Below, piece after piece: positions 1 to 40,130 of a DNA stretch of 40,130 nucleotides (positions are counted from its first letter, which is position 1; each line of letters opens with the position of its first letter). This DNA is from Candidatus Scatovivens sp. (GTDB lineage Bacteria; Bacillota; Clostridia; TANB77; CAG-508). A model generated the notes under the pieces. The model saw only the letters and a program-made list of their open reading frames with translations, searched no databases and was not told where the DNA came from. The position numbers and the translations under genes were made by a program. Where the stretch lies: NCBI GenBank assembly GCA_045646345.1, contig JAZRKN010000004.1, positions 1 to 40,130 of the forward strand. Reading direction: 5' to 3'.

Positions 1-1
1 A

Positions 2-982
2 CTCCAAAAGAGCAACATACTTCTTGTAGGTCCCACAGGTTCGGGTAAAACTTTACTTGCTCAGACCCTTGCCAAAATTATAGATGTTCCCTTTGCCATA
101 GCCGATGCAACTTCGCTTACCGAGGCAGGCTATGTTGGCGAAGATGTTGAAAATATTCTTTTAAAACTTATTCAAGCGGCTGATTTTGATATAGAAAAAG
201 CTGAAAGAGGAATAATATACATAGATGAAATAGATAAAATTGCTAGAAAATCAGAAAATCCATCAATAACAAGGGATGTAAGTGGTGAAGGTGTTCAACA
301 AGCACTGTTAAAAATAGTAGAAGGAACAGTTGCTTCTGTACCACCTCAAGGTGGAAGAAAACATCCGCACCAAGAATTTATTCAAATAGATACTTCAAAC
401 ATATTATTTATATGTGGAGGAGCTTTTGAAGGATTAGAAAATATCATTAAAGATAGAGTTGGTAAAAAGTCAATTGGATTTGGTGCAGAAATTGAAAGCA
501 AAAAAGATATTAATAAGACAGAAATATTTAAACAATTATTACCACAAGACTTATTGAAATTTGGGTTAATTCCTGAATTTGTAGGTAGATTGCCAATTGT
601 TGCAACTCTTGAAGGATTAAGCAAAGAAGCTTTAATAGATATTGTAACAAAACCAAAAAATGCATTAGTAAAACAATATAAAAAATTAGTGGAATTAGAT
701 GGTGTAGAACTTGAATTTAATCAAGATGCTTTAGAAGCAATTGTAGAAAAAGCAATTGAAAGAAATACTGGAGCAAGAGGATTACGTTCTATTATTGAAG
801 AAATTATGAGAGATATCATGTATGATATTCCTTCAAACGAAAAAATAGTAAAATGTATAATAACAAAAGAAACAGTGGTAAATAAATCTAATCCAGAAAT
901 TATTATTGATGAAAATAAAAAAAGAGAATTACCAAAAACAAAAAGAAAGGTAAAAACTACAAAAAAAGAAGAAACTGCATAA
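2..982 (+). CDS. clpX: ATP-dependent Clp protease ATP-binding subunit ClpX (5' truncated by window edge)
   Basis: Frame open from base 2: [15 protein letters not shown] (Walker A), [27 protein letters not shown] (Walker B), [23 protein letters not shown] loop, TGARGLRSI. The ORF track's 554..982 is only the C-terminal part. Confidence 0.98.
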
Positions 983-988
983 ATTTAT

Positions 989-1022
989 AAAATATCCCAA
1001 GAAATATCTTGGGATATTTTTA
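989..1022 (+). terminator. Rho-independent terminator after clpX
   Basis: AAAATATCCCAAGA-aata-TCTTGGGATATTTT inverted repeat with a T tract. Confidence 0.85.
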
Positions 1023-1175
1023 TTGAACTTATTAGTATATCAATAAAGAAAAGTAATGATTGATATAAAAAAATCTAATTTTATGACAAGAAAAATACAC
1101 AAATAAGTCATAATATTTACATGAACCTTATATATAATGATAAAACATTATTTATTTAGAAGGAGCTGAAAAAAC

Positions 1176-1499
1176 TTGAAACAGTATTTTGAAAACGAAT
1201 CGGATGTATTAAATTTAGGCATCCAAGAAAACAGCGAAAGAAATCAGCAGACTATGAAATTGTTAGCTGTCCGGAGAGATAATGACGGAGAAAAGATGTT
1301 AACAGTAGAAAGTCAAACCGAGGAAAAGGTGTTATCAAGAGAAGAAATCAGAAGAATCATGGAAGAAGAAAAGAGAATGGGACTTTCTACTCGTTGTGAA
1401 TGGTGCCCTGAAAATATTTTCTGCAGTGCATATCTGCTTCATGTGAAAAAGAAACCTGATGAAATTCCTAGATGTGATGACCTTTTTAGCGGAAGATAA
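1176..1499 (+). CDS. Small hypothetical protein with a C-terminal CX2CX5CX16C motif (putative metal/Fe-S binding); paralogue of 1654..1902
   Basis: AGAAGGAG RBS before a TTG start, TATAAT at 1133-1138, C-terminus GLSTRCEWCPENIFC...PRCDDLFSGR. Confidence 0.75.
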   Translation: MKQYFENESDVLNLGIQENSERNQQTMKLLAVRRDNDGEKMLTVESQTEEKVLSREEIRRIMEEEKRMGLSTRCEWCPENIFCSAYLLHVKKKPDEIPRCDDLFSGR

Positions 1500-1507
1500 A
1501 TGATTAT

Positions 1508-1559
1508 ATGGAAGGGGAAGCACGCATATATCTAAAGCGGAAGACCCCTTCCGTTTTTT
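1508..1559 (+). terminator. Long 3' hairpin/terminator after the first Cys-motif gene
   Basis: ATGGAAGGGG (1508-17) pairs with CCCCTTCCGT (1545-54). An alternative short stem GCGGAAG/CTTCCGT is also possible. A T tract follows. Confidence 0.7.
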
Positions 1560-1653
1560 ATTTTATTGTAAAAAAACAGCTTAAAGACACAATTTGAACA
1601 CATTTGCATGGTATAATATATAAGATTTCAATTTTAGAAAGGACTGATAGAAA

Positions 1654-1902
1654 ATGAAGAAATATATCGATAAGGCCAAAATTGCTTATCGGGAATTTCG
1701 CAAAAAATGCCGCATTATGTGGTTAAACACCAAGAAATGGTGCAAAACCCAAGTTATCAAATTCGAAAGTAAGAGAGGCTTGGCACAGCGCTGTGCTTGG
1801 TGTGATGAAAGTATTTTCTGTGAAACCTTCTGTGGTACCCCGAATAAGAAACATTTCTGGGAGCGACCCAAGCGTTGCACAGATTATCACAGCACCAGAT
1901 AA
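1654..1902 (+). CDS. Small basic hypothetical protein with a CX2CX5CX3CX14C motif; paralogue of 1176..1499
   Basis: AGAAAGGA RBS, TG-G-TATAAT at 1609-1617, C-terminus GLAQRCAWCDESIFCETFC...KRCTDYHSTR. Confidence 0.75.
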   Translation: MKKYIDKAKIAYREFRKKCRIMWLNTKKWCKTQVIKFESKRGLAQRCAWCDESIFCETFCGTPNKKHFWERPKRCTDYHSTR

Positions 1903-1911
1903 TTTTGGCAT

Positions 1912-1966
1912 AAACGACGAGGATTTCTTGCATATGATAAAGCAAGCTCCTCGTCGTTTCCTTTTT
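1912..1966 (+). terminator. Long 3' hairpin/terminator after the second Cys-motif gene
   Basis: 12-bp outer stem AAACGACGAGGA/TCCTCGTCGTTT, inner stem CTTGC/GCAAG, T-rich tail. Confidence 0.7.
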
Positions 1967-1996
1967 ATATAAAATAAAAACTCCGTAAATCGGAGT

Positions 1997-2890
1997 TTAA
2001 TTATTTACAATTAGATTAGCCATATCATCAGGTAAAGGAACTTCTAATTTTAAAAATTCTTTTGTTATGGGATGCATAAAAGATACCTTATATGCGTGCA
2101 AGGATTGCCTAGAAATTAATTTTGATGGTGAACCATATAAAGAGTCACCTAAAATGGAATGGCCTATAAATTTTGAATGTAATCGAATTTGATGAGTTCT
2201 TCCTGTTTCCAAAACAAATCTGACTAAAGATAATTTTTCTTTATATTTTTCAAATGTTTTTATTAATTCAAAATGAGTGATTGCTTTTTCACCATTTTGG
2301 TTTATTTCTCTTTCAATAATTGAATTTTCTTTTCTAGAAATAGGTGCTTCTATTGTACCAAAAGATTTATCTAAATATTCTGTTAAAATTGCTAGATATT
2401 CTTTTTTGAAGGTATTATTTTTCATTTGTCTTACTAATGATTCTTGAACATATTCATTTTTTGCAAATATAACAATACCGGATGTATCTTTGTCTAGTCT
2501 ATTAACAGGTCTTATTTTTCTTTTTAAACCAATCTTATCGAAATAAAATCTAACACCATTAGATAAACTATCTTCAAAATGTAAAATCGAAGGGTGAACT
2601 GGCATATTAGGAGCTTTGTTTATAATTAAAAGAGCATCGTCTTCAAAAATTATATGTAAATCCATTTCTTTAGGAGTGATATTTTCAGATTCCTCCTCAA
2701 AATCTAAATCAACACTAATAACATCATTTAAAGAAATCGGATGATGTACATAAGTAGAAACATCATTTAGATAAATTTGGTTTGATTTTTTTAATTTTGT
2801 TAAAAGTCTATCTGAAATGCAAAAATAATCTCTTAATACTTCTTTAATATTAGAATATTTAATTTCACAAACTTGATATTTTAATTCCAT
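1997..2890 (-). CDS. RluA/RluD-family pseudouridine synthase
   Basis: Motifs INKAPNMPVHPS, VNRLDKDTSG (catalytic Asp), LETGRTHQIRLH, ILGDSLYG, LHAYKVSFMHP. Confidence 0.95.
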   Translation of the reverse strand: MELKYQVCEIKYSNIKEVLRDYFCISDRLLTKLKKSNQIYLNDVSTYVHHPISLNDVISVDLDFEEESENITPKEMDLHIIFEDDALLIINKAPNMPVHPSILHFEDSLSNGVRFYFDKIGLKRKIRPVNRLDKDTSGIVIFAKNEYVQESLVRQMKNNTFKKEYLAILTEYLDKSFGTIEAPISRKENSIIEREINQNGEKAITHFELIKTFEKYKEKLSLVRFVLETGRTHQIRLHSKFIGHSILGDSLYGSPSKLISRQSLHAYKVSFMHPITKEFLKLEVPLPDDMANLIVNN

Positions 2891-2974
2891 AAATTCCTCA
2901 AAATATTTTAAATATTAACATTGTAATTTTAACATAAAAACCTAGATAATACAATACTTTGAAGAAACAGCAAG

Positions 2975-3003
2975 TTGACATAAAAGTTAAATAATGCTAT
3001 AAT
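2975..3003 (+). promoter_or_regulatory. Consensus sigmaA promoter (extended -10) for 3097..3678
   Basis: TTGACA (2975-80), 17-nt spacer containing TG, TATAAT (2998-3003). Confidence 0.8.
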
Positions 3004-3096
3004 ATTATCATTAATGCAATTCCATCCTTTTGGATGTTTTTTATAAAGAACTCGTAAACCATATGATCAATCGCGAATGCGGGGAGGATTAACAGG

Positions 3097-3678
3097 ATGA
3101 ATGGTGAGTTTGTTCGAGAGATTCTATGGAGTCTTTTTTGGCCGCCGAAAGGAATTATCTACTTTGAAACACAGGTGCTAATGTGGATTTACACCCTTAT
3201 CAAAGTTTGGCTGATTCATAATGGCTACATTTTGCTGATTGCAGCAGCAATTATTTTTGCAATTAGCTGTGCCGTTTTTGGTAATACAAGAGTAAGAATA
3301 CCGCGAATGATGTTCCACAGAGTATGGAATTCTTTTCTTCGTGTATTAACCAACATTGTTTTTGCATGGTTTTTCCTTGTATATGGAGCTACTTGTGGTG
3401 AAGTGAGAGGAAACAATGGTGAGAACAATGCGACAATTTCATATTCCAGAAGAGTACATACTGGTCCGATTTGGAATGTAGTGCATAATTTTTCAAGATT
3501 ATCTCTTCATTTCCATTTAGGCCGTGGAATCTTTAGACTCTTCTATTGGGTACTTGGTTTTATTCCGGGATTCAGAAATGGATTGGAAGAAAGAACCAGA
3601 AGAACCATAGCAAGAGTCTTGGCGATGGTGGTAATATTCTGGGGAGTCTGGATGATTCCTTATGATTTAACCCACTAA
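3097..3678 (+). CDS. Hypothetical membrane protein (Trp/Arg-rich, GC-richer codon usage)
   Basis: GGAGG RBS, several hydrophobic segments, own promoter and terminator. No family recognised. Confidence 0.75.
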   Translation: MNGEFVREILWSLFWPPKGIIYFETQVLMWIYTLIKVWLIHNGYILLIAAAIIFAISCAVFGNTRVRIPRMMFHRVWNSFLRVLTNIVFAWFFLVYGATCGEVRGNNGENNATISYSRRVHTGPIWNVVHNFSRLSLHFHLGRGIFRLFYWVLGFIPGFRNGLEERTRRTIARVLAMVVIFWGVWMIPYDLTH

Positions 3679-3686
3679 GCGCATTT

Positions 3687-3719
3687 GGTCTGACAACAGC
3701 TAATGTTGTCAGGCTTTTT
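3687..3719 (+). terminator. Rho-independent terminator
   Basis: GGTCTGACAACA-gctaa-TGTTGTCAGGCT followed by TTTT. Confidence 0.8.
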
Positions 3720-3810
3720 GCATTTTATAAATAAAAAATAAATATTTTTAATATATATTTCTTTGAAAAAGAATTTATGATACAATGCGATTAAGTTAGG
3801 AGGTATGTAT

Positions 3811-4347
3811 ATGGAAATATTAGATGTATACGATAAATATAGAAATCTAACTGGAAAAAGAATCTTAAAAAATCAATATTCTGAATTAAAAAAGAATGAA
3901 TACACATTACTTGCATATGTTGCAATATTTAATTCAGAAAATGAAATGTTGATTCAAAAAAGACAAACTCAACTTGAAAGACATCCAAATCTTTGGGATA
4001 TTTCTGCAAGTGGACATGTACTTTATAACGAATCTAGTGATGAGGCAATAGAAAGAAAATTACTTGAAGAGCTAGGACATCCACATAACTTTTTAGAAGA
4101 CAGAGCTTATTTGACTATAAATTACGATAAAAGCTATTGTGATGTTTTTATAATAAATGATGATATAGATATAAATAATTTAAGATTGAATTATGAAAAA
4201 GTTCAAAATGTAACTTGGGCTACAAAAGATGAAATATTGCAATTAATTGACGAGAAAAAATTTATTCCATATGATAATAGTTTTATAGAACTATTATTTT
4301 TTAATAAAGATAAAAGGGGAGTACTAAAAGGAGAAATAGATGGATAG
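3811..4347 (+). CDS. NUDIX hydrolase (Idi/YfcD-like) with a variant Nudix box
   Basis: LIQKR..K/R..P.LWD.S.SGH signature; box reads GHVLYNESSDEAIERKLLEELG. Start moved to ATG 3811, which lies 7 nt after AGGAGG. Confidence 0.85.
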   Translation: MEILDVYDKYRNLTGKRILKNQYSELKKNEYTLLAYVAIFNSENEMLIQKRQTQLERHPNLWDISASGHVLYNESSDEAIERKLLEELGHPHNFLEDRAYLTINYDKSYCDVFIINDDIDINNLRLNYEKVQNVTWATKDEILQLIDEKKFIPYDNSFIELLFFNKDKRGVLKGEIDG

Positions 4348-5608
4348 CAAGACAAAAAACGTAAAACTATTTCCAAAGTATAGACAAATATCAAGAGATT
4401 TTTTATTTTTCTATACAATAAATATATTATTTTTAACACAGGTGAAACATGTTTCGGCAGCAGATATTGTACTAATAGATACTTTTTACGCATTATTTGT
4501 TGTTATAGCTCAAGTGCCAGCATCGTTTATTGTAGATAAAATAGGTAGACGAAATGGCATGATTCTTGGTAATATATTAAATTGCATTTATTTAATTTTA
4601 ATAATAACGAGTAAAAATCTATTATCACTTATATTAGCTGAGATAACATCTTCTATTGGATTTTCATTAAAAGATATAGCGGAACCAGCAATTTTAAATG
4701 AATCAATTGATTTACAAAAAGAAGAGAAAGGTAAGAAATTTGCAAAAATTCAAGCAAAAGCAATTTCTGGGTATTATTTTCTGTCGGCTATTTCAATTGC
4801 AATTTCAGGATTTTTGTTTGAAATGAATCCATATATTCCAATGTTTCTTTCGTTATTGATTACAATTATTTCTTTAATAATATCTACTAGATTTACAGAA
4901 CCAAATTTATCGAAAAAGATTAATAAAAAATCTCATGTAATGAAAGAAGTAACATTAAAAGATTCAATAAAATTTTCTTTCAAATCAAAAAGATGTAGGT
5001 GTTTATTATTATTTTCAGCTGTATTTTTTGCAATAGTTACAGTACTTGCAACTTACGAAATAGCATTAATCGAAGATTTGGAAATAGAATCAAAATATAT
5101 AGGTATAATGTTTGCTATTCTTAATATTGTCTCAGCATTGGCCTCAAGAAAGCAAAATATTTTTCAAAAACAATTAAAAAATAGAACTTTAACTTTTTTA
5201 GGGTATGCAATTGTAATATCATGTATTGTAGCTGGAGCTACAGCTATATTTGCATCTATTAATATTCTTGTGGTAATGGCAATAATAGTAGTGATGTATA
5301 GCGTTAAATATATAGCTGTAGGATTATATAATGTTTTAATTATTAAATATCTAAGTAATTTTACGAATTCGCAGATTGATACAAAGATATTCGCAATAAA
5401 TAATTTTGTATCTTCAATTACGGCTGTGTTTTTGGGAATAGCGGCATCAAGACTAATAGAAATTTTACCAATGCCAATTGCAATGATTTCTTTTGGAATG
5501 ATATCTTTTATAATAATGAGTATATTACTTATATACATGAAAAATAAAGTGGGATTAGAACCTAGAATGTATTCAGAATTAGAATTAAAATATGATAATA
5601 AAAATTAA
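4340..5608 (+). CDS. Major facilitator superfamily transporter
   Basis: About 12 hydrophobic helices; MFS motif A-like VPASFIVDKIGRR; overlaps the NUDIX stop codon. Confidence 0.88.
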   Translation: MDSKTKNVKLFPKYRQISRDFLFFYTINILFLTQVKHVSAADIVLIDTFYALFVVIAQVPASFIVDKIGRRNGMILGNILNCIYLILIITSKNLLSLILAEITSSIGFSLKDIAEPAILNESIDLQKEEKGKKFAKIQAKAISGYYFLSAISIAISGFLFEMNPYIPMFLSLLITIISLIISTRFTEPNLSKKINKKSHVMKEVTLKDSIKFSFKSKRCRCLLLFSAVFFAIVTVLATYEIALIEDLEIESKYIGIMFAILNIVSALASRKQNIFQKQLKNRTLTFLGYAIVISCIVAGATAIFASINILVVMAIIVVMYSVKYIAVGLYNVLIIKYLSNFTNSQIDTKIFAINNFVSSITAVFLGIAASRLIEILPMPIAMISFGMISFIIMSILLIYMKNKVGLEPRMYSELELKYDNKN

Positions 5609-5727
5609 ATTAAAAGGTATGAATTTTATAAAAATAAGATTCATGCTTTTTTCTTATTTTTCCTTGAAAAATGAGGAAAAAAGAGATATAATCAAAAAGT
5701 CTTAGAAGATATACAAAGGAGAGTAAT

Positions 5728-6480
5728 ATGATAGATTTACAAAAAGCACAAAAGGCTTTTATAGAATATACAAATAATTATGATTTAAACGATTCTAATA
5801 TAACTAGAAAAATATCTCATTCAATTAGAGTGATGGAATATAGTAAAAGAATTGCAGAAAATATAAATTTAACTAAAGAACAAGTGGATTTGGCAACTTT
5901 AATAGGTCTATTGCATGATATTGCTAGATTTGAGCAATGGAAAAGATACGGTACATATAGTGACTCAAATAGTATTGATCATGGTGATTTTGCTCTAGAA
6001 TTGTTGAAAGAAAATGATTTTATTAGAAATTTTATCGATACTAATATTTATGACGATATTATATTTACAGCTATAAAAAACCACAATAAATATAAGATTG
6101 AAGAATTAGATGGAGAAATGTTATTGCAAGCTCAAATTGTAAAAGATGCTGATAAATTAGACATCTTTTTTCAAATAGCTACTCAATATTTTAAAGATCC
6201 AAGAGTAACAGAACTTCAAGATATATCTGATGATTTCTATGAAGAATTTCAAACAGGACAATGCGTTCATAAAAAAGCAAATCCAACAGAGATAGATGAA
6301 TTGATTTTAATTATATCTTTTATTTATGATATATATTTTGACTATTCATTTAAAATAATATATGATGAACACTATATTGAAAGAATATTCGAACAATTTG
6401 ATTTTAAAAAAACAGACGTAAAAGAAAAAATTAAAAAAATTATAGAACAAGCAAACAATTATATAACAAGTAAAATGTAA
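5728..6480 (+). CDS. HD-domain phosphohydrolase
   Basis: KISHSIRV, LLHDIARFEQ, DHG, IKNHN, VKDADKLD. Confidence 0.9.
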   Translation: MIDLQKAQKAFIEYTNNYDLNDSNITRKISHSIRVMEYSKRIAENINLTKEQVDLATLIGLLHDIARFEQWKRYGTYSDSNSIDHGDFALELLKENDFIRNFIDTNIYDDIIFTAIKNHNKYKIEELDGEMLLQAQIVKDADKLDIFFQIATQYFKDPRVTELQDISDDFYEEFQTGQCVHKKANPTEIDELILIISFIYDIYFDYSFKIIYDEHYIERIFEQFDFKKTDVKEKIKKIIEQANNYITSKM

Positions 6481-6527
6481 GAACTAAAGAAGAATCGAGG
6501 TAAGAAAAAAGTAATAGGAAAAGGTGA

Positions 6528-6785
6528 TTGCGCGTGGAGAAAAAATATAAAGAACCAATTGAATCAGAGATGGAAACAACTGTAAATGTTTTATATGGAG
6601 AAAATTGTCTATCTTTATATACAAATAAACCTGATGTTCAAAAAAAATTAAATAAAATAATCGGAGAACCAGAAAAAGAGTATTTAAAAGGAAAATCTAT
6701 TACAGGAAGTTCTTGGAAAATTTCTTTAGATGATAAAGCTAAAATTTCAAAATTAATTTTAAAAGTAAATATTTTTGAAATTTAA
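6528..6785 (+). CDS. Hypothetical protein
   Basis: 85-aa ORF with host-like codon usage and a purine-rich RBS, co-oriented with its neighbours. Confidence 0.65.
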   Translation: MRVEKKYKEPIESEMETTVNVLYGENCLSLYTNKPDVQKKLNKIIGEPEKEYLKGKSITGSSWKISLDDKAKISKLILKVNIFEI

Positions 6786-6811
6786 TTTATATGATAGGAG
6801 AATAGTGTAAA

Positions 6812-7225
6812 GTGATATATGAACGAAGAATAAATTATTATGAGACTGATGCAATGCAAATTGTGCATCACTCAAATTATATTAGATTTATGGAAGAAGC
6901 TAGAACCAAGACTTTAGCGGATATAGGATTACCGTATAGTAAAATTGAAGAAGAAGGAATTTTGATTCCGGTTTTATCTGTTAATTGTCAGTACAAACAT
7001 CCATCAAGATATGATGACGTTATTTTGATTGACGTTAAAGTGAAAGAATATAATGGTGTAAAATTAGTAATGGGATATGAAATAACAAACAAAAAAACTG
7101 GAGAATTAATATTAATTGGAGAAACTAAACATTGTTTTACAGAACAAGAATTAAGACCTGTATCTCTAAAAAAAGCAAGACCTCAAATGCATGAAAAAAT
7201 GAATGAATTATTAAAAATAAAATAA
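6812..7225 (+). CDS. Acyl-CoA thioesterase, 4HBT/YbgC family
   Basis: Hot-dog fold signature YYETDAMQIVHHSNYIRFMEEAR; YKHPSRYDD. Confidence 0.92.
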   Translation: MIYERRINYYETDAMQIVHHSNYIRFMEEARTKTLADIGLPYSKIEEEGILIPVLSVNCQYKHPSRYDDVILIDVKVKEYNGVKLVMGYEITNKKTGELILIGETKHCFTEQELRPVSLKKARPQMHEKMNELLKIK

Positions 7226-7255
7226 AAGGTACCTGCTAATGAGCAGGTACCTTTT
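7224..7255. terminator. Bidirectional terminator
   Basis: Perfect 14-bp stem AAAAGGTACCTGCT-aatg-AGCAGGTACCTTTT. Confidence 0.85.
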
Positions 7256-7263
7256 CTGACTTT

Positions 7264-7392
7264 TTAGATATCATAGCGAGATCTAATTGCTTTTGCCAGA
7301 AATCCATTCGTATCTCGGTACTTCTGAGCAAGATCATAAAAATCTTTGCAGCAGAAACCAGTGAAACTCTTATAGTGATGCTCGAACCATAA
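7264..7392 (-). pseudogene. Possible 3' remnant of a GC-richer gene (no start codon)
   Basis: Minus frame reads LWFEHHYKSFTGFCCKDFYDLAQKYRDTNGFLAKAIRSRYDI* and ends just before the 7224-7255 hairpin. The frame hits an upstream stop with no start codon. Confidence 0.35.
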
Positions 7393-7460
7393 ATTAGAAA
7401 AAAAGTTAAATTATGTAAATAGATGCTTGGTGTAAAATATTTTTGTAAAGAAGGAATAAA

Positions 7461-8024
7461 ATGAAACAAAAATTAGAGAAATTATATAATGAATGTATTC
7501 AAGAATTAAAATCAATAAATATTATTGATTTTAATGAAATTGGTGAAATAAATATAGAGTTTTCTAAAAGAAAAACAAAAAGATATGGTTGCTGTAAACA
7601 AGAATTGCCAGATAAAGCTACTGCATATAGAAAAAATAGAATTATTCATTATAGGAAATATAAAAAACACAATATAGAAATTAGTAAATGGCTAATGGAA
7701 TTGAATGATGATATTATAAAAAATACTATTATGCATGAAATAATTCATTGTTTTCCAGACTGTAATAATCATGGAAAAAATTTTAAAATGTATGCTAAAA
7801 TCATAAACGAAAAATTAGGTTATGATATTTCAAGAGTTGGAAATAAAGAAGAAGATTATAAAAAAAGCAATTTAGAATATAAAGATGAAACTTTAAAAAC
7901 TAGATATAAAATAGTTTGCAAAGATTGTGGTTTGATATATTATAGGCAAAGATTATCAAAGAATTTTGAGAAAAAATACAGATGTGGAAAATGCAAAGGG
8001 AAATTAATGATTTTTAATGGGTAA
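7461..8024 (+). CDS. SprT-like zinc metalloprotease with a C-terminal zinc ribbon
   Basis: TIMHEIIH (HExxH), NHGKNFK, CKDC...CGKC. Confidence 0.9.
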   Translation: MKQKLEKLYNECIQELKSINIIDFNEIGEINIEFSKRKTKRYGCCKQELPDKATAYRKNRIIHYRKYKKHNIEISKWLMELNDDIIKNTIMHEIIHCFPDCNNHGKNFKMYAKIINEKLGYDISRVGNKEEDYKKSNLEYKDETLKTRYKIVCKDCGLIYYRQRLSKNFEKKYRCGKCKGKLMIFNG

Positions 8025-8121
8025 ATTAATGCAAAAAGGTTGAAAGAAATCGAGTTAAAGTATATAATGTTTTGTGAAATATTAGATTAAAATAAAATTT
8101 AAGGAGGCGTAATTTTAAAAA

Positions 8122-9399
8122 ATGGCTAGAATAGTACCAATAACAGTGTTGACAGGATATTTAGGTGCTGGAAAAACAACTTTAATAAATCATGTTTTAA
8201 ATAATCAAGAAGGCTATAAAGTTGCTGTTATAGTAAATGATATAGGTGAAGTAAATATAGATGCAGAATTAATTCAAAAAGGTGGAGTAGTAAAAGAGGA
8301 AGATAGCAATTTAGTTCCTTTAAGTAATGGATGTATTTGTTGCACATTAAAAGTTGATTTAATGAAACAAATAGGAGAACTTGTTAGAACAGGGAAATTC
8401 GATTATATTTTAATTGAAGCTAGTGGGATTTGCGAACCACTTCCAATTGCTCAAACAATAACTGTCTTAGAAGAACAAACAAAAGCTCATAATATGCCAG
8501 TGAGTTGCAGATTAGACAATGTTGTAACTGTAGTAGATGCAGCTAGACTTGTATATGAATTTGGAGCTGGAGAAAATTTAGCAAAAAAAGATATTGAAGA
8601 AGAGGATATTGAAAATCTTTTAATTCAACAAATTGAATTTTGTTCAACTATCATAATAAATAAAGTTGATGAAGTATCAGAAGAAGAATTGAATAAGGTA
8701 AGAAATGTTGTTAGAGCATTACAACCTGTTGCAAAAATAATAGAAACAAATTATGCAAAAGTAGATGTTAAAGAAATAATAGATACTCATAATTTTGATT
8801 ATGAAAAAACTTTAACTTCAGCAGGATGGTTCAAAGAATTATCAAGAGAAGACAATGAAGAGGATATTGAAGATGAATGTCATCATGAAGAACACGAACA
8901 TCATCATGAACATGACGAAGACGAACATTGTAAAGAATGTGAAAAAGAAGGGCATAATCATAATCATGAACACCATCACCATCACCATCACCATCATCAT
9001 CACCATCATCACCATGATGAAGGTGAAGCTGAAGAATATGGTATAGGAACTTTTGTATATACTAGAAGAAAACCAATCAATAGAAATAAATTCGAAGAGT
9101 ATGTAAATTTCAAATGGAGAAAAAATATTATTAGATGTAAGGGTATAGTATGGTTCTCTGATGACAATGAAATGTCTTATGTTTTTGAACAAGCAGGAAA
9201 CCAAATGCAACTGACAGAAGGTGGATATTGGCTAGCAACTGCTCCTGAAAACGAACTAAAAATGATGGTTAATGAAAATCCAGATCTTTTAAAAGGTTGG
9301 GATGAAGAAGTTGGAGATAGAATAATAAAATTAGTATTTATTGGTCAAAAATTAGAAAAAGAAGAAATTAAAAGAGAATTAGATAACTTATTAGATTAA
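8122..9399 (+). CDS. COG0523/CobW-family G3E GTPase metallochaperone with a His-rich insert
   Basis: GYLGAGKTT, GCICC (CxCC), IEASG, NKVD, CobW_C-like IIRCKG...LVFIG. TTGAAA-17-TATAAT promoter at 8040-8068. Confidence 0.95.
   Translation: MARIVPITVLTGYLGAGKTTLINHVLNNQEGYKVAVIVNDIGEVNIDAELIQKGGVVKEEDSNLVPLSNGCICCTLKVDLMKQIGELVRTGKFDYILIEASGICEPLPIAQTITVLEEQTKAHNMPVSCRLDNVVTVVDAARLVYEFGAGENLAKKDIEEEDIENLLIQQIEFCSTIIINKVDEVSEEELNKVRNVVRALQPVAKIIETNYAKVDVKEIIDTHNFDYEKTLTSAGWFKELSREDNEEDIEDECHHEEHEHHHEHDEDEHCKECEKEGHNHNHEHHHHHHHHHHHHHHHDEGEAEEYGIGTFVYTRRKPINRNKFEEYVNFKWRKNIIRCKGIVWFSDDNEMSYVFEQAGNQMQLTEGGYWLATAPENELKMMVNENPDLLKGWDEEVGDRIIKLVFIGQKLEKEEIKRELDNLLD
8971..9015 (+). repeat. (CAY)15 poly-histidine-coding repeat
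   Basis: 15 consecutive CAC/CAT codons. Confidence 0.9.
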
Positions 9400-9421
9400 T
9401 TTAAGGCGAGGAGGAAAATAT

Positions 9422-10036
9422 ATGGTAATTACTATTGGAAGAGAATTCGGTAGCGGTGGTAAATATATAGGAGAACGCCTAGCTGATGAATTAAATTTGA
9501 AATTATATGATAAAGAATTACTAGAAAAAGTTTCAGAAGAATCTGGAATGGATTTGACTGCATTAGAAGAAATGGATGAAAAACAAGAGCAAAGCTTTTG
9601 GTATACTTTTGCAATGTCAATGTATTCTCAAGACAGCATAGAAACTATAAGTGAAATTCCATCAAATGAAAAAATATTTATTGAACAAGCTAAAATAATA
9701 GAAGAATTGGCAAAGAAAGAAGACTGCATTATAATTGGAAGATGTTCAAATGTTATTTTGAAAAACAACCCAAATGTTTTGAATGTTTTCATTTATTCTT
9801 CTGAATTAGATTTTAAAGTAAAAAGAAAAATGAAATATGATAATTTTAAAACAGAACTTGAAGCAATAAAAGCTATTGATAATATTGATAGAGAAAGAAG
9901 AAATTATTATAATTATTTCACCAAAGAGAGTTGGGGAGATAGAAAATATTATGACTTAATGATTGATACTTCAAAAATAGGAGTAGATGGGGCTGTTGAA
10001 TTGATAAAGGAATATTTAAAATTAAAGCAAGCATAA
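9422..10036 (+). CDS. Cytidylate kinase-like family protein
   Basis: VITIGREFGSGG, IIGRC, DRERRNYYNYFT, YDLMIDTS. Confidence 0.9.
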   Translation: MVITIGREFGSGGKYIGERLADELNLKLYDKELLEKVSEESGMDLTALEEMDEKQEQSFWYTFAMSMYSQDSIETISEIPSNEKIFIEQAKIIEELAKKEDCIIIGRCSNVILKNNPNVLNVFIYSSELDFKVKRKMKYDNFKTELEAIKAIDNIDRERRNYYNYFTKESWGDRKYYDLMIDTSKIGVDGAVELIKEYLKLKQA

Positions 10037-10086
10037 TTAATTTGTAATATTCTAAAGATAAAATAAAATGATTAGAGGTAAAAAAA

Positions 10087-11961
10087 TTGGAAGAAAATAG
10101 AAAAAGTATCATAAGTGACGAAGAATTAACAATCAATCTTAATGGTGATAATTCTGAAGTTGAAATTAAAAGACCAATTGGCAAAAGAACAGCAAGAAGA
10201 GAGGCAGAAAAGAAGTCTTCTAGAATCGGTAAAAAACAAAAAAAATCAAAAGAAAAGAAGAAATGGTCTAAGAAAAAAGTTGCTATAATTATAATAAGTA
10301 TTTTAGCAATATTAATTGCGATTGCAGGAATCGTATTTGGTAGATATGTATATAAAGCTGGTGGTGACGTTAAACAAGCAGCGATAACTATGACAAAAGA
10401 TGTTGCTACAACAATTGTAGGAAAAGATGAACCTATATTTGTCTTAGTGCTTGGTATTAGTGAAGATATAACAAGCAAATTAACTGATACAATAATTTTA
10501 GCAGGCTATAATCCAGAAACGCAAAAAGCATTTATGGTTTCAATTCCAAGAGATACTTTCGTTGGAACAAATGAAGCTTATGCTAGTGGATGGGATAAAA
10601 TTAATGCATTATATCAAAAAGATATATCAAAAACAATTAAAGCAGTTGAAGAACGTACAGGTATAAATATAGATAAATATGTTGTTGTTAGAAATACAAT
10701 GTTACCAGCAATGGTAGAAGCTATTGGAGAAGTTGATTTTGATGTTCCAATTGATATGGATTATGATGATCCAACTCAAGATTTACACATACATTTAAAA
10801 GCTGGTCTTCAAAAAATAAATGGAGATAAAGCAGAACAACTATTAAGATTTAGACATAACAATAATGGAACTTCATATCCATCTTCTTGGGGAGACAACG
10901 ATTATGGAAGAATGAGAACTCAAAGAGAATTTATTAAAGCTGTAGCTAAAAAACTAATATCTCTAGATAATGTAACTAATGTTAAAGCAATTGCAGAAGC
11001 TGTATTTGCTAACTTAGAAACAAATATGTCTATTGGTGATTTGATAGGATATATTCCTTATGCTATTGATTTTAATGTTGATGATATCAGAATGGAACAA
11101 TTACCAGGATCTGGTGCAATGTTAAACAAATTATCATTCTATAAAGCAAGTCATACTCGTTCTAAAAAATTAATGGATGATTTGATAGAATATTTAGGGT
11201 TAGATGCAAAAGAAACTAAAAAATATTATACAGGAAAAATCAAACAAACCGTTGCGGCAACACCTGAAGCAGAAAAAGAAGATGCATGCGAACATAATTA
11301 TACTTCTGAAATAACAAAAGAAGCTACATGTAAAGAAGTTGGAATTAGAAAATATTCATGTTCGTTGTGTAATAGTACTTATGAAGAAGAGATTGCAAAA
11401 TCTAACCATGACTATAACGAAGGAGATATATGTATATTATGTAATACTCCAAAACCAACAGATGATCATACCCACAATTATGTTGTTTTAGATTATTTAA
11501 TTATAGATTCAACATGTATATTACCAGGATCAGCAATTTATAAATGTGATACTTGTACAAAAACATTGGAAAAACCTATAAAAGTCAAAGAACATGTATA
11601 CGGTGCTGACGGAAAATGTACAACGACAGGATGTACAGCCAAAAAAGAGGTTGGAAACACAGTTCCTAGCGAACCCGTTGTTCCAGAAGAACCAACGCCA
11701 GAAAAACCATCACATACACATTCATTTACAGGAACAATAACAACAAAACCAACTTGTACTACTACAGGTGTAAAGACATATACTTGTTCATGTGGTGAAG
11801 GAACATATACAGAAGAGGTAAAAGCAACAGGACATAATTTTACAGATACAACAAAACCAACTTGCGCTAATTGTCCAGAACCAAATGTAAACTATGTACC
11901 ACCAGTAGAAACAACACCACCGCCACAAGCGCCAACAACAGAGCCTGAACCAGGAGTATAG
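10087..11961 (+). CDS. LCP (LytR-CpsA-Psr) family cell-wall polymer ligase with C-terminal His/Cys repeats and a Pro-rich tail
   Basis: Basic N-terminus followed by a TM helix; TDTIIL, SIPRDT, KINALY, LRFRH, DYGRMRTQ; repeats at about 11287-11880. Confidence 0.9.
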   Translation: MEENRKSIISDEELTINLNGDNSEVEIKRPIGKRTARREAEKKSSRIGKKQKKSKEKKKWSKKKVAIIIISILAILIAIAGIVFGRYVYKAGGDVKQAAITMTKDVATTIVGKDEPIFVLVLGISEDITSKLTDTIILAGYNPETQKAFMVSIPRDTFVGTNEAYASGWDKINALYQKDISKTIKAVEERTGINIDKYVVVRNTMLPAMVEAIGEVDFDVPIDMDYDDPTQDLHIHLKAGLQKINGDKAEQLLRFRHNNNGTSYPSSWGDNDYGRMRTQREFIKAVAKKLISLDNVTNVKAIAEAVFANLETNMSIGDLIGYIPYAIDFNVDDIRMEQLPGSGAMLNKLSFYKASHTRSKKLMDDLIEYLGLDAKETKKYYTGKIKQTVAATPEAEKEDACEHNYTSEITKEATCKEVGIRKYSCSLCNSTYEEEIAKSNHDYNEGDICILCNTPKPTDDHTHNYVVLDYLIIDSTCILPGSAIYKCDTCTKTLEKPIKVKEHVYGADGKCTTTGCTAKKEVGNTVPSEPVVPEEPTPEKPSHTHSFTGTITTKPTCTTTGVKTYTCSCGEGTYTEEVKATGHNFTDTTKPTCANCPEPNVNYVPPVETTPPPQAPTTEPEPGV

Positions 11962-11969
11962 ATATAAAT

Positions 11970-11998
11970 AAAATCCCTTTCAAAAGAAAGGGATTTTT
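11970..11998 (+). terminator. Rho-independent terminator
   Basis: AAAATCCCTTTC-aaaa-GAAAGGGATTTT. Confidence 0.85.
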
Positions 11999-12120
11999 GT
12001 TGTATAAAATAAGAATAAATCATATAAAATTAATATTAAACTCATGCTTATTCTATTGTAAAAAGAATTGATTAATGATAATATATAAATGAAAAAATAT
12101 CGTTTAAAGGGGTTATAAAA

Positions 12121-12651
12121 ATGTTAAATAGAATAGCTATTGTTGGTGCTCCAGGTACAGGCAAAACAACACTTGCAAATATTTTATCAGAAATTTATAA
12201 CATACCAGCAACTCATATTGATGGAATACATCATTTGGAAAATTGGGTTATAAGAGAACAAGAAGAACGAGATAAGATTATTTTGGAAATTGTTCAGAAA
12301 GATAAATGGATAATCGATGGTACTTACAAATCGACTATAAGAGCTAGGTTTGAAAGAGCAGAACTTATAATATGGCTAGATTTTTCTACAGTTGCTCAGA
12401 TAAAAGGAGTAATGGGAAGATATCTTAAAAATAAAGGTATTGAAAAACCAGAGATTCCGGGTTGTAAAGAAAAAATGGATAGAGAATTTTTTAATTATGT
12501 TCTTAAATACAATAAAAATAAAAGAAAATTTATTGTAGATAATTTAAATGGGATTGAAAAAGAAAAAATAATAGTTTTCAAAAATAGACATCAAGTAAAT
12601 AGTTGGATTAAAAAATTAAAACAAAATATGATAGGAGAAAATAATATTTAA
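12121..12651 (+). CDS. FlaR / topology-modulation-like P-loop kinase
   Basis: IVGAPGTGKTT, WIIDGTY, RAELIIWLDF, PGCKEKMD. Confidence 0.85.
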   Translation: MLNRIAIVGAPGTGKTTLANILSEIYNIPATHIDGIHHLENWVIREQEERDKIILEIVQKDKWIIDGTYKSTIRARFERAELIIWLDFSTVAQIKGVMGRYLKNKGIEKPEIPGCKEKMDREFFNYVLKYNKNKRKFIVDNLNGIEKEKIIVFKNRHQVNSWIKKLKQNMIGENNI

Positions 12652-12653
12652 AA

Positions 12654-14183
12654 ATGGCGAAAAAAAGTATTGCAAAAAATTATATATATAACATGATTTA
12701 TCAAGTGCTTATACTAATATTACCACTTGTAACAACACCATATTTATCAAGGGTTTTAGGAGCAGAGGGAATAGGAATATATGGTTACACATATTCAATT
12801 GTTACATATTTTATTTTGTTTGGGTCACTTGGTGTTGCCATGTATGGCCAAAGAGAAATTGCATATGCTCAAGAAAATACAGAAGCGCGAAAAAAAGTAT
12901 TTTTTGAAATAATAATTTTTAGATTTATAACAATAGCCTTTGCAACAGTATTTTACTATTTCTTTTTTATTAAAGGTGCGGAATATCAAATCTATTATCA
13001 AATTTTGCTGTTGGAATTAATTGCTGCAGCTTTTGATATCAGTTGGTTTTTCCAAGGAATGGAAGAATTCAAGAGAACTGTTACAAGAAATGTTTTGGTT
13101 AGAATTTGTAGTGTAAGTTTAGTTTTTATACTAGTAAAAACTAAAGAAGATTTAGCAAAATTTACATTAATATATTCTTTAGCGGATTTGATTGGTAATC
13201 TATCTTTGTGGTTATATGTTCCTAAATATATAAAGGGTGCTAAAGTAAAAAATTTAAATGTTTTAAGACATTTACCACAAATTACATTACTATTTATTCC
13301 ACAAATAGCAAATCAAATATATAAAATATTAGATACAACTATGATTGGAGCATTGATTGTAGACAAAGCTGAAACGGGATATTATGAACAAGGACAAAAA
13401 GTAATTCGTTTACTATTAACAATTGTTACTTCTCTTGGAGTTGTTATGGTTCCAAGGATGGCTAGTACTTATGCCAGCGGAGATAACGAAAAAATTAAAA
13501 GTTATATGAAAATGTCATTTAGGTTTGTATTTTTCTTGGCTTTTCCAATAATGTTTGGAATAATGAGCATTTCAGATGCGTTTGTTCCAGTATTTTTTGG
13601 AACAGGATATGATAAAGTTGTAATATTAATAAATATTATTTGTCCAATATTAATTTTAATGGGAATGGCAAATGTACTAGGAACACAATATTTGTTACCA
13701 ACGAAACGTCAAAAAGAATATACAATTTCTGTTACTGTTGGTGTTATAGCAAACTTTTTATTAAATTATATTTTAATAAAACAATATGCATCAATAGGAG
13801 CATCAATAGCAACTGTATTATCAGAACTAATAGTAGTTGCTATACAATTTCAATATATTAAAAAAGACATCTCATTTAAGGAGCTTTTACAAATGGCATG
13901 GAAATATCTTGCTTCTGGAATAGTAATGTTCGTAGTGTGCTTTGTAGTTCGTTTTATTATAAAATTTGAAACAATAAATGTTATGTTAGTTAATATATCA
14001 AATTCAATAACAATGAATCAAACTTATTTTATAAATATAGCATCAATAATTAGTCAGATGCTAGTTGGAATGCTAACATATTTTGGTATGTTAATTTTCT
14101 TAAAAGATGACTATGTGTTTAAATTTATAGATAAAATAAAAGCAAAGCTTTTTAAGAAAAAAGAAGCAACAGAAAACAAATAA
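12654..14183 (+). CDS. Polysaccharide/teichoic acid flippase (Wzx, MOP superfamily)
   Basis: NYIYNMIYQVL...PYLSRVLG, DISWFFQGMEEF, DTTMIG; many TM helices. Confidence 0.92.
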   Translation: MAKKSIAKNYIYNMIYQVLILILPLVTTPYLSRVLGAEGIGIYGYTYSIVTYFILFGSLGVAMYGQREIAYAQENTEARKKVFFEIIIFRFITIAFATVFYYFFFIKGAEYQIYYQILLLELIAAAFDISWFFQGMEEFKRTVTRNVLVRICSVSLVFILVKTKEDLAKFTLIYSLADLIGNLSLWLYVPKYIKGAKVKNLNVLRHLPQITLLFIPQIANQIYKILDTTMIGALIVDKAETGYYEQGQKVIRLLLTIVTSLGVVMVPRMASTYASGDNEKIKSYMKMSFRFVFFLAFPIMFGIMSISDAFVPVFFGTGYDKVVILINIICPILILMGMANVLGTQYLLPTKRQKEYTISVTVGVIANFLLNYILIKQYASIGASIATVLSELIVVAIQFQYIKKDISFKELLQMAWKYLASGIVMFVVCFVVRFIIKFETINVMLVNISNSITMNQTYFINIASIISQMLVGMLTYFGMLIFLKDDYVFKFIDKIKAKLFKKKEATENK

Positions 14184-14201
14184 TTAAGAATAGGGAAAAT
14201 T

Positions 14202-14813
14202 ATGGAAAACAAAAAAGTATTAGCAATTTTTGGAGGATCTTTTAATCCACCATTAAACTCTCATTTTTCGTTAGCAGAGCAAATGCTTAATGAATACGAA
14301 AATATTGAAAAAGTAATATTTGTACCAGTAAGTTCAAAATATAATAAAAAAGGATTATTAGAGAATCATCATAGATACAATATGTTAAAAATGGTGTGTG
14401 ATAAAAATGATGAGTTTGATGTATCTGATATAGAATTAATACAAGCAAACCAATTGCACACATTAGAGACACTAGAATTACTAGAGAAAGAATACCCAGA
14501 GTATGAACTGTGTTTTACAATTGGAACAGATAACTTAAGGGATATTCCTAACTGGGGAACTCCTGAAATTCTTCTTTCTAAATTTAAGATTCTTGTAATA
14601 GAACGTGATGAAGACATAATGGATGAAATAATAGAAAAAGATGAATTTTTGAAAGAACATAAAGACTCTTTTATAAAAGTTAAAGAAAATATTAGGAGTA
14701 ATATTAGCTCAACTTTTGTAAGAGAAAAAATAAAAAGAGGAAAAAGTATCAGATATTTAACTCCTGATGAAGTGTATTATTATATAAAAGATAATAACTT
14801 ATATAATTATTAA
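14202..14813 (+). CDS. nadD: Nicotinate-nucleotide adenylyltransferase
   Basis: IFGGSFNPP(LNSH), HRYNML, FTIGTDN, NISSTFVRE, VYYYIKDNNLY. Confidence 0.9.
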   Translation: MENKKVLAIFGGSFNPPLNSHFSLAEQMLNEYENIEKVIFVPVSSKYNKKGLLENHHRYNMLKMVCDKNDEFDVSDIELIQANQLHTLETLELLEKEYPEYELCFTIGTDNLRDIPNWGTPEILLSKFKILVIERDEDIMDEIIEKDEFLKEHKDSFIKVKENIRSNISSTFVREKIKRGKSIRYLTPDEVYYYIKDNNLYNY

Positions 14814-14859
14814 ATATATTTATAAATTGATGAACCATATAACAAAAGGAGGATTTGAA

Positions 14860-14952
14860 ATGAACAAGAAATCTTTACTTTTTAAAACGATTCATGCAAT
14901 ACTTATTTTATTTAAAACTTCAAGTAGCAGAGCAAAACGATTTTTAGAATAA
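14860..14952 (+). CDS. Putative 30-aa small protein (possibly the 5' part of a frameshifted gene)
   Basis: Strong AAAGGAGG RBS 7 nt before ATG; reads MNKKSLLFKTIHAILILFKTSSSRAKRFLE*. Below the ORF-track length cut-off. Confidence 0.45.
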   Translation: MNKKSLLFKTIHAILILFKTSSSRAKRFLE

Positions 14953-15036
14953 CTTTAAAAAAATTGAAGTAAATGTACTTTGTGAGGCATCTAAAATATG
15001 CCATTATTTAATGCGGCTTAAAGAAGGAGAGCTTTA

Positions 15037-15849
15037 ATGAAAACAATTTATTTAATTTTTAAAATACTAATTGTTTCATTATTAGTGATTTCAACTTTTA
15101 TAACTGGAATAGTTATAAATCAAAAAAGAGAAGAACTACAATTGGAAATTGCCACAAAACAAAATGAAAAATTAGTATCGAACGAGAATAAAATTTTAGA
15201 TAAAAAATCACTAGACGAAAAAAAATCTAGCGATTTAAAAGTGGTGCTTTCAGGAGAAAAAGTACAAGTTATAACTGAAATTTCTGATTGGAAAATAATG
15301 CTTGTGAATACTGAAAATCCTTTGCCTGAAGATTTTGAAGTAGAACTAGCAAATTATGATAGATCAAGACAATTTGATGCTAGAGCAATTGGTGAATTAA
15401 CACAGATGATTAAAGATATGAAGACAGAAGGGGCATCTAATATTTGGATACAATCTGCATATAGATCAGTTGAATACCAAAAAAGATTGTTTGATAACAA
15501 AGTGCAAGAATTTATTAATATGGGAAAAACGAGAGAACAAGCAGAAATATATGCTTCAAGATGGGTAAATAAATCAGAAACCAGCGAACATCATTTAGGA
15601 CTAGCAGTTGATTTTAATAATGTAAAACCAGACTTCGAAAATACAAAAGAATTTCAATGGTTAACTGAAAATGCAGAAAAATATGGTTTTATTTTGCGAT
15701 ATAGAAAAGACAAAAAAGAAATAACTGGTGTGGGATATGAACCGTGGCATTGGAGATATGTAGGTGTTGAACATGCAAAAAAAATAAACGAATTAGATAT
15801 GTGTTTAGAAGAATATGTTGAATTTTTAAAAGTTGATAATAAAAAATAA
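15037..15849 (+). CDS. M15B/VanY-type D-Ala-D-Ala carboxypeptidase, membrane anchored
   Basis: N-terminal TM helix; SAYRS, SEHHLGLAVD, YGFILRY, YEPWHWRYVG. Confidence 0.93.
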   Translation: MKTIYLIFKILIVSLLVISTFITGIVINQKREELQLEIATKQNEKLVSNENKILDKKSLDEKKSSDLKVVLSGEKVQVITEISDWKIMLVNTENPLPEDFEVELANYDRSRQFDARAIGELTQMIKDMKTEGASNIWIQSAYRSVEYQKRLFDNKVQEFINMGKTREQAEIYASRWVNKSETSEHHLGLAVDFNNVKPDFENTKEFQWLTENAEKYGFILRYRKDKKEITGVGYEPWHWRYVGVEHAKKINELDMCLEEYVEFLKVDNKK

Positions 15850-15876
15850 ATGCATAAAAACAAAGGAGTAATCTAT

Positions 15877-16644
15877 ATGTTAGAATATACAAGATTAATA
15901 CAAGAAGCAGAAAATGCAATAAATTGGATAAGGGAGTATGTTGAAAATACCGGAGCTAAAGGAGTAGTGATAGGAAATAGTGGCGGAAAAGATTCTGCTA
16001 CAGTTATTGCAATGGCGACTAAAGCTTTAGGAAAAGATAGAGTGTTAACAATAGCTATGCCTTGCAATTCAATTCAAGCAGATTTAGAAGATGCCAAATT
16101 AGTTTCAGAAACTTTTGATGTTAAATTTTTAAAAATAGATTTAACTGATAGCTATAATATTCTTGAAAATTCAATAAATAATGAAATTTCTAATATAGAA
16201 TTAGAGTTAAATCAAGAAGCAAAAGTGAATATAAAACCACGAATGAGAATGCTTACTTTATATGGAGTAGCTCAAAGTTTAGGATATTTAGTTATTGGAA
16301 CGGGAAACCTTTGTGAAAGAATGGTCGGATATACAACAAAATGGGGAGATAGTGCTTCTGACTTTAATCCGCTAGCAAATTTTACTGTTGATGAAGTTTT
16401 AGCAATTGGAGAATACTTAGGAGTTCCTGATAAAATAATTCATAAAGCTCCAGCAGACGGTTTAGGAACTTTAACTGATGAAGAAAAAATGGGAGTTACT
16501 TATAAACAAATTGCAGAATATATAGAAACAGGAAAAACAGATTTAATAGCAATGGAAATAATAGAAAGAAAAAACAAAAATTCTAAACATAAAAGACAAC
16601 CAGTACCATTTTATGAATTTGAAAGAAAAATCTTTTTAGATTAG
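15877..16644 (+). CDS. nadE: NH3-dependent NAD+ synthetase
   Basis: GNSGGKDS, NIKPRMRM, GYTTKWGD, KAPADGL...TDEEKMG; no glutaminase domain. Start at ATG 15877 after AAGGAG. Confidence 0.95.
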   Translation: MLEYTRLIQEAENAINWIREYVENTGAKGVVIGNSGGKDSATVIAMATKALGKDRVLTIAMPCNSIQADLEDAKLVSETFDVKFLKIDLTDSYNILENSINNEISNIELELNQEAKVNIKPRMRMLTLYGVAQSLGYLVIGTGNLCERMVGYTTKWGDSASDFNPLANFTVDEVLAIGEYLGVPDKIIHKAPADGLGTLTDEEKMGVTYKQIAEYIETGKTDLIAMEIIERKNKNSKHKRQPVPFYEFERKIFLD

Positions 16645-16652
16645 GAGTTTTT

Positions 16653-17510
16653 ATGGACAAAAGATTAGAAAAAAGTTTAGAAATAAATACAGGAATAACA
16701 GAAGAATTTGAAGAACTTTCAAAAGATTGTTTTGAACGTATTTTTGATATGCTTGGTAAAAAGAATTTTGAAAGATGGATAAATAAAAGGCAATTAGCAC
16801 CAAGAATTAAAGAACTTGTAATTGAATCGATGGATGATAAAGAAAGAAGAGATAATCCTCATTGGGGCGGATATTATACAAGAGGAACAAATAGAATAAG
16901 ATTGGGCCAAAAATCAAGAGATGTTGCTACCCATGAAAAATTTCACTTTATGACAGACAATGGTGGAAATTTCTCGACTTTTATAGATGAAGGATTAACA
17001 GAATATTTAAAAAGCTTAGTAGAAGGAAGAGAAACTTCTTACATAGAAAATGTTGCTGTAGTTAAATTTTTGCACTATGTATGTGGTGATTCAATAATAA
17101 AAGCATATTTGTTAGGAAATGTGAGTGTTTTTGATAATAAAATTATTTCTCTTTTGTCAGATAAGAATGGATCAGACGGATCACATGAAAGAAAAAAACT
17201 TGAAGAATTTTACGAAAACCTAAATTTGTTTCACGAATATAAATCTGCAGAATTAAAATACGAACAAGCATTGAATTCTGAAGAGAACGATTATTCTGAT
17301 GCAGAACTTGAAGATATGGAAGAAAGAGTTTTTGAATTAAAGCAACAATATGTACATGTTGAATACGATGTGTTTTCAATGTTCGAAGAGATAGCTGTTG
17401 CAAAGATATCTAAAATGGCTAAAGACTATGAGTTTTATAAAGACGGAGCTTTAGATGTTGTTTTGATAAACAGAACTATATCTGATATGTTACGGAAAGT
17501 TACCAATTAA
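16653..17510 (+). CDS. N-terminal part of a large protein: gluzincin-type zinc metallopeptidase domain
   Basis: VATHEKFH (HExxH) followed by FIDEGLTEYL; AGGAG RBS. Probably continues into 17494..19392 by a +1 frameshift. Confidence 0.7.
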   Translation: MDKRLEKSLEINTGITEEFEELSKDCFERIFDMLGKKNFERWINKRQLAPRIKELVIESMDDKERRDNPHWGGYYTRGTNRIRLGQKSRDVATHEKFHFMTDNGGNFSTFIDEGLTEYLKSLVEGRETSYIENVAVVKFLHYVCGDSIIKAYLLGNVSVFDNKIISLLSDKNGSDGSHERKKLEEFYENLNLFHEYKSAELKYEQALNSEENDYSDAELEDMEERVFELKQQYVHVEYDVFSMFEEIAVAKISKMAKDYEFYKDGALDVVLINRTISDMLRKVTN

Positions 17511-17598
17511 TCACTTTGTAACTAGTTTTTTAGCAATAGGATTTCTTAAAAAAAGAGTAGCAAATGTTGCAACAAGAGAGATTATTGAAAACAGTCAT

Positions 17599-19392
17599 TT
17601 GGCAATGTTAGATGATGATACAATAGACGAATTGGTTGAAAAAATTGCTCCTAATGTAAAATATGACAGAAATAGCATTACAGTATCATTAGGAGAAATG
17701 CCAAAAGATGATCCGATTTTAAAACTAGATGAATCAAAAACATTCGAAACGTTTTCAACATTATTATTAAAAGATTCGCGAGATATGGATATTGTTACTT
17801 TTTTGGAAAGAATGGCTGTTTTACAAGATAAATTTAATCTTTCAGATGTTCAAATAGATTTTTTGTTGACAAAATATAATATAAAGAAATTTGCTGATTC
17901 AAATGAAGTTGTAAAATTAAATTCAGCTATAAAATCAAATTTTCCACTGTTTAGAGCTTTATATGAAATAGAAAGACAAAGAGAACGAGACACAGTGTCT
18001 ACAAGAGAAAATACTTTTAGAAAAATAGATAAAAATAGGTATTTAGAAATTCGTGACAATCAAAAATTTCTTCTAGAGATTGGAGAAAATGGAGAAATTG
18101 TTGAGGAAGAAATTAAATATGGAAGTAATGTTATATTTAGAGGTAGTGAAAGATTAGAAATAAATTATACTAATGGCATGGAAGATGTGAAAGTTGTTAT
18201 AAACGGTAAAAAGATAATACCTGGAAAACCAATATCTTTTAGAGAAATCAAAGATACAACTTTAGGTTATTCAATATTAAAAATAGTAGAAGAAAAAGCA
18301 GAAGCAAATGAATATCTTGAAATTTTAGATGATGCACCAAACCCTTATAGATTTGAGGGGGTTAGATATTCCGGAGAAGTAGATAAAAGAAGTAGAAAAA
18401 TAGATTTTGAAAAACTAATAAAAGACTTACAAAGTATACAAAAAGGAATCCCAGAAGGCATAAGACAAGAGTTGTTTAATGAAATATTATTCTCTTTGCT
18501 AGATAAAACTTATGGAACAAATTTGGAAAAAAGTGATGATATTGCAGAAGTATATTTTGAAATTAGATATAATTTTGAAGTGATGTTTGACAACACTAGA
18601 AGTAATAATAATCAAAAAAGATTTTTAGAAAGAATGGAGTACTCTGCTGAGCACTTGAATAGAATAAGAAATGAAAGAATTGAAGAAAGTGCTAAAACAG
18701 TAGCTATATCATTTGAAACTCCAGAAGCGCAAAAAAAATATTTAGAACATCTAAATCAAGAAAAAAAGAGAGCAGAAATAGAAGAAAATCAAAAATTACA
18801 ATTAAAAGTAATTAATTTTGGTTATAATAATTATATTGAGTATGAAGACAGAACAACTGAAGAATTACCATATGAATTAGCTGGTATTTATACAACCGAC
18901 GATATAGATACAAGAGCGAGAAAGATAAAAATAACAGATTTTGCTGATTCAATAACAGAATTTTTAGAAGAAATTCCAGAAGATAAAAAAGAATATTTTT
19001 TTGGAACAATTTTCGATAAAATGATAGAGAGAGCATATAGAATTAGTAAAAAAGATCTAAATAATGATAAGGATTTAAATAGAGCTACATTAAATATTAG
19101 AGATGCATTAAATTCAAGAGTATTTGGTAATGTAGAAATTGATGAGGAAAGCCTAAAGGATGATTTTGAATTATTAAATAAATTTCATAAAGAACTAGCA
19201 GAGTCTAATAAAGCTCATTCTATGATTGGATTCGAAAATGAAAACACTAGAAAAATGTTTGAAGTGATTTCAAAAATTGTTGAAACAGGAGCTACAGAAG
19301 GGGAAATGGGAAATCAGCTAAGATCATTAATAGAAATACATAATGATATGATAAAAAATGATGATTCTAAAAAAGATTTAAAAGAAAAATAA
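17599..19392 (+). CDS. C-terminal part of the same large protein (frame open from 17470); contains two homologous ~145-aa domains
   Basis: No RBS before TTG 17599 or ATG 17605; the open frame overlaps the end of the upstream ORF; internal repeat visible. Confidence 0.7.
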   Translation: MAMLDDDTIDELVEKIAPNVKYDRNSITVSLGEMPKDDPILKLDESKTFETFSTLLLKDSRDMDIVTFLERMAVLQDKFNLSDVQIDFLLTKYNIKKFADSNEVVKLNSAIKSNFPLFRALYEIERQRERDTVSTRENTFRKIDKNRYLEIRDNQKFLLEIGENGEIVEEEIKYGSNVIFRGSERLEINYTNGMEDVKVVINGKKIIPGKPISFREIKDTTLGYSILKIVEEKAEANEYLEILDDAPNPYRFEGVRYSGEVDKRSRKIDFEKLIKDLQSIQKGIPEGIRQELFNEILFSLLDKTYGTNLEKSDDIAEVYFEIRYNFEVMFDNTRSNNNQKRFLERMEYSAEHLNRIRNERIEESAKTVAISFETPEAQKKYLEHLNQEKKRAEIEENQKLQLKVINFGYNNYIEYEDRTTEELPYELAGIYTTDDIDTRARKIKITDFADSITEFLEEIPEDKKEYFFGTIFDKMIERAYRISKKDLNNDKDLNRATLNIRDALNSRVFGNVEIDEESLKDDFELLNKFHKELAESNKAHSMIGFENENTRKMFEVISKIVETGATEGEMGNQLRSLIEIHNDMIKNDDSKKDLKEK

Positions 19393-19421
19393 AAGAAGCA
19401 TTGATAAATGCTTCTTTTATT
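19388..19421. terminator. Bidirectional terminator between convergent genes
   Basis: AATAAAAGAAGCATT-gata-AATGCTTCTTTTATT. Confidence 0.85.
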
Positions 19422-19422
19422 T

Positions 19423-20847
19423 TTATCTGTGTAATAATTCTTGTTTTAAATTCCATAAATTTTGAGATAAATCAACAAAATATTTATGAGGATTATCTAT
19501 ACGTTTAATTTCATCCCAGATTGTTTCTAAGTCTTTTTTTGAATATTCAGCAATTTCTTTTAAAGAAGGTGATGAATAAATTAACTTGCCATTTTCGAAT
19601 ATTTTTGTTTGTAATTCTTTTACATAATAATCTTTTAAAATTTTTCTTTTCCATGTATTAGCTGGATCAAAAATTGTATATTCACCTTCTAAAACTTCTT
19701 CATTATGAAGTGTAATTAGATCAGCAAGAGCCATATTTGTTTCTTTAGAATAAAATCTAAATACTTTTTTGAAACTAGGATTTGTAACTTTCGCAACGTT
19801 TTCACTAATTTTGATTTTTGGAATAATATTTCCATTTTTTTCCATAGCAACTAATTTATAAACACCACCAAAAACAGGATCACTTTTTGCGGTAATTAAA
19901 TTTTCGCCAACACCAAATAAGTCTATTTTTGCATCTTGTTCAAAAAGAGAGGCGATAAGTCTTTCATCAAGAGAATTAGTTGCACAAATTTTGCAATCTG
20001 TATAACCAGCGTCATCTAACATTTTTCTAGCTGCTTTTGAAAGATAAGCTAAATCACCACTATCTAATCTAATAGCAACAGGTCTGGCTCCAAGTGGTTT
20101 TAAAATTTCATCCGCAACACGAATTGCGTTAGGAACACCTGATTCTAAAGTGTTATAAGTATCTACTAAAAATGTACAACTATTTGGATATATTTCGGCA
20201 TAGGCTTTAAATGCGTCGTATTCTGTATCGAAACTTTGAATCCAGCTATGAGCCATAGTTCCACTAACTGGAACATCGAAATTTTGAGCTGAAGCTGTAC
20301 AAGAAGTACCAATTGCACCACCTATAATAGCAGCTCTTGCTCCATATATAGCTGCGTCTGAACCATGGGCACGTCTTGCTCCGAATTCCATTACAGGTTT
20401 TCCTTTTGCTTGATTTACAATTCTTCTTGTTTTAGTGGCAATAAGACTTTGATGATTAACACATAAAAGGAAAAAAGTTTCTAAAAGTTGAGCTTCGATA
20501 ATTGGAGCTTTAACAGTAATCAATGGTTCACCAGGAAATACAACAGTACCTTCTGGAACAGCCCAAATATCACCAGTAAATTTGAAGTTACGAAGATATT
20601 CTAAAAAATCGTCAGAAAACATATTTCTTTCTTTTAAATAAGATATATCCTCTTCAGAAAATTGTAAATTTTCAATAAAATCTATAATTTGTTTTAACCC
20701 AGCGAATATAGCGAAACCACCATCGTCTGGAACTCTTCTAAAGAAAACATCAAAATAAGCTATATCATTCATATTTTTTTGAAAATAGCCATTACTCATA
20801 GTAAATTCATAAAAATCAGCGATCATTTCTAAATTTCTTTTGTCCAT
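19423..20847 (-). CDS. pncB: Nicotinate phosphoribosyltransferase
   Basis: DFYEFTM, EFGARRAHG, GTMAHSW, LVDTYNTL, IRLDSGDL, GGVYKL. Confidence 0.97.
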   Translation of the reverse strand: MDKRNLEMIADFYEFTMSNGYFQKNMNDIAYFDVFFRRVPDDGGFAIFAGLKQIIDFIENLQFSEEDISYLKERNMFSDDFLEYLRNFKFTGDIWAVPEGTVVFPGEPLITVKAPIIEAQLLETFFLLCVNHQSLIATKTRRIVNQAKGKPVMEFGARRAHGSDAAIYGARAAIIGGAIGTSCTASAQNFDVPVSGTMAHSWIQSFDTEYDAFKAYAEIYPNSCTFLVDTYNTLESGVPNAIRVADEILKPLGARPVAIRLDSGDLAYLSKAARKMLDDAGYTDCKICATNSLDERLIASLFEQDAKIDLFGVGENLITAKSDPVFGGVYKLVAMEKNGNIIPKIKISENVAKVTNPSFKKVFRFYSKETNMALADLITLHNEEVLEGEYTIFDPANTWKRKILKDYYVKELQTKIFENGKLIYSSPSLKEIAEYSKKDLETIWDEIKRIDNPHKYFVDLSQNLWNLKQELLHR

Positions 20848-20879
20848 AAATAAATCTCCATTCTTAATTTATTACAAAT

Positions 20880-20946
20880 AGTATATTGCTAATAAAATAT
20901 AGAGTCAATAGAATAACTTGACTTTAAGTATTAAAAGTAGTATACT
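20880..20946. promoter_or_regulatory. Back-to-back divergent sigmaA promoters (pncB and the NAGPA gene)
   Basis: Minus strand: TTGACT (20908-03), 17 nt, TATACT (20885-80). Plus strand: TTGACT (20918-23), 17 nt, TATACT (20941-46). Confidence 0.7.
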
Positions 20947-21059
20947 ACGCGAATGTGAATATTATGAAATTATTAATTTCTAAAAAATTCTATAGACAAA
21001 AATATTGTTTTTGTATAAAATAAATATGTTAAGTTTTTAGCAAAGAAAGGATTTACAAA

Positions 21060-22232
21060 ATGGAAAATTATACAATAGATAAAGAAGTAGAAAGTGTAAG
21101 AATAGGAAGAAGAACAAATAAAAGCAGAATAGAAAACAACAGAAAAAATTCAGGAAATTCTAAAAAATCTATAATAACAAAAATTTTAACAACATTATTT
21201 ACTTTAGGAACAATTGGAATAATTGTTGTTTTATTTTTGCTATATGGACCATGGAGTGGCTTTAGAGAATGGCTTGTTACAACGGCGATGACTACAATGA
21301 CGCATCAATATTTTGCAACATGGTTTTATGATGAAGAAACAATTAAATATGTATTAGATAAAAATAAGATAGTTGAAATTGATGAATTAACAGATGTTAA
21401 TGCAATATCAACTGAAAAACAAGAAGATGTTGTTACTTATGAAAATGAATACGAAAGAGCAATATTAGAAAGAGATCCAAATAATAATGACTATAAAATA
21501 ATTGAAATTTCAGAGAAAAAATTTGATGGATATTTAGTTGCTGTATACGAACCATCAAGAGTAAAAACATTAGTTACAGCAAATATTGGAACTTCAGGAC
21601 AATATGTAACAACAATGGCAAAAAACAATGATGCACTAATTGCTATAAATGGTGGTGGATTTGATGATCCTAACTTTAATAGTACAGGTGGTTCTCCACT
21701 AGGAATAACAGTTCGCGATGGAGTATATATGACTACAAAAGCTTACGGTGGATCAGGAGGAGTAATTGGTTTCACTGAAGAAGATAAATTAGTTTTAGGA
21801 AAAATGTCTGTATCAAAAGCAAAAGAATTAGGAATAAGAGATGCAGTTACATTTGGACCATTCTTAATAGTAAATGGAAAAGCTTCGGAAGTATTAGGAA
21901 ATGGAGGATGGGGAACAGCTCCAAGAACAGCAATTGCTCAAAGACAAGATGGAATAGTATTATTCTTAGTAGTAGATGGTAGAACAGCAACAAAACCTGG
22001 TGCTGATATGGATGACTTAATTGAAATATTACAAAACTACGGAGCATATAATGCAGCAAATTTAGATGGAGGAACATCAAGCGTTTTAGTTGTAAACAAT
22101 ATAATAGTTAATGACCCAATAGATAGTACAGGTGCTCATAAAACAAGACCAATTGCTACAGGCTTCATGGTAACAAAGGACGAAAGTGATGATAGCGATC
22201 ATACTTTGGTACAAGATAAAATAAGCGAATAA
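21060..22232 (+). CDS. Phosphodiester glycosidase (NAGPA-like) family membrane-anchored protein
   Basis: TM helix; AINGGGF, FGPFLIVNG, APRTAIAQ, VVDGR, AANLDGGTS. Confidence 0.9.
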   Translation: MENYTIDKEVESVRIGRRTNKSRIENNRKNSGNSKKSIITKILTTLFTLGTIGIIVVLFLLYGPWSGFREWLVTTAMTTMTHQYFATWFYDEETIKYVLDKNKIVEIDELTDVNAISTEKQEDVVTYENEYERAILERDPNNNDYKIIEISEKKFDGYLVAVYEPSRVKTLVTANIGTSGQYVTTMAKNNDALIAINGGGFDDPNFNSTGGSPLGITVRDGVYMTTKAYGGSGGVIGFTEEDKLVLGKMSVSKAKELGIRDAVTFGPFLIVNGKASEVLGNGGWGTAPRTAIAQRQDGIVLFLVVDGRTATKPGADMDDLIEILQNYGAYNAANLDGGTSSVLVVNNIIVNDPIDSTGAHKTRPIATGFMVTKDESDDSDHTLVQDKISE

Positions 22233-22400
22233 AATACATAAATAAGAACCTCTTTTGTTAAATAAAAGAGGTTTTTTATATTTATAAAATTCACTAAAAA
22301 ATCATACGTTTTACTTGTTAATTTTTGCAAAATATATTGATTTATGAACCTATTTAAAATATAATGTAAACGAATTTCAAAAGAAAAATAGAGGAAAAAT

Positions 22401-23903
22401 ATGCCAAATTTTAATGATAGTTTTTACGAAAAAAAGAAGTTTTTTAGTCGTAGTAATATAGCATTAGTTTTTATAATATTATTAGTTATAGTAATCGGTA
22501 TTTTTATAGTTGCAATAAGAACACTTTATAAAAATCAACAAACTACAGACAAAATACAATCTGGTGTTTTTATTAAAGGAATAAATGTTTCTGGATTAAC
22601 TAAAAAAGAAGCAATAGAAATGGTTGACGCAGAATTAGATAAACAAATGAATGATCATATAGAGCTTATTTATAAAAATAACAGTTACTATGTAGAAGTT
22701 GAACAAATTAATGCTAAATTTGATATCGAATCCTCAGTAGATTATGCGTTTAATATTGCCAAGTCAGGAGATTTTTTAAAAGATCTAAACGAATATTTAG
22801 TAGTATTAATGACCAATATAGAAATAGAACCTAAATTAACATATAATGATGAGCAATTAACTAATTATTTAAAAACAATAGAATCATATCTACCAGATCA
22901 ATTAGTACAACACGGTTATTATGTTGATGATGGAAATTTAGTGGTAACAAATGGTATTAATGGTGCTGGAATTGAAATAGAAGAACTAAAAGAGACAATA
23001 ATAGCTGCAATACAAGATATTAGTTATTCAAATTCTTATATACAGATACCAACATATGTTCAATACCCAGATCCTATAAATGTTGACGCAATACATGAAG
23101 ATATCTTTAGGGAACCACAAAATGCATATTTTACAACAGAACCTTATGCAGTTTTTGCTGATGTTACTGGTATAGATTTTGATAAAGAACATTTAAATAA
23201 TATGATTGCAGAAAATCCAGAAGCTGAAGAATATGAGATTGAATTAAAATATTCAAAAGCTGATTTAACAGTACAAGACTTAGGAATGGAAGCATTCCCA
23301 AATTTGTTGGGATCTTGGTCTACAACGTATGTGAATAATCCGGATAGAACAACAAATTTAAAACTTGCTGCAGGTAAAATAGATGGAACAGTTGTAATGC
23401 CAGGAGAGGTTTTCTCTTATAACAAAGTTGTTGGAAAAAGAACAATAGCCGCTGGTTATAAAAATGCAGCAATATATCAAGACGGAGAAGTAACAGATGG
23501 TCTTGGTGGAGGAATTTGCCAAATATCTACAACGCTATATAATGCAGCAATAGATGCAGGAATGCTAATTGAAGAAAGAAGAAACCACATGTTTGTTCCT
23601 ACTTATGCAGATGCGGGAAAAGATGCTACAGTGGTTTGGGGTTCAACTGATTTTAAATTTGAAAATAGAAGAGCATATCCAGTAAAAATAGAGACTTCAG
23701 TACAAAATGGAGTTGCAAAAGTTAAAATATATGGTTTAAAAACTAACGAAGATTATGATATATATAATTTATCTCTTGGAACAAATGTAGTAAAATCTAC
23801 AAATTCAAGTTTAGTAGTTGAATCATTTAGAGTATATAAAGATGATGATGGAAATATAGTTAGAAAAGATAAACTATATACAGATACTTATAAAAAACAT
23901 TAA
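22401..23903 (+). CDS. VanW-family protein with an N-terminal anchor and putative peptidoglycan-binding region
   Basis: RTTNLKLAA, PGEVFSYNKVVG, GGGICQISTTLYNA, ERRNH, GKDATV, DFKFEN. Confidence 0.9.
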   Translation: MPNFNDSFYEKKKFFSRSNIALVFIILLVIVIGIFIVAIRTLYKNQQTTDKIQSGVFIKGINVSGLTKKEAIEMVDAELDKQMNDHIELIYKNNSYYVEVEQINAKFDIESSVDYAFNIAKSGDFLKDLNEYLVVLMTNIEIEPKLTYNDEQLTNYLKTIESYLPDQLVQHGYYVDDGNLVVTNGINGAGIEIEELKETIIAAIQDISYSNSYIQIPTYVQYPDPINVDAIHEDIFREPQNAYFTTEPYAVFADVTGIDFDKEHLNNMIAENPEAEEYEIELKYSKADLTVQDLGMEAFPNLLGSWSTTYVNNPDRTTNLKLAAGKIDGTVVMPGEVFSYNKVVGKRTIAAGYKNAAIYQDGEVTDGLGGGICQISTTLYNAAIDAGMLIEERRNHMFVPTYADAGKDATVVWGSTDFKFENRRAYPVKIETSVQNGVAKVKIYGLKTNEDYDIYNLSLGTNVVKSTNSSLVVESFRVYKDDDGNIVRKDKLYTDTYKKH

Positions 23904-23917
23904 AAAGGATGTATGAA

Positions 23918-24574
23918 ATGAGAATTAGAAGAAAAAAATGGGCAGCAAAAGAATTAGAAGAAGCAAAATTTTATATTGATAAGCCAGAAGAATTTAAAGG
24001 AAAATGGCAAGAAAAATTTACTAAAAAACAACCATTATATATTGAACTAGGTTGTGGCAAAGGTTTGTTTATGGCAAATTTAGCATCAAAACATAGAGAT
24101 ATAAATTATATTGCTGTAGATATGATAGAAGCAATGTTAGGGTTATCAAAAAGAAATATTGAAACTTGTTATAATTTTGAGTACCCAGAAAATTTATATT
24201 TAATACGTGCAAATGTAGAAAGATTAACTGATGTTTTTGAAAAAGCAGACTTAGTTGATAGAATTTATATAAATTTCTGTAATCCTTGGCCAAAGAAAAA
24301 ACATAACAAAAAAAGATTAACTCATCCAAGACAATTAGTTCAATACAAAGAATTATTAACTGAAGATGGTAAAATATATTTTAAAACAGATTCAGATGAA
24401 TTATTTGAAGCAAGTTTAGAATATTTCCAAGAAGCAGGATTTGAAATAATTTCAAAAACATATGACTTGCATAACGAAATGATTTTCGAAGAAAATGTTG
24501 TAACAGAACATGAAAAGATGTTTTCGGATGAAGGAATAAAAATAAAAGCATTAATTGCTACAGTAAAAAAATAA
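23918..24574 (+). CDS. trmB: tRNA (guanine-N7)-methyltransferase
   Basis: MRIRRKKWA, IELGCGKG, NFCNPWPKKKHNKKRLTH, FKTD, TEHEKMF. ATG 23909 is an alternative start. Confidence 0.95.
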   Translation: MRIRRKKWAAKELEEAKFYIDKPEEFKGKWQEKFTKKQPLYIELGCGKGLFMANLASKHRDINYIAVDMIEAMLGLSKRNIETCYNFEYPENLYLIRANVERLTDVFEKADLVDRIYINFCNPWPKKKHNKKRLTHPRQLVQYKELLTEDGKIYFKTDSDELFEASLEYFQEAGFEIISKTYDLHNEMIFEENVVTEHEKMFSDEGIKIKALIATVKK

Positions 24575-24682
24575 AAGCCGTAAAAACGGTTTTTTATCGT
24601 GTTATTAATTTTAAAATAATTTAGATTATTTTAAGATAATATATATTTAAAATACATACAAAATATAAAGGAGGACAAGACT

Positions 24683-25879
24683 TTGATAGAAGTTAAGAAT
24701 GTTACTAAAAGATATGGTGATTTTTATGCAGTTAGAAACATAAATTTCGAAATCAAAGATGGTGAAATAGTTGGCTTTTTAGGTCGTAATGGTGCTGGAA
24801 AATCTACAACAATGAACATGATTACAGGCTTTATAGAACCAACAGAAGGAGAAATAATAGTAGATGGTTATAACATTGATGAAAATCCAAAAAAAGTAAA
24901 ATCTCAAATTGGATATATGCCAGAAGGGACACCCCTTTACTATGACTTAACTGTTAAAGAATTTATTAGCTATATGGCTGATTTAAAATTAATACCTAGA
25001 AAAGAGCGTAAAATTGCAGTTGAAAATGCAATTAAAAGTACTGGACTAGAAAAGGTTCAAAATAATCTAACAAAAAATTTATCTAGAGGATATAAACAAA
25101 GAGTTAGTTTAGCTGGAGCTATAGTAGGAAATCCAAAAATATTAATTTTAGATGAACCAACAGTGGGATTAGATCCAAAGCAAGTTATAGAAATAAGAGA
25201 ATTAATAAAATCTTTTAGAAAAGATCATACAGTATTAATTAGTTCTCATATTCTTTCTGAAATAAGTCAAATTTGTGAGAAAGTTGTAATAATTGATAAA
25301 GGTGAAATTGTTGCAGTTGATACTCCAGAAAATCTAGAAAATAAAACTGCAGAGAAAAATATTTTAACTGTTATTGTTGATGAACTAGATAGTAAATTTG
25401 AAACAATAAAAGATGAAATCAAAGAAATTAGCAATGTAAAATTAGTTAAAGAAAATGAAGAAGAAAATTCGAAAGAATATTTGGTTGAAGTTCAAGGAAA
25501 ATCAGATATAAGAAAAAAACTTTTTGCGGCATGTGCAAAAAATGAAATAACAATTTTAGAAATGAAAAAAGCAGAATCTTCATTGGAAGATGCATTTATC
25601 AAAATTGTTGAAGAAAGACCAGAATTTAGTCAAAAAGAAATTAGAAAAATACAATATGATAAAGAAATAGAAGAATTAAGAGAAGAAGAAAATTTAAGAA
25701 AGCAAGAAAAAGCAAATAGAAAGCTTGCTGTAAAAGAAGAAAAAGCTCGTAGAAGAGCTGCTAAGGAAGCAAAAAAAGCAAAAAAAGAGGCTGAAAAAGA
25801 AGCCAAGAAAAAATTAAAAGAAGAGAAAAAAGCTTCAAAAGAAAATAAAGAAGAATCAAAAGAAGGAGGGGATAAATAA
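24683..25879 (+). CDS. ABC transporter ATP-binding protein (GldA-like) with a Lys/Glu-rich C-terminal tail
   Basis: GRNGAGKST, LSRGYKQR, LILDEPTVGLDP, SSHIL. Confidence 0.93.
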   Translation: MIEVKNVTKRYGDFYAVRNINFEIKDGEIVGFLGRNGAGKSTTMNMITGFIEPTEGEIIVDGYNIDENPKKVKSQIGYMPEGTPLYYDLTVKEFISYMADLKLIPRKERKIAVENAIKSTGLEKVQNNLTKNLSRGYKQRVSLAGAIVGNPKILILDEPTVGLDPKQVIEIRELIKSFRKDHTVLISSHILSEISQICEKVVIIDKGEIVAVDTPENLENKTAEKNILTVIVDELDSKFETIKDEIKEISNVKLVKENEEENSKEYLVEVQGKSDIRKKLFAACAKNEITILEMKKAESSLEDAFIKIVEERPEFSQKEIRKIQYDKEIEELREEENLRKQEKANRKLAVKEEKARRRAAKEAKKAKKEAEKEAKKKLKEEKKASKENKEESKEGGDK

Positions 25880-26559
25880 TGTTTGCTGTAATGAAAAAAG
25901 AATTAAAGAGTTATCTATTATCTCCAATAGGATATATTTTTACAGGACTATTCCTATTAATATTTAGTTTATTCTTTTATGCAAATATATTTTTAGTTCG
26001 TACTGTAAGATTTGAATTTTTATTTGCAGAAGGAGCAACAATATTGACTTTTGTTATTCCGCTTTTAACAATGAGAATGTTTTCAGAAGAAAGAAAAAAT
26101 GGAACAGAACAATTAATAATTACATCGCCAAGAAATATTTTTTCAATTGTGTGTGGTAAGTTTTTGGCAGCTGCCATAATAGTTGCTATAACAGAGATAT
26201 TAACACTAATATATTTTGCAATATTAAATTTCTTTGGAAAACCATCTCTAGAAGTTGCTTTAACAACGTTATTTGGATTCTTTTTACTTAGTTTATCATA
26301 TATATCTTTTGGTATGTTTGCATCAAGTTTAACTGAAAATCAAATTGTTGCTGCAGTAATTACGATATGTATTTTTATGGCAATTTGGTTTTTACCATAC
26401 ACATATGAAGCATTAAATGTTTTTTCAGTAATGCTTGCGTTTGAAGATTTCTTCTATGGATTAGTATCTGTAGAATCAATAATTAAACTTATATCTTTTG
26501 CTTTAATATTTATACTACTAACCGTAGTATCATTACAAAGAAGAAAAAGTATTAAATAA
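25879..26559 (+). CDS. ABC-2 permease (GldF-like)
   Basis: KELKSYLLSPIGY, PLLTMRMFSEERKNGTEQL, SSLTENQIVAA; about 6 TM helices; TAATG overlap with the upstream gene. Confidence 0.9.
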   Translation: MFAVMKKELKSYLLSPIGYIFTGLFLLIFSLFFYANIFLVRTVRFEFLFAEGATILTFVIPLLTMRMFSEERKNGTEQLIITSPRNIFSIVCGKFLAAAIIVAITEILTLIYFAILNFFGKPSLEVALTTLFGFFLLSLSYISFGMFASSLTENQIVAAVITICIFMAIWFLPYTYEALNVFSVMLAFEDFFYGLVSVESIIKLISFALIFILLTVVSLQRRKSIK

Positions 26560-26574
26560 AAAGGGAGGGATATA

Positions 26575-28113
26575 TTGATGAAAAAGAAAACAACAGAAAA
26601 TAATACAGAAAACGTAAAAAATGAAAGCAAAGTAAAATTTTCAGAAAAGCTAGCTTTAAAATTTAAAAGAAAATGGCTAATTACAAAGACAAAAACATTT
26701 TTAATAATAGCTATTATATTTGCTTCATATATAGCTTTAAATTTATGGGCAAGCCAAGCTAAATTACCAGTTTACGATGCAACAGAAAATAAATTATATA
26801 GTTTAACAGATGCTTCTAAAAAAGCAATCGAAAAAGTTGAACAAGAAATTATAATATATGTATACGGACATGAAGAAACTGATCCATTAATGGATTTATT
26901 AGCTCAATACAATAAAACAAATGAAAAAATAAAATATGAAATAATAACTGAAGAATCTAATCTTGAAATGGTTAAACAATACGGCCTTCAAGATGGATAT
27001 TCTATAATAATAATGCAATCAGGAGAATCTAGAAAAATTATAGATACATCAACTGATTTTGTAACATACGATTATACAACTTATCAAGCTGTAGATATGA
27101 CAGAACAAGTTTTAACAAATTCAATCTTAGGATTAATTACAGAAAATAAACCAAAAATTTATTTCACACAAGGACATGGTGAATATAATCACGAATTAAT
27201 AAATCTATTAATTTCTGAATTAGATAACGAAGCATATGAAGTTGACTTTGTAAATTTACCAACTCAAGGAAGAGTACCTGTTGATTGCGATGTACTTGCG
27301 ATTGTTTCTCCAGACTCAGATTTTTTAGAAATTGAAACTCAATATATTAAAGACTATATTAATAATGGAGGAAATATTTATTTATCAACAGATGTGCTTT
27401 CAGAAGAAGTTAAGTTTACAAATTTACAAACGGTATTAGATTTATATGGAGTTTCAATAAAAAATGGTTATGCTTTAGAGGGTAAGGCAAATAGACAATT
27501 ATCAGAAAGACCATATATATTTATGCCAGAAGTGTCTAGCACTCATAAAATAACAAAAGATATATACACAGATAGTGATACAAGCACAGCAGTTTGGCTT
27601 GTATATGCTGCAAAATTAGAATTTTTACCAGATGAAATGCTAAAATCTTTAAATGTAACCAGAGAAAATTTATTAAAAACATCTAGCGAAACTGTATTTA
27701 TAACAGATATAAAATCAAAAATAGAAGAAGCTGCAAAGACTGCAGAAGCTGGAACTGTTGAAATTGCTTCTGTTTTAACAAAAGAAGTTACTCCTGCAGA
27801 TGGAACTGGAGATACAAAATCAGAATTGATAATTGTTTCCTCTTCAAGTTTTATTTCAGATACATTAGTAACTGATTTAAACAGATCATATCCATTATCT
27901 TATGTAGGAAGTAATAGAGATTTTGTTATAAATTCTATGGCTTATCTTGGAGAAAGAGATAATATATTAACAATAAGAAAAGATTATTCAACATCAACAT
28001 ATACACCAACAATGATGCAAAATCTAATTGTTATTTTAATAATAGTTGGTGTTCCAGTATTAATAATAATAACAGGAATTATTGTTTGGACATACAGAAA
28101 AAGAAGAAAATAA
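26575..28113 (+). CDS. GldG-like ABC transporter auxiliary component
   Basis: N- and C-terminal TM helices; DATENKLYSLT, KIYFTQGHGE, YINNGG, NRDFVINS. Confidence 0.88.
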   Translation: MMKKKTTENNTENVKNESKVKFSEKLALKFKRKWLITKTKTFLIIAIIFASYIALNLWASQAKLPVYDATENKLYSLTDASKKAIEKVEQEIIIYVYGHEETDPLMDLLAQYNKTNEKIKYEIITEESNLEMVKQYGLQDGYSIIIMQSGESRKIIDTSTDFVTYDYTTYQAVDMTEQVLTNSILGLITENKPKIYFTQGHGEYNHELINLLISELDNEAYEVDFVNLPTQGRVPVDCDVLAIVSPDSDFLEIETQYIKDYINNGGNIYLSTDVLSEEVKFTNLQTVLDLYGVSIKNGYALEGKANRQLSERPYIFMPEVSSTHKITKDIYTDSDTSTAVWLVYAAKLEFLPDEMLKSLNVTRENLLKTSSETVFITDIKSKIEEAAKTAEAGTVEIASVLTKEVTPADGTGDTKSELIIVSSSSFISDTLVTDLNRSYPLSYVGSNRDFVINSMAYLGERDNILTIRKDYSTSTYTPTMMQNLIVILIIVGVPVLIIITGIIVWTYRKRRK

Positions 28114-28351
28114 TGTAATGAAAATTTAATAAATGATATATGTTTGAAAGATGATAAAAATATGTTAAAAAACGCCTAAAAATAGGCGTTTTTTATTTTT
28201 AAGAAAAAGATTTTAAAAAATGTTTTTCATTGATAGCAAAAAAGAGAAAAAAAGAGATATAAAGAGGTAAATTGAAGAGGAAAGAATATAATAAGATATA
28301 AAATTATGGAAAAAAAGCATTTAATTCTCAATTAAACGATTTTTTTCCAAA

Positions 28352-28443
28352 TTGCTTTTTGGCAAAAATCGGAGTATTATAGTCGTGTAGGAGTAGGATG
28401 TTTTTTATTTTATACAAAAAATCGGAATAAACTACTTATCTAC
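28352..28443 (+). promoter_or_regulatory. sigmaA promoter plus hairpin-forming 5' leader of the GNAT-like gene
   Basis: TTGCTT (28352-57), 17 nt, TATTAT (28375-80). GTAGGAGTAG (28387-96) pairs with CTACTT(AT)CTAC (28432-43). Confidence 0.5.
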
Positions 28444-28475
28444 TATCTTTATAAGAAGAAAAACAGGAGATTTTT

Positions 28476-29486
28476 ATGAAAAAGAAAAAGAAGGCTAAGC
28501 CCCGATCTAACTTTAATCAAGATGGGGAGGTAGCCAAGCAGAAGATTTTCAAATATTATATTAAAGAAATGGAGGAAAAAACAGAAAAGGTAAATAATCA
28601 AAATTCATTAGAAACAGATTTTCATTTATTTCAAACAATAAGAAATAAAGAATCTGTAAGAGATACTATTTTTAATCTGACTTATTTTTATGATAACAAC
28701 TTTACAGGTAACAAAGACTTTATGCATATTCCGAATATTAGTAATGTCTTAAATAATATTTTAAGTTATCCAATAATGCTTGTTACAAAAAAAGACGAGT
28801 ATGGAAAAGATGAAATATTAGGAACTACTACAGTTAAATTTGAAAACAATAAATCACTTGCAGATAATCCATATTTTCCAACAAAAGGCGAAGATGTATT
28901 ATCAATAACTGGTGTATTAACAAAATTAAATGCAGTAGATAAAAACGGAAACAAAATAAAAGGATTAGGTAGAGAACTATTTAAATCAGCAATAAAAGGT
29001 GCATATGAATTAAACAAAGATAAAAAAGTAAGATTAATTTGCGAAGTAGACTGTAGAAACACAAATAGCTTATATTCCGTATGTAAAGCTGTAAAAGAAT
29101 TACAAGAAGAAAATGTAAATCTTCAAATGTTTTTAGCAGGATACTATGAAATTAAAAACAAAGAAAAAAACTTACTTGAAGCACCAACTTTTGTATTAGA
29201 AATTGATTTAAATGGAGATAAAGAAATAAACAACAATAATTTGAATTTTGATTATCAAAATTGCAAATCTACAAATTTATTTTCAAGTTTAAGTAATGTT
29301 ATTTCAAAAAATACAAATGAAAACAAAAAGTTTGTAAATATAGTAGGTGACAAGAAAGTTACGTTCCATAGCATAGAACCAATAAATGCATTAAATATCA
29401 AATTAGAAGTAGGAACTACTGCTGATGGTAATAATAGAGAGCCAGTATTAAGCTTACAATTAGAAAATGCAAATAAAACTTTTTAA
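28476..29486 (+). CDS. Hypothetical protein with a probable GNAT-like acyltransferase fold
   Basis: AGGAG RBS. SITGVLT...KGLGRELFKSAI resembles the acetyl-CoA-binding motif A; LICEVDCRNTNSL resembles motif B. Confidence 0.6.
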   Translation: MKKKKKAKPRSNFNQDGEVAKQKIFKYYIKEMEEKTEKVNNQNSLETDFHLFQTIRNKESVRDTIFNLTYFYDNNFTGNKDFMHIPNISNVLNNILSYPIMLVTKKDEYGKDEILGTTTVKFENNKSLADNPYFPTKGEDVLSITGVLTKLNAVDKNGNKIKGLGRELFKSAIKGAYELNKDKKVRLICEVDCRNTNSLYSVCKAVKELQEENVNLQMFLAGYYEIKNKEKNLLEAPTFVLEIDLNGDKEINNNNLNFDYQNCKSTNLFSSLSNVISKNTNENKKFVNIVGDKKVTFHSIEPINALNIKLEVGTTADGNNREPVLSLQLENANKTF

Positions 29487-29520
29487 AATAGTATTATAAA
29501 TTGTAGAAGAGGAATTTACC

Positions 29521-31272
29521 ATGAAACAAGAAAAATTTAATATTAGTATAAGAAGAGAAGTTTTAAGACTAAATCAAAAAGCTGAACAAAAAGCTTTTTC
29601 TTATCCTAAAGCTTTCGGTAATAAAGAGAAAAATAACTTAATAAAATCTGCTAGAGAAGAATCAGAAAATATTTTAGAAATAATAACTCCAGCAGAAACA
29701 AATATTTTAGAAGTATATAATAAATTAGAAGAAATAACTAATGTTGTATATGTAGAACTTTATAATTTAAAAGAACTAATTTGGCCATTTTCAAGTTATG
29801 AAAATTTAAGTTTATCAAACAATATAGAATTGTCTATTGATAAAGAATTTTATGAAGAAATAAAAACTGTAAATCCAAATTTACCAAATAAACTTGAAGA
29901 GGCATACAAAATATTAAAACCAGAATTTAATTCAAAAATTAAACTTTTTGAAAAAGTTTTTGGTAGCTGTACATTGAAAGTTAATAAAAATAATATCGTA
30001 ATATCTAACATTAAGCCAAATTATAAAAATAGAAATACTATTTCACTAAATCAAATCTATTTTCTAGTAACATTAGTGTTTAGTTCTTTAGAAAAAACAG
30101 AATTAAATACAGTTTCAGAAATAAGTAAACACATGCAAAAAATTGGAAAACAATATTCTTTAAAATCAGTAGATTCTATTAAAAATATTGTATCTGAATT
30201 AAAATCAAAAGATTCAGAAGAAACAAAATCTTTTGAAGAAAAAGTAGAAATTGCAAAAAAATATATGAAAGAAGGATTCGATACAAGATATTGCCTTCAA
30301 AAATATCAAAAATTAGTAGCGGAATCAGTTGTATTAATTAAAGATGCAATTTCACAAGGAATAAACTATAGAGTTTTAAATGAATCAAAAAGTGTTGTAG
30401 AATTAGAATATAATGGACATAGAGAATTTGCTATAGAAGGAAATAAAACAAATAGAGATAATTATATTTTTCCAATTATAACAGATGACAAATTCACTTC
30501 AAAACAAATAATGCATGAAGCTGGATTAAATGTTCCAAAAGCAATTTTACTAGATACTGATATGGATAAAGATGACATAGAGTCTCTTGTTAGTCCATTC
30601 TATAATAAAACTTTAGTTGTAAAACCAAGAAATACAAATTATGGAACTGGTATAACGGTATTTTCTAAAAAAGCTAATAAAACACAAATATTAAATGCTA
30701 TTGAATATGCATTCCAATTTGATAACAACATTCTTATTGAAGAATATGTAAAAGGTATGGAATATAGATTCTTAGTTATTGATGGAAAATGTTTAAGTAT
30801 AGCACATAGAAGAATTGCAAGTGTAGTTGGTGATGGAAAATCTACTATTAAAGAATTAATAATAGAGAAAAACAAAGAACCATGGCATTTCCTAACAGGA
30901 ACTCCAGTAAAAATGGATCAACCTGTTGTAGAATATTTAAAATTACAAGATTATACTTTTGATAGTGTAATTCCAGCAGGAAAAAGAGTATTTTTAAGAA
31001 CAAATTCAAATTGTTCAACAGGTGGAGAGAGTATAGATATGACTCCTATAATGCCAAATAAATTTAAAAGAATTGCTGAAAAAGCAGCAAAAGCTTTTGA
31101 TGCAAAAATTTGTGGTGTAGATATTATTATTAACGATTTAGAAAAAGATGACTATTCTATAATAGAAATCAATGATAATCCGGGTTATTCAATAAATGAA
31201 TGGCCATATGAAGGAAAAGGCGAAAAAATAGGTATAGCTGTATTAAATCTTTTAGGTTTAGTTCAAGAATAA
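29521..31272 (+). CDS. GshF/GshAB-like ATP-grasp ligase with an eroded glutamate-cysteine ligase domain
   Basis: Intact ATP-grasp domain: DDKFTSK, VVKPRNTNYGTGI, EYRFLV, NSNCSTGGESID, CGVDII, IIEINDNPG. The N-terminus keeps only LEIITP...ELIWP.S. Confidence 0.8.
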   Translation: MKQEKFNISIRREVLRLNQKAEQKAFSYPKAFGNKEKNNLIKSAREESENILEIITPAETNILEVYNKLEEITNVVYVELYNLKELIWPFSSYENLSLSNNIELSIDKEFYEEIKTVNPNLPNKLEEAYKILKPEFNSKIKLFEKVFGSCTLKVNKNNIVISNIKPNYKNRNTISLNQIYFLVTLVFSSLEKTELNTVSEISKHMQKIGKQYSLKSVDSIKNIVSELKSKDSEETKSFEEKVEIAKKYMKEGFDTRYCLQKYQKLVAESVVLIKDAISQGINYRVLNESKSVVELEYNGHREFAIEGNKTNRDNYIFPIITDDKFTSKQIMHEAGLNVPKAILLDTDMDKDDIESLVSPFYNKTLVVKPRNTNYGTGITVFSKKANKTQILNAIEYAFQFDNNILIEEYVKGMEYRFLVIDGKCLSIAHRRIASVVGDGKSTIKELIIEKNKEPWHFLTGTPVKMDQPVVEYLKLQDYTFDSVIPAGKRVFLRTNSNCSTGGESIDMTPIMPNKFKRIAEKAAKAFDAKICGVDIIINDLEKDDYSIIEINDNPGYSINEWPYEGKGEKIGIAVLNLLGLVQE

Positions 31273-31326
31273 TTGAATATGTAATAAATTTTAGGGCGGT
31301 AGATTTTCTACCGCTTTTTTATTTCT

Positions 31327-31354
31327 CACAAAACATTTTTTTATGCATAATATA
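31327..31354 (+). promoter_or_regulatory. Putative sigmaK-type sporulation promoter
   Basis: AC (31328-29), 16 nt, CATA-ATA-TA (31346-54), upstream of the SpoVFB homologue. Short motif in AT-rich DNA. Confidence 0.4.
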
Positions 31355-31386
31355 ATATAAAGTTACATAAAAGATTGGGAGAAGGT

Positions 31387-31962
31387 ATGATTTTGGAAAA
31401 CAAAAATATAGGAATTGTGTTTATAGGAAATTTTTATATTAAAGACAATTTATTGATTGAATTAAATAAAATGTCTCAAAAAAGTCATATTAATATAACA
31501 CCAATTTTTGAAAAAGAGAGTAATAAAGAAAAACAAAGTGATATTTGCAAAAGGAATTCTATATTCAAAAATAAAGCTATTTTTTATTTGAATAATGAAA
31601 TTGATAATATCTCTATAAAACGATTTGATATTTTGATTTTCGTCGGTTTTACAATAGAATTATTATATAAGTTAAACTATAAAATTTTTGATAACTCTAT
31701 TGTAAAATTAATAAAAATGTATGAAAAAGAAAATATTCCGATTATATTAGGATTAAAAACTAATATAGACATTTTTATTGTTTTCGAACAAATAAAAAAA
31801 CTTTATAATAAAAGTAAATATTATTTTATACCTATGATATTTCCAAATCCTATTACCAAACCAGAATTAATTATATTTGATCCTTCTATGATTTCAAAGA
31901 CAACAGAACATGCTTTAAATAAAATTCAAATAAATCCAATCATTAGTTGTAACTATATATAA
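31387..31962 (+). CDS. Divergent dipicolinate synthase subunit B (SpoVFB)-like flavoprotein-fold protein
   Basis: LENKNIGIVFIG and YYFIPMIFPNPITKP...TTEHALNKIQINPII match the SpoVFB termini; the central motifs are degenerate. Confidence 0.65.
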   Translation: MILENKNIGIVFIGNFYIKDNLLIELNKMSQKSHINITPIFEKESNKEKQSDICKRNSIFKNKAIFYLNNEIDNISIKRFDILIFVGFTIELLYKLNYKIFDNSIVKLIKMYEKENIPIILGLKTNIDIFIVFEQIKKLYNKSKYYFIPMIFPNPITKPELIIFDPSMISKTTEHALNKIQINPIISCNYI

Positions 31963-31972
31963 GTTAACATAA

Positions 31973-32001
31973 TTGACTAAAATAAGAAAATATGTTATAA
32001 T
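31973..32001 (+). promoter_or_regulatory. sigmaA promoter (extended -10) for 32047..32631
   Basis: TTGACT (31973-78), 17-nt spacer containing TG, TATAAT (31996-32001). Confidence 0.75.
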
Positions 32002-32046
32002 AAAAAGGTAAGCTTTTCACTATATGCGAAAAAAAGAGAGGTATTT

Positions 32047-32631
32047 ATGAGCAAAGAAATGGATTACATCATCGAAGAAGAAATCGAAGAGACTGAAGAC
32101 GGCGAAGAGATGAGTAACGAAGTCATCAAAGGCTCAAGTGCAAAAAAGGAGGGAGTTAAGCGGATTTCGGAAGTATTGCAGTTCCTTAGTAAGGAACTAG
32201 GCTGTAACTTCCCGAAGAAGTTTGCAGAAATGCTCTATGAGGAGTCTAACTCCAAGGAGTCTTTTATCCTGACCAAAGATCATGCCAGAGGAATTATCGA
32301 CGACTGGCGTGTATGGGAAGAGTATGTGAATCCTGCGGATATGGATAAATATATCCGTCACAAATTGGAGGTATTCTGCAAGATTCACTGCGGAGTAACC
32401 TATGGATTTAACCGTGGTGAGGCAACTGCAAAATCCTATATCGGGACGTTTGCCGAAGTAATCAAACAGATTCCGGAAAACATGTACGTAATTATCCATT
32501 CTACCGGAATGATTTCCGTAGATGGAAAAATGCAAGAGGTTGACGAAAATGATCCTCGTGCAAGACACACAAGCCTGAGAAAAAAGAAAAAAGGCAACTC
32601 CGGGTATGGAGCGGTGATTCATCACTATTAA
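32047..32631 (+). CDS. Hypothetical protein, GC-richer solo gene (acidic N-terminus, basic C-terminus)
   Basis: GAGAGG RBS, own promoter and terminator. Two hand-counted 60-mers gave 27/60 and 30/60 G+C, against 10/60 in the upstream gene. Confidence 0.8.
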   Translation: MSKEMDYIIEEEIEETEDGEEMSNEVIKGSSAKKEGVKRISEVLQFLSKELGCNFPKKFAEMLYEESNSKESFILTKDHARGIIDDWRVWEEYVNPADMDKYIRHKLEVFCKIHCGVTYGFNRGEATAKSYIGTFAEVIKQIPENMYVIIHSTGMISVDGKMQEVDENDPRARHTSLRKKKKGNSGYGAVIHHY

Positions 32632-32666
32632 GAACTATACCCAATTTGTACAAATCAATATCTTTC

Positions 32667-32698
32667 AAAAGACGGCCCCACAATACGGGCCGTCTTTT
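32667..32698 (+). terminator. Rho-independent terminator
   Basis: AAAAGACGGCCC-cacaatac-GGGCCGTCTTTT. Confidence 0.88.
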
Positions 32699-32773
32699 CA
32701 TATTTATAAAAAATTAAAATATTTGAATAATTTATATTTTATGGTATAATAGTTAAGAATTTTTTGAGGAGAT

Positions 32774-33502
32774 ATGAAAATGTTTGTAGAACACGAATTT
32801 ACTATTGGATTAAGTGATATAAATCAACTAAATGAATTATCTAATACTTTTTTACTAAGATATTTAGAAGACTTAGCTTGTTACCATTCTGAAATGGTTG
32901 GTTATGGTATAACAGATATGAGAAAAACTAGAAGATCATGGGTTTTGTTATCTTGGAAAGTTGAAACTAAAAAAAGACCGCTTGTAAATGATACTCTAAA
33001 GATAAAAACATGGTCTAGAGCAATTGATAAATTTTATGCATTTCGTGATTTTGAAGTAAGAAATCAATATGATGAAGTTGTAGTTATTGCGAGTTCAAAA
33101 TGGCTATTTATAGATATAGACAAAGAAAAACTTGTTAAAGTAACTGATGATGTAATTGAGGCATATAGACAAGAAAATGTCAGTGTATTTAATGAATATG
33201 ATTTGCCAAAACTTACAGAACCAGAAAATTACATTTCAAGTATAGATTTTAAAATCACTAGAAATATGATTGATATAAATAAACATCTTCATAATATATA
33301 TTATTTAGATATAGTAAAAGAAGCTTTACCAGAAGAAATTGCATTTTCAAATGAATTAAATCAATTTGATGTTATGTATAAAAAAGAAATAAAATTAGGA
33401 GACATTGTTAAAGCGTTTTATACAAAACAAGATGATTATCATTATGTTGTAATTAAAAATCAAGATGAATCAATATTACATTCAATTATAAGATTAAAAT
33501 AA
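32774..33502 (+). CDS. Acyl-ACP thioesterase (FatA/FatB-like double hot-dog fold)
   Basis: SWVLLSW, IKTWSR, SSKWLFID, IDINKHLHNIYY, YKKEIKLGD. Confidence 0.9.
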   Translation: MKMFVEHEFTIGLSDINQLNELSNTFLLRYLEDLACYHSEMVGYGITDMRKTRRSWVLLSWKVETKKRPLVNDTLKIKTWSRAIDKFYAFRDFEVRNQYDEVVVIASSKWLFIDIDKEKLVKVTDDVIEAYRQENVSVFNEYDLPKLTEPENYISSIDFKITRNMIDINKHLHNIYYLDIVKEALPEEIAFSNELNQFDVMYKKEIKLGDIVKAFYTKQDDYHYVVIKNQDESILHSIIRLK

Positions 33503-33515
33503 TGAAGGAATAGAA

Positions 33516-34187
33516 ATGAAAATAGATAAACTAAAGAATTTTATAAAAAAAAACTATAAAGTAATAATTGTTTTTATATGCTTAATATTAACACTAGAAA
33601 TAGTATATGATTTATTTGCAAAAGAAGTTATGCTAAAAGATGTATTAGGGTATAAGTTTATTTCTAAATATCTAATTAATGATACTACTCTACCTATAGC
33701 TAAATTTATAACTAATTTAGGAGGAGTATGGTGGCTAATAACATTAATAATAATATCTTTGATAACATGCATAATATTAAAAAGAAAACTAATTGGATTA
33801 TTTATTGTTTTGAACATAATGATTTCAAGTGGATTAAATCAGTTATTAAAACACATAGTTCAAAGACCAAGGCCTACAGAATATAGATTAATAGATGAAT
33901 CTGGTTATAGTTTTCCATCAGGACATTCTATGGTTAGTGCAGCAGTTTATGGATTATTTATATATTTAATATTTAAAAATGTAAAAAATAAATATATTAA
34001 ATGTCTTTCTATAGTAGCATTAAGTATCCTGATAATTTTAATAGGAGGAAGCAGAATCTATCTTGGAGTTCATTATACGAGTGATGTTTTGGCTGGATTT
34101 TTGATTTCTATATCTTATTTAGTTATATATACAAGTATAATAAATGATTATTTACCAAACAAAAGTACTAAAGAACAAGACAACTAA
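33516..34187 (+). CDS. PAP2-family membrane phosphatase
   Basis: KHIVQRPRP, SFPSGHS, SRIYLGVHYTSDVLAG. Confidence 0.95.
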   Translation: MKIDKLKNFIKKNYKVIIVFICLILTLEIVYDLFAKEVMLKDVLGYKFISKYLINDTTLPIAKFITNLGGVWWLITLIIISLITCIILKRKLIGLFIVLNIMISSGLNQLLKHIVQRPRPTEYRLIDESGYSFPSGHSMVSAAVYGLFIYLIFKNVKNKYIKCLSIVALSILIILIGGSRIYLGVHYTSDVLAGFLISISYLVIYTSIINDYLPNKSTKEQDN

Positions 34188-34200
34188 AAAAGGAGTAATA

Positions 34201-34938
34201 ATGAAATTAATTGGCGTAATGGGAAATAGTGGCTCAGGAAAAACAACATTTACAGATTACTTGGCTAGTAAAAAAACAGTTGGAGTTATTCATGTAGATG
34301 AATTAGTAGGACAGATGAAGAGGAAATATTTTAGACCATTTCTTCAACCTGAGAAGAATAACACAACAGAAAGTACCAAGAAAAATCCAAAATTGAATAT
34401 TAATATAAAAGAATTTTTTTACAAAAATAAATTTACATTTAAATTTCTTATGTTTGTTAGAAGCAAACTCATAGAAGGTGAATTAAATAAAAAAATTCAT
34501 GAATTAAAATTAGATGGAAAAAGAGTAATTTTGATAGATGATTGGGCTTTGCCAACTCATAAAAATTTAATTCCAAAATTAAATCAAATTTATTTTTTAA
34601 AAAGAGGAATAGCAACAAGAAGAGATGCATTAAGAGAAAGAGATGAGCTAACTAAACATGAATTAAGAGTATACGATATTCCTTATGCTACTAAATGCAT
34701 AGATGCACCAAAAAATGCCAAAGTATCTGTTATATATAACAATGGATCATTTGAGGAATTATTCCAAAAGGCAGAAGAGGAATATGAAAGAATTGGCGAA
34801 CTATCATTTGATGAGAGATACTCTATAAAAGGTAAAGCTAATGTAAGAGTTGCTGCAGAAAAATTAAGAAAAGCAGCTGAACTTAATAAACAAAATAGAA
34901 TAAATACAGGAAAAGAAAATAGACAAATAGAAGAATAA
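34201..34938 (+). CDS. P-loop kinase (dephospho-CoA-kinase-like fold), function uncertain
   Basis: MKLIGVMGNSGSGKTT, IHVDE, IYNNGSFEEL. Start at ATG 34201 after AAGGAG. Confidence 0.7.
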   Translation: MKLIGVMGNSGSGKTTFTDYLASKKTVGVIHVDELVGQMKRKYFRPFLQPEKNNTTESTKKNPKLNINIKEFFYKNKFTFKFLMFVRSKLIEGELNKKIHELKLDGKRVILIDDWALPTHKNLIPKLNQIYFLKRGIATRRDALRERDELTKHELRVYDIPYATKCIDAPKNAKVSVIYNNGSFEELFQKAEEEYERIGELSFDERYSIKGKANVRVAAEKLRKAAELNKQNRINTGKENRQIEE

Positions 34939-34943
34939 AAAAC

Positions 34944-34974
34944 AAACTCCCTTAAAATAAATAAGGGAGTTTTT
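34944..34974. terminator. Bidirectional terminator
   Basis: AAACTCCCTTA-aaataaa-TAAGGGAGTTT between convergent genes. Confidence 0.8.
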
Positions 34975-34979
34975 GTATT

Positions 34980-36923
34980 TTATAATGATATTTCTTCTTG
35001 GTTTGAATTTTTGGATATATTAACAGTATGTTGTTTATTTTTTTCAGATATTTCGAAATATTTTGTCCTAAAATCATTTACTGAAAGTTTTGTACTATCT
35101 TTAATCCCCATTTTTTTGTAGAAATCACCTTGAGGATTTTCTGGAATTATAACTTTTAAATCATCTCGAAAATCTTTATAGAAAATATCAGCACCTTCTT
35201 TTAGAGTATGAGGCATAATTACTTCTGTTAGATTAGGATTATTCATTAATGCAGCTTGACCTATGAAATCCATAACACCTGGAAGTTTTAATTTCTTTAA
35301 ATAAGCTAATGCAGATATAGCACCACTACCTAAATATCTTAATGATTCAGGAAATTCAATTATATTTAAACGATTACAATTATGGAATGCAGAATCTTCG
35401 ATTCTTTCTAAAGTACCAGGTAAATTAGTAAGAGTAACAAGATCTCTACATCTTTCTAATGCACTTCTTCCAATTTTAACTAAATTTTTTGAAAAGTTAA
35501 TTTCTTTTAATTTCTCACATCCTCTTAAAAGACAAGGAGGAATAACTTCTAAGTTTTCAGAACAATCAAATTTTTCTAAACGACTACAATTTTCAAAAAC
35601 ACCTTCACCAAGGTGAGATAATTTACTAGGTAGTTTTACTTCTTTTAAATTATAGCATTCATAAAAAGCATAGTCATCAATTGATTCCAATGATTCGGGT
35701 AAATTAATTTCTTTTAAACTATGACAAGAAGAGAATGCAAATTTACCAATTGATTTTAAACTTTTTGGTAAATTTATCTTTTCTAAACAATGTAAATCTG
35801 AAAATGCATCTTTTCCAATTAATTGCAAAGTATCAGGTAAGGAGATTTCTTTTAATTTTTTACATCCTTTAAATACAGATTCTGGTAAACTATGTAATCC
35901 TTCAGGAAGAGCAACAGAAATAATTTGTTCTTTATATTTTAATGGTATTAAAATTTGTTTTGGATTTTCGCTATCTAATTTTACTTTAATTGTCTTTGTA
36001 TGAGTTTTTCCTCTATTAAAAATTTTATTTGGCAACTCTACAACACAAGTCATATAATTAGGTTTTGTTTTTGGGTTTCCTACAGGAACTAATGCTGTAT
36101 TTTCTTTAGGAGTAGAAGAGGTAGGAACTTGGTCTTTTGACTCTGAAATAGATTTTTCTTGTTTTGGTTCTCCTAAAATCGCATTGATTTCATTTGGAGT
36201 TATAGAATGTTTTTTTCCAGCTAATGCTTGAAACAATACAGGAGATTTTAACAGAGTTCTTAGGTCAGGGTTACTCCTTAAGGAATCTAATTCAAACTTA
36301 TCCATAGGAGAGATATCCTTTGATTCTAATGAAGAAGAGATTCTTCTTTGTATGCTTGCTTGGTATTCATCTAACGAAATAAAGTCAGTAACTTTTTCTT
36401 GAGGAAGAACACCATTAACTTTTAAACTTTTTAATTGATATTCAAGAAAGGCATCAGATAATTTTTGTTCCATTGCAGAGATTTCTACTGGAGAAAATTG
36501 ATAGTCAGAACTTACTTTATCTATATTCCATTGTTCTTTTAACTGAGTTAGTTGTTCTAGTTTTATATAATCTAATTTTTTGAAATCATCAAAAATAGAA
36601 GAATATAAATTAAATCTATAAGCTCTTAATTTTCCTCTTCCAGATTCTATTTTTCCATTAGCAACTAAAGAAGCAATATCATTTTGATCATAACCTTCCA
36701 TATAAGAAGAAAAATCGTCTTCTAATATAGAAATTGCCCCAACTAAAGATGCTTTTTGTCTCTCTAAATCTAATTCACTTAATCCTATAAAAGTTTCTTG
36801 TAATTTTGTAAGTCTAGAAGAAAACTCAGCATATTTTTCTGGATCTGATAACGCTATCATTAAAAGCTTCTTTTCAATAGTTTCTAAATTTTGATTAATA
36901 ATTTGTTTTGTTGAAACTTCCAT
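34980..36923 (-). CDS. BspA-type leucine-rich-repeat (LRR_5) protein with a long uncharacterised N-terminal domain
   Basis: About ten repeats of the form LKEINLPxSLxSIxxxAFxxC in the C-terminal half; no signal peptide seen. Confidence 0.88.
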   Translation of the reverse strand: MEVSTKQIINQNLETIEKKLLMIALSDPEKYAEFSSRLTKLQETFIGLSELDLERQKASLVGAISILEDDFSSYMEGYDQNDIASLVANGKIESGRGKLRAYRFNLYSSIFDDFKKLDYIKLEQLTQLKEQWNIDKVSSDYQFSPVEISAMEQKLSDAFLEYQLKSLKVNGVLPQEKVTDFISLDEYQASIQRRISSSLESKDISPMDKFELDSLRSNPDLRTLLKSPVLFQALAGKKHSITPNEINAILGEPKQEKSISESKDQVPTSSTPKENTALVPVGNPKTKPNYMTCVVELPNKIFNRGKTHTKTIKVKLDSENPKQILIPLKYKEQIISVALPEGLHSLPESVFKGCKKLKEISLPDTLQLIGKDAFSDLHCLEKINLPKSLKSIGKFAFSSCHSLKEINLPESLESIDDYAFYECYNLKEVKLPSKLSHLGEGVFENCSRLEKFDCSENLEVIPPCLLRGCEKLKEINFSKNLVKIGRSALERCRDLVTLTNLPGTLERIEDSAFHNCNRLNIIEFPESLRYLGSGAISALAYLKKLKLPGVMDFIGQAALMNNPNLTEVIMPHTLKEGADIFYKDFRDDLKVIIPENPQGDFYKKMGIKDSTKLSVNDFRTKYFEISEKNKQHTVNISKNSNQEEISL

Positions 36924-37065
36924 TTAAAATACCTTTCTAAAAAATAAAATATATCAACATAATTAAATCATATATAAGAGAATAGTACAATTGATGTTAT
37001 TGAAATGTAAAGAGAAAGATAAAGAATGGAAATAATAAATATAGCAAACATTTTTTCGTTTGTTG

Positions 37066-37115
37066 TTGACTTTAAAAATGGAACATGATAAAATTTGGAC
37101 AAGAACTTGTGTTCG
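37066..37115 (+). promoter_or_regulatory. dinB sigmaA promoter with a LexA (Cheo) box
   Basis: TTGACT (37066-71), 17 nt, TAAAAT (37089-94). AGAAC-TTGT-GTTCG at 37102-15 matches GAAC-N4-GTTC. Confidence 0.8.
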
Positions 37116-37142
37116 CTATTTTAGAATTGGGAGTAATTGTAA

Positions 37143-38363
37143 GTGGAAAGAAAAATATTGCATGTAGATGTTAATAATGCATTTTTATCTTGGACTGCTG
37201 TAGATATGCTAAAAAAGGGTTATGAAAGAGATATCAGAACGATTCCTTCTATAATAGGAGGAGATGAAGAAAGACGATCTGGAATTGTTTTAGCAAAAAG
37301 TCCAATCGCAAAGAAGTTTGGAATAGTAACTGGAGAACCAATTTATTTTGCAAAGAAAAAATGTAATAAAATAGAAATTTTTCCATGTAATTTTGAAGTG
37401 TTTAAGGACTATTCAGATAAATTATATAATTTGCTTTTAGAGTACACAGATATGATTGAAAGATTTAGTATTGATGAATGCTTTATGGATTTAACTCACT
37501 ATTTAAATGGAAGAAAATTAGAAGACATTGCAAAAGAAATAAATTTCAGAGTCGAAAAAGAGTTAGGATTTACTGTAAATATAGGAGTATCAAGTAATAA
37601 ATTGTTAGCTAAGATGGCTTCTGATTTTGAAAAACCAAATAAAATTCATACATTATACGAATACGAAATAGAAGATAAGATGTGGCCATTACCAGTATCA
37701 GAATTGTTTATGATAGGGAAGAAAACTGTTCCTAAGCTGTATAACTTAAGAATAAAAACAATAGGTGATTTAGCCAAAACAGATAAAGAATTTATTATTA
37801 AACGATTCGGTAAGTTTGGAATAACAATGTGGAACTATGCAAATGGAATAGATGACTCAGAGGTTAATAACAAACAAGAATTACCTAAAAGTATAGGCAA
37901 CTCTGTAACATTACCAAAAGATTTAAAAGATATCGAAGAAATTAATAAAATTATTGTAGCATTATGCGAACAAGTAGCATATAGATTAAGACACTATAAT
38001 TTGGTGGCAAGTACAGTTAATGTACAATTAAGAAACAAAGATTTTGTTGATTATTCACACCAAAAAGCCTTAAAATATGATACTTCTTCAACAAAGGAAA
38101 TTATTGAAACTGCAAAAGAAGTTCTTTTGGAAATGTATAAAGGAGAGGCAATTAGATTAGTTGGAGTTAGAGTTGATAATTTAGAGAGCAAAGACGAAAT
38201 GCAAATATCATTTTTTTCTAACCAAACAGAGCAAAAACAAGAGAAGATAGATACTGTACTAGATACTTTAAAACAAAAATATGGATATAATTCTGTTACA
38301 AGAGCAGGAAAATTAGAAATTGCAGATACAGTAAAAGGAAAAGAAAAAAAGATGAAATTTTAA
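37143..38363 (+). CDS. dinB: DNA polymerase IV
   Basis: ILHVDVNNAF, SIDECFMD, NIGVSSNKLLAKMASDFEKP, KSIGNSVT, IRLVGV. Confidence 0.95.
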   Translation: MERKILHVDVNNAFLSWTAVDMLKKGYERDIRTIPSIIGGDEERRSGIVLAKSPIAKKFGIVTGEPIYFAKKKCNKIEIFPCNFEVFKDYSDKLYNLLLEYTDMIERFSIDECFMDLTHYLNGRKLEDIAKEINFRVEKELGFTVNIGVSSNKLLAKMASDFEKPNKIHTLYEYEIEDKMWPLPVSELFMIGKKTVPKLYNLRIKTIGDLAKTDKEFIIKRFGKFGITMWNYANGIDDSEVNNKQELPKSIGNSVTLPKDLKDIEEINKIIVALCEQVAYRLRHYNLVASTVNVQLRNKDFVDYSHQKALKYDTSSTKEIIETAKEVLLEMYKGEAIRLVGVRVDNLESKDEMQISFFSNQTEQKQEKIDTVLDTLKQKYGYNSVTRAGKLEIADTVKGKEKKMKF

Positions 38364-38391
38364 AAAAACAGTTCCAAATAGAACTGTTTTT
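38364..38391. terminator. Bidirectional terminator between dinB and the recombinase gene
   Basis: AAAAACAGTTC-caaata-GAACTGTTTTT. Confidence 0.8.
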
Positions 38392-38403
38392 ATTTTTATT
38401 AAT

Positions 38404-39405
38404 TTAAAAATTTGCAAGTGGATTGTTTTCAACTGCACTACGAATTTGTTCATTATCAACATGAGTATAAATTTCAGTAGTAGAAATACTTTCATGGCCT
38501 AAAAGTTCTTGAAGTGCTCTAATATCTACTTGACCATATTTATACATAAGAGTTGCTGCTGTATGTCTTAATTTATGTACTGAATATTTGTTAGGGTCAA
38601 TTCCTGCAAATTTTAATTCTTCTTTTACTATATATTGTACAGTTCTATTACTAATACGTTGTTTTTGTTCACTCAAAAACAATGCATCTCTTGAGGTATA
38701 TTTTATATTATCTTTTGGTCTAACTGCTAAATATTCTTTAATAGCTTTTATACAAGCTTTATTTAAATAAATAGTTCTTTCTTTATCACCTTTACCAATA
38801 ACATTAAGTTTTTCTTCTGAAAAATCTATATCTTTAATATTAATTCCTACTAATTCAGATAAACGTAAACCACAATTTAAAAATAAAGTTATTATTGCAA
38901 AATTTCTTTCTTTATTATCATGATTTCCATGAGATGAAGGTAGAGGATTAGAGGCTACTTCAAGAAGTTCTTTACTTTCCTCTAAACTTAAATATTTAGG
39001 CAATCTTCTACCAATTTTGGGATTTTCTAAATCTTGAGCTGGATTATTAGGAATTTTTTTAGATTTATTACACAAATAATGAAAGAAAATTCTAATACTA
39101 GAAGCTTTTCTTGCTAGAGTGGCTGGTTTACTATGAAAATTAGTTTTTAAATAACCTAAAAAAGCATGAATATCTTCTAATGCAATTTTTTCAATTGTTT
39201 CTAAAGTTAAATCTTTAATTTCAATAATTCTTAAATCTTGATCATCATCTATTTTTACCATATTAAATTTGTACATTATAAATTTTAGAAAATAAGCAAT
39301 GTCATAATTATATTCTTTAACAGAATTTGGTGACTTATTTAAAATTGTTGCTGAATAATCTAAAAAATCATTTAAAAAATAAGGATTATTTTTATTATCT
39401 AACAT
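38404..39405 (-). CDS. XerC/XerD-like tyrosine recombinase
   Basis: Full catalytic set: GLRLSEL, GKGDKER, HKLRH, LGH, TTEIYTH; N-terminal core-binding domain. Start at ATG 39405 after GAAAGGA. Confidence 0.93.
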   Translation of the reverse strand: MLDNKNNPYFLNDFLDYSATILNKSPNSVKEYNYDIAYFLKFIMYKFNMVKIDDDQDLRIIEIKDLTLETIEKIALEDIHAFLGYLKTNFHSKPATLARKASSIRIFFHYLCNKSKKIPNNPAQDLENPKIGRRLPKYLSLEESKELLEVASNPLPSSHGNHDNKERNFAIITLFLNCGLRLSELVGINIKDIDFSEEKLNVIGKGDKERTIYLNKACIKAIKEYLAVRPKDNIKYTSRDALFLSEQKQRISNRTVQYIVKEELKFAGIDPNKYSVHKLRHTAATLMYKYGQVDIRALQELLGHESISTTEIYTHVDNEQIRSAVENNPLANF

Positions 39406-39491
39406 ACTATTTCCTTTCAACAAGAAATTTAAATTTGAATATATATTATCATTAAAATAAAACTATTACAAGAAAATTTTAATTTATATAT

Positions 39492-39559
39492 GTAGGGGCG
39501 GACGCCCCTGTCCGCCCGTAAAAAAATAGATATGGAGGGTTGATACCCACATCAACCCG
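39492..39559 (+). repeat. Two REP-like palindromes (GTAG-type)
   Basis: GTAG-GGGCGGAC-gcccct-GTCCGCCC-G (39492-518) and TGGA-GGGTTGAT-acccac-ATCAACCC-G (39533-559): both have an 8-bp stem and 6-nt loop. Confidence 0.7.
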
Positions 39560-39609
39560 TTTAGGCAAATTTAATGTAAAAAAAAGTTTACATATTATCT
39601 CAAAATGTG

Positions 39610-39638
39610 TTGACATAAATCAAAACCGATGATATAAT
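39610..39638 (+). promoter_or_regulatory. Consensus sigmaA promoter (extended -10)
   Basis: TTGACA (39610-15), 17-nt spacer containing TG, TATAAT (39633-38). Confidence 0.8.
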
Positions 39639-39686
39639 GTCTACATAATTTTATAATTATATAATTTTTTAGGAGGAAAAAACTTT

Positions 39687-40130
39687 ATGGCAAACGGCAT
39701 CAACAACAGCAAGATTCCTACATCAGAAAGCGAACCCCAGGTGGTGCGGTTTGAAGAAGTAACTGCCAATGTTGAAAACATGGCAAATGCTGTTCAGAAT
39801 TCAGCAATCACCGTAAGTCCTAATGAGGTACCCAAGCTTGATCCTGAAAAAGCTCTGGCAGCTATGCCGGAAGATGAGAGAAGAGAAGTTCTCGAACTCG
39901 CAGACAGAATCAATATGAGAGAAATCGAAAAGGTAATGAACTACGGCGGAAGTGTTCTTGAAAAGACTTTTGATCAGTGTGGAGAATTCCTTAAGGATGA
40001 AAGAGGTTCTACAGCAGACCAGATGGTTATGCAGCAGGTAATTGAACTTTCAAAAAAGGCTTCAGACAGCTATGATGATTTCAATCTGACCTTAAGAGAA
40101 CCTAACTTCCTTCAGAAACTTCTTCTTAAG
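39687..40130 (+). CDS. Probable toxic anion resistance (TelA-like) protein, 3' truncated by window edge
   Basis: Not in the ORF track. AGGAGG RBS; open to the window end: MANGINNSK...EVLELADRINMREIEKVMNYGGSVLEKTF...PNFLQKLLLK, resembling the TelA N-terminus; GC-richer codons. Confidence 0.6.
   Translation, partial: MANGINNSKIPTSESEPQVVRFEEVTANVENMANAVQNSAITVSPNEVPKLDPEKALAAMPEDERREVLELADRINMREIEKVMNYGGSVLEKTFDQCGEFLKDERGSTADQMVMQQVIELSKKASDSYDDFNLTLREPNFLQKLLLK

Follow-up and report, generated by a model that had tools for sequence, protein, structure and literature searches.

Two tandem gene units between clpX and rlu

The window, a 40,130-nucleotide stretch from the genome of a Candidatus Scatovivens species, begins within clpX. 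Between this gene and a convergent gene for an RluA/D-type pseudouridine synthase (rlu) lie two small open reading frames in tandem, each with its own promoter, Shine-Dalgarno sequence and 3′ hairpin (Table 1). The genome from which the window derives (G000) measures 1.79 Mb in 19 contigs, with about 27.5% GC and an estimated completeness of 96.7%.

Table 1. Features of the clpX-rlu interval (positions in the window).
Feature	Position	Strand	Basis or remark
clpX, 3′ part (left border)	2..982	+	own hairpin 989-1020
Unit 1 operator, four 11-bp-phased repeats	1083..1126	+	repeat analysis; core C at 1087, 1098, 1109, 1120
Unit 1 -10 box, TATAAT, without canonical -35	1133..1138	+	sequence; missed by -35/-10 scan
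Unit 1 Shine-Dalgarno, AGAAGGAG	1158..1165	+	sequence
ORF1, 107 aa, TTG start	1176..1499	+	acidic-N-terminus subtype; Cys codons 1395, 1404, 1422, 1473
Unit 1 terminator hairpin, then T run	1505..1562	+	conserved loop motif 1524-1538
Unit 2 operator, three 11-bp-phased repeats	1573..1605	+	repeat analysis; core C at 1577, 1588, 1599
Unit 2 -10 box, TATAAT, preceded by TG (extended -10)	1612..1617	+	RNA contig starts at 1621
Unit 2 Shine-Dalgarno, AGAAAGGA	1636..1643	+	sequence
ORF2, 82 aa, ATG start	1654..1902	+	family-typical; polybasic helix (residues 2-40) and Cys4 domain
ORF2 invariant Cys codons	1792, 1801, 1819, 1876	+	
Unit 2 terminator hairpin	1911..1967	+	conserved loop motif 1930-1943
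rlu, RluA/D-type pseudouridine synthase (right border, convergent)	1997..2890	-	hairpin 1978-1998

The original prediction described the two genes as paralogues with unrelated N-termini, and both statements held up. Local alignment of the proteins gives a score of 88, reached by none of 5000 shuffles (maximum 56); the likeness is confined to the C-terminal part, where the cysteines are spaced CX2CX5CX16C in ORF1 and CX2CX5CX18C in ORF2, and alignment of the N-termini is at chance level (2973 of 5000 shuffles). Duplication of a whole unit, from promoter and ribosome binding site to gene and hairpin, was likewise borne out, as phased repeats, Shine-Dalgarno sequence, ORF and 3′ hairpin are present twice. 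Resemblance of the upstream DNA, also claimed at the outset, stood for the TATAAT box and the Shine-Dalgarno sequence; however, likeness between the -10 box and the start codon is only modest, the score of 37 being matched by 1 of 216 control leaders for unit 1 and by 8 of 216 for unit 2. The phased upstream repeats and the 3′ hairpins are the stronger common features; the phasing of the former and the invariant loop of the latter had escaped the original prediction. Searches of G000 by tblastn and by regular expression found no third copy.

In four metatranscriptome runs of a single study, distinct RNA contigs span positions 1340-1521 and 1621-1915, one of them derived from a related strain. 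These contigs come from gut metagenomes, in runs that were selected with this same stretch, and carry neither strand nor level; within those terms they support transcription of both units. Over the next 20 kb only spurious RNA pieces of 18-26 nt were found, and the missing coverage of clpX, rlu and the intergenic stretches was given no weight in ranking expression.

A family of stand-alone Cys4 proteins restricted to one genus

A search of 61 relatives with a single protein and a profile search covering the 75 genomes of the genus identified 16 copies of the gene in 13 genomes; G000, G005 and G068 each have a tandem pair. All 13 carriers have the gene between clpX and the convergent rlu. The family was found in none of 379 genomes of other genera, from a draw of 401 genomes of the wider taxonomic family. 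In larger collections, a profile search of 1.84 billion proteins returned 20 proteins of 60-141 aa and a word-based search returned 21, all with the same Cys pattern. A metagenome scan added one true locus (L034) and one chance match, and a scan of genome contigs gave an 11-residue chance match and nothing further. Single queries of viral contigs and of plasmids produced no relative.

The motif R-C-x2-C-x5-C-x15-19-R-C is invariant in 45 of 45 aligned relatives (R14, C15, C18, C24, R42 and C43), the spacer between third and fourth Cys ranging from 15 to 19 residues. A Glu, a Gly and a terminal Ser are nearly invariant in alignments of 39 (A6) and 45 (A8) sequences. Among eight pairs of more than 55% identity, the Cys part has a dN/dS of 0.03-0.26 in six; in the other two, synonymous sites are saturated and the ratio is not computable. 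Being under purifying selection, covered each by RNA contigs and endowed with Cys and Arg residues found in every relative, both ORFs are real genes.

Members are stand-alone ORFs of 75-110 aa at all 18 loci, and the unrestricted profile search cited above gave exclusively small proteins. Lengths cluster at 76-77 (13 of 39) and 88 (8 of 39) residues. Nothing in Pfam, PHROG or NCBIfam exceeds the cut-off, a profile search of PDB sequences retrieved designed helical proteins only, and Atlas matches at 0.76-0.77, to DUF6472 clusters, are leads only. A search of the openly accessible literature found no publication naming the family. The proposal that these genes define an undescribed family of Cys4 mini-proteins is supported: the outcomes named at the outset as refuting it did not occur, since the four Cys are conserved in all homologues aligned, no characterised family exceeds the cut-off and RNA contigs lie over both ORFs.

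The only recurring library signal, a sub-threshold lead, is DUF6455 (PF20056), a stand-alone family of 85 profile positions and similar size without assigned function, to which the searched literature devotes a single table row (PMC11819568). Four of 45 members match it at E 0.0027-0.068 (13.7-18.2 bits, against a cut-off of 23.7). The matches are collinear over the Cys region, residues 31-73 of P0010 aligning to profile positions 34-77 and residues 11-73 of P0011 to positions 14-76. Neither window protein matches DUF6455, and no protein exceeds the cut-off in the 75 genomes of the genus.

The Cys4 site

The four invariant Cys likely bind one metal centre. As to its nature we lean slightly toward [4Fe-4S], at about even chances and with zinc close behind, because the ligands come in the same order as in the Aux II site of SPASM domains. 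In anSME this site is formed by C317, C320, C326 and C348 (PMC5715301); there, as here, a CX2CX5C triad is completed by a Cys further C-terminal. The distal spacer is 21 residues in Aux II versus 15-19 in the family. SPASM spacing had been recognised in ORF2, which does read CX2CX5CX3CX14C, but the additional CX3C cysteine occurs in just 7 of 45 members and so does not extend to the family. The seven-Cys SPASM motif, CX9-15GX4CXnCX2CX5CX3CXnC (PMC5715301), goes unmatched in proteins in which only four Cys are invariant. A radical SAM domain, Aux I ligands and GX4C are all missing, the family proteins possess a polybasic helix, and there is no Pfam or PDB sequence match; membership of SPASM was rejected on these grounds.

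Two other ligand sets differ in the position of the fourth Cys. Like the family, WhiB-like proteins, which hold a [4Fe-4S] cluster, are small and stand-alone, with CX2CX5C inside a four-Cys set. The WhiB1 ligands are C9, C37, C40 and C46, followed by a G(V/I)WGG turn (PMC6282962), and the NBP35 motif is CX13CX2CX5C (PMC8514734). In both the fourth Cys is N-terminal, the reverse of the family order; A6 and A8 contain neither an invariant upstream Cys nor the G(V/I)WGG turn, and a WhiB-like assignment was rejected.

In the iron-staple nucleases Cas4 and AddB a PD-(D/E)XK nuclease domain separates the first Cys from the second. They have the CX2CX5C triad in common with the family; in the family, however, the fourth ligand lies downstream rather than upstream, and Pfam, NCBIfam and PHROG scans detect no nuclease domain in these proteins of 75-110 aa, so that membership was rejected here as well.

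Structure prediction yielded a model for the N-terminal helix but was too weak to speak on the fold of the Cys domain (pLDDT 54-65 and 61-74, both apo). With these weak models as queries, fold searches of the whole proteins retrieved generic helices only (Z up to 4.3), the low-confidence apo model of the Cys domain alone had no match at Z 2 or more, and Foldseek matched no PDB structure.

The simplest function would be that of a plain metal or Fe-S buffer or carrier (a store, a sacrificial oxidant sink or a one-cluster electron carrier) acting with no regulatory partner. A stand-alone Cys4 protein would suit such a role, as would the extra, non-conserved Cys that are frequent among the members and the existence in G000 of a second small GC-rich, zinc-ribbon-like gene with a similar repeat site (see below). 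Yet the conserved residues that are not ligands (Glu, Gly, two Arg, terminal Ser) point to a binding surface, and none of the conserved co-regulated genes described below has a metal or redox role, the enzymes among their products belonging to sugar-phosphate and envelope metabolism. Such a role is the most doubtful of those considered. Whatever its function, the stand-alone CX2CX5CX15-19C knot offers a small and readily produced test object for an Aux II-like ligand set outside radical SAM enzymes.

Charge of the N-terminus and history of the gene

Variable N-termini had been proposed as a general property of the proteins. This was not supported: in 38 of the 39 rows of A6 the 33 residues preceding the conserved Glu have a net charge of +6 to +14, and the acidic type is a single clade. 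The basic segment is predicted to form one helix at residues 2-40 (pLDDT 84-90). Hydrophobic periodicity, averaged over the family, peaks at 95-100 and 160 degrees, and this, along with the length clusters, suggests that the helix may be built on an 11-residue repeat. Only 8 of 46 sequences have a hydrophobic moment above that of their shuffled versions at p 0.05 or below, and ORF2 is not one of them (p 0.24); membrane binding is therefore not singled out from binding to nucleic acid or another polyanion.

The acidic N-terminus of ORF1 is real, being represented by P0012, P0032-P0038 and L034. In a tree of the Cys domain (45 sequences, 54 columns, with many open forks), first-position copies form one branch (99/99), inside which the seven acidic copies form another (95/80); G000, G005 and G068 group together on the ClpX tree (84/81). 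In the acidic copy the N-terminus has a dN/dS of 0.54 against 0.08 for its own Cys part. The nested branches point to one tandem duplication followed by a single switch to the acidic type under relaxed selection. An old frameshift may lie behind the switch. Comparison at the DNA level with two basic first copies gave no clear case for such an origin, and other frames read by eye were equally unconvincing; the acidic type is open and conserved across several sequences of 84, 105 and 107 aa.

The gene was also said to have been inserted behind clpX. As a statement of recent arrival this does not hold, for the gene is syntenic in 13 genomes and its synonymous divergence resembles that of its neighbours. 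Values are similar to those of clpX and rlu in close pairs and are saturated in distant pairs, and a recent horizontal insert was rejected. Among the best 30 of 65 clpX loci matching that of G000, 13 contain the family gene, 10 show an empty interval of 67-287 bp from clpX to rlu, 2 have a different gene there, and 5 are otherwise arranged. About seven changes on the ClpX tree are needed to explain presence and absence. By this comparison the family gene is old and dispensable, and no fresh insert.

Two occupants of the same site may be mentioned. In one genome (G021, locus L049) the empty clpX-rlu site is filled by a perfect-looking, MITE-like inverted repeat of about 200 nt. In a sister group (L061-L065) the gene after clpX, in the place of the family gene, is one we take to be nitroreductase-like.

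Phased repeats upstream of the -10 box

A TATAAT hexamer lies 34-50 nt ahead of the start codon in 16 of 18 units (the exceptions are G024 and G061), without a good -35 box. In its place are 11-bp direct repeats, the last of which ends 10 nt before TATAAT. A C is found at -13, -24, -35 and -46 from the hexamer in 14, 14, 10 and 7 of the 16 promoters, the repeats being missing from two (G005 unit 2 and G030). The E. coli pho boxes show the same 10-nt distance between their last repeat and the -10 box.

A matrix was built from 10 promoters of other genomes, leaving out G005 unit 2, G030, G024, G061 and L034. Ranked by this matrix, the best of 1425 upstream regions of G000 were those of unit 1 (20.5), fbp, the fructose-1,6-bisphosphatase gene (17.9), and unit 2 (17.3), the next scoring 7.2. 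In an off-phase control none of 656 regions reached 8 at any of 11 shifts. With two repeats and a looser -10 box, the first four places went to unit 2, to fbp, to an operon encoding a sensor kinase and an OmpR-family regulator, and to the rpiB operon; unit 1 came seventh. As the training promoters are homologous to those of the window, only the fbp, rpiB and regulator operon sites count as independent matches.

All three sites are kept in relatives: fbp and rpiB in 5 of 5 each, and the regulator operon in 24 of 30 loci at a score of at least 10 (2.3% of 1605 background regions do so) or in 27 of 30 by eye, with unchanged spacing to a -10-like hexamer. In the G000 stretch C17:29905-34207 (L174), the gene next after rpiB encodes a family 4 glycosyltransferase (GT4) of MraY/TagO type, and sua5 comes after that. 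Sites at further carbon genes (pflB 1 of 5, pgi 2 of 5, tal 0 of 2, pck 0 of 1) are mostly unconserved in relatives, so a wider carbon regulon was rejected and the physiology of the regulon rests on few genes. Beside the direct repeats upstream of pflB (G000:C5, L130) there is an 18-bp near-palindrome which we take to resemble a Rex site.

The regulator gene occupies C5:50914-51594 of G000 and, together with the kinase gene, C5:50914-53127 (L097, L099); a similar repeat site lies directly behind the kinase gene. The kinase has a large extracytoplasmic part followed by HAMP, HisKA and HATPase domains. G000 encodes two OmpR-family regulators, neither passing a named cut-off: the one preceded by the site falls under that of PhoB, and the other is WalR-like. 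The former occurs with its kinase in 72 of 75 genomes of the genus, the two-repeat site being strongly conserved before the operon. Since only 13 of the 75 genomes carry the family, the mini-protein is dispensable for the regulon.

PhoB-type regulators are described as binding 11-nt direct repeats head-to-tail (PMC4415409). Our promoters have in-phase 11-nt direct repeats adjoining the -10 box, as expected of a PhoB/OmpR-type operator, and share with PHO-box promoters the replacement of the -35 box by such arrays, a TCAY-like core and a site on the regulator's own operon. The repeats are thus likely read by an OmpR-family response regulator. A classical Pho regulon, in which pstSCAB-phoU would stand under the same box, was rejected, because neither PhoU nor a Na/Pi cotransporter was found in the 96.7% complete genome and the PstS-like gene is not among the site-bearing regions. 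That gene stands alone at C15:31800-32978.

The family could be real and its regulatory link misassigned, the repeats being read by another factor, be it a repressor responding to sugar-phosphate or the WalR-like regulator. Direct repeats of 11 bp are typical of WalR sites as well, the second OmpR-family regulator of G000 has YycF as its best match (258 bits, under the cut-off), and a metabolic regulator common to fbp and rpiB is conceivable. Against this, the site recurs before the first regulator's own operon at constant distance from the -10-like hexamer, and the G000 regions with scores of at least 8 do not include the WalR-like operon. We consider a misassigned link quite unlikely. With the site-bearing regulator as reader, the family genes, fbp, rpiB with the glycosyltransferase gene and the regulator itself would make a candidate minimal two-component regulon in a lineage with only two OmpR-family regulators.

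A similar repeat site is carried by a small GC-rich, zinc-ribbon-like ORF of G000 with two CXXC motifs and its own terminator (C7:50103-50342; L134:204-443). This ORF has relatives in seven other genomes of the genus at E below 1e-11, and the site scores 12-15 in the 3 loci examined of 8.

A terminator hairpin with an invariant loop

A long hairpin with a T run behind it closes 16 of the 18 units. The stem varies and covaries; the loop keeps the form Y-GC-A(T/A/G)AT-N1-2-(C/A)TAAA-GC-R. In 14 sequences, paired cells amount to 85.7%, compared with 68.5 ± 2.3% in shuffles (0 of 500 as high) and 36-50% in slid controls, a contrast flattered by the derivation of the structure from the same 14 sequences. 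Rfam 15 holds no match to the hairpin; two chance matches (E 2.3 and 3) fell elsewhere. A covariance model run on the 75 genomes gave 14 strong matches of at least 46.9 bits, all behind family genes, the next match scoring 32.3; this model too was built from those 14 hairpins, and 75 candidates were scored per genome. In G000 the loop pattern has 21 matches, and a strong hairpin of this form exists at the two units only. Given the covarying stem, the fixed loop, the lack of an Rfam match and the confinement to family genes, this is a predicted family-specific recognition loop with a putative reader.

That reader might be the protein itself. The basic helix and a zinc knot with invariant Arg could recognise RNA or coat DNA or RNA under stress, the simplest target being the loop of the gene's own terminator, with termination or mRNA stability under autoregulation. 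Gene and loop are tightly coupled, the helix is very basic, and two invariant Arg adjoin Cys. The coupling is qualified by the origin of the model just mentioned; G029 and G087 have a plain terminator without the loop and no model match anywhere, yet their proteins retain all invariant residues, and the acidic copy retains its loop. A nucleic-acid binder, with or without this target, seems to us rather unlikely.

The structured 3′ element also invites comparison with type I toxins: a cationic growth-arrest peptide could be checked post-transcriptionally through the hairpin, and an acidic paralogue could neutralise it. Small size, positive charge, patchy distribution within the clade, a private promoter and terminator and the pairing of an acidic with a basic copy in G000 and L034 agree with this. 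Type I systems combine a short hydrophobic toxin with a convergent antisense RNA. However, the proteins have no hydrophobic transmembrane stretch, a lone basic copy is the rule (10 of the 13 carrier genomes), and both copies are basic in G005 and G068. Pairing of the loop with its own leader shows no cognate advantage (mean -3.1 versus -3.5 kcal/mol for non-cognate leaders), and a scan for antisense promoters found none convincing above the level of shuffled sequences. The one query of viral contigs gave no relative, and there is no PHROG family. A toxin is, on balance, unlikely.

A proposed envelope-response protein

The anatomy of the genes is firm; their function we infer. The reading that we prefer, tentatively and with rather less than even confidence, is of a two-component-activated metalloprotein at the membrane surface that is tied to envelope and sugar-phosphate supply, with the terminator loop adding post-transcriptional control and the acidic copy unanchored. 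In response to a signal from the envelope or from nutrients, the sensor kinase would phosphorylate the regulator, which would then bind the repeats in tandem, replacing the -35 box and activating the family genes, and would co-activate enzymes feeding sugar-phosphate into cell-wall polymers. In known pathways the products of fbp, rpiB and GT4 genes supply sugar precursors of the cell wall, and the same is presumed for G000.

The polybasic helix of the typical copy would tether the metal domain to the anionic inner surface of the membrane. There the Cys4 knot could act as an interaction module responsive to redox state or metal, offering its conserved, metal-loaded surface to a partner and tuning the response, possibly through feedback on the kinase. 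Another factor would read the terminator loop and set the end or the stability of the mRNA. After the tandem duplication, an acidic helix under relaxed selection would have replaced the basic one of the first copy, which might then act as an unanchored variant or decoy. The comparison would be with MgrB and SafA, products of small genes activated by two-component systems, with feedback possible; they are short transmembrane peptides, whereas the family protein has a Cys4 site and no transmembrane stretch.

In its most specific form the proposal would describe a self-contained cassette: a two-component-activated Fe-S mini-protein at the membrane surface that combines envelope feedback with reading of its own terminator, accompanied by a charge-swapped antagonist paralogue and belonging to a scattered class of genes with long-maintained high GC3 in a genome where ordinary genes have about 0.1. 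That all of this should apply together is improbable. From sequence alone, the locus has yielded a predicted new family of small metalloproteins and a new RNA element in an uncultured gut lineage; its narrow range (13 of 75 genomes, one genus) limits the general impact.

GC content at third codon positions

Family genes differ from their neighbours in base composition. GC3 is 0.31-0.59 in all 18 copies, compared with 0.06-0.16 in the adjacent genes, and the contrast persists across species whose synonymous sites are saturated. Such a maintained difference is a separate puzzle concerning mutation or selection in AT-rich genomes.

The median GC3 of G000 is 0.13, and about 100 of 1611 crudely called ORFs have a GC3 of 0.30-0.65. 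These are scattered singly and are mostly orphans with their own Shine-Dalgarno sequence. One more self-contained GC-rich unit lies in the window at 2975-3715. It begins with a perfect TTGACA-17-TATAAT promoter (2975-3003) and a leader of about 90 nt with a small hairpin, and ends with its own terminator (3687-3715); its ORF (3097-3678) encodes a membrane-type orphan of 193 aa.
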